DNA of 64,000 nucleotides from an uncultured Gammaproteobacteria bacterium (GTDB lineage: Bacteria > Pseudomonadota > Gammaproteobacteria > JACCXJ01): assembly GCA_963764725.1 (NCBI GenBank), contig CAVXTM010000013.1:1-64000 (forward strand), given 5' to 3'. Both the position numbers and the translations under genes were made by a program. Under the pieces are notes generated by a model, which made no database searches, had not been told where the DNA came from, and worked only from the letters and a program-made list of their open reading frames with translations. Of this stretch, positions 1-64,000 are shown in pieces. Positions within the stretch are counted from its first letter, which is position 1, and every line of letters begins with the position of its first letter.

Positions 1-29
1 AACGCTCTATCCAGCTGAGCTAAGGGCGC
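1..29 (-). tRNA. tRNA 5' end (probably tRNA-Arg), truncated by window edge
   Basis: Reverse complement reads GCGCCCTTAGCTCAGCTGGATAGAGCGTT, an acceptor stem and D-arm typical of tRNA-Arg; anticodon lies outside the window. Confidence 0.75.
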
Positions 30-187
30 GGGGTTTGGGTTAACCGTAGCGATAAGACATCATGCGACACGGGCTGAATTATCGCGGACCACAGCGCCTT
101 AGCGTCTACGTATGGGTTTCCGCTTATAATGGCCTGATTAAAACTATACCACTATTTCCTTAGCAACATCACGAGAGGGAACAATCG

Positions 188-748
188 ATGATCGGCAATG
201 AAGACGCGAATTTCATAAGAACCCTTATCGGCGTGCTCGGCGTGTTGATCGTATTGTCGGTCGTCCTTATGTACTTTTCCAATGCTATTGGCGACGACGA
301 GCCTACCGAGAAAGAAAAACAGGCGATCGCCGAACGTATCGCCCCAGTCGGGCAGGTCGAGGTCGCACCCGCGAGCGAGTCCGTGGCCGCGACCGCCTCC
401 GAACAAATGCTTTCGGCGCAACCGGTGGAGAGTAGACAAGCCCCGGCGCTTGCCGAAAACGCTCCTGCGTTCGGCGCAGACAGCGCTTCTCCCGACGACA
501 AGGGTAACGCGGTCTATGATGGTTCCTGCTTTGCGTGTCATACCAGCGGGGTCGCGGGCGCGCCAAAGATCGGTGATAAGGCGGCCTGGGAACCACGCAT
601 CGCGCAAGGCATGGAGACCTTAGTCGCGCGCGCTATTCAAGGATTTCAAGGCCAGGGCGGAATAATGCCGCCAAAAGGCGGGCGCGCCGACCTGGCGGAC
701 GCAGACGTTAAGGCGGCCGTGATGTATATGGTGGAGCAAAGCCGATAG
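188..748 (+). CDS. Membrane-anchored cytochrome c5
   Basis: N-terminal TM helix, ERIAPVGQV motif, CFACH heme motif, GAPK..W..R, MPPKGG Met ligand. Confidence 0.9.
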   Translation: MIGNEDANFIRTLIGVLGVLIVLSVVLMYFSNAIGDDEPTEKEKQAIAERIAPVGQVEVAPASESVAATASEQMLSAQPVESRQAPALAENAPAFGADSASPDDKGNAVYDGSCFACHTSGVAGAPKIGDKAAWEPRIAQGMETLVARAIQGFQGQGGIMPPKGGRADLADADVKAAVMYMVEQSR

Positions 749-750
749 CC

Positions 751-2892
751 TTATACCGGGCGTAATCCAGCATAGGAAGCCACAAGCCACTTGGCGCCGG
801 CCTGCGCGAAATTAACCTGTACGCGGGAATACTGGCCTTCACCTTCGAGCCGCAGGACGATGCCTTCGCCAAACTTGGCGTGCACTACCCTCTGGCCAAG
901 TCGAAATGCCACATCGTGCTCAGAACGTTGAACATTCCGGGGCATGATCACTGTCCCTAGTCGCACCTCGGCGATCAGTTCCGCAGGCATTTCCGCAATA
1001 AATCTCGACGGTTGCGGACGGTGTTCCGTTCCATGCAGGCGGCGGGTTTCCGCATGGGTGATAATGAGTTTTTCTTTGGCGCGCGTTAACCCCACATAGC
1101 AGAGGCGCCGCTCTTCTTCGAGTTGGGTCGCATCATCGCTAGAGCGTTGGTGCGGAAACAGACCTTCTTCTAAACCCACCAGAAACACGTTGCGAAACTC
1201 CAAGCCTTTGGCGGAGTGCAAGGTCATCAGTTGCACGCTGTCCTCATAGTCGTTGGCCTGCCCCTCGCCGGCTTCCAGGGCTGCAATCGCGAGAAACTCC
1301 GTCAATGCGTCGGCGCCCTCCTCCAAGACTGCGATATAGTCGCCCGCCGCCCGCACAAGCTCTTCAAGATTCTCCAACCGATCGATCTCGCCTGCGGTCT
1401 TTTCCTTGCGGTAATGATCCTCGAGACCGGTTTCGGTGATGACTGTTTTAACCAGGGTGCCGAGAGGCGTATCCATCGCGCCGGCTGACAAGGCCTCAAT
1501 TAAACCTAAAAAGCGGCTTACCGCAGTGGCGCCACGCGCCCCGAGAGCCCCGTCCCCGATCGCCGCTTGAGCCGCCCGCCAAAGGGGCGTCCCGGCGCGC
1601 TTGGCGGTATCCCGGATAATATCCAGGCCGCGTTGGCCGATGCCTCGATTGGGTGTGTTCACCACCCGTTCAAAAGCGGCGTCGTCCTCACGCCAGGCGA
1701 TCAAGCGCAGGTAGGCGAGCACATCCTTGATCTCCGCGCGCTCGTAGAACCGGAACCCCCCGTAGACACGATACGGAATTCCGCATTGGCGTAAGGCCTC
1801 TTCGAAGACCCGAGACTGGGCGCTGGTGCGATAGAGGATCGCGTGATCGTCATAACGACGGCCATGTTCCTGCCAACCCTTTATGCGTTCAACGCAATAG
1901 CGCGCTTCCTCGTGCTCATTGAAGGCAGTGAACAGGATGATGGGCTCGCCGGCCACACCATCGGTCCAAAGCTTCTTGCCGAGCCGGGAGGAGTTATTCC
2001 CGATCACCGCATTGGCGGCCTGCAGTATCGTCGCGGTCGAGCGGTAGTTTTGCTCCAAGCGCACCAGGCGCACGGATTCGAAATCCTTCTGAAACTTTTG
2101 CATATGCTCGACGCGCGCGCCGCGCCAGCCGTAAATCGATTGGTCATCGTCGCCGACGACGAAAAGCTTACCGCTCGTTCCGGTTAGTTGACGCAGCCAC
2201 GCGTACTGGATGGCGTTAGTATCTTGAAACTCATCCACAAGCACTTGTGGGAAGCGCTGCCTATACTGCGCGAGGACCTCTGGGTGGTGACGCCATAGCT
2301 CATGAGCCCGAAGCAAGAGCTCCCCGAAATCCACCAGGCCCGACCCCGCGCAGCGTTCCTCATACGCACGGTAGATCTTGATGAGGGTCTGAGCATGCGG
2401 ATCCGCCACGCCATCAAGATTTTGCGCGCGCAGCCCCTCCTCCTTGCGCGCATTGATAAACCACTGCACTTCGCGCGGGGCCCAAAGCGCATCGTCTAGC
2501 TCGAGGTGACGGATAGAGCGCCTGATAAGCCGCAACTGATCGTCGGCGTCGATGATCTGGAAGTTCCGCGGTAAACCCGTTTCCTGCCAATGGCGCCGGA
2601 GCAGCCGGTGCGCGATCCCATGGAAGGTCCCAACCCAAATCATGCGCAGAGACGACTCCATGAGAGCCTCGATACGGCCTCGCATTTCCGCAGCGGCCTT
2701 GTTGGTGAAGGTGACCGCCAAGATCCCGTGCGGCGAGGCTTGCCGCGTTTCGATGAGCCAAGCGACTCGGTGGGCCAGAACCCGTGTCTTACCGCTTCCG
2801 GCACCCGCGAGAACCAAGGTATTGGCGGGTTCGGCCGTCACCGCATCGCGCTGCGCGGTGTTGAGATGATCGACAATACGCGAGACATCCAC
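751..2892 (-). CDS. uvrD: DNA helicase II
   Basis: AGAGSGKT, VDEFQDTN, LEQNYRST, TLHSAKGLEF, EEERRLCYV; 713 aa. Confidence 0.96.
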   Translation of the reverse strand: MDVSRIVDHLNTAQRDAVTAEPANTLVLAGAGSGKTRVLAHRVAWLIETRQASPHGILAVTFTNKAAAEMRGRIEALMESSLRMIWVGTFHGIAHRLLRRHWQETGLPRNFQIIDADDQLRLIRRSIRHLELDDALWAPREVQWFINARKEEGLRAQNLDGVADPHAQTLIKIYRAYEERCAGSGLVDFGELLLRAHELWRHHPEVLAQYRQRFPQVLVDEFQDTNAIQYAWLRQLTGTSGKLFVVGDDDQSIYGWRGARVEHMQKFQKDFESVRLVRLEQNYRSTATILQAANAVIGNNSSRLGKKLWTDGVAGEPIILFTAFNEHEEARYCVERIKGWQEHGRRYDDHAILYRTSAQSRVFEEALRQCGIPYRVYGGFRFYERAEIKDVLAYLRLIAWREDDAAFERVVNTPNRGIGQRGLDIIRDTAKRAGTPLWRAAQAAIGDGALGARGATAVSRFLGLIEALSAGAMDTPLGTLVKTVITETGLEDHYRKEKTAGEIDRLENLEELVRAAGDYIAVLEEGADALTEFLAIAALEAGEGQANDYEDSVQLMTLHSAKGLEFRNVFLVGLEEGLFPHQRSSDDATQLEEERRLCYVGLTRAKEKLIITHAETRRLHGTEHRPQPSRFIAEMPAELIAEVRLGTVIMPRNVQRSEHDVAFRLGQRVVHAKFGEGIVLRLEGEGQYSRVQVNFAQAGAKWLVASYAGLRPV

Positions 2893-3079
2893 AGGGCGGA
2901 TTGTATCTGATCTTCCGCGCGTCCGGGCCAGCTCATCGCTCCCGGCGCCAGCGTTGGCCCGCGAGCGGACGAACGATGGACATACCTTCAGTGGAACAAC
3001 ACAGGGATCAATGTTTGAGTGCTATAACGTCCACCGCACCGGGTGAAGGACCTAAAGGGCCTCAGGGCGTACCCAAGCC

Positions 3080-4138
3080 CTAGCCGAAATTGATCTTGGC
3101 CTCAAGGTTAGTACGCGAGTCCGCGTTGTTCAAAGCCTCTTCCAATTCGATGCGTCCTTCCTTAAAAAGGTTGTATAACGCCATGTCAAAGGTCTGCATA
3201 CCTTTGACGCCGCTACCCTCCATAGCTTCCTTGATCTTCTCGAGCTCTCCTTTGAGGACCAGATCAGCGATATGCGGCGTATTGACCAATATCTCCACCG
3301 CCGCACAGCGCTTGGCGTCGATACCTTGCACTAGGCGTTGCGAGATAATGGCCCGAACGTTAATAGCGAGATCCATGAACAACTGTTCACGCGCTTCGAG
3401 GGGAAATAGATTGATCACGCGTTCTAAGGCTTGATTCGCGTTGTTGGCGTGCAGCGTCGATAAACACAGATGGCCCGTGTTGCAGAGCTCGATTGCGGCT
3501 TCCATCGTCTCTCGATCCCGAACCTCGCCGATCAGAATCACATCCGGCGCTTCTCGCAGCGCACTCCTCAGCGCATGCCGGTACGATTTAGTATCGATCC
3601 CGATTTCTCGCTGGTTAATGATGGACTTAACATTAGGATGGGAGAACTCGACGGGATCTTCGATGGTTAGAATGTGACTGCTTGAATCGTGATTCCTATG
3701 CCCGATCATGGCGGCGAGCGTTGTCGATTTTCCTGATCCCGTCGCACCCACCATAAGAATAAGGCCTCGCTTGTACATGACGAGAGGCTTGAGGATCTGC
3801 GGCAAGGCTAATTCGTCGATCGTGGGAATCTTGGTGGGAATACGCCGTAACACCATGGCGATCTCCCCTCGCTGCCGGAACACATTGACACGAAAACGCG
3901 CCGATTCGTCTGCTAACGCGATGGCGAAATCACACTCCCAATTCGCTTCAAACATCTCGACCTGATGCGGTTTCATGATCCCGTAGGCGGCCGCTTTCGT
4001 CATCTCGGCCGTCAACAAGGTCTTACCGACGGAACTCAGGTTCCCTTCGATATTAATCTTGACCGTCGCCCCGGAGGTAAAATGCAAATCGCTACCTCGC
4101 TTCTCGACCAAGAGCTTAAGGTACGGTATGATGTCCAT
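3080..4138 (-). CDS. PilT/PilU-family type IV pilus ATPase (second PilU-like paralogue)
   Basis: GATGSGKSTT, EDPVEF, ALREAPDVILIGEVRD, TGHLCLSTLHANN. Confidence 0.9.
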   Translation of the reverse strand: MDIIPYLKLLVEKRGSDLHFTSGATVKINIEGNLSSVGKTLLTAEMTKAAAYGIMKPHQVEMFEANWECDFAIALADESARFRVNVFRQRGEIAMVLRRIPTKIPTIDELALPQILKPLVMYKRGLILMVGATGSGKSTTLAAMIGHRNHDSSSHILTIEDPVEFSHPNVKSIINQREIGIDTKSYRHALRSALREAPDVILIGEVRDRETMEAAIELCNTGHLCLSTLHANNANQALERVINLFPLEAREQLFMDLAINVRAIISQRLVQGIDAKRCAAVEILVNTPHIADLVLKGELEKIKEAMEGSGVKGMQTFDMALYNLFKEGRIELEEALNNADSRTNLEAKINFG

Positions 4139-4198
4139 GGAACCTAGCGCCCGTGATTTAAAATTCGGATCGGAGACTGGTTCTCGCTCTGCTCGGCC

Positions 4199-5365
4199 TT
4201 AGCGCATCATCCCACTGCGCTCGTCGTCGCTGACCAGATTCAAGTGGTCCAATCCGACGGTCATGTCTCCTGATTTTGCCGCCTTACCCTCCAGTTTGAT
4301 TCGGAGCCGCAGCTCATTCATCGAATCGGCGTTACGCAACGCCTCGTCATAGGTAATAAGCTCTTCTTCATGCAAATCGAAGAGCGCCTGGTCAAAGGTC
4401 TTCATTCCGATCTCATTCGAGCGCTGCATGATACCCTTGATCTCATGGACATACCCCTTGCGGACCATATCGGAGATCAGCGGTGAATTGAGGAGAATTT
4501 CAATCGCGGCCACCCTCCCGTCCCCGTTCTTCTTGCGCACAAGGCGCTGGGAAATTACTGCCTTTAAATTTAGCGAGAGATCCATCAGCAGCTGAGGGCG
4601 CCGCTCTTCCGGGAAAAAGTTAATGATCCGGTCCATGGCCTGATTGGAGTTGTTCGCATGCAAGGTCGCCATGGCCAGGTGCCCGGTCTCGGCGAAAGCG
4701 ATACCGAAATCCATAGTCTTGCGATCGCGGATCTCACCCAGCAAAATCACGTCGGGCGCTTGGCGCAGCGAATTTTTCAACGCGATATCCCAGTCATCCG
4801 TATCGACTCCGACTTCCCGCTGGGTAATAATACAGTTCTTGTGTTGATGCACGAACTCTATTGGGTCTTCAATGGTGATGATGTGGCCGTAGCTGTTTTC
4901 GTTACGGTGGTCGATCATCGCCGCAAGACTGGTCGATTTACCGGAACCGGTCGCGCCAACCATGATCACAAGCCCGCGTTTCGCCATTGATATTTCTTTT
5001 AAGCTCTGCGGTAATCCTAGTTTATCCAGGCTCGGCACTACGGTTGCGATCACACGGAGCACCATGCCCGTAAAACCCATGCGTACGAACGCGTTGCAAC
5101 GAAATCGGCCTATTCCTCCCGGGGAGATCGCGAAGTTAGATTCCTTGGTAGCTTCGAATTCCTTGACCTGCTTATCGTTCATGATGGCGTATGCTAGCGC
5201 CTTCGTATTGTTTGAGGTCAACTTGGTCTTCGACACTGGGACGATTTTTCCATCGATTTTTATCGCTGGTGGAAAATCGACCGTTACGAAAAGATCTGAT
5301 CCCTTCTTCTCGACCATGACCTTCAAGAGGTCTCGCATGTACTTAATGGCTTGTTCGCGCTCCAT
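4199..5365 (-). CDS. pilU: Twitching motility ATPase PilU
   Basis: GSDLF, GATGSGKSTS, LRQAPDVILLGEIRD, TLHANNSNQAMDRIINFF; directly downstream of pilT. Confidence 0.92.
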   Translation of the reverse strand: MEREQAIKYMRDLLKVMVEKKGSDLFVTVDFPPAIKIDGKIVPVSKTKLTSNNTKALAYAIMNDKQVKEFEATKESNFAISPGGIGRFRCNAFVRMGFTGMVLRVIATVVPSLDKLGLPQSLKEISMAKRGLVIMVGATGSGKSTSLAAMIDHRNENSYGHIITIEDPIEFVHQHKNCIITQREVGVDTDDWDIALKNSLRQAPDVILLGEIRDRKTMDFGIAFAETGHLAMATLHANNSNQAMDRIINFFPEERRPQLLMDLSLNLKAVISQRLVRKKNGDGRVAAIEILLNSPLISDMVRKGYVHEIKGIMQRSNEIGMKTFDQALFDLHEEELITYDEALRNADSMNELRLRIKLEGKAAKSGDMTVGLDHLNLVSDDERSGMMR

Positions 5366-5397
5366 GACTTGGCTCCTGACTTAGGTTTGTCGCCGCT

Positions 5398-6433
5398 CTA
5401 GAATATTTCCTTGTTCACCGCCATCGTGCGCGCGTCATTACGGCTAACGACATTCCTTTTCACGAGTTCCTGCAGGTTCTGATCTAGCGTCTGCATGCCG
5501 AACTGCGCTCCGGTCTGAATCGCGGAATACATCTGAGCCACCTTGTTTTCACGAATGAGATTACGAATCGCCGGAGTCCCGATCATGATCTCGTGCGCGG
5601 CCACGCGCCCCCCGCCCGTTTTTTTCAATAATGTTTGCGAGATCACCGCCCGAAGCGATTCTGATAGCATCGCACGCATCATGTCCTTCTCGCCCGCGGG
5701 AAATACGTCGAACGATACGATCGATGGTCTTGGCGGCCGAGCTCGTGTGTAAGGTACCGAAGACCAAGTGCCCGGTTTCGGCCGCCGTAAGCGCCAACCG
5801 AATGGTTTCGAGATCGCGCATTTCACCCACGAGGATCACGTCGGGGTCCTCGCGGAGCGCCGAGCGCAGTGCCTCATTAAACCCCAGCGTGTCGCGATGG
5901 ATCTCACGCTGGTTAATCAAGCATTTCTTACTCGTGTGCACGAACTCGATCGGATCCTCAATGGTGAGAACGTGGCCGTACTCCTGCTCGTTGATGTGAT
6001 TGACCATCGCGGCTAGGGTCGTGGATTTCCCGGAGCCCGTGGGTCCCGTGACTAAAACCACGCCGCGCGGATAGTCGGCGATGTCTTTAAATATTTTCGG
6101 CGCCTTGAGATCCTCGAGGGATAGTATGTCGGAGGGGATGGTACGGAAAACGGCACCCGCACCCCGGTTCTGGTTGAAGGCATTGACGCGGAAACGCGCG
6201 AGGTTAGGAATTTCGAAAGAGAAGTCGCATTCCAGGAACTCCTCAAAATCCTTTCGCTGCTTGTCGTTCATGATGTCATAAACGAGGCCGTGCACGACCT
6301 TGTGCTCCAGGGCGGGGACATTTATTCTACGGATGTCGCCATCCACGCGTATCATCGGAGGGAGGCCCGCGGAGAGGTGTAGATCAGAAGCGCCGTTCTT
6401 CACCGAAAAAGCAAGTAGTTCACCGATATCCAT
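5398..6433 (-). CDS. pilT: Twitching motility ATPase PilT, split by a 1-nt frameshift near 5711
   Basis: MDIGELLAFSVKNGASDLHLS...AKTIDRIV in ORF 5561-6433; C-terminus DVFPAGEK...AIRNLIRE in ORF 5398-5826. Confidence 0.92.
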
Positions 6434-6673
6434 TGATTACTCCCCGTCGTATTCTGGAACTTTTGGCTCGCCGTCAACGTATCCTGCGCCTTGGCGTCGG
6501 AATTAAAGATAACCTCACATGTATCGACACATGATTCCATTTCTTTGATGACGCTGACGCAGACTCAACCGCTGGGCTGTATGAGACGCTCCGGAGCACG
6601 CTCTTTTCGTTGCTGTACTCGCCAATGATGAGACCGGCGTTCTAGAATCATTATAGAAGCCAACTGGCCTACC

Positions 6674-7369
6674 ATGGGCCTCACCGCCATCGCAATGCTG
6701 AGATCGCGTATCACCGCTACGGCACGACGCTTTGGCCGAGCGCCGAACAGCGTGAGCCTGATCGCTGTTAGCAAAACGCGAACGAGCACGGAAATACTCG
6801 CTCTCGCTGCCCACGGTCAACGCCTGTTCGGAGAGAATTATCTGCAAGAAGCCTTGCCGAAAATGCGTATGCTTGCCGGTCAACTCCTCGAATGGCACTA
6901 CATCGGCGCTCTCCAGTCGAACAAAACCCAGGAAATCGCGCACGGTTTCACCTGGGTCCATAGCATCGAACGGACAAAGATCGCACAGCGGCTCAATGAG
7001 CATCGGCCGGCTTATCTACCCGCGTTAAATGTATGCATACAAGTTAATCTCAACGCTGAAACTACAAAATCAGGGGTGACCTTACGTGATTTACCGGCGT
7101 TAGCGCGCGAGGTACGCGCGTGCCCACGCTTGCGCTTGCGCGGGCTCATGGCCCTCCCGGCGCCTAATAGGAACTTCGATGAGCAGCGCACTAACTTTCG
7201 CGCGCTGGCCGAGCGGTATCATGCATTACGCGCCGAAGGCATCGACCTCGACACCTTGTCGATGGGGACATCGGAAGATTTCGAGGCCGCAATCGCCGAA
7301 GGCGCGACCATGATACGCATTGGGACGGCTTTATTTGACTCCTGCAGCGAAGCCACGCTCAAAACATGA
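6674..7369 (+). CDS. yggS: PLP homeostasis protein YggS
   Basis: LIAVSKT, FGENYLQE, WHYIGALQSNK, LSMGTSEDFEAAIAEGATMIRIGT. Confidence 0.95.
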   Translation: MGLTAIAMLRSRITATARRFGRAPNSVSLIAVSKTRTSTEILALAAHGQRLFGENYLQEALPKMRMLAGQLLEWHYIGALQSNKTQEIAHGFTWVHSIERTKIAQRLNEHRPAYLPALNVCIQVNLNAETTKSGVTLRDLPALAREVRACPRLRLRGLMALPAPNRNFDEQRTNFRALAERYHALRAEGIDLDTLSMGTSEDFEAAIAEGATMIRIGTALFDSCSEATLKT

Positions 7370-7570
7370 AGGGATTGTGATCTTATTCGGCGGTATTGAT
7401 ACACTCTTAGGGCGTGGCGCGATCCGTTGCCTGCGGAATGTCCCCGCCGCTAACGGGTAAATAAGCGTGCGGTCGGACCGACGCAGTGATCGGCGCCGGT
7501 TCTCGTGCCAACCCCATCGCCAGGGTTCTCGCGGCGATCACTAGAAACTATCAGCAAAAAAGCGGATGTG

Positions 7571-8398
7571 ATGATACAAGGCACCATAGCCCTGATCGGG
7601 TGCGGCAATATGGGGAGGTGCTTGCTTAGCGGTTTAATCGCCGACGGCTACTCGATCCAACGTTTGCGTGTCTCCGACGTCAGAGCGGACCGATTGCGGT
7701 TGATCACAAACCGCTTTCCCGTCTCAACCAGTACCGACAACACGCGCATCATCCAAGGCGCCGATGTCGTCGTGCTTGCGGTTAAGCCTGAGGTGATGAA
7801 GACGGTCGCCACGACGCTTGCGGCGGCGATAGGGTGGCAGCGCCCGCTGGTGATCTCTATTGCCGCCGGTATATCCACTCGCTCGTTATCGCAATGGCTC
7901 GGTCCCGAGGTTGCCATCGTGCGCGCGATGCCCAACACGCCGGCGCTGGTCGGTAGCGGTGCGGCAGCGTTGTTCGCCAACAAATTTGTGCAACAACAAC
8001 ACCGCGAGATCGCCGAGTTAGTGTTCCGCGCCGTCGGGCTTACCGTGTGGCTGGACGACGAAACCTTCATGGATGCGGTCACCGCTGTATCCGGCAGCGG
8101 TCCTGCCTATTTTTTCCTGCTGATGGAACTGATGGAGCGATCGGCCATCGGGATGGGCCTGCCCCGCGATCTGGCGCGCCTGCTGATCCTGCAAACGGCA
8201 TGCGGCGCGGCCAAGATGGCGCTCGAAGCGAGTGTGAGTGCGGCCACCCTGCGTAACCAAGTCACCTCGCCGGGCGGAACGACTGAGCAAGCCATCCGGG
8301 TTCTTCAGGACGCTGGCCTCAGCGGCATCGTCGATCAAGCACTGAAGGCGGCGCAACGGCGCTCCCAAGAATTAGCCAACCTTTTTGGAGAATCCTAA
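7571..8398 (+). CDS. proC: Pyrroline-5-carboxylate reductase
   Basis: IGCGNMG, RAMPNTP, AVSGSGPAY, VTSPGGTT. Confidence 0.95.
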   Translation: MIQGTIALIGCGNMGRCLLSGLIADGYSIQRLRVSDVRADRLRLITNRFPVSTSTDNTRIIQGADVVVLAVKPEVMKTVATTLAAAIGWQRPLVISIAAGISTRSLSQWLGPEVAIVRAMPNTPALVGSGAAALFANKFVQQQHREIAELVFRAVGLTVWLDDETFMDAVTAVSGSGPAYFFLLMELMERSAIGMGLPRDLARLLILQTACGAAKMALEASVSAATLRNQVTSPGGTTEQAIRVLQDAGLSGIVDQALKAAQRRSQELANLFGES

Positions 8399-8973
8399 TG
8401 GCGCCAACCTATTTCACTGACGCCGGCACATTTCTAATCGAGTCCTTGTTCGGCCTCTATATTCTCACCATCATGCTGCGCTTTCTATTCCAGTGGCTGC
8501 GCGCCGATTTCTATAACCCGATCTCACAGTTTGTCGTCAAAGCCACGGCGCCAGTGCTGCGTCCATTGCGGCGTTGGATCCCGGGTCTGGGGGGTATCGA
8601 CATGGCCGCGGTGATTTTGATGTTGACCTTGCAAGGGATCGAGATTTGGGTCGTTTATGTCATGCGTGGATATCATCCCTCGCTGGGGGGGTTATTGCTT
8701 TCATCGGCGGCCGAAATACTGCGGCTTTTGGTCTATGTGTTTCTGATCGCGGTCTTTGCCCGGGTCATCGTGAGTTGGATTAACCCCGACGCATACAACC
8801 CGGCGATTGTGTTGCTCGACACTCTTTCCGAACCGTTGCTTGCGCCCGCCCGGCGCTTAGTACCCCCCCTCGGAGGCTTGGATCTGTCGCCCGTGATCGT
8901 GTTGATTGCGCTGCAGATGGTTTTGATGTTATTCATCGCCCCCTTGACGGATCTGGGCCGCAATCTTTTATGA
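8398..8973 (+). CDS. yggT: YggT-family membrane protein
   Basis: RADFYNPISQF and GGLDLSP repeats; conserved yggS-proC-yggT order. Confidence 0.92.
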   Translation: MAPTYFTDAGTFLIESLFGLYILTIMLRFLFQWLRADFYNPISQFVVKATAPVLRPLRRWIPGLGGIDMAAVILMLTLQGIEIWVVYVMRGYHPSLGGLLLSSAAEILRLLVYVFLIAVFARVIVSWINPDAYNPAIVLLDTLSEPLLAPARRLVPPLGGLDLSPVIVLIALQMVLMLFIAPLTDLGRNLL

Positions 8974-9263
8974 AGCGCTGCCGGGAGCGGGCGGACGGTA
9001 TAGAGATGTGGCTTCGCGTTCATCCGGGACCGATAGCAATCAAGTCGTAGGTCCGTACGGCGACAGGCTTTAGTTAAGCATTGCCTCCCCGGCGATTGGC
9101 GGACAGAGCCAATGAGGCGCTGATATCTTTCCTGGCGTTTGAATTCGCCACCGCCCGATCGCTAGTCGAGATCGCCTCCGGGCAGCGTACGCGCGACAAA
9201 CGGGTTATCATCCGCACCCCCTATCAAGGACCCTGGTGGTGCCGGTCCGATCTAAGCACGTGA
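8970..9263 (+). pseudogene. yggU: YggU/DUF167 protein, frameshifted
   Basis: MKRCRERADGIEMWLRVHPG, then ANEALISFLA...IASGQRTRDKRVII in another frame; position after yggT. Confidence 0.7.
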
Positions 9264-9349
9264 ATGGCCGGCGCGCGCGCAGGCCCACGCGCGGCCGTCT
9301 GTCCGCCGATCACCCTGAACCCAAACGGAGCGACCGGAACATGGTGGGT

Positions 9350-10119
9350 TCAAATCGTGATCTTGTAGTCCATGAGCAGCGGCGCATGATCCGAAAAGCG
9401 CTGTTCCTTATAGATCTGGGCGCGCTTGACCAACGGCGCTAAGGCCGGCGTGACGATCTGATAATGTACGCCATCCCACGTTCTTCGCCATGCCTGGCCA
9501 CGGTTTGACCACCAGGTGTACTGCTCCGGCGCCGAATTGAAACGCCGAAATGCATCGACGAAACCCAACTCGGTGAATACCGCGTCTAGCCATGCCCGTT
9601 CTTCGGGTAAGAATCCGGAATTCTTCTGATTCGAGCGCCAATTCTTCAAGTCGATGTATGGGCAATATTCCAATCTCCGCACACAATGTAATCCCGTTTC
9701 TCACGCCGCATCGCGCGCAATACCTCCATGAATCGAGCGAGGAAATCGAACTTGGCTTGCTGGCGCCCCGCGCTCGATGATCCTGAGGGAACATACACTG
9801 AAATCACGCTCAATGGCCCATAATCGGCTCGCAAGAATCGGCCTTCCCGGTCAAAGTCGGCCCATCCTATGCCATGAGTTACTTTGTCGGGCGGTTTACG
9901 CAGGTACATCGCGACGCCGCAATACCCCTTCTTCTCCGCATCACAAAAATACGCGCGGTAGCCCTTAATAGCGGTGATCGCGTCCTGGAGATCAGCCGCA
10001 TGAGCCTTGGTTTCTTGAAGGCACAGGATATCTGCCTTTTGCGTGGACAACCACTCGAACAAACCCTTGCGGTGGGCGGATCGGATCCCGTTTGCGTTGA
10101 GAGTAATAATACGCAACAT
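9350..10119 (-). CDS. xth: Exodeoxyribonuclease III / Crc-like protein, frameshifted
   Basis: NANGIRSA, LQETKA, CGDWNIAH in ORF 9646-10119; SGFLPEER, YTWWSNRG, SDHAP in ORF 9350-9682. Confidence 0.88.
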
Positions 10120-10264
10120 GGATCCCCTAAGAGCCAGACTCTAGAAGATTCCAGATCGGCGTTTGGACGCAATACACTCCAATCATAATTATACTGATAA
10201 TCATATAGTTGCAGATAATTGCGCGCTCAGGTTATTCGATGTCATTAACGCACGCTACACACGG

Positions 10265-10345
10265 ACAGGCTACGGAGGTGCACTGTACGCGATCGAAGAA
10301 ATCAAGAAGCTTTATCACCTGCCGATCACTAGCTGCGTCGCTCGC
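10265..10345 (+). pseudogene. pyrE: Possible C-terminal remnant of orotate phosphoribosyltransferase
   Basis: GGALYAIEEIKKLYHLPITS resembles the PyrE C-terminus and sits where pyrE normally lies, between crc/xth and argB. Confidence 0.4.
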
Positions 10346-10451
10346 AAACCGCGCGTTAGAGTAAGGCGTTCAGTTTACTCTCACATGGATCGCCGCGACC
10401 AGTAACAGGAATAGCTCGAAGTTAGTCTAATCGTTCTTGATAGGCATCAAT

Positions 10452-11078
10452 ATGGGACAATATTATCGCAACCTCTGTCAGCTTCTAGCGTTGGTTCTGG
10501 TAAGCAGCATCGGCCTCGACGCGAGCGCTGGCATCAAGTGCTGGACAAATAAGGAGGGAGTCCGCGAATGCGGGAACGCCGTACCCGCCGAATACGTCCA
10601 ACAAGGACACACCACATTCAACGCCCAGGGAGTTGCGGTAGGCTATAGAAAACCCGCAAAATCACAAGCGGAGTTTGCGGAAGAAGAACGCGTCAAGGAG
10701 CAGAAAGCAGAAGAAGAGCGTAAGCGTCACGAAGCCGAAAAGGCCGATCGCGTACTCCTAGACACGTTCAGTAGCGAAGATGATTTGGTTTTCGCGCGCG
10801 AGGGCAAGGTGTCCGCGATCGAAGCACAAATTCAACTTACCGAATCGCATATCGAAAAAATTCAGTCCAATGTCGATCGCATGATTGCGATTGCGGCGGA
10901 CCTTGAACGCCGTGGCCAGAAACCCTCGGAACAGGCGATGGCCGATATCGAAAAGGTACGCGCTCAGGTTGCGGAAAACCGCTCGTTTATCGAGACAAAA
11001 AGAAAAGAGCAAGAAAGCGTACGGCAACAGTACGCCACCGACATCGAGCGGTTCAGGAAGCTCAGCGGAATACAGTAA
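10452..11078 (+). CDS. Secreted DUF4124-like coiled-coil protein
   Basis: Signal peptide, IKCWTNKEGVRECGNAVP, DRVLLDTFSSEDDL. Confidence 0.75.
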   Translation: MGQYYRNLCQLLALVLVSSIGLDASAGIKCWTNKEGVRECGNAVPAEYVQQGHTTFNAQGVAVGYRKPAKSQAEFAEEERVKEQKAEEERKRHEAEKADRVLLDTFSSEDDLVFAREGKVSAIEAQIQLTESHIEKIQSNVDRMIAIAADLERRGQKPSEQAMADIEKVRAQVAENRSFIETKRKEQESVRQQYATDIERFRKLSGIQ

Positions 11079-11117
11079 CCAACGACTTGCTCACTCCCGC
11101 ACCGTTTCCCGTGTGGA

Positions 11118-12116
<999 letters not shown>

Positions 12117-14759
12117 TCAGAACGGTAACTGAAGGCGCGGATCCAAGGCGTGGATTCGATGCCGAAACTCGGCTTGCACGCGCTCTAATGCGGCGGGGGT
12201 GTCGCCCTCGAATCGCAACACCAAACAAGGCGTCGTATTGGAGGGCCGTATGAGGCCCCACGCATCCGGCCAGTCAACCCGTAGGCCATCCATCGTAGTG
12301 ATTTCCGCACCGTCGAATACAGCGGCCTCGCATAATCGCGCCATGAACCGGACATGGTCGCTCTCGGGCATATCGATCTTGAGCTCGGGTGTGGCTAGAC
12401 CGCCCGGTAGCTCGGCGAACACCTGCGTCGGCGAGCGCCCGTCTTGCACCAGGATTTCCAACAATCTGGCCGCGGCATAAAGCGCATCGTCGAAACCGTA
12501 CCAGCGCTCTCTGAAGAATATATGGCCGCTCATCTCACCCGCAAGCGGCGCGTCGGAAACACGCATTTTTGCTTTGATCAAAGAGTGCCCGGTTTTCCAC
12601 ATGACGGGCTTACCACCGTGCTCCTCGATGACCCGCCGCAAGTGCCGGCTGCATTTGACATCGAAGATGATCTCCGTGCCGGGGTTGCGCGCCAGTACAT
12701 CACGTGCGAACAACATCATTTGCCGATCCGGCCATATGATATTACCCTCGCCGTCGACGACACCCAGGCGGTCGCCGTCGCCATCGAAAGCAAGCCCGAG
12801 ATCGGCGCGCTCCGCTTTAACGGCAGCTATCAAATCCCGAAGATTGTCAGGTTGTGCGGGATCCGGATGATGGTTGGGAAAAGATCCGTCAACCTCACAA
12901 TAAAGCTCAATCACATCGTGACCAAGAGCAGTCATGAGCCTAGGCGCCAGCATACCTGGCACTCCGTTTCCGCAATCAACGACTAGCTTCAACCCATTGC
13001 TGAGGGATACGCCGATCGAGTCGGTTATCTGTTGGACGTAAGCAGGCACAACGTCCTGAGTTACCACGGTGCCCGCGCCGCGCGTGAACCCCTGGCGGCG
13101 GATGCGATCTCGGATCGCTGTAATCGCCTCTCCTGACAGCGCCTGGCCGCCCATCACGATTTTTAAGCCATTGTAATTTGAGGGGTTATGGCTCCCCGTG
13201 AGCATGATCCCACTCTGGGTATTGAGATAGTGGGTTGCGAAATAGAGTACCGGGGTCGGCACCATACCGATATCGATGACATTTTGCCCGCTATCGCGGA
13301 GGCCCCTTTGGAGCGCCGCGGCCAGCGCCGGACCCGAAACTCGTCCGTCACGCGCCACGACCACTTCCCCTTGACCCAGATCGCTGGCTTCGCTCCCTAA
13401 TGCCAATCCTATCTGGTAGACGGTTTCCTCTGTCAAGGTCTCAGCGACGATTCCGCGTATGTCGTAAGCGCGGAAGATCGAGTCGGGAACGGAATGGTCT
13501 GACAGCACGCCGCTCGGCGCGGTGGGCGCCGGATCGAGATCAAAATCCACGCTTGGGAGCGGGACAGCGGATCCCAAATCCAAGGCCGAGAGCGGGAGCG
13601 TGTCGTCCGCCGGATCGTCGGATGCAGACGTCGAAGGCTCCGCGGACAACGGCGTGTTGGCTTGAGCAGTCTCCGCCAGGGCCGGAGCGCCGGCGTGGTC
13701 GATCGCCAGGGGAAGCGTGTCGTCTAAGGGATCCCTCGGGATGGTATTCGACGGCTTTGGCACCCGCGCCGGCAGGGATAAATCGGGTACCAGATGTTCC
13801 ACATGCGGGTGTTCGCCATCGATAATCGCTCTTAGCGCTCCCTGATAGACCGGTGGCATGTCACTCACAGGCGGCCGGGCCCACTTTTTCGCGAACACCG
13901 CTGCTCCGATAGTACCTAAAACCACAACTCCGACCCCTAGAAACAGGAGGAGGTTTTCAGTGAACGGCGCATCGGTATTCCACACTCTCTTAGAGAGCGT
14001 CGGCGGCCAATAGGCCAGCACCCACTGCGTCCCAGCGACCGGAACCTGGCTCTGAGCCGCGGTACCGGCGGCGAGCTGTGCGCTTCCGAGCCTAGCTAAC
14101 GCCGGGGAAGCGGCAGGCCCAACCTGTCGCAACTCGATATAAGCGCCGTCTAACCGCAAGGGCTTCACAATCGCATCTAGCACCGCGATGTCCAGACTCG
14201 CGTGAATCGATCCTAAGAACACACCACCGGCGTCGCTGACCGGTTTCACCAGCGCGACCTGCTGTTGGGCGCTGCCAAGAAAATGGACCTCCGCATTCGG
14301 GGCGAGATGGGTGCGCTCCGCATGGCGCAGCATCGCGACAGACGCGTACCCAAGCGGGGGCGTCCCTCGCTCATCGACTTGAATTTGGCCCGCGCGCACA
14401 AACCTTACTTTAAGCGCGTATGGAAGTTGCGTCTGCCGGGCACGCCGGTCCAGCGCCTCTGAGTCAGGATTTTTAAAGGCAGCGATCAGCGCTTCATCAC
14501 GGCTCAGCGCATCTAGAAGCTCGAGCGTTTGCTCAAAGCGACTTCCGACCTCGGTGGCCAAAGCGTCGGCCGTGGCCGATACTTTGGCCTGGGAATCGGT
14601 TGTTTGCTCCGCTTCTCCATTGGAATTAAACGCTAGAGCGGCGCCGATCATGACGCCAAGCGCGACCCCTACCATCGGCAATCGGAAATGGAATCGTCGC
14701 GTGAATCCCCCTGCGCGCACGTTCATGGCGTCTGTCGAGCCTTTAAGATGAAAAAACAA
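12117..14759 (-). CDS. algC: Phosphomannomutase/phosphoglucomutase with N-terminal membrane and periplasmic extension
   Basis: IFRAYDIRG, TGSHNP, DGDGDR, GEMSGH; about 420-aa N-terminal extension with two TM segments. Confidence 0.92.
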   Translation of the reverse strand: MFFHLKGSTDAMNVRAGGFTRRFHFRLPMVGVALGVMIGAALAFNSNGEAEQTTDSQAKVSATADALATEVGSRFEQTLELLDALSRDEALIAAFKNPDSEALDRRARQTQLPYALKVRFVRAGQIQVDERGTPPLGYASVAMLRHAERTHLAPNAEVHFLGSAQQQVALVKPVSDAGGVFLGSIHASLDIAVLDAIVKPLRLDGAYIELRQVGPAASPALARLGSAQLAAGTAAQSQVPVAGTQWVLAYWPPTLSKRVWNTDAPFTENLLLFLGVGVVVLGTIGAAVFAKKWARPPVSDMPPVYQGALRAIIDGEHPHVEHLVPDLSLPARVPKPSNTIPRDPLDDTLPLAIDHAGAPALAETAQANTPLSAEPSTSASDDPADDTLPLSALDLGSAVPLPSVDFDLDPAPTAPSGVLSDHSVPDSIFRAYDIRGIVAETLTEETVYQIGLALGSEASDLGQGEVVVARDGRVSGPALAAALQRGLRDSGQNVIDIGMVPTPVLYFATHYLNTQSGIMLTGSHNPSNYNGLKIVMGGQALSGEAITAIRDRIRRQGFTRGAGTVVTQDVVPAYVQQITDSIGVSLSNGLKLVVDCGNGVPGMLAPRLMTALGHDVIELYCEVDGSFPNHHPDPAQPDNLRDLIAAVKAERADLGLAFDGDGDRLGVVDGEGNIIWPDRQMMLFARDVLARNPGTEIIFDVKCSRHLRRVIEEHGGKPVMWKTGHSLIKAKMRVSDAPLAGEMSGHIFFRERWYGFDDALYAAARLLEILVQDGRSPTQVFAELPGGLATPELKIDMPESDHVRFMARLCEAAVFDGAEITTMDGLRVDWPDAWGLIRPSNTTPCLVLRFEGDTPAALERVQAEFRHRIHALDPRLQLPF

Positions 14760-14764
14760 CGTTG

Positions 14765-15220
14765 TTACGCCAAGCCGGTGTGTCCAAAACCACCCCCATG
14801 ACGCGTCGTCTGCGTGAAGGTCTCAACGATATCTAAACAGGCGGAAACGACCGGAACGAACACAATCTGTGCGATGCGATCTCCAGGTCTGATATCGAAT
14901 GTTTCGCGCCCCCGGTTCCAGCAGGAAACAAAAATCTGCCCTTGGTAATCCGAATCAATCAAGCCCACTAAATTTCCAAGGACGATCCCATGCTTATGCC
15001 CGAGTCCCGACCGCGGTAACACCAGCGCCGCAACTCCCGTATCACCGATATGGATCGCCAAACCGGTCGGTATCAAATGCGTGTCGCCTGGATGACATCT
15101 CAGCGTCGCATCCGTACACGCTCTCAGGTCCATACCCGCGGCTCCCGCGGTCGCGTACTCCGGCAGCGGAAACTCGCGCCCGAGCCTGGGATCGAGCACC
15201 CTAAGCTGTATCTTTTGCAC
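14765..15220 (-). CDS. dut: dUTP diphosphatase
   Basis: [29 protein letters not shown]. Confidence 0.96.
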
Positions 15221-16433
15221 GATAACGTTCGGCAATGACGCGAATTAAACGCCGGGCTAAGGTCCGCTTTGAGCCTTTGGCGAGATGGATGCTTCCACCC
15301 CGCCAGAGCACCTCGATCTCATTCCGGTCATGGTCGAATCCCACCCCGTTCGCGGCGACATCGTTTGCCGCGATCATATCGACCGCCTTATCTTCTAGTT
15401 TATTTTTTGCATTGGCAACCACGTTTTCGGTTTCCGCGGCGAACGCGACCGTAAACGGGCGCCGTGCCAAAGCGGTTACGGCCTTTACGATATCGGGTGT
15501 GGGCAGCAAGGTCAGTGTAAGCAAAGCGCCGCCGCGTTTTAGTTTTCGTAATGCCGGCACCCCACAGTGGTAATCCGCAACCGCGGCCGCGGCCACCAAA
15601 ACGTCACAGTGATGGGCACGCGACATTACCTCGCGATACATCTCCTCGGCGCTCGACACCCACACGGGTTCGGCGCCCCGCGGTGGCGCAAGCGCCACGG
15701 GACCACTGACGAGGGTAACCGAGGCTCCCGCCTCCGCGGCGGCTTGCGCGATCGCATAGCCCATTTTTCCTGAGCTTCGGTTGCTCAGGTAACGTACCGG
15801 ATCGATATATTCCCGAGTCGGACCCGCCGTGACCAACACCTCAAGCCCGCTTAACACACCAGGCGCCAGCGCCGCCGTGATCCCTGCGAACAGATCGTCC
15901 GTTTCTACCAGCCGCCCCGGCCCCACCTCACCACAGGCCTGGTCGCCCGCGGCCGGCCCCAAAAACTGCACGCCGCGCTGTTCAAGGATTTTTTTGTTTT
16001 CCTGGGTCGCCGCCGCAAGCCACATCTCGCGATTCATCGCCGGAGCCACCAACATCGGCCGGGTGCTCGCTAGACAGACCGTCGTCAGCAGATCATCGGC
16101 GAGGCCGTGGGCCACCTTCGCCATAAAATTGGCGCTCGCCGGCGTGACGAGGATGAGATCGCACCAGCGGGCCAATTCGATGTGCTGCATACCCGCATCA
16201 CTCCCTTCCGAGAGCAGTTCGGTGTAGACCGGATTTCCCGACAGCGCTTGCAGCGTGAGCGGGCCCAAAAAGGCCTGGGCGGAGCGGGTCATGATGACCT
16301 TGACATCGGCTTTATCTGCGCGTAGACGGCGGACGAGATCCGCGGTTTTATAAGCCGCAATGCCACCCGTGACGCCCACGACGATGCGTTTATGTTCTAG
16401 CACCCGCGCACCTCGTTTGTCCTCGTCCTCCAT
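15201..16433 (-). CDS. coaBC: Bifunctional phosphopantothenoylcysteine decarboxylase/ligase
   Basis: [44 protein letters not shown]. Confidence 0.96.
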
Positions 16434-16487
16434 TCGTACTATTGTATTGGCACACTTGACGCGCCGCCAAGCGACATGGAGGTTAGG

Positions 16488-17162
16488 ATGCCGATCAACG
16501 ACTGGCCGCCGGCAGAGCGCCCGCGGGAAAAACTTCTGGCCAAAGGCCCGCGGAGCCTATCCGACGCCGAGATGATCGCTATCTTCCTGCGTAATGGCGT
16601 GCGCGGGAAAACCGCGGTGGACTTAGCGCGGGAGATGATCACCGGGTTCGGGGGTTTGCGCGCCTTAATCGATGCAACCCATGCGGAATTTTGCCGCACC
16701 CGCGGTGGCGGCACGGCCAAATACGTACAGATCCAAGCGGCGCTTGAGCTCGGGCGGCGTTACCTGGAGGAGAAACTCAACCGGGGGGATGCCCTGTGTA
16801 ATCCTGAGGACACTCGCCGTTACTTGAACGCCTCGATGCGCAACCTTCCGCATGAAGTCTTTGCCTGTTTGTTTCTCGATACGCGACACCGTATTATCTG
16901 TTTCGAGGAGCTTTTCCGAGGCACTCTGGATGCCGCCAGTGTGTACCCGCGTGAGGTGGTTAAACGCGCCCTTTTGCACAATGCCGCGGCGGTCATACTG
17001 GCCCATAACCACCCCTCGGGGATCGCAGAACCGAGCAGTGCCGACAAAGCGCTCACCGCGCGCCTGCGGAATGCACTGGAGCTGATTGAAATACGCGTGC
17101 TTGACCACTTCGTTATCGGGGAGGGTGATATCGTTTCCATGGCGGAACGCGGTTTGATGTAA
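16488..17162 (+). CDS. radC: RadC/JAB-domain protein
   Basis: [29 protein letters not shown]; chromosomal coaBC-radC-rpmB position. Confidence 0.95.
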
Positions 17163-17255
17163 CACAGCGAACCATCGTGGCTACGGATGAGAGAGAATGC
17201 TTGGTGAATTCGGGCGATTGTTTGTAGAATTCCATTTTTCCTTGGACTAAAGACA

Positions 17256-17492
17256 ATGGCTCGTGTATGTCAAATTACCGGTAAGCGCCCACAGACTGGG
17301 TGCAATGTTTCGCACGCGAATAATAAAACCCGACGGCGATTCTTGCCTAATCTCCAAAACCATCGAATTTGGGTGGAGAGTGAGCAACGATGGGTCCGGT
17401 TGCGGATCAGTACCAAGGGATTGCGCATTATCGATAAACTCGGCATCGACGAGGTCATCGCCGACCTCCGTCGCCGCGGCATTAAGGTTTAG
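17256..17492 (+). CDS. rpmB: 50S ribosomal protein L28
   Basis: [12 protein letters not shown]...[15 protein letters not shown]. Confidence 0.97.
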
Positions 17493-17502
17493 GTTCATTA
17501 CT

Positions 17503-17658
17503 ATGCGCGAAAAAATTAAACTGCTCTCAAGCGCTGGGACGGGTCACTATTACACCACCACCAAGAACAAACAGTTGCACCCGAACAAATTAGAGGTAAA
17601 GAAATTCGATCCGGTGGTGCGCAAGCATGTAGTGTATAAGGAAGCGAAGATAAAATAG
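17503..17658 (+). CDS. rpmG: 50S ribosomal protein L33
   Basis: [23 protein letters not shown]...[19 protein letters not shown], 51 aa. Confidence 0.97.
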
Positions 17659-17673
17659 TTTCAGAGGCTGTTT

Positions 17674-17707
17674 AATAGCGGAGCCCGCAATCGCGGGCCC
17701 CGCTATT
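17674..17707. terminator. Probable bidirectional intrinsic terminator
   Basis: AATAGCGGAGCCCGC-AATC-GCGGGCCCCGCTATT hairpin between convergent rpmG and the desaturase. Confidence 0.7.
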
Positions 17708-17732
17708 CATATAGATAGGCAAAGATGCTGCC

Positions 17733-18908
17733 TCAAGCCTGTTGCAAGGTATAGCCCCGCAAGGAATGGGCGAACTCTTGGAGGGCTGTGATACCGGTCT
17801 CCTCAGCCTGCCGGCACCATACCTGAAGGGTCGCGAGCAAGCTCTCGTAACTGGCCGTACGCTCTTGCCAAAGCCGTTGCAATTGGACTTTGAACTCATA
17901 CACCGTTTCGAGCGAGTGGCTATGCAAGAAAGCACGTGCGAGATGATCCTTTGCGTCCTCATTCAAGCGCGACTCTTCCCGGGTCAACCACCCTTTGGTG
18001 GCCTTTAACACATCTTTCACGTCACCGGTCGCCTTACGCAACTCCTCTTTATGGACCTGACCGACCACTTCCCTGGCATAGCGCGCCATAACGTGAAGGT
18101 GATTGGCAACGATGGCGCGGACCGTATCGACGTCGAGACCGTCCTTGCCGATCGTAAGGACAGGCTGCGGTGCGAGTTTTTTCACCCGCGCGAGTCCCAC
18201 CAGAGCAAACATCTTTATATACATCCAGCCGATATCAAATTCCCACCGTTTTGACGATAACTTGGCGGAACTCGCGAAGGCATGGTGGTTATTGTGTAGC
18301 TCTTCCCCGCCGATCAATATCCCCCAGGGAGATATGTTCGTGGACGCATCGGGGCATTCGAAATTCCGATAACCCCAGTAATGCCCAAGGCCATTGACAA
18401 TACCGGCTGCGAAAATCGGGATCCACATCATCTGCACGGCCCATACTGTGAGTCCGAGCGGTCCGAAGAGCAAAACATTGATGACGAGCATCGATCCCAC
18501 ACCGAATTTCCCATGCTTTGTGTACACATTGCGCTCTATCCAATCGTCGGGGGTGCCGTGGCCGTACTTTTCCAACGTTTCCTGATCTTTCGTCCCCTCC
18601 CGATAAAGCTCCGTGCCCTCAAGCAACAATTTCTTAATCCCATAGACCTGGGGGCTGTGCGGATCGTCTTTCGTTTCCACACAGGCGTGATGTTTGCGAT
18701 GCACCGCCACCCATTGGCGCGTCACCATCCCGGTCGTCAACCACAACCAAAAGCGGAAAAAATGCGCTATCACCGGGTGCAGATCCAGCGCCCGATGCGC
18801 TTGATGCCGGTGGAGAAAGACGGTCACTGTGACAATGGTGATATGGGTTAATACCAGCGTGTAGATCACGCAACCCCACACGGGTATATCTAAAAGGCCT
18901 GTGGCCAT
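17733..18908 (-). CDS. Delta-9 acyl-CoA fatty acid desaturase (DesA type)
   Basis: His boxes HRHQAH, HRKHH, HNNHH; TM segments. Confidence 0.92.
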   Translation of the reverse strand: MATGLLDIPVWGCVIYTLVLTHITIVTVTVFLHRHQAHRALDLHPVIAHFFRFWLWLTTGMVTRQWVAVHRKHHACVETKDDPHSPQVYGIKKLLLEGTELYREGTKDQETLEKYGHGTPDDWIERNVYTKHGKFGVGSMLVINVLLFGPLGLTVWAVQMMWIPIFAAGIVNGLGHYWGYRNFECPDASTNISPWGILIGGEELHNNHHAFASSAKLSSKRWEFDIGWMYIKMFALVGLARVKKLAPQPVLTIGKDGLDVDTVRAIVANHLHVMARYAREVVGQVHKEELRKATGDVKDVLKATKGWLTREESRLNEDAKDHLARAFLHSHSLETVYEFKVQLQRLWQERTASYESLLATLQVWCRQAEETGITALQEFAHSLRGYTLQQA

Positions 18909-19072
18909 GCGGCGCCTCCGTTGTAATTTTGGTCTAGTGAGAATCTCTCGGTCATGCTAACCGATAAAACCTTTTCGGTCTACTCGCCGCCCCTACGTAG
19001 TTTGCTGAATTTCCGCTTTGCGTGGGCGACGGCAGCGCTTAGCATAGCATAGGAGTTAAATCGTATGACCCA

Positions 19073-19704
19073 ATGTTGACCGCTTTAAAAATCGCCGCTC
19101 GCAAAAGCCCCTTGGCGTTACATCAGGCAAATTTCATGCGCGGGTGCTTGCTCGAAGTATACCCTGCCATCGAGACCGCACTGCTCAAGGTTCGGACGCA
19201 AGGCGACCGCTATCTCGACACACCGCTCGGTGGGCTCGGTGGCAAGGGGCTCTCCGTCAAGGAGTTGGAACAGACGTTTTTGGAGGGCGCCGCCGATCTA
19301 GCGGTGCATTCCATGAAAGACACTGTCGATCTACCGGAAGGCTTGGTCATTCCCGTTGTTCTAAAGCGCGAAGACTCGCCCCGATCCCGCCTGCGTGGGA
19401 AGCCTTGATTGAGCGCTGGGAACAAGGTCAAATAGATGCCGTCATTACCACCAGCAGCGAGGGCTTGCGTAATATTTTTGATATCATGGGCGAACGGCAA
19501 GATCTGCTGCTCGGGTGCGCGATCACGGTGATGAACGAACGCATGGCGGTTTATGCACGAGAACTGGGCTGCGCACACCCAATCGTGGCCGCGGAGGCGA
19601 GCGATGCCGGTCTGCTCGCTACGCTCGTGGCATGGCGCACTGGGTTGAAAGCGACAGAGGGCCGGACGACACAATCGAAGGTGCGACATAACGAGAACGG
19701 ATAA
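19073..19704 (+). pseudogene. hemC: hemC 5' part joined to hemD 3' part by an internal deletion
   Basis: RKSPLALHQA...GGKGLSVKELE...DLAVHSMKD...KREDSP (HemC N-terminus), then IDAVITTSSEGLRN (HemD C-terminus) in another frame; upstream of hemX-hemY. Confidence 0.8.
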
Positions 19705-20907
19705 ATGGAAAAAGACGAACCCCTCGCACCGCCCCTCTCTCCCGATGAGCCGCAAACCAACGAGCCCACCGTCGAGACCCGTCCCGATCCGAAACCGCAA
19801 GGACCCTGGCTTACGCGCATCCTGATCGTGCTCTTCGCGGTGGCCGCCGCCGCCACGTTCAAGTGGTGGCGTTACGATTACACGCCGGCCATCCGGCACT
19901 ACAACAATCAACTGCAAGACTTGAACGCGCGCATCGACTCGCTGCGCGCTGACATCGGAGCTATCGGCGGGAAAAACACGGAGACCGCCATCTTGATCGA
20001 GGGCCTTCAGCGCGAGCAGAAATCGCTCGCGCGCACGCTCGGTAATCTCGCGCTGCAAAAGCCGAATAGCGTCGAGGGCCTGGCATTGGCCGAGGTGGAA
20101 TTCCTAATCGCAACCGCACAACACCGTCTGGATCTGGCGCACGATGTTCCCATGGCGCTCACAGCACTAGAAACCGCTGACGGACGTTTGCAGCGGCTTG
20201 ACAGACCGGACTTAAAAAACGTGCGCGAGCAGTTGGTTAAGGATATGAATTCCCTGCGCGCGGTCCCGATGACCGACGTTGCCGGTATCGCGCTCTATTT
20301 AGGGGACATCATCGACCGCAGCGACGATCTTCCTTTCAAGGCTGAGCTCGCGCCGCCGGCGCCGGCGGCGCAGCCGGCGAAGTCCCCCGAAATCGATACC
20401 TGGACGGATCTGGCCGGCGCCATCTGGAAGGACCTAGCGAACATGGTCTCGATACAGCAAATGGACACCCGCGATCCGTTCTTGTTCGACGTCGCCTTTC
20501 GCCGCTTAGTGCAACAGCATTTGCGGCTGGACCTTTTCAATGCGCGGCTCAACGTTCTGGACCGCGACACGAAAAACCTACGCGCCGCAATAGACAGTTT
20601 ATCCGAGGTGCTTGCCCGCTATTACGACACCGATGCCGAAACGGTGTCCAGCTTGCTCGCTAAACTCAAGGAATTTCGCGCATTGGAACTGAAACCACCT
20701 TTGCCCGACATCTCGGGGTCCATGAGAGCGATCCGCGACTATATCGTGGCCCAGAAACAAGGCCTTCCCGCGCCGGCTGAAAGCGCTCATCCGGCCGCGT
20801 CCCCATCCCAAGTGCCGGCCCCATCGGTAGAGGCTGGCGCCTCGCCCGCCGAGACTAAAGGTCAAGGGGTTGAACAGGCGATCGAGGCCGAGAAGCCGCG
20901 GCAATGA
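19705..20907 (+). CDS. hemX: HemX-family protein
   Basis: TM helix, coiled coil, LAEVEFLI...A.HRL, RYYD; hemCDXY order. Confidence 0.85.
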   Translation: MEKDEPLAPPLSPDEPQTNEPTVETRPDPKPQGPWLTRILIVLFAVAAAATFKWWRYDYTPAIRHYNNQLQDLNARIDSLRADIGAIGGKNTETAILIEGLQREQKSLARTLGNLALQKPNSVEGLALAEVEFLIATAQHRLDLAHDVPMALTALETADGRLQRLDRPDLKNVREQLVKDMNSLRAVPMTDVAGIALYLGDIIDRSDDLPFKAELAPPAPAAQPAKSPEIDTWTDLAGAIWKDLANMVSIQQMDTRDPFLFDVAFRRLVQQHLRLDLFNARLNVLDRDTKNLRAAIDSLSEVLARYYDTDAETVSSLLAKLKEFRALELKPPLPDISGSMRAIRDYIVAQKQGLPAPAESAHPAASPSQVPAPSVEAGASPAETKGQGVEQAIEAEKPRQ

Positions 20908-22118
20908 GATCGCTGTTCCTTGGCTTGCTCGCGCTGCTCGCGGCGGTAATCGTCGCGCAAGTCTCGAGCGAGGACCCGGGCTTCGTGGTGATTGGCTACC
21001 ACGGCCGTTTGCTGCGAACCAGCGTCAACTTTTTTGTATTCCTGCTCGGATTATTGGCCGTCACGCTTTATCTATTGCTGCGCCTGCTCGCGAAGCTCTG
21101 GTCCGCTCCCCGACGTTTGTTCGACTGGGGCCTCACTCAGCGTAGCGACCGGGCGCAGAAAGCCTTAGTGAACGGCGTAATGGCACTTGCCGAGGGCAAC
21201 TGGGAACGCGCCGAGGGAACGTTCAGCCGAAATGCCGCGACCAGCGAGTATCCGCTGGTCCACTATTTGGCCGCCGCCCAGGCCGCGCATTCTCAACGCG
21301 CCTGGACACGCCGCGACGAATATCTTCGTCTCGCGCAGGAAACCGGCCCCCAAGCACAGCTCGCCGTTGGGCTTACCGAAGCCGAGCTGCAACTGCAACA
21401 AGGCCAATGGGAGCAAGCGAAAGCGACTCTGCTGCGGCTGCGCGCGATCAACTCTTCGCATCCTCGGGTACTGAAACTTTCGCTTCGGCTGCTTACGCAA
21501 ACGCGGGACTGGCAGCAGCTGTTGGATCTCCTGCCCGCGCTAAAGCAGCGTAATGTCTGTAGCGCGGAGGAAATCTTAGCGCGCCAAACCGATGCCCATG
21601 CGGGACTGCTGGCCAACGCCCAGGACGCGGATGCGCTCGAGGCCGTCTGGTCCCGGATCCCGAACACTCTACGCCGTCACCCCGCGATCATCGAAGTCTA
21701 CGCCGCTCGCGCACAAGCCTTCGGCCAAGGATCCAAGGCCATCCCTCTGATCCAAAAAGCACTTAAGAGCGATTGGGACGAGGCGCTAGTGAAACGTTAC
21801 GGGCTCATGCCGAGCAAGGATTTGGCTGCGCAGATCAACGCGGCCGAAAAATGGCTAGGCAGCCATGGCGACGATGCAACACTGTTGCTCACCTTAGGCA
21901 GGCTCTGCTTTAGAAGCGAGCTATGGGGCAAGGCCTGCTATTACCTCGAGGCATACATCAAACAAAACCCGGCGCCCGAAGCGTATTGGCTCCTGGCGGA
22001 AACGCTGGACCGTATCGGAGATCCCGACCGCGCGACCGAGCATAGACGCCTCGGATTGGAAATGGCGACCCGCGACGCCGGAACGCCGGTACCGCTACCG
22101 GTAGCGAGCGAAAGTTGA
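20904..22118 (+). CDS. hemY: HemY TPR protein
   Basis: DPGFVVIGY, LAEGNWERAE, LLLTLGRLC...LWGKA. Confidence 0.9.
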   Translation: MRSLFLGLLALLAAVIVAQVSSEDPGFVVIGYHGRLLRTSVNFFVFLLGLLAVTLYLLLRLLAKLWSAPRRLFDWGLTQRSDRAQKALVNGVMALAEGNWERAEGTFSRNAATSEYPLVHYLAAAQAAHSQRAWTRRDEYLRLAQETGPQAQLAVGLTEAELQLQQGQWEQAKATLLRLRAINSSHPRVLKLSLRLLTQTRDWQQLLDLLPALKQRNVCSAEEILARQTDAHAGLLANAQDADALEAVWSRIPNTLRRHPAIIEVYAARAQAFGQGSKAIPLIQKALKSDWDEALVKRYGLMPSKDLAAQINAAEKWLGSHGDDATLLLTLGRLCFRSELWGKACYYLEAYIKQNPAPEAYWLLAETLDRIGDPDRATEHRRLGLEMATRDAGTPVPLPVASES

Positions 22119-22123
22119 TCGTT

Positions 22124-22780
22124 TTAGGGTTGGCTCCGGTTACTATTGAGCCAACGCAACAGCGGCGCCCATTGCTCGCGATCTTGCAAGGTTGCGGAGC
22201 GCGCGAACTCGAAGATACTCAACCCCCGGCCAGCCGCGTGCACGTAGTTTTGGCTCGCTCGCAGTACCGCCAGACAGGGTAGCTTGTGTCCGTCGGGAAG
22301 CCGCAAGGTGTCAAGGTACTCGGAGAGGCTCAGGGCCGCGAGCGTATGGTCCCGCATACGATTGGCGACCGTTGCGATTCTTACTTCTTGGTTGACCACT
22401 CGGCGCAAGGCCATCAATTCGCTTAAGAAACGCGAGGCCGCGCGAATATCCATCGGAGAGGGCAATAAGGGAATAATGACCGATTGGGCGCGCCGCAAGA
22501 ACTCGCTCAGCACCTGAGGATCGCGCAGTCCCGCGGGCGAGTCCACGATCGTAACCTCCGCATCCCTTGGGACGCGCACCGCGTCCTTCCAAGCGGCGAT
22601 GCCATGAATTTTAGGGCGGTCTTCGGGGCGCGCGGCGAGCCAGTCCAAGGTCGATGCCTGCGGATCATAGTCCACCAAGACGACGTTCTTCTTCCGCTCG
22701 GCGTAATACCCGGCGAGATTCGTCGCGACTGTGGACTTGCCGCACCCTCCCTTCGGGTTCATCACGAGTATCGAGCGCAT
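22124..22780 (-). CDS. ParA-family ATPase
   Basis: NPKGGCGKST, DYDPQAS, IVDSPAG. Confidence 0.85.
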   Translation of the reverse strand: MRSILVMNPKGGCGKSTVATNLAGYYAERKKNVVLVDYDPQASTLDWLAARPEDRPKIHGIAAWKDAVRVPRDAEVTIVDSPAGLRDPQVLSEFLRRAQSVIIPLLPSPMDIRAASRFLSELMALRRVVNQEVRIATVANRMRDHTLAALSLSEYLDTLRLPDGHKLPCLAVLRASQNYVHAAGRGLSIFEFARSATLQDREQWAPLLRWLNSNRSQP

Positions 22781-22880
22781 ACTGTCCCCCGCTAGTTATT
22801 GTTGGCGATATTATAGTAACGGCCGCACACACGCAGCCAGCGGAAATTTTTCTCCCGCTAAGGAGAGGAGAAACGCCGAG

Positions 22881-23096
22881 CTAATGCGCTGCAGGCCCGG
22901 CGGTCTTGGAAGCTTTCCGGCGTCTCGCGATCGCATTGATGTCGATTTCGTGTTCGGCCGGAGTTGCCGAAGCGCCGCAGCACCCGCCCCCCCTCCCCGC
23001 CTTTGCCCGGCGCCCGCGGCGAAAACGGCGCACGCTAAGCAAACCCACGATGCCGACCAAAGCTAACGCTAGAAGCTCTTGCAGTTCCGCGTTCAT
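22881..23096 (-). CDS. FeoB-associated Cys-rich small membrane protein (71 aa)
   Basis: TM helix followed by basic stretch and GGGCCG; directly downstream of feoB. Confidence 0.75.
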   Translation of the reverse strand: MNAELQELLALALVGIVGLLSVRRFRRGRRAKAGRGGGCCGASATPAEHEIDINAIARRRKASKTAGPAAH

Positions 23097-23107
23097 TGCC
23101 AGATTCG

Positions 23108-25300
23108 TCAGGCTACACTGGTCCCGAACTGAAAACACATGAATGCGCTTAGGTAACCGATTGTGGTCATGTACACCCACGCAAAGCCCGCCCAACGCCA
23201 CGAGTTGGTCTCGCGTTTGATTATAGCCACCGTCGCGGCGCATTGCAGGCAGAAGGCATAGAACAGCATCAGCCCCAAGGCCATGGAAAAAGAAAAAACC
23301 TTGCGCCCGTCCGGCCAGGAGGCGTTCTGCAACCGACTACTCAAGCTGTTGTCGGCGGGGTCAACGTCCGAACCCACCGCATAAATCGTCCCGAGGACTG
23401 CGATCACGACCTCGCGCGCGGGAAACGAAGCGATCACAGCCGCCGCGACCTTCCAGTCCCATCCGAGAGGACTGAAAAGCGGTTCCACGGTCTTGCCGAT
23501 GCGGCCGAGCGCACTTTGTTCAAGAAACGCCGCGGCTTCCTGGTTATCGATCTCCCGGCGTTGTTTTGTGAGCGCATCGCCGTCCAGCTTGGCGGCGGCC
23601 TCCAGGCGCTGGCGTTCGTGGTTCTGATGGATGATGCTCGGATGCGGGAAGTACGCGAGCGCCCAGACGATTACGGCCACCGTGAAGATGATGCCACCGG
23701 CGCGCACCAAAAACACCCGCATGCGCTCCGCAAGGCGCAGCACGACTGAGCGCGGTCGGGGCCAACGGTAGGGCGGCAACTCCATCAGGAAGGTCGGTGC
23801 CGGCCCTCTCAGAACCGTGCGCTTAAGGAGCAACGCAGTAGCCACACCGCCCAAGATCCCGATCAGATAGAGGCCGAGCAATACCAGTCCCTGGAGGCTC
23901 AGCAGACCATACGCAAACAATTTGTCCGGCACGAACGCCGAGATCAAGAGCGTATAAACCGGCAGTCTTGCCGAGCAGGTCATAAACGGCGCGGCGAGAA
24001 TCGTCGCTAAACGATCGCGCGGATCGGCGATCACGCGGGTCGCCATAATCCCTGGCACCGCACAGGCGAAGCTCGATAGCATCGGGATAAAGGATTGGCC
24101 CGACAAGCCACAAAAGCGCATCAAGCGGTCCATGAGGAACGCGGCCCGTGCCATGTACCCCGTGTCTTCCAGTAAGATAATGAACACCGACAAGATTAGG
24201 ATCTGAGGAAGAAACACGACGACACTCCCGACGCCTGCGATCATGCCATCGACGATGAGACTCGCTAGCGCCCCCTTGGGAAGCTGTCGCGAAACAAATT
24301 CTCCGAGATGACGCATCAGCGCGTCGATCCCGTCCACCATTGGCGTCGCCCAAGAAAATACGGCCTGAAACACAAGCGCCATGACGCCTAAAAACAGCGC
24401 CGTCCCGAGCAAGGGATGGCTCACCAGCCGATCAATGCGATCGGACCAACCCCGGCGTCTATCAGACCGCGTCTCCGCCTGGGCGAGGATACGGTTTATC
24501 CATTCGTAGCGACAACGCGCATCCGCGGCGGCCAGCGATTCGGTCGCAAACGCGAGTTCCGCGCGCACCTCGCTTAAGCGCTCCGCCACCTCCGCGCCTG
24601 CCGCCGCGCGCAGCCGCTCAAGCACCAGCCCGCCCTCGTCAATTAAGGCACGCTCAATGTCATGCGGGACGATGGCGCACCCAAGTGGACCGAATTCATC
24701 CGCGAGCTTGCCGGCGGCCTCCTTGATGGCGGGCATCAGCGCCAGGCGAGCGGCGCGAGGGTGACGCAGGGTCCGCTCCAAGGCCGACCGCAACGCCTCA
24801 ATGCCCTCCGATCGAGACGCAACCACAGGCATCAGAGCGCACTGAAGCTCATGCTCTAAGTAGTTGACGTTTAGAGCGATCCCTCGCGATCGCGCGACGT
24901 CCATCATATTTAGCGCGACCAGGACCGGCAACCCAAGCTCTAGGATCTGGCTGACCAAGAAAAGGTTACGCCTGAGATTAGACGCGTCGGCGACTATTAG
25001 TACCGCATCGGGTGTTCCCAGATCCGGGATCCGGCCCAGTAAAACGTCCATGGCGACCATCTCATCCGGCGACTGCGCGGACAAGGAATACATCCCCGGA
25101 AGATCGACCAGATGGACCTCTCCGTGGTCGAGACTCAGGATCCCAACGCGGCGTTCTACCGTGACACCGGGATAATTGGCTATTTTTTGGCGTAAACCCG
25201 TGAGGGCGTTGAAAACCGTGCTCTTACCGACGTTCGGGTTTCCAACAACCACGATCGTAGCTCGATTTCGCTCCGCCCGGTTCGAAGACAATGGGTCCAC
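23108..25300 (-). CDS. feoB: Ferrous iron transporter B
   Basis: GNPNVGKST, NYPGVTVE, DLPGMYSL, FACAVPGIMATR, CSARLPVY. Confidence 0.96.
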   Translation of the reverse strand: MDPLSSNRAERNRATIVVVGNPNVGKSTVFNALTGLRQKIANYPGVTVERRVGILSLDHGEVHLVDLPGMYSLSAQSPDEMVAMDVLLGRIPDLGTPDAVLIVADASNLRRNLFLVSQILELGLPVLVALNMMDVARSRGIALNVNYLEHELQCALMPVVASRSEGIEALRSALERTLRHPRAARLALMPAIKEAAGKLADEFGPLGCAIVPHDIERALIDEGGLVLERLRAAAGAEVAERLSEVRAELAFATESLAAADARCRYEWINRILAQAETRSDRRRGWSDRIDRLVSHPLLGTALFLGVMALVFQAVFSWATPMVDGIDALMRHLGEFVSRQLPKGALASLIVDGMIAGVGSVVVFLPQILILSVFIILLEDTGYMARAAFLMDRLMRFCGLSGQSFIPMLSSFACAVPGIMATRVIADPRDRLATILAAPFMTCSARLPVYTLLISAFVPDKLFAYGLLSLQGLVLLGLYLIGILGGVATALLLKRTVLRGPAPTFLMELPPYRWPRPRSVVLRLAERMRVFLVRAGGIIFTVAVIVWALAYFPHPSIIHQNHERQRLEAAAKLDGDALTKQRREIDNQEAAAFLEQSALGRIGKTVEPLFSPLGWDWKVAAAVIASFPAREVVIAVLGTIYAVGSDVDPADNSLSSRLQNASWPDGRKVFSFSMALGLMLFYAFCLQCAATVAIIKRETNSWRWAGFAWVYMTTIGYLSAFMCFQFGTSVA

Positions 25301-25325
25301 GCCATTTCTCGGGCAAACGGGACGA

Positions 25326-25658
25326 CTACGCGACGTCTTCGACTAAAATCATGCGGGCCTCGCTCTTTCGCAAGGACAGCGAATATCCGAACACATTGAT
25401 TTCTATCGGATCTCCGGCAGGGGCCGCGCGCACGAAGGTCAACATTGTGCCGGCGATCAGCCCAAGCTGCATAATGCGCTGCGCCAAGGGATTCGACTCC
25501 GCGAACGCGACGACTATCGCCCGCTGGCCGGGCTTGAGGTCGGCAAGAGTGCGTTCCTGCGCCGACGCGGGCTGGAACCTCCGATCGCTTAGCCGAGACA
25601 AGGCGCCTCGATCACGGACACCTCGATATGATCCGCGTGCTCTTTGCTCATTGCCCAA
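25326..25658 (-). CDS. feoA: FeoA domain protein
   Basis: RIMQLGLIAG...APAGDPIEI...LSLRKSEA. Confidence 0.88.
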   Translation of the reverse strand: MGNEQRARGSYRGVRDRGALSRLSDRRFQPASAQERTLADLKPGQRAIVVAFAESNPLAQRIMQLGLIAGTMLTFVRAAPAGDPIEINVFGYSLSLRKSEARMILVEDVA

Positions 25659-25825
25659 CGCGTTTCCTCCAAGGCGACTGCTATAGGGTCACCATGGCGC
25701 AAAACCGAGATCTGCGCCCCAGGGTGTATTCCCCGAGCCGCGAGTTGGTCGACTAGCGCCGCGGATCGAGACCGCACCTTCACCACAATCGCAACGTCAC
25801 CGGCGGCAAGGTTTCCCAGGTTCAT
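25589..25825 (-). CDS. feoA: Second FeoA domain protein
   Basis: QLAARGIHPGAQISVL..GDPIAV. Confidence 0.8.
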   Translation of the reverse strand: MNLGNLAAGDVAIVVKVRSRSAALVDQLAARGIHPGAQISVLRHGDPIAVALEETRWAMSKEHADHIEVSVIEAPCLG

Positions 25826-25870
25826 ACGTTCATTACCGTTTTTGGGTATGGGACATATTGTATCATAGAT

Positions 25871-25889
25871 GATAACGATGTCGATTCGC
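25871..25889. promoter_or_regulatory. Weak candidate Fur box upstream of feoAAB
   Basis: GATAACGATGTCGATTCGC matches 12/19 of the GATAATGATAATCATTATC consensus; supported mainly by context. Confidence 0.35.
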
Positions 25890-25937
25890 ATTTACACTGC
25901 CTATGCGTTCGCCTTGTATTCAATGAATTCAGGCCTC

Positions 25938-26816
25938 TTATTCAGCTTGCGAGCGCCGTTTCATCAAACGCTCGAGAACGGGTGTAATAATGAATTCGAT
26001 AGCTAGAATTTTTTTTCCTGCCGGCACTACAATCGTGTCATGCCGCGACATGAAGGCGCCATCCAGCACCTCGATTAAATAGCGGAAATCGACTTGCAGC
26101 TTCTTGAGATTTCGAACATGGATGATGACAAAGCTCTCTTCATCGCCTGGGATTTCCTCGGCGGCGAAGGGGTTCGAGGTATCCACGGTCGACACGCGTT
26201 GAAAGTTGATATCCGTGCGCGAAAATTGCGGGGTGATATAGTAGACATAATCGTGCATGCGATTGAGGATCATGCGCGTTGCCGAGGCGGTCGTGTAGCC
26301 CCTCACGACCCGGTCCCTGTGGATTTTTTGGATCCATTCAAGATTAATAATCGGTACGACGCCGATACATAAATCAATATAGCGGAGAACATTCACCGAA
26401 TCGGCTATTAATGCCCCGTGGAGTCCTTCATAAAACAACAAATCGGTGTCCGGCGGCAAGTCTTCCCACGCCGTGAAGGTTCCCGGCGGTTGATGGTGGC
26501 GAGCCGCCTGCTCTTCGTTATGGACGTAATAGCGGCGCCGCCCACAGCCGGTGTCTGCGTAGCGCTTAAAAAGCCATTCGAGCTCCTCGAAAAAGTTACC
26601 TTCCGGGCCGAAATGGGTTAAATGGCGGCCTTCCCGCTCCGCCTGTTCCGCCGCGGTTTGCATCTCGGAACGATCGTAACGATGAAAACAATCTCCTTCG
26701 ATGATGGCGGGTTGGAGTTGCTCGCGCCGAAACAGATGCAAAAAGGCACGCCGCATATAGGTCGTCCCGGCGCCCGATGAACCCGTCACGGCGATGATCG
26801 GATGTTTTATCGACAC
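25938..26816 (-). CDS. prkB: Phosphoribulokinase (proteobacterial class)
   Basis: MSIKHPIIAVTGSSGAGT, EGDCFHRYDR, FYEGLHG, NLEWIQKIHRD, DTSNPF. Confidence 0.93.
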   Translation of the reverse strand: MSIKHPIIAVTGSSGAGTTYMRRAFLHLFRREQLQPAIIEGDCFHRYDRSEMQTAAEQAEREGRHLTHFGPEGNFFEELEWLFKRYADTGCGRRRYYVHNEEQAARHHQPPGTFTAWEDLPPDTDLLFYEGLHGALIADSVNVLRYIDLCIGVVPIINLEWIQKIHRDRVVRGYTTASATRMILNRMHDYVYYITPQFSRTDINFQRVSTVDTSNPFAAEEIPGDEESFVIIHVRNLKKLQVDFRYLIEVLDGAFMSRHDTIVVPAGKKILAIEFIITPVLERLMKRRSQAE

Positions 26817-26970
26817 GCAGACATTGCCTAATTCCGAACTTAGAACGTATATACTGCCCGCTTGCGACGTTTCTTTCTAGAGTCGACCCGGGGTGCAGGG
26901 AATGCGAGCGGAGACTACGGGGGCAGGGAGCGGTTCACGCTCGGGCAGCAAATCCTCGAGAGGTACCCCT

Positions 26971-28791
26971 ATGGCGGATGCCGCTGTGATCGATAGCCGA
27001 ACGCTCTACCTCCGCCTTCTGCGATATGTCCATCCCTACCGGCGTACGTTCGCGATCTCCCTCCTCAGCATGGTCCTGCTGGCATGCACCGAACCCCTCT
27101 TGCCGGCCTTGCTCAAGCCCCTGCTAGACGGCAGCTTCATCGAGCAGGACGCCGGCGCGCGGCTGACGGTACCCGGTCTCCTCGTCTTACTCTTCTTATT
27201 TCGCGGGGGGATTACCTATGCCAGCCACGTGTCCGCGAACTGGGTCGCGCAGAAAGTCGTGCTCGATCTTCGCCAGCAGATGTTTCGCAACCTGGTGATG
27301 CTGCCCTCAGCTTACTTCGACACAACCAATTCCAGCGTCTTGATCTCTAAGCTGAGCTTCGACGTGGCGCAGGTGGCGCAAGCCGCAACGCACGGCGTGA
27401 CCGTGCTGGTCAAAGATTCACTCGCGGTGCTCGGCTTATTCTGTTACATGCTGTACCTGAACTGGATGTTGTCGTTGACGGTGCTCATCGTCGCGCCAGT
27501 AGTCGGTTTGGTGATCTTAGGCGCGAGCCGACGTTTGCGCGTGATGAGTCAGAAAGTGCAACACTCCATGGGCACCATCACCGAAGTGGCCCAAGAAGCG
27601 ATCGATTGCCATAAGGCGGTCAAGATCTATGACGGGCGAGATCACGAAACTGGGCGCTTCTACCGGGCGGCGGATGAAAATCGAAAGTTCACGATGAAGA
27701 TCGTGACAGTTTCCGCCGCCAATGTCCCGATCATCCAAGCGCTGATGGCGGTGGTTTTAGCCGCGGTCACCTACCTGGCGGCCACGCTATCCGTGGCCGG
27801 CGAGCTGACCATCGGTGATTTTGTCGCTTTTTTTACCGCGATGACTTTACTGTTACCGCCCATTAAGCGCATCACCGGGATCAACGAGCATCTGCAACGC
27901 GGTTTGGCGGCAGCGCAAAGCGTGTTCAGCCTGATTGATGAAGCGCCGGAACCAGACAACGGAGCGAGGGATTGCCAACGGGCACACGGGAACGTCGAAT
28001 ATGAAAACGTCAGCCTCGTCTACGAGCCGCGCCTCCGTCCCGCGCTGCACGGGATCTCTGTCAAGATCGAAGCGGGCGAGACCATAGCGTTGGTGGGCCC
28101 CTCGGGCAGCGGGAAGTCAAGCTTCGCCAATCTGCTGCCGCGGTTTTATCACCCGAGCCGGGGACGCATCCTGCTCGATGGCGTGGACATTGCCGATCTG
28201 AGCTTGCACGCTCTCAGAGGGAATATCGCCCTCGTGACCCAAGAGGTGCTGTTATTCAACGACACGGTCCGCAACAACATCGCCTACGGCGCTATGCGCG
28301 ACGCGAGCGCGGCGGCGATCCTCAGGGCGGTCGAGGCGGCGCATGTTAGCGACTTCATCGCGACGATGCCGGAGGGGCTGGACACCTTGATCGGCGAAAA
28401 TGGTGTCCGGCTCTCCGGCGGCCAACGCCAGCGGCTTGCCATCGCGCGCGCCATTCTCAAGGATGCCCCCCTCTTGATCCTGGATGAAGCAACATCCTCG
28501 TTGGATTCCATCTCCGAGCAGCACATCCAGGCAGCACTGGATACCCTGCGCCGGGGACGCACGTGCATCATCATCGCGCACCGTTTATCGACGATAGAAA
28601 ACGCGGATCGCATCATCGTGCTGAAGCACGGAAAAATTGAAGAGATCGGCACCCACGACGAGCTCCTCCGGCGCCACGGAACCTATGCCAGGCTATACCG
28701 GCTCCAGTTCAGGTCGCATGCCGCGGCCATTGAGATGCACCCACGTCGCGGGCAAGAGACCGCGAAGAACAAAAAAACTGTGCAAGAATAA
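26971..28791 (+). CDS. msbA: Lipid A flippase ABC transporter
   Basis: TM domain plus GPSGSGKSS, LSGGQRQRLAIARA, ILDEATS. Confidence 0.88.
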   Translation: MADAAVIDSRTLYLRLLRYVHPYRRTFAISLLSMVLLACTEPLLPALLKPLLDGSFIEQDAGARLTVPGLLVLLFLFRGGITYASHVSANWVAQKVVLDLRQQMFRNLVMLPSAYFDTTNSSVLISKLSFDVAQVAQAATHGVTVLVKDSLAVLGLFCYMLYLNWMLSLTVLIVAPVVGLVILGASRRLRVMSQKVQHSMGTITEVAQEAIDCHKAVKIYDGRDHETGRFYRAADENRKFTMKIVTVSAANVPIIQALMAVVLAAVTYLAATLSVAGELTIGDFVAFFTAMTLLLPPIKRITGINEHLQRGLAAAQSVFSLIDEAPEPDNGARDCQRAHGNVEYENVSLVYEPRLRPALHGISVKIEAGETIALVGPSGSGKSSFANLLPRFYHPSRGRILLDGVDIADLSLHALRGNIALVTQEVLLFNDTVRNNIAYGAMRDASAAAILRAVEAAHVSDFIATMPEGLDTLIGENGVRLSGGQRQRLAIARAILKDAPLLILDEATSSLDSISEQHIQAALDTLRRGRTCIIIAHRLSTIENADRIIVLKHGKIEEIGTHDELLRRHGTYARLYRLQFRSHAAAIEMHPRRGQETAKNKKTVQE

Positions 28792-28819
28792 ACTCCAGTC
28801 GCGTTTGACAGCACGCCCC

Positions 28820-29359
28820 ATGGCAAAGAAAACCAGCGCCCTCGCCGAGCCGTATCCCGGCCCGGCCGATCCGCCGATCCGCGTCGGGTGGCGGGAGTGG
28901 GTCGCGTTTCCCGATCTCCGCCTCCCCGCCATCAAGGCCAAGATGGACAGCGGCGCACGCACCTCGGCGTTGCATACGTTCAAACTGCACACCTATGAGA
29001 CCGCTGGACACCTCAAGATTGAATTCTGGCTCCATCCCTTGCAATGCCGTACCGATATCACGCGGGTGTGCACCGCGGACGTCGTGGATAGTCGCACCGT
29101 GTGCGATTCGGGAGGACACCGCGAGCAACGCTTTGTCATTCGCTCCATCGTGCGCTTCATGGACAGAGCCTGGCCGATAGAAATCACGCTCACCAATCGC
29201 GAGGACATGCTATTCCGTCTGCTGCTTGGGCGCACGGCGATGGCAGCCGGGGGACTGATCGTGGATCCCGGGAAATCTTTCACCGGCGGCCGCGCCTTAC
29301 GCCGTGTTTATCTCCTATCGAGCCAGCAGGGCTTACCGGCTGTCGAGCCGCCCCCATGA
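28820..29359 (+). CDS. RimK-associated putative aspartyl/zinc protease
   Basis: [27 protein letters not shown]. Confidence 0.88.
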
Positions 29360-30261
29360 AGATTGCTATTCTGTCGCGCAATCCTAAACTCTACTCCACG
29401 CGCCGGCTCGTGGAAGCCGCCAAGCTACGCCACCATGAAGTGCGGACCCTCGATGTACTGCGCTGCTACATGAATATCACCTCCCATCGCCCGAGCATCC
29501 ACTACAAGGGACGGCGCCATGAAGAGTTCGATGCGGTGATCCCTCGTATCGGCGCGTCCGTAACCTCCTACGGCACGGCGGTATTGCGGCAGTTTGAAAT
29601 GATGGGTGTTTACCCGCTCAACGAATCGGTCGCCATCAGCCGCTCCCGGGATAAACTGCGCGCCTTGCAGTTGCTCTCGCGCAAGGGTATCGGCCTACCG
29701 GTCACGGGATTTGCGCATAAACCCGACGATATCGAGGATCTGATCCAGATGGTCGGCGGCCCACCGCTTGTCATCAAGCTCCTCGAAGGCACCCAAGGCA
29801 TGGGGGTTGTGCTTGCGGAAACGCATAATGCTGCGAAAAGCGTGATCGAGTCGTTTTTAGGATTGAAGGTAAGCGTTTTGGTACAGGAGTACATCAAGGA
29901 GGCCGGGGGCAGCGATCTACGCTGTATGGTGATTGGCGACAAGGTGGTCACGGCAATGAAACGCCAAAGCCGCGGCGGCGACTTCCGCTCCAACCTACAC
30001 CGGGGCGGGGCGGCCAGCTTGATCAAGATCACACCCGAGGAACGTTCCACGGCCGTTCGCGCCGCGCAAACAATGGGTCTGAACGTCGCGGGGGTGGATA
30101 TCCTGCGCTCTGATCATGGTCCGCTGGTGCTCGAAGTGAACTCCTCCCCCGGACTCGAAGGCATCGAAGTTGCGACCGGTAACGACATCGCGGGCGCGAT
30201 CATCGAGTTCATCGAGAAAAACGCCCGCAGCGGACGGACCCGCACCCGAGGCAGCGGGTAA
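29356..30261 (+). CDS. rimK: Ribosomal protein S6 glutamate ligase
   Basis: [36 protein letters not shown]. Confidence 0.95.
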
Positions 30262-30264
30262 GTC

Positions 30265-31275
30265 ATGCCACAAGCACCCATCCGTTGCGGCGGAATCGAG
30301 GTGGCCGCCGGTCAGCGCCAGATCATCGATCTGCCGATCCCGCGTCTCTATACCCATACCGCCCTGACGATTCCGGTCCGGGTCATCCACGGCCGCCAAA
30401 GCGGTCCCAGCCTCTTCGTGTGCGCGGCGATCCATGGGGACGAGATCAACGGCGTGGAGATCATCCGGCGGATCCTGGACGTTCCAGACCTGATGCACTT
30501 GAAAGGAACCCTGCTGGCCGTGCCCGTCGTGAACATCTATGGGTTCATCAATCAATCGCGTTACCTGCCGGATCGACGGGATCTCAACCGTTGTTTTCCG
30601 GGTTCGGAGCAGGGATCCTTGGCGGCGCGGCTCGCCGATGTCTTTTTCCGCGAAATCGCCGCGCTATGCACCCACGGTATCGATCTCCACACCGGGGCCA
30701 TTCACCGTGATAACCTCCCGCAAATTCGCGCTTGTATCGGCGATCCTGAAACCTTGCGGATGGCGCGCGCCTTTGCATCGCCGGTCATCGTTAATACGGC
30801 TCTGGTGGAAGGCTCCATGCGTAAGGCCCTGGCGCAGCGCGGGATCCCGGTCATCGTGTACGAAGCAGGCGAAGCGTTGCGCTTCGACGAGACCGCGATC
30901 CAAACGGGATTTGAAGGCGTGCTCGCCGTGATGCGCGCTCTCGGTATGTTATCCGGGCGGCGTCAAGGCGGCCGTCGGCCAAAGCAGTACACGGCCCAAT
31001 CAAGCGTCTGGGTGCGCGCGCCCCAGAGCGGTATTCTGCGTAACGTGGCCTGTCTCGGCGCGCGTGTCAAAAAGAATCAGCATCTCGGGATCGTGGCCGA
31101 TCCCTTCGGTGAGCGCGAAGCCGCGGTTAAAACACCCGCTGTCGGCATCATTGTGGGGTGCACCAAATTACCGCTTGTCAACGAAGGCGAGGCGCTGTTT
31201 CATATCGCCCGCTTGGAGCCAACGGCCGGACAGGGTCGCGCCATTCGGGCACCTGCTAGGATGCGTTACGCATAG
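30265..31275 (+). CDS. Succinylglutamate desuccinylase/aspartoacylase (M14) family
   Basis: AAIHGDEING, DLNRCFPG, IDLHTG, YEAGE. Confidence 0.9.
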   Translation: MPQAPIRCGGIEVAAGQRQIIDLPIPRLYTHTALTIPVRVIHGRQSGPSLFVCAAIHGDEINGVEIIRRILDVPDLMHLKGTLLAVPVVNIYGFINQSRYLPDRRDLNRCFPGSEQGSLAARLADVFFREIAALCTHGIDLHTGAIHRDNLPQIRACIGDPETLRMARAFASPVIVNTALVEGSMRKALAQRGIPVIVYEAGEALRFDETAIQTGFEGVLAVMRALGMLSGRRQGGRRPKQYTAQSSVWVRAPQSGILRNVACLGARVKKNQHLGIVADPFGEREAAVKTPAVGIIVGCTKLPLVNEGEALFHIARLEPTAGQGRAIRAPARMRYA

Positions 31276-31284
31276 GCTGCAACG

Positions 31285-31809
31285 ATGACCGCCATCGAGG
31301 CCGTTACCGCCGACATCACCACCCTCAAGGTGGATGTCATTGTCAATGCGGCCAATACCTCGCTCCTCGGCGGCGGCGGTGTGGACGGGGCTATTCACCG
31401 GGCGGCGGGACCCGAGTTGCTCGCCGAGTGCCGTACCCTCGGGGGATGCGCAGCCGGCTCGGCCAAGATCACCCGGGCTTACCGCTTGCCGGCGCGTTTC
31501 GTTATTCACACCGTCGGGCCAGTCTGGCGAGGCGGTCACCACGGCGAGGCGGACTTATTAGCTTCGTGCTACCAGCAGAGCCTCGATCTCGCCGCCCAGC
31601 ACCGCCTTGCCACGATCGCGTTTCCCGCGATCAGCTGCGGCGTCTACCGGTATCCGATATGTGAGGCCGCCGCGATCGCCGTACGCGAGATCAGGAGCTT
31701 CTTAGGCGGCTCCGATGCCGTGCGCAAGGTCTACGTTGCCTGCTTCGATGCAGCCATCCACCAAGCCTACCTCGAGACACTCGCCGCCACGATCGGCGCC
31801 CCCGAATAA
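31285..31809 (+). CDS. Macrodomain O-acetyl-ADP-ribose deacetylase (YmdB-like)
   Basis: IVNAAN..LLGGGGVDGAIHRAAG, HTVGP, FPAISCGVY. Confidence 0.93.
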   Translation: MTAIEAVTADITTLKVDVIVNAANTSLLGGGGVDGAIHRAAGPELLAECRTLGGCAAGSAKITRAYRLPARFVIHTVGPVWRGGHHGEADLLASCYQQSLDLAAQHRLATIAFPAISCGVYRYPICEAAAIAVREIRSFLGGSDAVRKVYVACFDAAIHQAYLETLAATIGAPE

Positions 31810-31833
31810 ACTCCTCTTGATGAGGTGCCCGTC

Positions 31834-32310
31834 TCAACCCTTCTCAATGGCTTTTGCCTCCACTTCGGCGCTCCATACCCGATAACGCACTTCGACTCCT
31901 TCAGGCGCATACACCACGATGGGCAATCGACTGTTGTATCGAATCAAATAGGGTTCGCCGCCAACCGTGATAAAGCGGTTCACCTTCGGCGCGTTCGGAT
32001 TGATCGCCATTAGCGTGCCCGCCATCGGCCCGAGCTTGCCGAGAATGTAGCGTGGAAATCCCCAGCCGCTGATTGTTTTCTCCTCGATCTTGCCGGTGAA
32101 GAAGTATCTATTCGCTTCGTCGACCTCGACGGTCTTACCGGCAATCAGTTCTACCTTGAAAGCGGATTCATTAACCTGTTCCGGCAGCTGTAGGACATAT
32201 CGAACCATACCCTCATCGGCTCGCGGAAACGCCTTCATGTTGTCCGCCGCCTGACCAGGTAGCACTGCAGAAAGAAGCAATAGGGCAGTAGTTGGACAAA
32301 GCTTCTTCAT
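31834..32310 (-). CDS. Ecotin serine-protease inhibitor (distal cassette)
   Basis: KVELIAGK, TISGWG, GTLMA, RYNSRLPIVVY.PEGVEVRYRVW. Confidence 0.88.
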   Translation of the reverse strand: MKKLCPTTALLLLSAVLPGQAADNMKAFPRADEGMVRYVLQLPEQVNESAFKVELIAGKTVEVDEANRYFFTGKIEEKTISGWGFPRYILGKLGPMAGTLMAINPNAPKVNRFITVGGEPYLIRYNSRLPIVVYAPEGVEVRYRVWSAEVEAKAIEKG

Positions 32311-32323
32311 AATCTCTCCTTAT

Positions 32324-32409
32324 GCAGAACGCCCAAGCTCAGCCGCGGCAAAATCGCGTAGTGGTTAAACAGCAATGCGGCCCCGCCCAGGTGCAGCACC
32401 TGGTTCGGC
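32324..32409 (-). repeat. attC site
   Basis: Plus strand GCAGAAC...GTTCGGC with paired L boxes. Confidence 0.7.
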
Positions 32410-32458
32410 GGTGACTACGGCACGGACTGCAAATCGTCTGCCGTTCATTCACCTCAGC

Positions 32459-33142
32459 TCAAACAAAGCGAAGCAGCTTCAGCAACTCTTCCGCTCCGGG
32501 TCCCGAAGAGGCCGGGTTCTGGCCAGTCAGCAGCTTGCCATCTACTTGGACGTAGGGGACCCAGTTGGCAGCTTGGCTGTAGATGCCACCCCGTTCCTTT
32601 AGCCGGTCTTCCAACAGGAAAGGCACGACCGCGGTCAAGCCCACCGCTTCTTCTTCTGCATTCGTGAACCCGGTCACGCGCTTGCCTTTAACCAGATACT
32701 GGCCGTCTTTTCCGCGCACATTGATCAACGCGACCGGCGCGTGACACACTGCACCGACTGGCTTGTCGGCCCTCACGAAGGCTTCGATCAACGCGATGGA
32801 TGTCGCGTTGTCGGGCATGTCCCACATCGGGCCATGTCCGCCGGGGTAGAAGACTGCGTCGAAATCGTCCGCGGACACGTCGGCTAGCTTCTTCGTGTTG
32901 GCAAGTTCAGTCTGTGCAGCGGTGTCTGTGCGGAAGCGCTCCGTTAATTTGGTCTGGTTTTCGGGTAGATCGCTTATCGGATCGAGCGGCGGCTGGCCGC
33001 CCTTCGGCGAGGCTAGCGTGATCGCCGCTCCGGCATCCTTCAGCACGTAATAGGGAGCGGCAAACTCTTCCAGCCAGAAACCAGTTTTCTTTCCGGTGTC
33101 GCCGAGTTGGTCATGAGACGTGAGAACAATGAGAATCTTCAT
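32459..33142 (-). CDS. DJ-1/PfpI type 1 glutamine amidotransferase-like protein (cassette)
   Basis: TGFWLEE, YPGGHGPMWD, AVCHAP, TGQNPAS. Confidence 0.92.
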   Translation of the reverse strand: MKILIVLTSHDQLGDTGKKTGFWLEEFAAPYYVLKDAGAAITLASPKGGQPPLDPISDLPENQTKLTERFRTDTAAQTELANTKKLADVSADDFDAVFYPGGHGPMWDMPDNATSIALIEAFVRADKPVGAVCHAPVALINVRGKDGQYLVKGKRVTGFTNAEEEAVGLTAVVPFLLEDRLKERGGIYSQAANWVPYVQVDGKLLTGQNPASSGPGAEELLKLLRFV

Positions 33143-33226
33143 AGTAAATCTTCTTCTGTTTGAGAACTCATGTTGAAACTCCAGTGTACCGCCCCTCCGT
33201 GACCTGACTCATTCGCTTCTTGCTCC

Positions 33227-33245
33227 GCCGAACGCCTTGTTGGGC
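33227..33245 (-). repeat. Collapsed attC (both cores, no internal stem)
   Basis: GCCGAAC-GCCTT-GTTGGGC immediately after the stop codon of the VOC gene. Confidence 0.55.
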
Positions 33246-33252
33246 ACCAAGC

Positions 33253-33633
33253 TCATACCGGCTTACCAGAAACGTGGCTTGAGAAAAATGTGATTACATG
33301 CCCGGCTGGCTCGCGGACAGTAAAAACCTCGTGATCGATAGCTGGCCGGGCCTCGATCGGTGATGGGACAAGCCCCAGAGACGTAAATCGCTGATGGATT
33401 GCATGCAGGTCATCAACCATGAGGTCGAACGGGGCATTACCCACAACGATTTTGCTTTTTAGCATCAGGATCAAGTGCGTCCCGCCACGCAGTTCGTAGA
33501 CGGAGACCTCCGGCCCCTGAAATATGGGGCGCATGCCAATTGTCCGCATGAAGTGAGCAGATTCCTCCATGCGGTCTGTCTCCAGAACGACGTGCGCCAC
33601 GCCTAGCGGAGGGCGCTGATCATGTTCGCTCAT
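33253..33633 (-). CDS. VOC/glyoxalase-family protein (cassette)
   Basis: GVAHVVLET...FDLMVDDL...REPAGHVITF. Confidence 0.8.
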   Translation of the reverse strand: MSEHDQRPPLGVAHVVLETDRMEESAHFMRTIGMRPIFQGPEVSVYELRGGTHLILMLKSKIVVGNAPFDLMVDDLHAIHQRFTSLGLVPSPIEARPAIDHEVFTVREPAGHVITFFSSHVSGKPV

Positions 33634-33643
33634 TTTCTTGGTG

Positions 33644-33713
33644 CCCAAACGCCTAGGTTAAGCCGACCGCGCGGGCTTCTTAGCGCGGGTAGGCTTTGAA
33701 CCGATGGTTGGGG
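33644..33713 (-). repeat. attC site
   Basis: CCCAAAC...CCGCGC/GCGCGG stem...GTTGGGG. Confidence 0.7.
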
Positions 33714-33717
33714 GCGG

Positions 33718-33852
33718 TCATTTGGGCTCAAGAGCGCCAGAAAGAACTACAGCCGCAAGAAATAAACCGAGAAGCATTACCGCTGCAGAAGCGATGAACC
33801 ACTTCACCGTTTTACCGTACTCTTGCTCGCTGTCGTCAGCATATTCATTCAC
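33718..33852 (-). pseudogene. Short or 5'-truncated membrane-protein cassette gene
   Basis: 44-aa frame with one TM segment ending just before an attC. Confidence 0.4.
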
Positions 33853-33869
33853 ACCTTACGAGATTTCGT

Positions 33870-34034
33870 ATGGGTTATAGAGGACCCCGGCTACTGGATC
33901 AGGTGGGGGATAAGTGTCGTCGGAAGAACTATAGCATCCGCACGGAACAAGCGTATATGGAATGGGTGAAGCGCTTTGTACTGCCCAGTACAAGGTACAT
34001 CCAACCGGCAGGCCAGACGAGAGTGCTGGCTTAG
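33870..34034 (+). pseudogene. intI: Integron integrase N-terminal fragment
   Basis: [33 protein letters not shown] aligns with [33 protein letters not shown] of the main intI. Confidence 0.85.
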
Positions 34035-34270
34035 CCCCCCTACCCCGCCTTGCGTGCCTTGGTCGAACGCGTTTCTGCCAATGTAACGCGCAACAGACTC
34101 GCAACAGCACCTGCGTGATGCGTCACGGAACATTCAGGTCTCGCGCACCCGCGACCTGGCGTGGTACGATTGTTGAGCTTCCTAAAAAGAGGCGAGCAGC
34201 GTATCAACCGGAAACACGACGAGCCGCCCCGAATATTGTTGCACCAGTACTAAAAGCACGGAGACCCGGC

Positions 34271-35764
34271 ATGGCTACCGATCCTCACATTACCGCTCCA
34301 ACCCGTTCCTCGATGCCTGAGCAGGAGGTCGCCACGACCGTTGTGACGACACTCAAGAGTGAAAGCGCGTTGGCCGCGATGCTCAACCGGCAACGCGCCG
34401 CTTTCCTGCGCGACGGTTCGCCATCGCTCGCGCAGCGGCGCAGCGACTTGATGAAGCTCAAGCGGGCTCTGCAGGAGCGTAGGGAAGATTTCGTCGCCGC
34501 TATTAACGCCGACTTCGGCCACAGGTCGCGCCAGGAAACGTCGCTTCTCGAGATAGCGACTGTCGTCGACGGGGTTAAGTATCTCCACCGTAATCTCGCC
34601 CGATGGATGCGTCCCGAAAAACGGCGCGTGGCCTTGCAGTTCTTGCCGGGTTCAGCGCGCGTCGTCTATCAGCCGCTCGGTGTGGTCGGCATCATATCGC
34701 CGTGGAACTATCCCGCTGCCCTTGCGCTGATGCCGCTCGCCACGGCGCTCGCAGCCGGCAACCGCGCCATGATCAAGCCGTCGGAATTCACGCCGACCAC
34801 GGCTGAACTAATGACATCGATGCTGGCTGACGTGTTCCAGCAAGATCAGGTGGCAGTCGTGACCGGCGACACGAGTGTCGGGGTGGCGTTCTCGAAGCTC
34901 GCGTTCGATCACCTCCTGTTTACGGGAAGCACGCCGGTGGGTCGCGCTGTCATGCACGCGGCCAGCGAAAACCTGGTGCCGGTGACTTTAGAGCTCGGCG
35001 GGAAATCGCCCGTTATCGTCGAGCAAGGCTCTTCCCTTCGGATAGCTGCACGGCGCATCGCATACGGTAAGCTGACCAACGCCGGCCAGACCTGTATCGC
35101 ACCCGACTATGTGCTGGTGGCCGAGCAAGAGGTCGAGGATTTCGTTGCCGCGTATACGGGCGAGATCGCGAAGCTCTATCCCGATATAGTTGCGAATCCC
35201 GACTACACGTCGATCGTCAATGACCGCCACCATGCGCGGCTGTTGGATTTGCTGGATGATGCCCGCGCGAAGGGTGGTCGCGTCATAGAGATCGGCGCGG
35301 AAGCAGACGACGGCGCTAGCGTGCACCGGCGCACGATGGCACCGGCGGTCGTGCTCGATGTGACCGACGAGATGAGCGTGATGAAGGATGAGATCTTCGG
35401 TCCGATCCTGCCGGTGGTGCCCTATCGCAAGCTCGAAGACGCCGTCGCCTACGTCAACGCACGACCGAGGCCATTGGCGCTGTACTTTTTCGGACCGGAC
35501 GGCCCCGGCCGCAGGCTAGTTCTCGAACGCACGACGTCCGGCGGCGTCGCGATCAACGAGACCATTCTGCACTATGCGGTGGACGATATTCCGTTCGGTG
35601 GCGTAGGCGCCAGCGGAATGGGTGCGTACCACGGGCACGAGGGCTTCAAGACCATGAGCCACGCTAAGGGTATCTTCGAACAGGCAAGGCTCAATTTCAC
35701 CGACGTCATACGCCCGCCTTTCGGTAGGTTATTCGAACGCATTGTCGATTTCCTGCTGCGCTGA
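34271..35764 (+). CDS. Coniferyl-aldehyde-type aldehyde dehydrogenase
   Basis: SPWNYP, KPSE, FTGS, LELGGKSP, NAGQTCIAPDY, EIFGP, PFGGVG. Confidence 0.9.
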   Translation: MATDPHITAPTRSSMPEQEVATTVVTTLKSESALAAMLNRQRAAFLRDGSPSLAQRRSDLMKLKRALQERREDFVAAINADFGHRSRQETSLLEIATVVDGVKYLHRNLARWMRPEKRRVALQFLPGSARVVYQPLGVVGIISPWNYPAALALMPLATALAAGNRAMIKPSEFTPTTAELMTSMLADVFQQDQVAVVTGDTSVGVAFSKLAFDHLLFTGSTPVGRAVMHAASENLVPVTLELGGKSPVIVEQGSSLRIAARRIAYGKLTNAGQTCIAPDYVLVAEQEVEDFVAAYTGEIAKLYPDIVANPDYTSIVNDRHHARLLDLLDDARAKGGRVIEIGAEADDGASVHRRTMAPAVVLDVTDEMSVMKDEIFGPILPVVPYRKLEDAVAYVNARPRPLALYFFGPDGPGRRLVLERTTSGGVAINETILHYAVDDIPFGGVGASGMGAYHGHEGFKTMSHAKGIFEQARLNFTDVIRPPFGRLFERIVDFLLR

Positions 35765-35775
35765 TTGCCGGCCCC

Positions 35776-35841
35776 GTTGACCTGCCGGCCCAGCGGGCGC
35801 AGCCCGCTCGCGAAGGTCGACGTCGAACGGGTGTTTATGCC
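35776..35841 (-). repeat. Partial attC after the TIR cassette
   Basis: GTTGACC...GCGGGC-GCA-GCCCGC...GTCGAAC..GTTTATGC; distal core missing. Confidence 0.5.
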
Positions 35842-36623
35842 CCAGCATCTGGCCTCAATGCCGTGCGTCGAAGTATCTCCGTCTCAACTTCACTCGCGAT
35901 ACGTCGCTCGAGCTCGCGGGGATGCGGTCTGGCGCTTTCAATTAATCTCCCACGCTCCGAACGCCGTCGCAACAACCAAGCGAGGCATGCCGCTACGGCC
36001 ACAAGTAAGGCTAGCGGAAGTAGGAGGTTTTTCCTGAGCAGCAGATCGAATACCTCTGGGCGCGCTGGAGAAGGGAGAGGTGTCGGTACCGGTGGTCCGG
36101 GTGTTGGGGTTGGTGTAGGGAGCTGCGGGGCGTCCAGGGTGAACAGGCTCAGGGCCACAGCAGCAACGAAAACCGCCGCGAGTCCAGCAAATGATAGCCA
36201 ACGACCGGACTTCGCCGACGGTGGCGCGCTTGCCCTAACGTCGTTAGGCGACGAAACGATTGAGCTGTGGTTGGGGCCCACCGTTCCTCGAAAGTCGATC
36301 CACTGAAATTCACCCAACTCTGGGGGTAAAGGAGTGGCATCCAGTAGCAGGGGCAAAAGATCCTTTTCTTGCTCAATGGCCGCTTTCCACTCCTTTGATA
36401 CCTCGCCGGATCGACTCGCGTGATCGCACCAAAATACAACGACCAAATGGGATTCAGCTAGGCCTCTGGCAATTTCGCTTCGCCACCTCTTGCCCGGCTG
36501 AATGCCATCAATGTCCTGGAAGACGAGGGATTTGTTAACGCGGAGGAGTTTCACTACCGGAGCAACCAGCGACTCGTCAGCATGGCTATAGGACACGAAG
36601 ACGTTTGTGCTCTGGCTAGGCAT
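35835..36623 (-). CDS. TIR-domain protein with two C-terminal TM helices (cassette)
   Basis: VFVSYSHAD, IQPGKRW, SGEVSKEW, LPPELGEFQWIDF; TM, Pro-rich linker, TM. Confidence 0.85.
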   Translation of the reverse strand: MPSQSTNVFVSYSHADESLVAPVVKLLRVNKSLVFQDIDGIQPGKRWRSEIARGLAESHLVVVFWCDHASRSGEVSKEWKAAIEQEKDLLPLLLDATPLPPELGEFQWIDFRGTVGPNHSSIVSSPNDVRASAPPSAKSGRWLSFAGLAAVFVAAVALSLFTLDAPQLPTPTPTPGPPVPTPLPSPARPEVFDLLLRKNLLLPLALLVAVAACLAWLLRRRSERGRLIESARPHPRELERRIASEVETEILRRTALRPDAGA

Positions 36624-36670
36624 CGTCAAGCCAAATGCTGGTTGGACCGGTGCATGAATCTAGTTCAGGG

Positions 36671-36766
36671 TCATAACGTTTCAGGTGAGCGGGCGCCGCG
36701 GCGCGAAGCGAAGCGGGAACCCAACAGCAACGCTGTTGGGCGCTCCGCTCGACCTGATGGTTCAAT
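36671..36766 (-). repeat. attC site
   Basis: TCATAAC...CCCAACAGC/GCTGTTGGG...GTTCAAT. Confidence 0.75.
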
Positions 36767-37088
36767 GTTTTGCCCCACTGAGATTGAGGCCCACCACACC
36801 AGCGACGATTAACAGAATGCTGATGAGTTTGAGAACAGTAGCCGCTTCGCGAAAATACAGAATTCCGATTGCCGCGATAAGGGCGGTACCGACACCAGCC
36901 CACACGGCGTACGCGACACTAACCTCGATCTTTTCCAGTGCGAAGGTGAGCGCCACAAACGACGCCGCATAAAGCGCGAACAGCAGCACTGAAGGAACAA
37001 GCTTGGTAAAGCCCTCGGAGAGTTTCATTGAGATAGTGCCCGCTACCTCAAGGGCGATAGCACCAGCAAGAAAGAACCAGTGTTGCAT
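36762..37088 (-). CDS. SMR/DMT small multidrug efflux protein (cassette)
   Basis: AIALEVAGTISMKLSEGFT, AYAVWAGVGT, GVVGLNL; 108 aa, 4 TM. Confidence 0.92.
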   Translation of the reverse strand: MQHWFFLAGAIALEVAGTISMKLSEGFTKLVPSVLLFALYAASFVALTFALEKIEVSVAYAVWAGVGTALIAAIGILYFREAATVLKLISILLIVAGVVGLNLSGAKH

Positions 37089-37116
37089 TGAAGACCCCCC
37101 TGGTTTGGCTTAACCA

Positions 37117-37183
37117 GCATAACGATAGAGTTAACCGGCGCGCGCCGCTTTTACGCGCGTTCGGGTTGAACGACGGGTTAGCT
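37117..37183 (-). repeat. attC site
   Basis: GCATAAC...CGCGCG stem...GTTAGCT. Confidence 0.75.
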
Positions 37184-37234
37184 TCTGGAATGTTAGACCC
37201 GACCTCATTTTTCCGTGATTGTAAACAAAACTGG

Positions 37235-37732
37235 CTAGTTGGGTTCGCAGGGCTTGTTCTCATATTGATGTCGCTGCAACACATATTCGCTGCCATTCCA
37301 ACGCTCAACTGGAAAACAGAAGCCTGGGGCCCCAATTTCGATGTCTGGCCAACCACCAATCCCCTTAGTGGGAAGGAAATTGGGGATGCCTGTACCGCTG
37401 GTGATCAGTTTCCAACCACCATTGGCCTGCTTGCTGACGAGGCTGTAACCGGTACCGGTATTGCCGTAGCAATATGTGCCACCTTCGGTGACGACCGCCT
37501 CTAAGCGTCCGTCACCATTGAGGTCACGCACTTCCTCAATCGTCCCCGGCGTATACGAAGGCGTGCCAGGGTCGCCGCAGTCGCTCCGCCATTGTTTACC
37601 CTTGAGGGTGTAACCGGCCGCCTTGAATGCGGCGGCCTCGTCAGTGGGTGAAAGCTGCGCTGGCGAGGCGGGCGCGGGAGTACTAATAAATAACATTATC
37701 GACACGCTTATAAACAAGATGCTTGGTTTCAT
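37235..37732 (-). CDS. Secreted hypothetical protein (cassette)
   Basis: Signal peptide, DLNGDG Ca-binding-like motif, 4 Cys. Confidence 0.75.
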   Translation of the reverse strand: MKPSILFISVSIMLFISTPAPASPAQLSPTDEAAAFKAAGYTLKGKQWRSDCGDPGTPSYTPGTIEEVRDLNGDGRLEAVVTEGGTYCYGNTGTGYSLVSKQANGGWKLITSGTGIPNFLPTKGIGGWPDIEIGAPGFCFPVERWNGSEYVLQRHQYENKPCEPN

Positions 37733-37769
37733 TTAGGTTTCTTCCTTTTTATTTTGGGTAGTACGTCGG

Positions 37770-37912
37770 CTTTTGACGCACACAGGGGGGCGCACCGTAG
37801 TATCCTGCGGCAAGAGTGGGACGGTTCAGGAGGTCCATTATAGCTATAAAAGGATTACAAAAAATGGGAATCGTTCTTGGTTGGAAAGGCGGCCAGGAGC
37901 AAGTTGCCAGCG
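37770..37912 (+). repeat. Second copy of the intI promoter region and first codons
   Basis: Near-identical to about 52755-52900 (CCGTAGTAT..GCGGCAAGAG..GGACGGTTCAGG..GTCCATTATAGCTAT..GGATTACAAAAA.ATGGGAATCGTTCTTGGTTGGAAAG). Confidence 0.9.
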
Positions 37913-37987
37913 CAACTGCTGCGAAGCATAGACAAATATATCGTGGTCTGTCCTAATTCCCGCGGCGCTTTTCATGCAGCCTTGCCC

Positions 37988-39001
37988 TCATTTGGCACAG
38001 TCCTCGGACTGGTAAAACAGTCTGAGTCCCTCGACCAACCGCGCGAACATTCGCTCGAAAAGGACTGGATCCTCCCACCCACGAAAGGGGAGGACGCTGT
38101 ACTTGGCGATTTGAGTCCGAAGCTTCTGGGACCAGTCGCAGTCCTGCCACGTGTCGTCGAGTGCGATCGGACAAAGGACGTGACGGCGGAGCTCCTTCTC
38201 AAGTGTTCGAGCGCGATTTGCTTCGTCCTCAACCCAATCACTCTGCACAGACTTGCGTGATAGAACCAGCAAGACCGTCGGGTTCAGCCGCATTGCCCGG
38301 TCGACGATCTTGTCAAGAGGGCCTGCGGTAACGTCGTGAATATCACGCCAGAATCTAATTCGTTTTTCATCGAGCCGCTTAGCGAGTGCATCGACGAATT
38401 TCCGGTCAGCATGGGTGTACGAGATGAATAGTGAGCTGACTTGGATTGGGCTTCCCGCGCGGAGATCGAACACCCGTTGCTGAATGTCGATGATTCCTGC
38501 CGGTGAAAGGCCAGGGTCGTATAGCTTGGCCGCCTCGATTTCCCAATCGCTGAGACCACATCCGCGCAGAAATACCGCGGAGATATTTCCCTTCGACTTA
38601 AGCAGTGTGCTGACGCTGATAGTGCTGGGGCCTTCATGGCCTACAGAGTCAAGGCCCTTCGTCTCCTATAGGTCAACGTCCGCAAAAATGGCATGACCGC
38701 ACAAGGCTTCCTTTAGATCCGTCCCAACCAAGTCTGTCCCGTGCAGAAGTGTCTTGGGTCCGAGCATTGCGGCCCGAAGGTTTGCCCGACGCAGGTCCGC
38801 CCGGGTCAGATCTGCTCCGTTGAACTCCACGCCGGTCAGGTTGGCTCCACGAAGATCCGCACCGCTCAAGTCCATGCCCCGGAGGCTCCATTCCACCCTT
38901 GCATCCTGTAACTCGAGCTGCGCATGCGGGTGAAGTGTTTTCCATTCAGCGAGCGCTCTGGCGCCGCGCTTGAGGAGTTCCACGTGTTCCGGGTTGGCCA
39001 T
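37988..39001 (-). pseudogene. Pentapeptide-repeat + TIR-domain protein with one in-frame TAG at 38666-38668
   Basis: MANPEHVELLKRG, ADLRG repeats, DL*ETKGLDSV, FISYTHAD, SDWVEDE; both ORF halves in the same frame. Confidence 0.85.
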
Positions 39002-39041
39002 GCGAGTTTCCTATCGAAATCGTCTACCCTTCGGCTCATAC

Positions 39042-39108
39042 GCCGAACGCTCACGTTGACCGGCCGCGGCGAGCGAAGGCGAGCCAGCGGTCCGGTCGAA
39101 CGTGCTGT
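39042..39108 (-). repeat. attC interrupted by group II intron (completed at 39576-39580)
   Basis: GCCGAAC...GTCGAACGTGCTGT | intron | TGGGC restores GTTGGGC. Confidence 0.8.
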
Positions 39109-39575
39109 GTACGCCCGACATGGGCATGAACTGATGGGGTGAAAGTCCTCTGTAGGAGTACAAAATGTCCACGTGGTGGACGACTATAACTACTAGCCGA
39201 CGGCAAGGGCAAAGCCCGCGAGGGATTGTCTGAAGGAAGCCCGAGCGCAAAGGTGCGAGCCGACGGACAGAAATCGCATAGAAGGCTCAGTCTCCGGGCG
39301 CAAGGCCTATTGGCACTTGTCGTCGAAGACCTTGGCGACACAAACTGGGATGACAATCGCCTGGCGACCCGCCAGGGCTTGATATCCGTGCGTGCGCTTT
39401 GGATGCGCTGATGTTCTCGTGTGCTCCACTTTTGTGACCGTTCCGCCAGGAGCGGAACGGGACGCTTTAGCGCCCGCAGAGTGCGCACCATCGATGGCGG
39501 GCATCAGGCCCCGGTGCGGACCCGCGTGCCGTGGTGGTGTGGGGACTGGGGGCTAAACACCCCCGGTTACCCGAT
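39109..39575 (+). mobile_element. Group IIC-attC intron, internally deleted (no RT)
   Basis: 5' GTACGCCCGACATGGG...GGGGTGAAAGTCC...TCTGAAGGAAGC; degraded maturase tail; degenerate domain V; 3' ACCCGAT. Confidence 0.85.
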
Positions 39576-39581
39576 TGGGCA

Positions 39582-40130
39582 TCAAAACGCACTTAGTGGA
39601 CACAGGGCCAGTAGGGCAAGTCCAGACTGGCCAACGAAACCGTAATAACCGCGACGAGCGGCAGTAACTCGCCGACTACCTGTCCCGTGCCCACCGAAGC
39701 TGAACTCCATATCTCCGGCGAAGAAATTCGCGTGTGCAAACTGCTCTACTGTTTGAAGCGGTAGCCCGGCGCCTTTCATGAAAACGCCCGCAAGACAATC
39801 AGCCTGCAACTCTGCCGCAGTGCCACTGACCTTGCCCTGAACCATATGGCCCCACTCATGAGCGAGAATTCCGGTCGCAGCCCATGAGCCAAAGGTGGCG
39901 GCTATTTCATCGAGCCATCCCTGATCTGCCCATACAATGCCTCGCTGTCTGTCAGCGAATGCATTGTTTGACCCTGGGGGAATTTGGCAAATTGGTATGC
40001 CCGTGCCCCAGAACGAGTTCAGCGCTTGAAGATCATCATACGCATGATCTACTGGAATGCACTGTGCGTATGAAGGGGGAGCAAACGCGGAAAAGCCGAG
40101 AAGCAGCAATAGACAACAAGCGTTCTTCAT
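39582..40130 (-). CDS. Secreted neutral zinc metallopeptidase (cassette)
   Basis: Signal peptide, NNAFA, ILAHEWGH, ELQADCLAG, HGT. Confidence 0.85.
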   Translation of the reverse strand: MKNACCLLLLLGFSAFAPPSYAQCIPVDHAYDDLQALNSFWGTGIPICQIPPGSNNAFADRQRGIVWADQGWLDEIAATFGSWAATGILAHEWGHMVQGKVSGTAAELQADCLAGVFMKGAGLPLQTVEQFAHANFFAGDMEFSFGGHGTGSRRVTAARRGYYGFVGQSGLALLALCPLSAF

Positions 40131-40172
40131 GTCAATGCCTCCCTTCAGTATGAATTCGCAACTACCGTGAGG

Positions 40173-40265
40173 CCCAAACGTTGGGCATAACCGGGCGCCG
40201 GCGCGCGAAGCGCGACGGGTACCAAACAGCGCTGTTTGGCGCTCCGGTTCACGCCGGGGTTAGGC
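40173..40265 (-). repeat. attC site
   Basis: CCCAAAC...CCAAACAGC/GCTGTTTGG...GTTAGGC. Confidence 0.75.
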
Positions 40266-40317
40266 GCCCCCTTCGCTTACCGGTCTCTAGCTCGGTCTCG
40301 CGGTGCCGGTAACACCC

Positions 40318-40517
40318 TCAGTCCAGCTTACGAACCAAGCGATAGACAGCAATTAGAACTCCGAATCCGAAGTACATCCCCAACAACGCAACAAGCATTA
40401 GTATCCCCATCTCGAAGCTTATTATTTTCGTTTGCGACAGAAAAATAATCGTGCCAACGAGACCAGCAAACGAAGCAGCGATGACAGCGACAGCCTTTAG
40501 CGTTCTATTTTTTTCAT
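40318..40517 (-). CDS. Small 2-TM protein (cassette); start codon out of frame across an A7 run
   Basis: NRTLKAVAVIAASFAGLVGTIIF...FGFGVLIAVYRLVRKLD. Confidence 0.55.
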
Positions 40518-40556
40518 AGGTTATGCGGGACGCCCAATGGATGAGCCTGAGCATCC

Positions 40557-40725
40557 TGAACCGCCCGGGATCTCCGGAGACTGTTTGATTTGAGTCAAGC
40601 CGCCATGGCCGACTCTTCCGATTGACGATAGTACACCTCTTCGAGATCTTCGAGCCGATCGACAACATCGCTGCCCATTGCGATTCGTATTCGGCCTCGT
40701 GCTCGAAGACCATCCGAACCGCCCG
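40557..40725 (-). mobile_element. IS3-family remnant (orfA start joined to orfB end plus right inverted repeat)
   Basis: VRMVFEHEAEYESQWAAMLSIGSKI, EEVYYRQSEESAMAA*, terminus ...GTCTCCGGAGATCCCGGGCGGTTCA. Confidence 0.75.
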
Positions 40726-40729
40726 TCCG

Positions 40730-40775
40730 CCCTCCTACACCACCGGGCATACGGATCACGTACAGGGCCCGACCG
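40730..40775 (-). mobile_element. Isolated group II intron domain V-like fragment
   Basis: Minus strand CCCTGTACGTGATCCGTATGCCCGGTGGTGTAGGAGG. Confidence 0.55.
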
Positions 40776-40831
40776 CTCATTCATTCGGGATTAAGCCGGG
40801 AGGTTGGCAGCATATCAAGCTTACCCTTGAC

Positions 40832-40904
40832 GCCCAACGTGCGAATTCAGCGGACGGCAAAAAGCGCAGCTTTTTGGCGCGTCCGGTGGAGCGCCTTGTT
40901 CGGC
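40832..40904 (-). repeat. attC site
   Basis: GCCCAAC...CAAAAAGC/GCTTTTTG...GTTCGGC. Confidence 0.78.
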
Positions 40905-40923
40905 CAATGGAGCATCGATGATG

Positions 40924-41271
40924 CTACGCCGCCTGCAGGACGAACTCGACCTTCACTACCTGGAACGGGAACTCGACGCTACCATCAGCGGTGCGGTTGA
41001 GCACACCGGCATTTAGCAGCGCTGTCACATCTCTATGCACGGCCTTCACATCGCGCCCCACGCGCCGCGCCGCCTCGCGGATCGACACCGGGCCCGCGCC
41101 AGACAGAACCTTGAGCAGTTCCCATCGCTTGGCCGTGAGCACCTGCCACAACAACTCGGGCGTCGCAAAGCTTATGCGCGCCTCGCGCTCGGCGCGACCC
41201 GTCTTCATCGCCCGCGCTGCATCGGCCAGCGTCCCGGCCAGAGACCGCACCTCAAGGACGACCGTGTTCAT
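40924..41271 (-). CDS. HTH antitoxin-like protein (HVO_A0114-like)
   Basis: ISFATPELLWQVLTAKRWELL..GPVSIREAARRVGRDVKAVH. Confidence 0.8.
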   Translation of the reverse strand: MNTVVLEVRSLAGTLADAARAMKTGRAEREARISFATPELLWQVLTAKRWELLKVLSGAGPVSIREAARRVGRDVKAVHRDVTALLNAGVLNRTADGSVEFPFQVVKVEFVLQAA

Positions 41272-41548
41272 GATTCCACCTCGCAATGTCGGCATTGAAG
41301 TCCGTCATCAGTTGATCTGGCGTTGAAAAGACGTAAGGCGCTTCCACCGTGCCGACGTGCCGGTGATCGCCTTTGCCGCGTTCGTTGTCGTAACGCAGCA
41401 CGCACTGGCCGGCCACCACATACGCGAGCCGATACTTGAAGCCATGTCTGAAGGGCGACACCGGCCGCGATACGCGCCATATCGCCACTTCGGCGAACGC
41501 GTCCTCGGCGAGCACGACACGGCGGCGTATCAGTGCGACGGCTTTCAT
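41252..41548 (-). CDS. DUF6516/TumE-like toxin
   Basis: FKYRLAYV...LRYDNERGKGDHRH; overlaps the HTH gene. Confidence 0.78.
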   Translation of the reverse strand: MKAVALIRRRVVLAEDAFAEVAIWRVSRPVSPFRHGFKYRLAYVVAGQCVLRYDNERGKGDHRHVGTVEAPYVFSTPDQLMTDFNADIARWNHEHGRP

Positions 41549-41618
41549 GTTGGAGAAGATAACAACACATGCGATTGTTGTCAATTACTCCAACGCTCTG
41601 GAAGAACTGGGTCGTGGA

Positions 41619-41702
41619 GCCGAACGCTCAAGCTCACCCGCGGCTCTGCCGGAGCGGTGAAGCCGCGCAGGCAGAGCCGTCGAGTGGAGCGCCTGGTTGG
41701 GC
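41619..41702 (-). repeat. attC site
   Basis: GCCGAAC...CGGCTCTGCC/GGCAGAGCCG...GTTGGGC. Confidence 0.8.
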
Positions 41703-41736
41703 GTCAGCCCGTAGACAGAAGGGAGCAACTGGTCTC

Positions 41737-42201
41737 TCATCGTGCCCGTGCCGCCCAGCCAGCACTCCATTGACCACGCCGGGTGTAGAAGTACACCGCC
41801 ATACACCAGTCGTATGCGGCACAGAAAACCCCATAAGCCAGCGGTATCTCGGCCATGGTACTTGTGCCGACGATCTCTATGCCTGCGTGTACATGAAGCT
41901 CATGGAGTAGATCCCAAAGGCCGTGTAAGACGTACCCAAGCATAAGCACGACAGGTATTCGAATGCCGAGAATGCCAAGAACCGCGAAAACGATCACGGC
42001 GCTGGCTTCGAGTCGCCATGCCTCTTCATTGCCAAAGTGTGCCGTGAACGCTAGGTAGAAACCCGCGATTGGAGCGAGGAGCAGACCGAAGAAAATCTGC
42101 TCCGCTTTCGCGGAGAGTAGCTTCCTCGAAATGGCGATGGACCCGGCCGCTGACATCAGTCCAATGCCCACGTACAGGATGATGATCACGAACAGCGCCA
42201 C
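41737..42201 (-). CDS. DUF6010-like membrane protein (cassette)
   Basis: Multiple TM segments, LHGLWDLLH, YGVFCAAYDW. Confidence 0.7.
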   Translation of the reverse strand: MALFVIIILYVGIGLMSAAGSIAISRKLLSAKAEQIFFGLLLAPIAGFYLAFTAHFGNEEAWRLEASAVIVFAVLGILGIRIPVVLMLGYVLHGLWDLLHELHVHAGIEIVGTSTMAEIPLAYGVFCAAYDWCMAVYFYTRRGQWSAGWAARAR

Positions 42202-42252
42202 GTCTGCTCCCTCCCCGCTTAACGCCTGCCTTCCGTCACTGCCCCGTCTGAC

Positions 42253-42375
42253 GCCCAACGGAGCGCGGGTTGAGCGGCGCCCCTTGACGGGGGAGGAAAG
42301 CGCAGCTTTCCGACCGAGTCATAGGGGCGAAGCCGCAAGCGCAGCGCCGCGGTGCCGCTCGAACGAGAGTTGGAC
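42253..42375 (-). repeat. Long attC (family shared with 46616 and 47568)
   Basis: GCCCAAC...GGAAAGCGCAGCTTTCCGACCGAGTCATAGGGGCGAAGCCGC...GTTGGAC. Confidence 0.8.
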
Positions 42376-42379
42376 GGCG

Positions 42380-42464
42380 CGCTTGACCGGGCGCCGGCGC
42401 GCGCAGCGCGACGGGTACCCAAGAGCGACGCTCTTGGGCGCTCCGGTCGAAGCGCTGGTTCGGC
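42380..42464 (-). repeat. attC of the hicBA cassette, abutting the next attC
   Basis: TTGACCGGGCGCC...CCCAAGAGC/GCTCTTGGG...GTTCGGC; distal core missing. Confidence 0.65.
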
Positions 42465-42465
42465 G

Positions 42466-42651
42466 TCATAGCATCGGAATCTGGAGATCTCAGCAGATCT
42501 TTCGAGCGAGGAAATCGTTGATCTCTCGATGACGCGGGACGGTCGACGATTTCCCAGTTGCGCGGTTTACGTAGACCGAGTGTCGCGCACCCTCACGCAA
42601 TAGCGCACAACCACGTTGTTCAAGATGGCGGATAAGATCAAGGCGCTTCAT
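42466..42651 (-). pseudogene. hicA: HicA toxin with premature TGA at codon 54
   Basis: MKRLDLIRHLEQRGCALLREGARHSVYVN...TVPRHREINDFLARKIC*DLQIP. Confidence 0.8.
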
Positions 42652-42866
42652 TCGGTCGCAATGACCAGCGGCTCTCGAATGACTTCCTTGCCTTGCATCG
42701 ATTCTTCGGACAACGCGCGGTTTGCTTCCAGAACTAGCTCGACGGCCTCCGAAAGACTCTCGCGAGCCTCCTCGAGAGTTGGGGCTTGAGTATTCGCCCC
42801 CGGCAGTTCCTCAACAAACCCAATGTAACCTTCAGGGACTTTTTGAAATACCGCGGTGAGTTTCAC
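42648..42866 (-). CDS. hicB: HicB antitoxin
   Basis: GYIGFVEELPGANTQAPTLEEARESLSEAVELVL. Confidence 0.88.
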   Translation of the reverse strand: MKLTAVFQKVPEGYIGFVEELPGANTQAPTLEEARESLSEAVELVLEANRALSEESMQGKEVIREPLVIATE

Positions 42867-42923
42867 AGTTGACCTCGACTCCTGGTTCAGTGGCCCAAAG
42901 TATACCGCCGCACCTTCCCTGAC

Positions 42924-42996
42924 GCCGAACGTTTAAGTTCACCCGCTTGCGGAAGCGGGCGAAGCCCGCTGTAGCGAGTCCGGTGCAACGAAGGGT
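42924..42996 (-). repeat. attC interrupted by group II intron
   Basis: GCCGAAC...AGCGGGC/GCCCGCT...GCAACGAAGGGT | GTACG. Confidence 0.75.
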
Positions 42997-43388
42997 GTAC
43001 GCCCGACATGGGCATGAACTAATGGGGTGAAAGTCCCCTGTAGGAGTACCTGTAATGTCCACGTTGTGGACGAATATAACTACTAGCCGACGGCAAGGGC
43101 AAGCCCGCGAGGGCTGGTCTGAAGGAAGCCCGAGCGCAAAGGTGCGAGCCGACGAACAGAAACCGCATAGAAGGCTCAGTCTCCGGGCGAGTCAGCACAA
43201 GATGACGAAGCCTACCGGGTACGGGAGATGGGGTAAATGCGGCGGTTGTGCACCGATAGTGGATGCGCGCCGTCCGTGGCGCGCCCCCTTCGGGCGTGCT
43301 TCGCACGTCCCGTTTCTTTCCCGAAGAAACGGTCATGTTCTTATTCGGGGAGATCTGCCTGGCATGCGGCCGGGAGGGGGAGCCGCAC
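42997..43388 (+). mobile_element. Group IIC-attC intron, 5' fragment (domain I region)
   Basis: First ~190 nt nearly identical to 39109-39300; continues to GGGGAGATCTG; no RT or 3' end. Confidence 0.85.
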
Positions 43389-44369
43389 TTATCTCAGCAT
43401 GGGCGGTGCCGGTGACCACTCAGCGCGATAGCCACGCCACAGCCAACGCATCGCGTCAGGGAAGATCGCCGCACCATGGCGACCACTGTGGGTGCCTTCG
43501 CCCATCACTAACTGGTAGTCGTATCCCTGCATTGCCAGGGCAGCAGACATCGCTCGGTTTCCCTCTGGCCAGTTGAGGCCCGTGAAAGGGCCGGCGAGTT
43601 CATCGTTGACACCGTCTTGCAGGAATACGCGCAAGGGCTTGCGTGGGTTCTGCCGGATGATGTCAGGATAGGCACCGCCACCGCGAATGTTCACAAAGCT
43701 GCCGTTGGCGGAGAAGACCTTTCGAAACTGATCCGGTCGATGCCAGGCGACGGTGAACGCGCAAATGCCCCCACTACTGCGGCCGGCGATTCCCCGGCCC
43801 TCCGGATTGTCGGTGATCCGCACGCGCCGCTTCACTTCCGGAAGAATCTCGGATAGGAGAAACCGGGCGTACTCGTCACTCACCGTATCGTATTCGTAGG
43901 ATCGTTGCTCACTCGGCAGTGCTGTGGGCCGAATGGGTTGTCCGGGGTTGACAAACACCGCCGCCATCACTGGCAGTTCCTTTCGGTGGATCAGATTGTC
44001 CAGAACGACGGGGACGCGCCACTCGCCGTCGGACTGCACGAACCGCAAGTAGCCCCCGTCCTGAAACACCATCAAGGCGATTGGCGTCTTCCCGTCGTAC
44101 TGCGCTGGCACGTACAGCCACCACTTGTGCGAGTAGCCCGGATACGTCTTCGAATCTGAAAGGATGAACTCGGACACAGTTCCGACCGGGACACCCGCCT
44201 GCGACAAGGAGTCAGGGCCGAGAACGTATCGATCGTCGGGCGACGGCGCCTTGGACGACGGCGCGGTTTGCGCCAGACCAGCCGGCGGCATGGTGATGAT
44301 CCACGCACAGGCGAACAGCATGGCGAGGAACGGGAGTGTGACGGGCCTGGTGATAGACGTCTTGCCCAT
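43389..44369 (-). CDS. Secreted alpha/beta-hydrolase esterase (Fes-like, cassette)
   Basis: LYVPAQY, MVFQDG, RSYEYD, GRSSGG nucleophile elbow, GEGTH. Confidence 0.85.
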   Translation of the reverse strand: MGKTSITRPVTLPFLAMLFACAWIITMPPAGLAQTAPSSKAPSPDDRYVLGPDSLSQAGVPVGTVSEFILSDSKTYPGYSHKWWLYVPAQYDGKTPIALMVFQDGGYLRFVQSDGEWRVPVVLDNLIHRKELPVMAAVFVNPGQPIRPTALPSEQRSYEYDTVSDEYARFLLSEILPEVKRRVRITDNPEGRGIAGRSSGGICAFTVAWHRPDQFRKVFSANGSFVNIRGGGAYPDIIRQNPRKPLRVFLQDGVNDELAGPFTGLNWPEGNRAMSAALAMQGYDYQLVMGEGTHSGRHGAAIFPDAMRWLWRGYRAEWSPAPPMLR

Positions 44370-44442
44370 GTGGACAGCCTCCGTGGCATCCGAGTGTGGT
44401 GTCCGTCGCAGCATTCGGACATCAGCCCGTCAGCCGTTGTCC

Positions 44443-44950
44443 GCCCAACGAATAAGCATTTATCCGTTGTGCGCAGGCGAGATACGCGAAACCGGCTCGG
44501 GCGCTAGCGCGCATGACGGATAAATGTCTGTTGGACTAAACCGCGACGGCACCGGGATTGTCAGTCTGGATCAGTTTGCTTATATAAGGGGATTGTATTC
44601 CCGGATAGGGAGTTTGTGGAAGTCGCAGGCGTGTAGGACGGATGGGTGGGTGGCCTCGGGCGGGAAAGCAGTTGCGTTTTGGCCGGTTCGTGCGGGCAAT
44701 TTGCGTGCGTGATCGTGGCTTTCTTACGGTCAAGGCGAGCGCATTCCCAGACCGCTCGGGGCCTGTCGAAAAGCCGGCTTTGTGTGCGCTTGGGCTGGTC
44801 AGGTGTCAGTGGTCAGCCTCCGTCAAAGCGTTTCGGCGCCAGGTGAGCGGTGATCCGCAGGTGGCCCTTCCGGCACAGCGGACAGGGGTAGCCGTCGAAA
44901 GGGGCTTGGCGTTCGCCACTGGCGGTCGGCTCGGGGGGCTGCTGCGCAGC
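44443..44950 (-). mobile_element. 3' end fragment of a Y2-transposase element (copy B) with terminal hairpin
   Basis: Closely similar to 50849-51350, including ATAAGCATTTATCCG...CGGATAAATGTCTGTTGGACTAAACCGCGACGGCACCGGG and the transposase tail FDGYPCP. Confidence 0.85.
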
Positions 44951-44957
44951 GCTGGAC

Positions 44958-45300
44958 ATGCAAACACCCGCTTCACTTTACCGTTGCTCACCCCGAGAGA
45001 TGCCTAATAAACTACCCCCTCTCGAATACCCAGACCGCTTTGAGCTCCGCTACGTCAGCCACAATGGCGGTATCCGCTGGAATCACCAGTGGGTCAATGT
45101 TTCCATTACCTGCGCCGGAGAATACGTAGGCCTCGAAGAGATCGATGAGGGCGTCTGGAACGTGTATTTCGGACCGCTCAAACTCGGACGCCTACTCGAA
45201 AGACACATGCGCATCGAGGATGCCTTCGGACGGCTTTCACGACATAATGTCGTAACCCATGTCTCCGGACTTTTCTGTTACCTATCTCCCCGACCGCTCA
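44958..45300 (+). mobile_element. IS481-like transposase 3' fragment and end
   Basis: PPLEYPDRFELRYVSHNGGIRW...VGLEEIDEGVWNVYFGPLKLGRL; terminal repeats TAACCCATGTCTCCGGAC..TGTTACCTATCTCCCCGAC. Confidence 0.7.
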
Positions 45301-46053
45301 GCGCCGACCCCTGCTTCTTTGATTCTGCGAGCCCGCGAAGTCTCTGCTCCAAACGGTCCTTGAGCTCCTTCGACCCTCGAAAAACGATGACAGTGTAGTC
45401 CTTTAGGTCGAATTCAAGCTTCGTACCTTCACGAGCATGTAGCTGGGCGTCTCTTGAGCCCTTGCGCGTAACCAGCTTCAAGAAGACGTTGGGACCGCCC
45501 CCGTGAGATCTGCGATCACATATTCGGCTCTTCGGATCGACTCAAGGATTCGATCGGTGATGCGCTCATTCGATTGAGGCTCATCGACCCGCTCAGCATG
45601 TATTCCGCAACGTTTCGCTGCCTCCTTGATCGCGTGAGAACGTCACCCATGAGGGTCACCGACGACAATTGGCATAGCGATGAAGGCGTAGCCCTTTCGC
45701 ACATCGGCATCGACCTCAACCTTGGGCTCGACCTCCGCCGGCTCTCTGGAGCCAGACTGAAGCTGTCCGATCGTCTCATCGATCACGTCCGTGATGATGG
45801 GAACCATGCTCCTGAGATACGGCGGATCGAAGATCATGTCGAAAGGATCGACGTTTCGCATAACGAGACCACCAACAGCGGGCGGTGGCGAAATCGTGAG
45901 AGTCTTGAAGCACCCGGCCTCGATCACCTCGCGGCGAACCCATGCTTTGGTCTGATTAATTTGCCTCCGATCATCTTGCTCGTGATGTTTCTGCCAGGCC
46001 ATGAGCAGCGCCCTAAACTGCTCGAGCCGCGCGATCTTTTCGTCAATGTCCAC
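45300..46053 (-). pseudogene. Nucleoside 2-deoxyribosyltransferase/TIR-like domain protein, frameshifted (cassette)
   Basis: GYAFIAMP, then ITDRILESIRRAEYVIADLT, PNVFFEAGYA and FDLKDY in shifted frames. Confidence 0.65.
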
Positions 46054-46071
46054 GATGACGGTTCCAGTGGG

Positions 46072-46134
46072 GCCTAACGACCAAGCTCACCGGGCGCGAC
46101 CATAGGAGCGCTCCGGTGCAGCGCCTTGTTAGCC
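46072..46134 (-). repeat. attC site (short type)
   Basis: GCCTAAC-GACCAA-GCTCACC...GGTGCAGC-GCCTT-GTTAGCC. Confidence 0.85.
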
Positions 46135-46144
46135 TCTTTGTTGG

Positions 46145-46597
46145 TTATGTCCACACCAAAACACCAAGCCATAGGCTTGCAACGAAAAGTGGAAATAAGA
46201 ACAGGAGCGACGTTTGCCTGAAGTGAAGGAAGCTCTTACGAACAGAAACCTCGAAATCAAACCCTTGCCGAAGAAATTTATCCTTTACTCGTTCCTCCAC
46301 GGTAGTTGTTCTCTTTCCGTGCTTCCTCATTGAAACGTAATCTTCCGCCCCCATTAATGCCCAAATACCAGCTACTACTACACCGACGATTGGGACTCCG
46401 TAAGCCAAGAACGGTTGTGTTGCTATTTTTTCGATTTGGCTAAGAAAGAAACCAAGAATTGCGATCTGTAATGTCAGAAACCAATTAAATCTATTCCATA
46501 CGCGGTCTGAATACTCGCTCAGAGCCGTCATTCGGACTTCATAGTAATGAATGAGGTCGCTAAGCGCGGCCTCGTTCTCTGTTTCCTGGTTATCCAC
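46145..46597 (-). CDS. Hypothetical 3-TM membrane protein (cassette, low GC)
   Basis: 150-aa ORF between two attC sites with three hydrophobic segments. Confidence 0.75.
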   Translation of the reverse strand: MDNQETENEAALSDLIHYYEVRMTALSEYSDRVWNRFNWFLTLQIAILGFFLSQIEKIATQPFLAYGVPIVGVVVAGIWALMGAEDYVSMRKHGKRTTTVEERVKDKFLRQGFDFEVSVRKSFLHFRQTSLLFLFPLFVASLWLGVLVWT

Positions 46598-46615
46598 TTT
46601 CTTGCATCTTTGTGA

Positions 46616-46740
46616 GGCTAACGGAGCGCGAGTTGAGCGGCGGCGGCCCTTGACGGGGGAGGAAAGCGCAGCTTTCCGACCGAGTCATAGGGCGAAGCCG
46701 CAAGCGCAGCGCCGCGGTGCCGCTCGAACGAGAGTTGGAC
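46616..46740 (-). repeat. Long attC (same family as 42253)
   Basis: GGCTAAC...GTTGGAC, near-identical interior. Confidence 0.8.
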
Positions 46741-46891
46741 GGCGCACAGCGCCGGACAACTTGACGTGAGACAACTCGCGCTCCGTTGGTTGGCGCGCGC
46801 TTAGCGCCGTCGCGATCGCGGTTATCAAGGCCTGTGATCCTATCCACGCTCATCTCCCGTTCTAAAGGCTGTGGCCCCGGCGCTGCGCGCC

Positions 46892-46955
46892 GACCAACGA
46901 ATAAGCTCACCGGCGCGCCGCTTTTTGGCGCGTCCGGTGGAGCGCTTTGTTGGGC
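46892..46955 (-). repeat. attC site (short type)
   Basis: GACCAAC-GAATAA-GCTCACC...GGTGGAGC-GCTTT-GTTGGGC. Confidence 0.85.
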
Positions 46956-47083
46956 GTTCTGGCTTGAACTTTAGAAAAGAAGGCGACAATCTCCGCAGGA
47001 GACTTGCCGGCTAAGATACGAGCTTGCTCGTCGCGAACCTTGCGAAAAAATGCAACCGAATGAAATTCAGTTTTCCGTGGCAT
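46907..47083 (-). CDS. Small putative antitoxin overlapping the PIN gene; reads into attC
   Basis: MPRKTEFHSVAFFRKVRDEQARILAGKSPAEIVAFF. Confidence 0.6.
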   Translation of the reverse strand: MPRKTEFHSVAFFRKVRDEQARILAGKSPAEIVAFFSKVQARTPNKALHRTRQKAARR

Positions 47084-47537
47084 GGCTGATGACCTCCCGC
47101 GGGGAGTAAATGGTAAGTGGTTTGTAACCCTGTTCGATATTGACCGCGTTAAACGAGCGAATTTTATCGAGGCGCACGATATGCTTGAAATTCCAACTGA
47201 CGAGTACATCGACCTCCGCAATAGTGGCCAACGCGATGTGCAGCATGTCGTTGATGAATCTTTGTCCCAGGACGCTGCGCTCCACGTAACCTTGAACCAG
47301 AGACACGGCTTCTTCGTTGACGCGGATTAGCTCGCTAGGCAAGCCGAGCAATTCCTGGTGCAGAGATCTCACAAAATCAGGAGCAGGGATGACTTCTGCG
47401 GCGGTAACGTCGGAGACCACCGCGACATATCGACCCTGCCGGAAATCTTCCATCAAGCTTTCCGACCAAACCCGGAACTCGGGATCAAAGCATCCGCCAA
47501 TCACGGAGGTGTCAAGGTAAATGCGTAGCTTTTTCAC
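47067..47537 (-). CDS. PIN-domain (VapC-like) toxin
   Basis: IYLDTSVIGGCFDPEF, DMLHIALA, LVSWNFKHIV. Confidence 0.88.
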   Translation of the reverse strand: MKKLRIYLDTSVIGGCFDPEFRVWSESLMEDFRQGRYVAVVSDVTAAEVIPAPDFVRSLHQELLGLPSELIRVNEEAVSLVQGYVERSVLGQRFINDMLHIALATIAEVDVLVSWNFKHIVRLDKIRSFNAVNIEQGYKPLTIYSPREVISHATEN

Positions 47538-47567
47538 CCGAGCAGTCTAGCATCGGGCAGGCTCGAC

Positions 47568-47698
47568 GCCCAACGGAGCGCGAGTTGAGCGGCGGCCCTT
47601 GACGGGGAAGGAAAGCGCAGCTTTCCGACCGAGTCATAGGGGCGAAGCCGCAAGCGCAGCGCGGCTGTTTGGGCGTCTGGTTCAGCGTGTTGTTGGGC
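47568..47698 (-). repeat. Long attC, apparently a hybrid of two sites
   Basis: First ~95 nt match the 42253 family, then GGCTGTTTGGGCGTCTGGTTCAGCGTGTTGTTGGGC. Confidence 0.65.
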
Positions 47699-47759
47699 GG
47701 CTTCACGGTCCGCTGATGGAGGATACCCGCCCACCCGGAACAAAACCGCGCGCTCATGC

Positions 47760-48571
47760 ACTCCCTCGAAGACCTGGCAGCAGGACTGGAACGTCAACTG
47801 CCAGGCCGTCCCCCGTGCCGAGGTTTCGATCGCCTATCTCGCTCCCTCCGTCTTCAAGGTGGCTATCTCGGATCACCGCATCCTCAAGGTCGAGGACGGA
47901 CGGGTCTCCTTCTCCTACAAAAAAACCGGTAGCGCTCGGTCGCGGACCCTGACCCTCGACGCCTTGGAGTTCATCCGCCGTTTCCTACACCACGTGTTGC
48001 CCAAAGGCTTTATGAAAGTCCGCTATTACGGCTTCCTCTCGCCCACCGCCAAGGTGCCCTTGGAGGACATCAAGGCCCTGGTCGAACTGGCCCATGGCTT
48101 CACCGTGACCGTGCCCGAGATTCGAGCTACCACCTTGGCCACAACCGACCTGTCAGGACTGCGGGGGACCACTCCGCTTCCACAGCTCACGGCGCATCCG
48201 CCGCCGCCCATTGATGCCACAAACGTCGGACCACCCGGCTCGACACGATCTCCAGCCCATGTGTAGCCCATAGCAACTTGCAAACGCCCGCGCTGCCGCC
48301 CGGTGTCTTCTTCGGGTCACGGCCTCCCTTTGCCTGCTACCCCTAATTCGCACCCTGAAAGGCATTATTAACAGGTCCCTAAATCCGATTACGATACCCA
48401 ACACCCAGATCCGACCGCCCTCTACTTCGGCTATCTCCAGCTCCCGATGCCCATAGCCACCACATCGCCCACCCTTCACCGAAGCAATCCCTTAATAAAG
48501 AACCCACCCAACACCGGGCTTCTTGAACATTGGATTGAAACGACCATCCATGGTCGTCTCAATCCTTACTG
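47760..48571 (+). mobile_element. 3' fragment of a second IS91-type Y2-transposase element (copy C), inverted relative to the array
   Basis: WQQDWNVNCQ..YLAPSVFKVAISDHRI..EFIRRFLHHVLPKGFMKVRYYGFL; ends CTTGAAC-ATT-GGATTGAAACGACCA/TGGTCGTCTCAATCC-TTACTG-GTT. Confidence 0.8.
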
Positions 48572-50214
48572 GTTAGTCCCTTATCCATGAAATCTTGTGC
48601 AAAAAAGCAAAGAGTGTCATGCGGTAGCGGTATTGAGAGCAGGCATGACTACATACTCTCGGATAGCGAGTGCGGTGCTGAGCACACGGCGACCGAATGT
48701 CGTGAGATAGTACTTGTAGCGATGTCCGATCTTTCTTGATGAGGCCATGGGTGCGCAAGCGTTTCAGCCAGTAGGAGGCACGGCCGGTGGAGAGATCCCG
48801 GAGATGGGCTCGGAGATCGGAGGCACGAAAGCCGCTGATGTTCCACTCCCCGCGGGCGAGGGTGATAAAAAGGCTATGGTCTTCACGGAGGAACAGATTG
48901 AAGCCCCGATAGGAGCGGTCTTTCTCGTACGGGTTTGGCCCTTTTGTCGATGGCGTGCAGAGCTGCATTGGGGTTATCGATGCTGGCCATGAAGCTGAGA
49001 TAGCGTTCATTGGCAGCATGCATCAGCTCTCGCAGATCGGGGAGGCTATAGATGTTTTTTCGCAGGGGTGCGAGTTTGAATTGCTTGCGCCCATTGCGTT
49101 GTTCCACCCAACGGTGGTGTTTGAAGAAGGAGACATCGTTGGCGGTGCATTCCACCCGTGCCATGAGACCGAATTTATCGTAGAGCTTGAGGCTAGCTGG
49201 TCCCATATGGTGGCGGATGCGTGTACCCTGAATGCGGGTGTGAAAATCATTACCGGCCTCCCCGGTGAAGGCCGAGGTGAGTTTGCGTCCCAAGAAGGTG
49301 GCGACGTGTTCTGCCTTGATGGCCTGGCACGGCGGTACGCACGATGGCTTGATAGAGGGGTTGGAAATCGGCCTGGCGACGGAAGATGACATCGGTCGAG
49401 AACTCCACCTGCATGAAGCTCCAGTGATAACCAGCGCGAAACTGACCCAAGATAGGACAGAAGCTTTTCGCCCATCTGTCCAAACGCCGATGCAAGCCTT
49501 TGGGATCGAGGCTATCGGCAAGCGCCTGAGCCTGTTGGGGATCGCCGATGGACAAGAAGGCATTATCGGCTCGCTCAAAGGCGATCCCCGCCTTTGCCAG
49601 TCGGTGGGCCAACCAGTGATGGCCGTTCAAGTAGACCTGCAGGCGAAACGGTGCCCAGGTGGGTACTCGGACATAACAGAGCCCGAAGATCTCATCGATG
49701 AAATAGAAGTAATAATGCAAACACTTGCCCGGGGTAGACTTCAAACGGGTCGTATGCTGAAGCTTGTCATGCCAGGGGCGATACGAAGGACAGGCCTCCA
49801 TCGCCGAGAAGATATGCACCAGCCCCGGGTGCTCACCGCGCAAAGCCAAAATCGCTTTGATCCGTTCTTCTTTACGAAACGCCTTGTAATGACGGATGAA
49901 TTCAATTTCCAAACACGCCTCAGCGGCCAGCCGCTCGGCATGGGTCCGAAGCTCCTCGCGCAGCGGTCTGCCCAGCGGGGGTAGTCAAACAGACGGATCC
50001 CCCGAGTACTCAGGTACCGGGCCATGGCCTCGGCATGGGCGATCTCCGGAAGCGTGCCGGTGATCACGATACGGTCAAAGCAACTCAGCACCGCGGCGAT
50101 CTTCTCTTGATGGCGTTCAACAAAGGGATTCATGGCGACGACCCATCTCAGTTTTTATTGCCCATCCGCCAGAATAGTACATTCAACACTTTGGTTCCGG
50201 CTATGCCGGGTTAG
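48572..50214 (-). mobile_element. Single-gene element bounded by GTTAG direct repeats at an attC core
   Basis: GTTAG at 48572-48576 and 50210-50214; terminal hairpin CCGGC-TAT-GCCGG; one ~500-aa gene. Confidence 0.7.
48617..50133 (-). pseudogene. Putative Rep_trans-like transposase with C-terminal winged helix, about 4 frameshifts
   Basis: MNPFVERHQEKIAAVLSCFDRIVITGTL / KCLHYYFYFID / QVEFSTDVIF / LKLYDKFGLMARVE / LKRLRTHGLIKK across ORFs 49741-50133, 49250-49912, 48883-49578, 48573-49019. Confidence 0.6.
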
Positions 50215-50824
50215 GGCACACTACACTCGAAGTAGCCATTGCGTTGGGTGCTTGTTGGGCACCAAGTTGCCATGTTGACTACGTACGAACTGGGTCGCAC
50301 AGACCGCGCTTTTCCTAGCCCGTCCTCGGCCTCGGCCCGAGACACATAGACCATAACGCTTCGGAACGAACCAGCTCGACGGAAGATCTCGCCGGGTCCA
50401 ATGCCCATGCGCTCAGCCGTCTTGGTGGCTTCATGCTGAGCGGCTTCCAACGATGTATCACCGCCAAAGACGACACCCAAGTGCCTGCTGGATCTACAGT
50501 CGGAGGCTGCGATGGCGTGGCTGATGCGACGGCCGGGAGTGCTGTGCTCTGCACGAGAGCCTCGGCCGTCTCCTTGGGCATTGGAACTCCGGAAAACCTG
50601 TCGATTACGGCGACCGCCCACCTTCGTAGGTTCTTGGAGTCCGCGCTTTGGTTCGTACCTGGCTCCTTCGTGAGGATGGTGGTGGCCAACTCGACGAACT
50701 TTGTTTCGCTTTCTCGTTGCTTGTTGGCGGTGGCAACCTGATTGCCCAAATAGGCAACGGCGAGCGGGATCATGACCGCTGCGACAACTTTGCTGGCGAC
50801 TTCAAGCTTTTGCCAACCGTCCAT
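50211..50824 (-). CDS. Membrane-anchored hypothetical protein (cassette), one frameshift near 50478
   Basis: MDGWQKLEV..TM..LRRWAV in ORF 50315-50920; GVVFGGDTSLEAA...WCP in ORF 50211-50621; stop lies within GCCCTAAC. Confidence 0.65.
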
Positions 50825-50848
50825 TCGTGAACCCCTGGGGATTGTGCG

Positions 50849-52617
50849 CCCTAACAAATAAGCATTTATCCGTCGTGCGCAGGCGATATACGCGAAACCG
50901 GCTCTGACGGTAGGGCGCATGACGGATAAATGTCTGTTGGACTAAACCGCGACGGCACCGGGGTTGCTGGTCTGGATCAGGTGTCCTTATTTTAGGGGAT
51001 TGTATTCCTTGGGAGGGAGCCGATGGAAGTCATGGGCGGTAGGAGGCGGTGCGTGGGGTGATCTGGAGCGAGCAAGCAGCGGCGTTTCGGTCCCGTGGGA
51101 GGGGGTGATTTTCATGAGGATCCTTGGCTTTTCTTAGGGACAAGGCGAGCGTATTCCCAGACCGCTCGGGGCCTGTCGAAACGCCGGCTTGGTGTGCGCT
51201 TGGGCTGGTCAGATGTCGGTGGTCAGCCTCCGTTAAAGCGTTTCGGCGCCAGGTAAGCGGTGACGCGCAGGTGGCCTTGGCGGCACTTCGGACAAGGGTA
51301 GCCGTCGAAGGGGACAGAAACTTGGGCGGTCGTCTCGGGTGGTTGCGCGGCGTTGATGGCTGCGCGTATAAAATCGAGGCGCTGAGCACGGCAGCGGTTA
51401 GCGAGAAAGCCGAAGTGGCGGATGCGCATGAAGCCCAAGGGCAGGACATGGAGCAGGAAGCGGCGCAGGAGCTCCTCGCCCGCGAGGGCCAACACCTTGT
51501 GGCGGTTACTGTCGCGGTAGTCCTTGTAGTCGAGCCGCACCTGATCGCCCTCCAAAGCGAGGATACGTGCATCGGTCAAGGCGATCCGGTGAGTGTAGCG
51601 GGCCAAATAGTTCACCACCGAGCCGGTATGAGTCAGCGATGGTTTGGAGTAGACCACCCAGTCGGTGGCCATCAGGGTATCGAGCACCGCACCGATCTGC
51701 GCCGGATCGCTAAGACGCGGAAGTTTGCCGTCCTCGATCTCTTGGCGCAGGCGGCTGACGAAGCCGCCGCGGACATGGCGCGAGAGTGCCCGCACCGGAA
51801 ACAGGTAGGTGCTCTTAGCCGGATGCCATCGGCCCTGGGGTGAGAAGGCACCTCCCGGGACCAAGCAATGCAGATGCACGTGCTGGCTCAAGGTCTGTCC
51901 CCAGGTGTGTAGCACCGCGGTCATCCCGAGCTCGCCGCCGAGGCGTTTAGGATCGGCGCCGAAGCGAGATAACGTGGCCCACACCGTCTGGAACAGGAGC
52001 CCGTAGATCACCTCGGGGTGGAGTTGTACCCAGGGGTTCAGCTCATGCGGCAGGGTGATCACCAGATGATGGTAGGTGACCGGCAGCACGGCCGCTTGTT
52101 GCCGCTCGCACCAGGCTTGTGAAGCCCGGCGTTGGCAGCGCGGACAGTGCCGGTCGCGGGGGTTGGTGCAGGCGCTGAGGATCCGCCCGACCTCGGCGCG
52201 AGTCAGCAACTCCGGGATGCGCTGGGCCTTCTTCGGGATCGGGATGTCAACAGCGAAGGCCGGCCAGTCAAGTACCTGCAGATACAAAAAACGGATACCG
52301 TGCAGAAACACCCGGCAGCTTGCACCCGACAAAGACCGCTCGGTGGCCAGGTACTCGAAATAGCCACGGATCTCGTCAATCCCAATCTTATCCGGGGAGC
52401 GGTGGACATGGCGTGCCAGATCCGTCACAGCGGCCAAGTAGCTTTCGTGAGTTCGGACCGAGAAGCCACGCACCTGCATGGCTTTGATCATCTGCGCGCG
52501 TAATGGGGTCATCGTTCGTCTCCTCTGAAAAAGACCCGAATGGGCCTCTCGGGAGTTTGAACGATGCAACTACGAAGGGAGAATCAGATAAGGCTCCGCG
52601 AAGCGGTTTAGTTCAAC
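50849..52617 (-). mobile_element. Tyrosine-recombinase + IS91-type Y2-transposase element (copy A) in the first array position
   Basis: 14/15 inverted repeat GTTGGACTAAACCGC (50936) versus GCGGTTTAGTTCAAC (ends 52617), plus terminal hairpin 50856-50935. Confidence 0.8.
51223..52512 (-). CDS. In-frame fusion of integrase N-terminal SAM-like domain and IS91-family transposase
   Basis: MTPLRAQM...RTHESY...RIPELLT...CTNP joined to RDRHCPRCQ...LHTWG..HVHLHC (HUH)...YLARY (Y2)...RFLLHVLP.GF.RIRHFG. Confidence 0.85.
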   Translation of the reverse strand: MTPLRAQMIKAMQVRGFSVRTHESYLAAVTDLARHVHRSPDKIGIDEIRGYFEYLATERSLSGASCRVFLHGIRFLYLQVLDWPAFAVDIPIPKKAQRIPELLTRAEVGRILSACTNPRDRHCPRCQRRASQAWCERQQAAVLPVTYHHLVITLPHELNPWVQLHPEVIYGLLFQTVWATLSRFGADPKRLGGELGMTAVLHTWGQTLSQHVHLHCLVPGGAFSPQGRWHPAKSTYLFPVRALSRHVRGGFVSRLRQEIEDGKLPRLSDPAQIGAVLDTLMATDWVVYSKPSLTHTGSVVNYLARYTHRIALTDARILALEGDQVRLDYKDYRDSNRHKVLALAGEELLRRFLLHVLPLGFMRIRHFGFLANRCRAQRLDFIRAAINAAQPPETTAQVSVPFDGYPCPKCRQGHLRVTAYLAPKRFNGG

Positions 52618-52680
52618 ATGTAATGGGCGGCCGATCTGCCGCCTTGTTTTGCGGCGCGGCCCCTCTACTCGCCACCCAAT
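52611..52680 (-). other. Putative attI region
   Basis: Minus-strand GTTGAAC core between the array and the intI promoter; extent is inferred. Confidence 0.5.
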
Positions 52681-52754
52681 ATACAGCTCCGTCAATCGCG
52701 TGCAGTCCGATCATGAGGGAGTCGTGAGGAGAGCTAGGCGGCGGTAGCGATCGA

Positions 52755-52786
52755 CTGTTGAGGCACACAGGGGCGCGCCGTAGTAT
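52755..52786 (+). promoter_or_regulatory. intI promoter with overlapping LexA box
   Basis: CTGT-TGAGGCAC-ACAG at 52755-52770; TTGAGG-17 nt-TAGTAT. Confidence 0.75.
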
Positions 52787-52848
52787 TCTGCGGCAAGAGC
52801 GGGACGGTTCAGGGGGTCCATTATAGCTATCAAAGGATTACAAAAAAA

Positions 52849-53703
52849 ATGGGAATCGTTCTTGGTTGGAAAGACGGCGAGGAGCAAGTTGCGGTCAAAT
52901 CGCCAGCGCCTCGGCCCCGACTGCTTGATCAGGTTCGCGATGTCGTTCGTCGGAGACATTACAGCATACGCACCGAGCAAGCCTACATACATTGGATTAA
53001 ACGCTTTATATTATTCCACGGCAAGCGCCATCCACGCCAGATGGGTGCCCGCGAGGTCGAAGCCTTCCTCACACACTTGGCCGTGGCGCAGAAGGTCTCG
53101 GCTTCGACGCAGAATCAGGCCCTCAACGCGCTCGTATTTCTCTACCACCATGTGCTCCTGCAAGAGCTCGGTACCATTGAGAATGTGGAACGCGCCAAAC
53201 GGCCCGTGCGTTTGCCGGTGGTCCTGACGGTGGAGGAGGTGCGGGCGGTGCTCGGTGAGCTTAAGGGCGGCGTCTGGCTGATGGCAGGGCTGCTCTACGG
53301 CAGCGGACTTCGGCTCATGGAGTGCCTTCGGCTGCGCATCAAGGATCTCGATTTCGCGATGCGTCAGATCGTCGTGCGCGACGGCAAGGGTGCGAAGGAC
53401 CGCATCACCATGCTGCCCGCCCAGCTCGTCGAACCGCTAAGAACGCATCTCTCCAAAGTCAAGCGTCTGCACGAGCGGGATCTCTCCGAGAGCTTCGGCA
53501 CCGTCTACCTGCCCTATGCGCTGGAGCGCAAGTACCCAAAGCCAACCGCGAATGGGGATGGCAGTATATCTCAGGGCGGCTACGACATACGAACGGTACA
53601 GGAGCTACTCGGCCACGCGGATGTCTCCACGACAATGATCTATACCCACGTGCTCAACCGGGGCGGGCGCGGGGTGGTCAGTCCGCTGGATGTCTCGCTT
53701 TGA
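52849..53703 (+). pseudogene. intI: Integron integrase with internal deletion of the I2 insertion and HxxR box
   Basis: [71 protein letters not shown] present; DPR/RRHH and HTLRHSFATH absent. Confidence 0.92.
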
Positions 53704-53815
53704 TCCCGTGGGTTTCGAACATGCACGAGGTATACGGTTCAGGTATGTGGTGTCTGTCTGACTCCATTTATCCGGGGGGCGTCCGCGTTGGGCGGCTGGT
53801 TAGCCTCTGCCTGCT

Positions 53816-54166
53816 TCACAGGGGAAGAACGCTTATGCGGTTTACCCATGCTTCTGCTTCTGTTGCTGACCAAATCAAGATCAGTTCCTCGACCGCTGCC
53901 GCAACTGAAAGCGATTGCGGAATCACTAACAGCCCGGAGCTGGTCTCGCGGGCGATGAATTCAGCAAAATGCCGCGGCATGGTTTTTCGATCATGGGTAA
54001 CGAGCACTCGACCGTCTGTTGCAGCTCTTGCCAATACCTCCGGATCGGCAAGCCCGGGCAAACCCGCTGTCATCGCGGTTTGAAAATCGATGGCCGGCTC
54101 CCGTCGTATTGTCGCCAGCAGGATGATCTGGTTGAGATCGGCATCCGCTTGAAAGCGCACTTTCAC
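53816..54166 (-). CDS. DUF5615 PIN-like toxin
   Basis: RFQADADLN, DPEVL, RVLVTHDRKTM. Confidence 0.85.
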   Translation of the reverse strand: MKVRFQADADLNQIILLATIRREPAIDFQTAMTAGLPGLADPEVLARAATDGRVLVTHDRKTMPRHFAEFIARETSSGLLVIPQSLSVAAAVEELILIWSATEAEAWVNRISVLPL

Positions 54167-54178
54167 GGGCGGGCGGGC

Positions 54179-54484
54179 TCATGCCGCCCGCCGGCGTGCA
54201 TCTGCAAGCTTTTGATAAAACATCGGGTCTTGCTCACGGGCAGCCTGCCGCATCGCCTCGAACTCCGTTTCGGCTGCTTTGAGATAGGCATCTATTTCTG
54301 ATTTATTGGCAAGATAGAACGTCAAGGCGCCGTACACGTGCTCCAGGGTCAGCACCGGGAAGGACTGCGCAATGCTCTCGGCCGTCTGGCCGCGCCAAAA
54401 AGCGTAAACGATCGAATCCAGCGACACGCGCGTACCGGCTAGTCGGTAAACACTGTCTATGTTTTCAACGTACTGCTTGTTCAT
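54179..54484 (-). CDS. DUF433 antitoxin
   Basis: GTRVSLDSIV...GQTAESIAQSFPVLTLEHVYGALTFY. Confidence 0.88.
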   Translation of the reverse strand: MNKQYVENIDSVYRLAGTRVSLDSIVYAFWRGQTAESIAQSFPVLTLEHVYGALTFYLANKSEIDAYLKAAETEFEAMRQAAREQDPMFYQKLADARRRAA

Positions 54485-54581
54485 GGGCTTTTCTCTCCGC
54501 CAGCGTGCCAATTTATTCTACCACCTGCGGCTGCGCCTCAGAGAGGGATCTGCCAAACTAAGAGCATCCCGCACCGGTTAA

Positions 54582-55748
54582 TCACGCATACCGCAACGCT
54601 TCGGCGATCTGTAGCCTGGCGGCGCGCAATGCGGGTAACAATCCGCCGACGAGGCCCATCACGAGGGCGAAAACCAAGGATTCCATCACGATGGCCCGCG
54701 TCAAGGTAAAGTCGAACGCCAACTCGGCGAAGGTCTGCCAGTTCATGGTGGAGACGCTCACTGTCTGCATCAAGGAGGCCAGCAGGATCCCCAGCGTGCC
54801 TCCGACGAGACCGAGGAGACACGACTCGGTGATAAACGCCGACAAGATATCGCGCCGATGAAACCCCAAAGCCCGCAGGGTGGCGATCTCTGAGGTGCGC
54901 TCGGCCACCGAACTGTACATGGTGATCATCGCTCCGAGCACGGCGCCGATCGCAAAGGTTATACTCAGCGTGGTCCCCAATATACTTAAGAAATTGGACA
55001 TCACCTCCGACTGTTCGGCATAGAACTCGATCTCCGGCTTGGCTTCGAGCGTCAAGCGCGGGTCCTCACTGATCCTTAGCTGTACGGATTCTAAGGTATG
55101 CCGGTCGGCCAGCCGGAAAATCACCGAGGAGTATGCGTTGCGGCGAAACGCCTGCATCAACTGATCGGCATCGCCCCAGATCTCCGAGCTGAAGCCGCTC
55201 TGCCCCGCATCGAAGAGCCCGACCACGGTCCACTCCCGGCCGCCCAATCGGATCCGCTCCCCGAGGCCGGTCCCGGCAAAGCCCTCCGCAATCTTGACGC
55301 CGGTGATGATTTCCGCGGTTCCCGGTCGGAACATCCGGCCTTGAACCATGCGAACCTGCGGCCGCAACCACAAGCCCGGCGTCGATAGCCCGCGAATGGT
55401 GACATTCGAAGGCTTCCCGCTCCCGCGCTTCGCGAGCACGAGGAGCACCAAGGTTTCCTTCGAAGCGAAGCGCTCTCCCGCCGCCCCATGCGCGATGTGC
55501 GGCAGACTCTCGATGATCGCCGCCTGCTCGCGATCCACGCTGCTTTGCACTTCAGTTTCCGCCGAACGGCGAATGACGATGACATTGTCGCCACGGCCGG
55601 TACCCACCAAGGTTTGCTTGATTCCTTCGGCAAGCATACGCATGGTCGCGAAAACAAATACCACCAAGGCCATTCCCCCGATGGTCAAGAGTGTCGTTAC
55701 CCGGCGTGCCCGGAGATTGCGATGAATATAATAGAACGGAACGGCCAC
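54582..55748 (-). CDS. ABC transporter permease (MacB/FtsX family)
   Basis: RNL.AR, ERTSEIATLRALGF, 4 TM. Confidence 0.9.
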   Translation of the reverse strand: MAVPFYYIHRNLRARRVTTLLTIGGMALVVFVFATMRMLAEGIKQTLVGTGRGDNVIVIRRSAETEVQSSVDREQAAIIESLPHIAHGAAGERFASKETLVLLVLAKRGSGKPSNVTIRGLSTPGLWLRPQVRMVQGRMFRPGTAEIITGVKIAEGFAGTGLGERIRLGGREWTVVGLFDAGQSGFSSEIWGDADQLMQAFRRNAYSSVIFRLADRHTLESVQLRISEDPRLTLEAKPEIEFYAEQSEVMSNFLSILGTTLSITFAIGAVLGAMITMYSSVAERTSEIATLRALGFHRRDILSAFITESCLLGLVGGTLGILLASLMQTVSVSTMNWQTFAELAFDFTLTRAIVMESLVFALVMGLVGGLLPALRAARLQIAEALRYA

Positions 55749-55880
55749 TCGTCCTACTGTGTCACAAGTCGATCAAGGGATGCCATGCGAGGCGGAATAG
55801 TTTACACGCCAGTAAATGAGCATTTCGAGCCACATTCCAACGAAGCAGAGCGCCCTTCAGCGGGTTGTGACACAGTAGGA

Positions 55881-57047
55881 CTAGGGGGCGTCTCTGAGCG
55901 CCGAGGCGATGGACTCCTTGGCGCCGATGGCCGCGAACAACCCGGCCAAAAGCCCCACGAGCCCGGCCGCCCCGAACGCCAACGCAATGGTCGTCGTGGA
56001 GACCGTGAAAATCGGAAACAGGGTCCCGACGCGGGCGGCGAAGACCTTTGCGACCGGGAAGGTCAGGGCGATCCCGAGCAGGCCCCCCGAGCAGGACAGG
56101 AACAAGGATTCTCCCACGATGAGGCCGAGCACATGTTTGGAACCGAAGCCCAAAGCCTGCAACGTGGCGTACTCGCGCCTCCGTTCCCGCACGGCCATTG
56201 TCATCGTGTTCGCCGCCACGGCGAGGATGATGGCGATCACGAACAGCGATACTATTTGAACCACCACCAAGATCGCCTCCGTCATGGCGACGAACCCGAG
56301 TTGAAAGGCCTTCTCGGTCTCAGTCAGCGTCTCCGCCATCGAGTTTTTGAAAAGCGCATCGATGTCCCGGGACACCCGGGCCGCCTCAGCCGCGCGGTGC
56401 AACCCAATGACGTAGATGCCGACGCGGTCCTGGCGTCCACCGGGCCGCTTCTTCTGCTCCTCATTGAGATAGTTCCAATGGAAGAACAGATTCGTCTCGT
56501 CGATTTTCGGCTCGGCGCCGACATAAATCCCGCGCAGCACAAACCGCCACTCCCCGGGATAAATCGTACCCCGTAACGGGACGACGTCGCCGACCTTCCA
56601 GCCGTATTGCTCGGCGAGCCTGCGGCCGGCAACGGCGCCGCCTTGGTCTTTGAGAAATGCGCTCAACGCATCCGGCGGCAGGATGAATTCCGGATATAAG
56701 GTCAAGTAGCTCTTCGGCTCGATAGCGAATTGCGGGAAGAAATTCTTTTCATCGATATAAACTCCCGCGAACCAATTGGCGTAGCTCACCGTGGCTACCC
56801 CGGCGACTTGGCGAATGCGATTGAGATAGCTGATGGGCAGCGGGAAGACGAGCGAAATCGCGTTACGGGTGATGAGCCGCTTGGCGGAAGTCGCCTCGGC
56901 GCCCGCATACCAGGCATCGACCACGGTGCGCAGAAGCCCGAAAGCCACGATGGCGATCATGATGCCAGCCAAGGTTAATGCCGAACGCAAGCGGTGTCGC
57001 AGGAGGTTCCGCGCTATCCATCCGACAAAAAACACCAGGCCCGACAT
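55881..57047 (-). CDS. ABC transporter permease (MacB/FtsX family)
   Basis: RNLLRHRLRSALT, ERRREYATLQALGF. Confidence 0.9.
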   Translation of the reverse strand: MSGLVFFVGWIARNLLRHRLRSALTLAGIMIAIVAFGLLRTVVDAWYAGAEATSAKRLITRNAISLVFPLPISYLNRIRQVAGVATVSYANWFAGVYIDEKNFFPQFAIEPKSYLTLYPEFILPPDALSAFLKDQGGAVAGRRLAEQYGWKVGDVVPLRGTIYPGEWRFVLRGIYVGAEPKIDETNLFFHWNYLNEEQKKRPGGRQDRVGIYVIGLHRAAEAARVSRDIDALFKNSMAETLTETEKAFQLGFVAMTEAILVVVQIVSLFVIAIILAVAANTMTMAVRERRREYATLQALGFGSKHVLGLIVGESLFLSCSGGLLGIALTFPVAKVFAARVGTLFPIFTVSTTTIALAFGAAGLVGLLAGLFAAIGAKESIASALRDAP

Positions 57048-57095
57048 GCTTAGAGCTTGTGAAAAAATCTACTGCGACGATTTTTTCACAACCTC

Positions 57096-57800
57096 TCACT
57101 CGATGCGAACGCTCGAATCCGGAGTTTCCTTGATGAGCTCCCCTTTATCCAACTGCATGATCGCATGCGCGGAAGCAGCGGCAAGGTGGTCGTGGGTCAC
57201 CAAGATGATGGTCTTGCCCAAGTCGCGGTTCAGCCGCCCGAGCAAGTCCAACACCCCGCGGGCCGAGTTACGGTCCAGATCGCCCGTCGGTTCATCGGCG
57301 ACGATGAGCGCCGGATCCGTAACCACCGCGCGCGCAATCGCAACCCGTTGCTGCTCGCCCCCAGAAAGCTGCCCCGGGTAATGGTCCTTGCGTTCCTCGA
57401 GATCCACCATGCGTAAGACCAACCCGACATGCTCGCGCCGTTCGCGCTTCGTGAGCCGCGTGAGCAGTAGCGGCAGCTCGACGTTCTCATACGCGGTTAA
57501 GACCGGTAATAGATTGTAGAACTGAAACACAAAGCCTACATTCGCCGCGCGCCAGCCCGCCAGCGCCGATTCGTCCAGGCGGCTGATATCGACACCGCCC
57601 ACGCGGATAGCCCCCGCATCGGGATGATCGATCCCCGCGATCAGGTTCAGCAAGGTGCTCTTACCGGATCCGGAGGGTCCCATGAGCGCAACGAAATCCC
57701 CTCCATCGACGGTAAGACTAATCTTGGTGAGCACCGGGATCCGCCGATCGCCGCGGCGGTAGGACTTGGAAACATCGACCACCTCGACCATCGTTCCCAT
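57096..57800 (-). CDS. ABC transporter ATP-binding protein (LolD/MacB type)
   Basis: GPSGSGKST, LSGGEQQRVAIARA, ADEPTGDLD. Confidence 0.93.
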   Translation of the reverse strand: MGTMVEVVDVSKSYRRGDRRIPVLTKISLTVDGGDFVALMGPSGSGKSTLLNLIAGIDHPDAGAIRVGGVDISRLDESALAGWRAANVGFVFQFYNLLPVLTAYENVELPLLLTRLTKRERREHVGLVLRMVDLEERKDHYPGQLSGGEQQRVAIARAVVTDPALIVADEPTGDLDRNSARGVLDLLGRLNRDLGKTIILVTHDHLAAASAHAIMQLDKGELIKETPDSSVRIE

Positions 57801-57807
57801 CGGCCAC

Positions 57808-59025
57808 TCACAAAGGTTCGATGCGCACCCTGGCGCCGTCGCTGAGAGGCGGCGCGGGATCGATCACGACCTGATCGCCTTCCCGCAACTCCTCGGACAC
57901 GATGAGCCTGTCGCCCAAGGCTTGCGCGGACCCGATGACCACCTCCTGCGCGCGCTCGCCGTGCACGCGAAATACCACTTGTTGCTGATGGCGGCGGACC
58001 ACCGCTTCTCGCGGGATTGTCAATACGGGGCGGGTCTCATCGGCGGACAATTCCCGCGACAAGAAAGCCACCTTCGCGCTCATCTCCGGCAAGATGCGTG
58101 GGTCGGGATTGAGAAATCCAATCTTAACCAGCACCGTGGCCTTACTCCTATCCACGGTCGGTACGATGCTCCGCACGACTGCCGCCAGCCGGAGATCGGG
58201 TAAGGCGTCCAACTGCACCTCGCACGGCTGCCCCACGCGCACGCTCGGAAAATTGGACTCGGCCACGTCGGCCTCAACCTGCAGTGAACCCATATCGGCC
58301 AGGGAAACCACGGCCCCCTTCGACTGATCGGTTGATGCCAAGGGCGCCACGATGTCGCCGAGATCTGCGTACTTTCTAAGAATCACGCCGTCGAAAGGAG
58401 CGCGGATCGAGGTGTACTCCACGGCCACTTCGGTCTCTTGCAGGGCGCTTTCCGCCGCCACGACGGCGGCCTGGGTACTCGCAAGCGCGGCTTGGGCTTT
58501 TTTTAATCGCGCCTGCGCGGCGTCGTAGTCTTCCCGCGTGGCGAATTGCTTCCTTACCAGCTTAGCGGTTCGTTCAAACATCAAACGCGATTCATCGAGC
58601 GCCGCCGCAGCCTCGTTGACTTGCGCGCGTGCCACGTCCACATTCGCCGCCGCGCGGTTTCTGCTCGCGAGGAGATCGCGGTTCTCCAAACGTGCAAGCA
58701 CTTGTCCCGCTTTTACCCGGCTGCCCTCCTCGACGTGCAAGGACTCCAAGCGTCCGGTCGCCTTGGATGCGACATCCGCCTTGCGCTGCGGAACCACGTA
58801 ACCGGTTGCATTGAAGAGCGTGTGCACTTGCGCCGGAAAGGTGTTCGACACCATGGCGACCTTGACGCTGACCGCCCCGTCCAGCCACGCCTTACCCATC
58901 AGAGTCGCTAAAATCGCGATGATAATCGCACCCCCCGCCAGGTACATTGACTTAACCGGCTTGCGTAGCGCATGCGCACCTGGTTTGGCGCCGGGGTCGA
59001 TACGGAGCTTGGAATAATCTTCCAT
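57808..59025 (-). CDS. Efflux periplasmic adaptor (MacA/HlyD family)
   Basis: VEEGSRVKAGQVLARL, coiled coil, IRAPFDG, LPEMSA. Confidence 0.9.
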   Translation of the reverse strand: MEDYSKLRIDPGAKPGAHALRKPVKSMYLAGGAIIIAILATLMGKAWLDGAVSVKVAMVSNTFPAQVHTLFNATGYVVPQRKADVASKATGRLESLHVEEGSRVKAGQVLARLENRDLLASRNRAAANVDVARAQVNEAAAALDESRLMFERTAKLVRKQFATREDYDAAQARLKKAQAALASTQAAVVAAESALQETEVAVEYTSIRAPFDGVILRKYADLGDIVAPLASTDQSKGAVVSLADMGSLQVEADVAESNFPSVRVGQPCEVQLDALPDLRLAAVVRSIVPTVDRSKATVLVKIGFLNPDPRILPEMSAKVAFLSRELSADETRPVLTIPREAVVRRHQQQVVFRVHGERAQEVVIGSAQALGDRLIVSEELREGDQVVIDPAPPLSDGARVRIEPL

Positions 59026-59105
59026 TTATACCCCGCGGTCTTGCCGCGGGTGCCTCAGCGATGGGGATTCCAAAGGGGAGAAGCGTAGCTCTCCTCTTGG
59101 GTCAA

Positions 59106-59127
59106 GGGCGGGGTTCATGCCCCGCCC
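59106..59127. terminator. GC hairpin downstream of the TPR gene
   Basis: GGGCGGGG-TTCATG-CCCCGCCC; weak U tract. Confidence 0.45.
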
Positions 59128-59141
59128 GCGAAGTATATTGA

Positions 59142-59579
59142 TTATTCCACGTTAGACCGCGAGATGCGCGCGCGCGCCGCTTGAATCACCTTGAGGTTAC
59201 CCGTGAGGAGCCGGCGGTGATCGCGCGCGAGCAGGCTGGATTTTTTCGCCAGCTCGGCCGACCGCTCCCAGTAACCTTGTTGCAGCCTCAACACCGCGAG
59301 CCGGTGCCAAAGCCATGGGTTACGAGGTTCGATCCGAAGCGCCCGCTCGAGCGTCGCTGCCGCTTGCTCGCCATGACCGGCTTCGGCCTTTGAGCGGGCT
59401 AAGCGCAGTAAGGCCGCGACCGCTGGACTCGCCGCGGACGACGCGGCCGGCGCCACGGCGATCCCAGCGCCTTCGCTTGCAGCGGCGGCGGTTGAAGCAT
59501 TCCAGGGCTGGATCGCCGCGCCGACATCAACCAAGGCCGCCGCCAAAACGGTCCCCAGAAATCGACGCCGAAGTTTCAT
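59142..59579 (-). CDS. TPR protein coupled to mrcB (LpoP-like)
   Basis: AAATLERALRIEPRNP.LWHRLA..RLQQG; TGATG overlap with mrcB. Confidence 0.75.
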   Translation of the reverse strand: MKLRRRFLGTVLAAALVDVGAAIQPWNASTAAAASEGAGIAVAPAASSAASPAVAALLRLARSKAEAGHGEQAAATLERALRIEPRNPWLWHRLAVLRLQQGYWERSAELAKKSSLLARDHRRLLTGNLKVIQAARARISRSNVE

Positions 59580-61891
59580 CAGAACAATCCTCGCGGGGCC
59601 GGCGCATAACCGCTCTGTTCGTGCCAATCGCAGGGTGTCTGCCTGGAAGGAATAAACGGCGTGATGAAGGGATAGCGCCGGGATCCGGGGCAGGACGGAG
59701 TGGTGCGCGCCATCCCCAGGGTGTCCACCCACTGCCACTCCACGCCACGCGGTGCTGCCAGATCGAGCGGGGCCGGAGGGTGTTCCTTCATCAGCTCGTA
59801 CCATACTCGCATGGCACCCGACGCGCCCGTCAATCCGATCGGCCGATTGTCATCGGCTCCCAGCCAAACCGCGGCCAGCACATCCGATCCGAAGCCGACG
59901 AACCAGCTATCTCTTAAGCCGTCGGTGGTGCCGGTCTTACCCGCGAGCGGCATAGCCTGCGGCAGCTTGGCGCCGAGTGAGGACGCGGTACCTGAACGCA
60001 CGACTTGTGCGAGGGCGTAGTTGATTAAATACGCGGGCGCCGCCGGGAACACTTGCTTCACCGTCAATCCATAGCGTTGCAGAGGCTGCCCGTCCTTGGT
60101 AAGAACGTCGCGGATGGCGCGCAAGGCGCTGTAGAACCCGCCGCTCGAGAGAGTCTGATACATCTGCGCTACTTCGAGAGGCGACATTTCGATCGCGCCA
60201 AGAAAGGTGGACGGATAAGGCGGCACCTCCCCGCTCACGCCTAGTCGAGCCAAGGTCCGCCGGAGTTTGTCGATGCCGAGATCGATCCCCAAGCGCACCG
60301 TGGCAACGTTGTTGGACTCCGCTAAGGCCAGCATCAAAGGCATATGGCCCCGATAGCGCTTGTCGTAGTTTTGCGGGGTCCACGGGGCGCGGCTACGCTC
60401 GCGCAGCACAATGGGGCTGTCGTACAAAGGCGTGATCAGATTATAGCGGGAGGGTTGTGAGAGCGCGGCGAGATACACGGCCGGTTTCACCAAGGAACCC
60501 ACCGGGCGCTTGGCGTCGAGCGCGCGGTTAAATCCCGCATAGTGCGGATCGCGGCCTCCGGCCAGCGCCAGCACTTCGCCCGTGTCGCTGGCTGCGGCGA
60601 CCACCGCTCCCTGCAGACGCCCCGCCGGCATTCGCTTTTGCTTCTCAAGGTCGCTAAGACTTGCGCGTAAGGCCTGCTCGGCTCGCCGTTGGATTTGAGG
60701 ATCGAGGGTAGTGAAGATCTGTAAGCCCTCGTTGCGCAGATCGTCCTCACCATAAATGGTGCCGAGCTGGCGGCGCACCAGATCGACAAACGCGGGATGA
60801 TTGGACGTGGCCGATCGATTTTTCTTACTCAGGGTAAGAGGCAGTTTCATCAATGCACCACCCACCTCGGGGGAAAGCACACCGCGATTGATCATGAGCG
60901 CCAGGACCTGATTCCTCCGCTCAAGCGCGCGTTTCGGGTGGCGCCGCGGATCGTAATAGGAAGCGCCGCGAACCAACCCAACGAGCAACGCCAGCTCATG
61001 CACTTCGAGCTCACGCAACGGACGGCCGAAATAGAAACGCGCGCCGAGGCCGAAGCCGTGGATCGCCCTAAAACCGTCTTGACCGAGGAAGATTTCGTTG
61101 ATATAGGCTTCGAGGATCTCAGCCTTGCTGTAATGCCATTCCAAGAGAACCGCCATTACCGCCTCGTTGATCTTGCGCCAGAGAGTACGCTCCGAGCTCA
61201 AAAACAGGTTTTTAACCAGTTGCTGCGTTAAGGTGCTACCCCCCTGCCGCACTTCACCCGCGCGCAAATTCTCGATGAAAGCACGTCCAATGGCGAGCGG
61301 GTCGATTCCGAAGTGATGCGGGTAGGCTTTGTCCTCGGCCGCGATCAAGCCCTGGACTAGCATAGACGGCACGTCGTCAATCTTGGCGAGAATACGATCT
61401 TCATTATGGTGAGGGTAAATCCTCGCGATTTCCAAAGGCTCCAAGCGCATGAGCGCCACCTGCGTCCGGCTGCGTCTATCGATGATCGCCTGCACCCGTC
61501 CCCGGTGCAGCCGGATCTCTACCACACGCGAGGATTCCTCACCATCCCAAAACCGGTAGCCGTGCGAGAAAAGCCGCACGGCGTTTGACGTTTGTTGATA
61601 TTGGCCCGGTCTCCGGATGAGGGGCGCCTCTTGATAGCCCAAGGCCCCGAGCTCGCCGATGATTTCTGCTCTATCCAGGGGACGCCCCGGGTACAGTTCG
61701 AATGGACGCGCGTAGACGCGCGCCGGCAGCGACCAGCGGTGCCCATCGAATTGCACGCGGAGCCGGTGATCAACCCACGATACCCAGGCGCAAGATATCA
61801 CCAGACAGACCAAACCGAGCCGGAACCAGCAAGCGCGCAGCCGCCGATACAGAGATCGCGACCCTTCTCCCTTGTGCTTGCGACGCGGCAC
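59579..61891 (-). CDS. mrcB: Penicillin-binding protein 1B
   Basis: UB2H region, EDK..HFGID, QGGSTLTQQLVKN, GSLVKP, SNN, GKTGT. Confidence 0.95.
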   Translation of the reverse strand: MPRRKHKGEGSRSLYRRLRACWFRLGLVCLVISCAWVSWVDHRLRVQFDGHRWSLPARVYARPFELYPGRPLDRAEIIGELGALGYQEAPLIRRPGQYQQTSNAVRLFSHGYRFWDGEESSRVVEIRLHRGRVQAIIDRRSRTQVALMRLEPLEIARIYPHHNEDRILAKIDDVPSMLVQGLIAAEDKAYPHHFGIDPLAIGRAFIENLRAGEVRQGGSTLTQQLVKNLFLSSERTLWRKINEAVMAVLLEWHYSKAEILEAYINEIFLGQDGFRAIHGFGLGARFYFGRPLRELEVHELALLVGLVRGASYYDPRRHPKRALERRNQVLALMINRGVLSPEVGGALMKLPLTLSKKNRSATSNHPAFVDLVRRQLGTIYGEDDLRNEGLQIFTTLDPQIQRRAEQALRASLSDLEKQKRMPAGRLQGAVVAAASDTGEVLALAGGRDPHYAGFNRALDAKRPVGSLVKPAVYLAALSQPSRYNLITPLYDSPIVLRERSRAPWTPQNYDKRYRGHMPLMLALAESNNVATVRLGIDLGIDKLRRTLARLGVSGEVPPYPSTFLGAIEMSPLEVAQMYQTLSSGGFYSALRAIRDVLTKDGQPLQRYGLTVKQVFPAAPAYLINYALAQVVRSGTASSLGAKLPQAMPLAGKTGTTDGLRDSWFVGFGSDVLAAVWLGADDNRPIGLTGASGAMRVWYELMKEHPPAPLDLAAPRGVEWQWVDTLGMARTTPSCPGSRRYPFITPFIPSRQTPCDWHEQSGYAPAPRGLF

Positions 61892-62284
61892 GGAAGCAAC
61901 TACCGATAGACTTGCGGTCCGCGGATCACGCGCCTAGTGAGATGTTAGAAGATCGGGGGCCGGGGTGAGTGTCGGTAAGAACCTTGCTCCAGAAGCATCC
62001 GCTTCGGAGTCGGAAAATAAAGAGGCGCAGTTGTTCACGACGCCTCTAAACGTGATTACAGTTCGCGCTAACGCTCTAGCTACCTAATCGAAACCCGCGC
62101 GTTCGTAGCTGTTACACATTTACGATTATCGAGCCTGCAGTGGCGTACCTCTCCCAAAATACGCCCTCTTATGCGGCGCTTACGCCCTGCATATCGGCCC
62201 AGCGCGATCTGCACGTCTAAAGCCCGCGCCGGCTAAAGCTGAATGCCGGCGCGTAGAGTCACGCCGATGCGCGCGGGTATTACG

Positions 62285-62422
62285 CTACTTCTTCTTCGCG
62301 GGCGCTTTCTTTGCCGGCGCTTTTTTGCTGGCCATGGGCTTCTTAGCCGCAGACGCCTTCGACGGAGCCGCCTTTTTCTTCATCACTGGTTTTTTAGCAA
62401 GTGCCTTCTTTGTTGCTGCCAT
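62285..62422 (-). CDS. 45-aa Lys/Ala/Pro-rich histone H1-like peptide
   Basis: MAATKKALAKKPVMKKKAAPSKASAAKKPMASKKAPAKKAPAKKK*; GGGGA upstream. Confidence 0.75.
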   Translation of the reverse strand: MAATKKALAKKPVMKKKAAPSKASAAKKPMASKKAPAKKAPAKKK

Positions 62423-62611
62423 AAGTTCATCCCCATGTGATAGTTGACGAATAATCTTGATAACGAACTCAAGACTACGACGCTATATACATCACAATTT
62501 TGCACTATGCAATAGTTTTGTCATCATCGAATAAAAAGTATTCGTGGACTAAGTGCGGTCGCTATGCATAGATCCAGTAAACGTGCAAACTTTTTCTTGG
62601 CGGGATCGGTG

Positions 62612-63442
<831 letters not shown>

Positions 63443-63550
63443 CTAGCGGCCAAGGCGGAACCCCCGGCTCCGCCCACATGCCTTTGTAAGGATGCGCAAG
63501 CCTTCGCGAGGGCAACAACGAAAGCCTTACTAGAAAGTTCAGGATACACC

Positions 63551-64000
63551 ATGAGGATAAGACATTTAGCGACGTTGGCCTGTATTTGTGTCGTGTCATC
63601 GAACGTGTCCGCCGAAGAAGCGGTAAAACTCGATACAGATCGCAAAAAGTTGAGTTACGCCATTGGAGTACAAGTGGCTCAGAGTCTCGCCCGTCAGGAA
63701 GTTCGACCTCGACCCGCGCGCGTTTTCGCTGGCGGTCGAGGATATGATTGCCGGCCGCGAACCGCGGATCCCGCGCGAGGAATTCCAGGCCCTGCTGGAA
63801 AAACAACGGGCCACCATGCTGAAAGCACAGCAAGAAAAATCCAATAAGAACTTGGAAGCGAGTAAGGCGTTTCTAACGGAGAATCGCAAGAAGGAAGGCG
63901 TCAAGGAGTTACCCAGCGGTTTGCAATACCGGGTCGTTAAGGACGGCTCCGGGGCCCAGCCCAAATCCACCGATACGGTATCGGTACACTACCGCGGTAC
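63551..64000 (+). CDS. FKBP-type PPIase (FkpA/Mip-like), frameshift near 63700, runs off the window
   Basis: Signal peptide, KLSYAIG; later frame FLTENRKKEGVKELPSGLQYRVVKDGSG..PKSTDTVSVHYRG. Confidence 0.85.

Follow-up and report, generated by a model that had tools for sequence, protein, structure and literature searches.

A probable decayed IS91-family element with gene cassette-like ends at an integron attI site

Integrons provide one of the main means of gene acquisition and shuffling in bacteria. IS1111-attC elements and group IIC-attC introns, both mentioned in PMC9229058, are specialised on integron attC sites. To our knowledge, these two are the only kinds of element with this specialisation. 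Like the elements described here, they are mobile elements found on attC sites at a fixed position and in a fixed orientation, but they rely on a DDE transposase or on a reverse transcriptase and a ribozyme, and they interrupt attC sites rather than imitating cassettes. As described in an excerpt of PMC9345347, XerCD integrates folded single-stranded CTX phage DNA at dif. This parallels what we propose below, that an Xer-type recombinase may act on the hairpin of folded single-stranded DNA derived from rolling-circle replication, but in the CTX case the recombinases are host-encoded, the target is dif and the integrating DNA is a phage and not an insertion sequence.

In the IS91 family (IS91, IS801, and IS1294/IS1294b), IS91 inserts from a bottom-strand single-stranded circle, and the known family targets are GTTC, CTTG, and GTCC, as given in an excerpt of PMC13181058. 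The family of the element studied here (the focal family) shares with these elements an HUH-Y2 transposase, two different ends with subterminal palindromes, the lack of a target duplication and, going by the same excerpt, a short specific target whose sequence recurs as the terminal nucleotides of the element; a bottom-strand single-stranded circle as intermediate would be a further common feature. It differs in an extra tyrosine recombinase gene, in a 15-bp inverted repeat between its left end and its subterminal right end, in targeting GTT/AAC in integron cores, and in its cassette-like boundaries. ISShvi3, ISSod25 and others, ISfinder members of the IS91 family with an upstream integrase gene, have the same two-gene layout. 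The excerpt of PMC9229058 contains a passing remark on one IS91 element with an upstream integrase gene, ISShvi3, and treats it as a single curiosity. Full-text searches of the literature gave no account of such elements that covers conserved ends resembling those of cassettes, a target rule, two polarities, or a single-strand signature.

The window analysed here is a stretch of 64,000 nucleotides from an uncultured gammaproteobacterium. The focal element occupies 1765 nt of its minus strand, from GTTGAAC (starting at 52617) to a terminal GTT (Table 1). Read on this strand from attI, it consists of GTTGAAC-TAAACCGC, the palindrome CCGC-TTC-GCGG, a single long ORF, and a noncoding tail of ~270 nt, which is followed by GCGGTTTA-GTCCAAC as an inverted copy of the left end, 3 nt (AGA), a hairpin, 7 nt, and GTT. 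The two repeat arms are complementary over 16 nt at 94% (15/16), and GTCC and GTTC are present 3 nt inside them. The hairpin of ~70 nt in total has arms at 50863-50880 and 50915-50932, which are 94% complementary. The only direct repeat at the element ends is the shared GTT; hence, there is no target duplication. A first-pass annotation of this DNA had already placed a GTTGAAC core at the attI position and GTCCAAC, a hairpin, and a terminal GTT at the other end, all of which are present, and the 14/15 inverted repeat that it reported for the two cores is correct. Its measures need revision: the hairpin had been taken as ~80 nt long and the left spacer as 1-2 nt instead of 3 nt (with 7 nt on the other side), and the element had been started at 50849, which includes 4 nt of the next cassette.

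Table 1. Features of the focal element and of its surroundings in the window (arms and spacers as described in the text)
Feature	Position	Strand	Basis or remark
intI pseudogene, 284 aa	52849..53703	+	TIGR02249 positions 1-208 and 274-313 only
attI and intI-promoter region, decayed integron	52618..52848	+	near-identical upstream of intact C15 intI
Left terminal core GTTGAAC	52611..52617	-	adjoins attI crossover; C15 homology ends there
Left end: inverted repeat arm (52603-52618) and palindrome CCGC-TTC-GCGG (terIS-like)	52596..52618	-	repeat finder, related left ends
Fused ORF, 429 aa from ATG	51223..52512	-	Pfam and NCBIfam matches, comparison with L025
Right subterminal inverted repeat arm ending GTCCAAC (R''-like box)	50935..50950	-	repeat finder, related right ends
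Right-end hairpin, 18-nt arms, 34-nt variable loop	50863..50932	-	repeat finder, 21-copy alignment
Terminal GTT	50853..50855	-	end of similarity to all other copies
Truncated sister-family copy	47781..48575	+	inverted relative to cassette array
Transposase fragment of sister copy	47781-48092		
CTTGAAC of sister copy	48522-48528		
Hairpin of sister copy	48532-48565		
GTTA of sister copy	48572-48575		
Second, 5'-truncated copy of focal element: transposase tail, right arm, hairpin, GTT	44444..44903	-	84% identical
Host attC sites	46955-46892, 42464-42358, 41702-41619, 40253-40185, 36766-36671		fold-based scan

The position of the element was determined by comparison with a sister integron on contig 15 of the same genome (C15), which encodes an intact IntI. 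The region upstream of the window intI is nearly identical to that of C15 up to ...CAT|GTTG and diverges from there; thus, the attI crossover is the exact position of the element, which is oriented like a cassette. The window intI itself is a deletion pseudogene that has lost ~65 model positions, including the IntI-specific domain. Beyond the focal element, further cassettes of the array with canonical attC sites follow on the minus strand, as detected with a fold-based scan that gave 0 hits in a shuffle; a scan for box complementarity was dropped since shuffled sequence produced as many hits as the real one. These host attC sites show two single-base bulges and a spacer asymmetry opposite to that of the element hairpin. 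We rejected the reading of the hairpin as the common attC of the host array, as the five host sites are unlike it.

The focal element has cassette-like boundaries, G|TT at both ends, and after joining of the ends GTCCAAC pairs with GTTGAAC in the manner of R'' and R' boxes (RYYYAAC/GTTRRRY). A full-length relative with 76% identity is the second cassette of an integron on pTs485, a complete plasmid of Ca. Thiodictyon syntrophicum, where it directly follows a canonical attC in cassette orientation and is itself followed by further cassettes; this integron is intact and has an annotated integron integrase. Cassette orientation applies to ten copies of the focal family, namely the two window copies (A and B), L023, L024, L025, L026, L032, L027, L036, and L132. 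L034 has an ambiguous hairpin that reads the opposite way, and the attC scan found no sites in the flanks of the remaining focal-family loci. Cassette mimicry at attI is genuine and characterises the family. With integron cassettes and their attC sites the family shares the G|TT boundaries, inversely oriented AAC and GTT boxes that become paired upon circularisation, a stem whose loop is variable, indications of bottom-strand folding, and the first-cassette position at attI. It differs from them in a hairpin without extrahelical bases, in spacers of 3 and 7 nt instead of about 5 and 6, in an R-box pairing stretched to 15 bp, in L boxes unrelated to the R boxes, and in carrying its own mobility genes and occurring in multiple copies. 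At the hairpin end, 20/20 copies are flanked by GTT and a purine (bottom strand, YAAC) and not by a tetranucleotide target as in IS91, while the HUH-Y2 and zinc-binding domains of the full-length relatives, the different ends, and the absence of target duplication are those of the IS91 family. The focal hairpin is therefore no canonical attC, and the target no canonical IS91 tetranucleotide.

The coding part of the focal element was compared with that of the full-length relative at L025, which encodes an intact recombinase (282 aa) and an intact transposase (379 aa) in overlapping genes. Residues 20-138 of the translated ORF (P0001) correspond to recombinase residues 1-119 of 282, and residues 138-448 to transposase residues 62-372 of 379. 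In agreement with this, Pfam detected the SAM-like N-terminal domain Phage_int_SAM_4 at residues 23-101 (9.8e-17), Zn_Tnp_IS91 reduced to positions 55-90, the last 36 of the model, and a complete Y2_Tnp (2.1e-56). Among the NCBIfam models, NF033538 (IS91 transposase) covers the protein at model positions 59-355 of 356 (1.9e-103), and the integron-integrase and Xer models match it with their first ~115 positions only. An internal deletion of ~670-750 nt fused the N terminus of an Xer/IntI-like recombinase to an IS91-type transposase. The whole catalytic domain of the recombinase, with all catalytic residues, is gone from this copy, and the transposase has lost its first 61 residues, i.e., the N-terminal zinc-binding half, with the HxH and YxxxY motifs retained. 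Because of these losses, the focal copy is not autonomous. The first-pass description as a recombinase plus Y2 transposase thus holds for remnants of both proteins, which form one fused ORF and not an intact two-gene unit, and the proposal of an autonomous selfish cassette does not apply to the window copy.

In other genomes, 27 loci encode a relative of the focal family. Full-length relatives carry Zn_Tnp_IS91 plus Y2_Tnp in the transposase, and their recombinases comprise 282-290 aa. Alignment of the ends of full-length homologs, suggested by the first-pass annotation as a check, recovered the same two ends 2391-2586 nt apart at eight related loci, with different DNA outside. The left end GTTGAAC-TAA(A/T/G)CCGC was kept in 16/17 copies examined, with unrelated DNA preceding the GTT, and a CCGC-NNN-GCGG palindrome is common to most related left ends and to the sister family described below. 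The right repeat was found at 19 related loci, in 18 of which the hairpin is also kept. Of 21 aligned copies, 20 end in GTT, where similarity stops, and in all 21, which come from unrelated contexts, 7 nt separate the hairpin from the element boundary. In 20/20 copies ending in GTT, the bottom-strand sequence of the element terminates in CAAC, with TAAC or CAAC preceding the element. Insertion independent of GTTRRRY cores, which had been named as an outcome speaking against the cassette idea, is not the pattern found, as the base after the terminal GTT is a purine in 20/20 copies and strict RRRY follows in 10/20, compared to 1 in 16 expected. Variation of the hairpin with the insertion site, the other such outcome, was not observed either; the hairpin travels with the element.

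Further copies support these boundaries. The two window copies are alike through the hairpin and lose similarity right after GTT, and three X8 metagenome contigs lose similarity at 50853. The depth of look-alike contigs in four metagenome runs sets in sharply at the hairpin, with almost none on the neighboring cassette. No run contained more than 29% of the sampled words, and the four used were metagenome contigs whose coverage did not extend to the flanks; neither a circle nor a junction read nor an empty site was detected among them. The same genome contains further remnants: a short-looped deletion derivative on contig 9, just the first 107 nt on contig 12, and a 50-nt piece on contig 18, the former two at places where the scan detected no attC. 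The two ends recur in the relatives, and the DNA beyond them differs; the hairpin is therefore a property of the element and not of the insertion site or host. The ends are not a product of chance, considering that they recur in other genomes with unrelated flanks and that the hairpin covaries. Copy numbers of 2-3 were found in several genomes. No intI was detected within 4 kb of the relatives at the 27 loci scanned, and three of seven relatives' genomes searched lacked an IntI scoring above the model cut-off; the remaining four encode IntI on a different contig from the element. A 92-aa ORF upstream of the L025 copy matched no Pfam family.

The alignment of 21 copies revealed covariation in the hairpin, with 7 of 18 pairs changed on both sides. 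Paired cells amount to 92.3%, and 0/500 shuffles attained the score of the alignment; slid controls gave 17-45% pairing. There are 28 non-Watson-Crick cells, 21 of which are A·C or C·A on the top (gene-sense) strand and thus G·T on the bottom strand, although these 21 are confined to four alignment columns (34-37) of related sequences and do not represent 21 independent events; top-strand G·T was found in none of the 28. Pairing is 98.1% for the bottom strand versus 92.3% for the top strand. A 15-bp stem can form between the left end and the right repeat; its position 5 covaries (T-A, A-T, C-G), and with a single exception the mismatches in 10 elements are A·C on the top and thus G·T on the bottom strand. 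Folding of the joined ends, as the first-pass annotation had proposed for the circle junction, gave -43.7 kcal/mol (z -7.5) for the bottom strand and -36.0 kcal/mol (z -5.4) for the top strand, with a 5 x 1 nt internal loop in the minimum-energy structure. In 21 copies, the hairpin shows perfect pairing over its first 10-12 bp, leaving no extrahelical bases. Both the hairpin structure and the end-to-end stem are under selection, and there is moderate evidence, from covariation and strand bias, that the ends come together and function as folded DNA of the bottom strand, which lends indirect support to the earlier suggestion that the joined ends fold as single-stranded DNA. The strand-specific G·T pattern is also indirect evidence for a single-stranded circle in rolling-circle transposition. 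A strand bias is likewise present in the sister family (18 bottom versus 3 top). At position 8 of its stem, however, a mismatch is conserved but varies in kind (10 A·C, 7 others); hence, part of the strand pattern may reflect recognition and not tolerance of wobble pairs.

The strand signature also bears on another explanation, in which the hairpin would serve as a transcription terminator or belong to a host repeat, with the terminal repeat arising by coincidence. Its location downstream of the transposase gene would fit. However, a T run is absent after the hairpin, the wobble pairs lie on the antisense strand, which excludes a terminator, the 7-nt distance to the boundary is constant in 21 copies from unrelated contexts, and the attC sites of the host array are unlike the hairpin. 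We therefore rejected the terminator reading, and consider this explanation as a whole hardly credible.

The full-length recombinases scored best against the XerA and integron-integrase models, reaching 171-180 bits on TIGR02249 compared to a cut-off of 265 bits, with a match in two stretches, the first of which ends at approximately model position 180. Classification as an integron integrase was rejected because of these scores below the cut-off and the absence of the additional domain specific to IntI. The recombinase gene is coupled to tnpA in both of two deeply diverged families.

The second of these, the sister family, was found in the same genome in five full copies of ~2.5 kb, which are 91-99.9% identical to each other and also combine a recombinase with an IS91-type transposase. 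The latter is 38-40% identical to the focal transposase, and the recombinase matches TIGR02249 positions 9-180 and 224-307. The left end consists of GTTCAAG-TAAGCCGC plus a palindrome, and on the right a hairpin lies 3 nt after CTTGAAC and 6 nt before GTT, a design common to 23 distinct hairpins. The full copies and the truncated one in the window are located at the R'' box of host attC sites and inverted relative to the array (5/5 assessed), in agreement with their placement on the strand that also encodes intI on contigs 7 and 15. This family is widely distributed, with a relative encoded in 216 of the 252 candidate stretches, numerous copies per genome, and at least 12 copies in one Desulfobacterium genome.

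Our preferred reading, to which we assign a probability of roughly 55% as a whole, including the mechanism given next, is that the focal element is a decayed IS91-family copy from a subgroup in which an Xer/IntI-like tyrosine recombinase gene precedes that of the HUH-Y2 transposase and the ends imitate a gene cassette, and that, as a nonautonomous fossil, it could move only in trans. In intact members, the HUH transposase would make a bottom-strand single-stranded circle, in which the two ends would pair as the 15-bp stem and, together with the hairpin, adopt an attC-like fold composed of an R-box-like stem, an asymmetric internal loop, and the hairpin. IntI cuts attC at AA|C, at the border of stem and loop. 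At the corresponding position, AA|C (G|TT on the top strand), a tyrosine recombinase might exchange strands between this fold and an attI or attC core. The element's own recombinase is the favored joining enzyme because its gene is coupled to tnpA across two families and because the Xer/IntI clade of recombinases is the one known for acting on folded single strands; host IntI is a possible substitute. That intact members are autonomous, self-inserting cassettes, combining an HUH-made circle, an attC-like fold, and their own IntI-like recombinase acting at attI or attC cores, is a bolder proposal that we make only tentatively.

Two alternatives to the preferred reading assign the movement to a single enzyme. 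As both flanks share AAC, the junction geometry fits HUH cleavage after AAC equally well, and the transposase alone might cleave the bottom strand after (Y)AAC and insert a single-stranded circle 3' of YAAC, a target abundant in integron cores, with the recombinase as an accessory factor, e.g., in regulation or dimer resolution. The right cut would then fall 7 nt 5' of the hairpin (oriIS-like) and the left cut 11 nt 3' of the palindrome (terIS-like). This agrees with the account of IS91-family elements in the excerpt of PMC13181058, in which the ends have a tetranucleotide like the target, palindromes are present at both ends, and a bottom-strand circle inserts. The TAAC or CAAC preceding the bottom-strand CAAC end in every GTT-ending copy and the remnants outside detectable arrays point the same way, and the inverted use of the top-strand R'' AAC by the sister family suits a target defined by sequence plus hairpin better than IntI chemistry. 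However, the IS91-family targets given in that excerpt are GTTC, CTTG, and GTCC, not AAC, and neither the translational coupling of the recombinase gene to tnpA, kept in two families that are only 38-40% identical, nor the 15-bp complementarity of the two ends would be explained. We regard transposition by the HUH enzyme alone as rather unlikely.

Movement by IntI alone, with the element as a captured IS91-type gene pair and the hairpin as its attC, is more improbable still. Integration by IntI alone would give just this attI position and orientation, and the exact crossover position, the pTs485 relative in cassette orientation as cassette 2 of an intact integron, G|TT at both boundaries, the inversely oriented AAC and GTT triplets, and the intact IntI on C15 of the same genome are all in favor of it. 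It leaves unexplained the occurrence of 2-3 copies in several genomes, the three of seven genomes without an IntI above the cut-off, and the sister family, whose homologous ends are inverted at R'' boxes, a placement that would not be a product of IntI; for these reasons, we favor the element's own machinery over IntI alone. The lack of extrahelical bases, the spacer asymmetry opposite to that of the host attC sites, the complementarity extending 8 bp past the R box, and the terIS-like palindrome at the left end also argue against a captured cassette.

If the preferred reading is correct, an IS91-type element with a recombinase, cassette-imitating ends, and a cassette position would represent a third kind of element specialised on integron sites and the first pairing of an HUH enzyme producing single-stranded DNA with a recombinase of the clade acting on folded single strands, in effect a hybrid of a rolling-circle transposon and an integron cassette. 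It would provide a concrete system for studying the origin of single-stranded cassette circles, the action of non-IntI recombinases on integron sites, and the birth of attC-like sites. Such elements may link transposons and integrons and, given how widespread the sister family is, may shape the cassette arrays of environmental bacteria. They might also be a source of new attC-like sites, with internal deletions leaving solo hairpins beside foreign genes.

The two truncated copies in the window would be examples of hairpins left by internal deletion. Single metagenome contigs that skip from 50949 to 52597 and from 51637 to 52369 give weak hints of further deletion derivatives.

This genome holds five full copies of the second family of recombinase-plus-IS91 elements, which share 91-99.9% identity with one another, and each of them is located at the R'' core box of a host attC site, in inverted orientation. 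In the window array, a second-family fragment adjoins the R'' box of the second cassette along from the IS91-type element at attI. The gene of this cassette is split into several overlapping frames, and a Pfam search of the broken gene gave no family. The second family has a great many relatives in Desulfobacterota, Nitrospirota and further phyla; a single Desulfobacterium chromosome carries at least 12 copies. In a Desulfovibrio MAG (locus L063, around 3885-3960), a second-family copy has a second, solo repeat-plus-hairpin directly behind its right end, an arrangement that looks like tandem or orphan hairpins.

Among the remaining array cassettes, one encodes a protein matching the 8xMP membrane family (PF24838, 4e-13) and another gave a PIN-domain match that was weak (E 0.0038) and below the curated cut-off. 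The inner palindrome is nearly identical among the long attC sites of the array, and the array is therefore a mixture of at least two attC types. The window integron and that of contig 15 are near-duplicates with the same intI N-terminus and attI region, and the window intI lacks about 65 model positions. Further intI sequences occur elsewhere in the genome.

Features of the window and of other contigs of the same genome
Feature	Location	Positions (strand)	Remark
Integron	window	52849-53703	intI
Integron	contig 15	164702-165643	
intI	contig 7		one stop codon
intI fragment	contig 12		
Array cassette	window	48620-50133 (-)	broken gene
Array cassette	window	47067-47537 (-)	PIN domain (weak)
Array cassette	window	46145-46597 (-)	8xMP membrane protein
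Long attC sites	window	46617-46738, 47570-47700, 42280-42326	~125 nt
Second-family copies (L008-L012)	contigs 7, 9, 10 (two), 15		full
Element left-end remnant (L004)	contig 12	259681-259787	107 nt

Across metagenome contigs from cave, soil and sediment (runs X1, X5, X6 and X8), the summed depth over the hairpin part (window 50846-50936) was several-fold above that of the rest of the element at attI. In one metagenome contig, 50949 is joined to 52597, possibly representing a mini-element that consists of the two ends only. No array was detectable around the left-end remnant on contig 12. The DNA immediately preceding the GTT of this remnant bears a faint likeness to part of the element's own hairpin, namely the 3' arm; this stretch may be the leftover of a head-to-tail junction, or the likeness may be due to chance.
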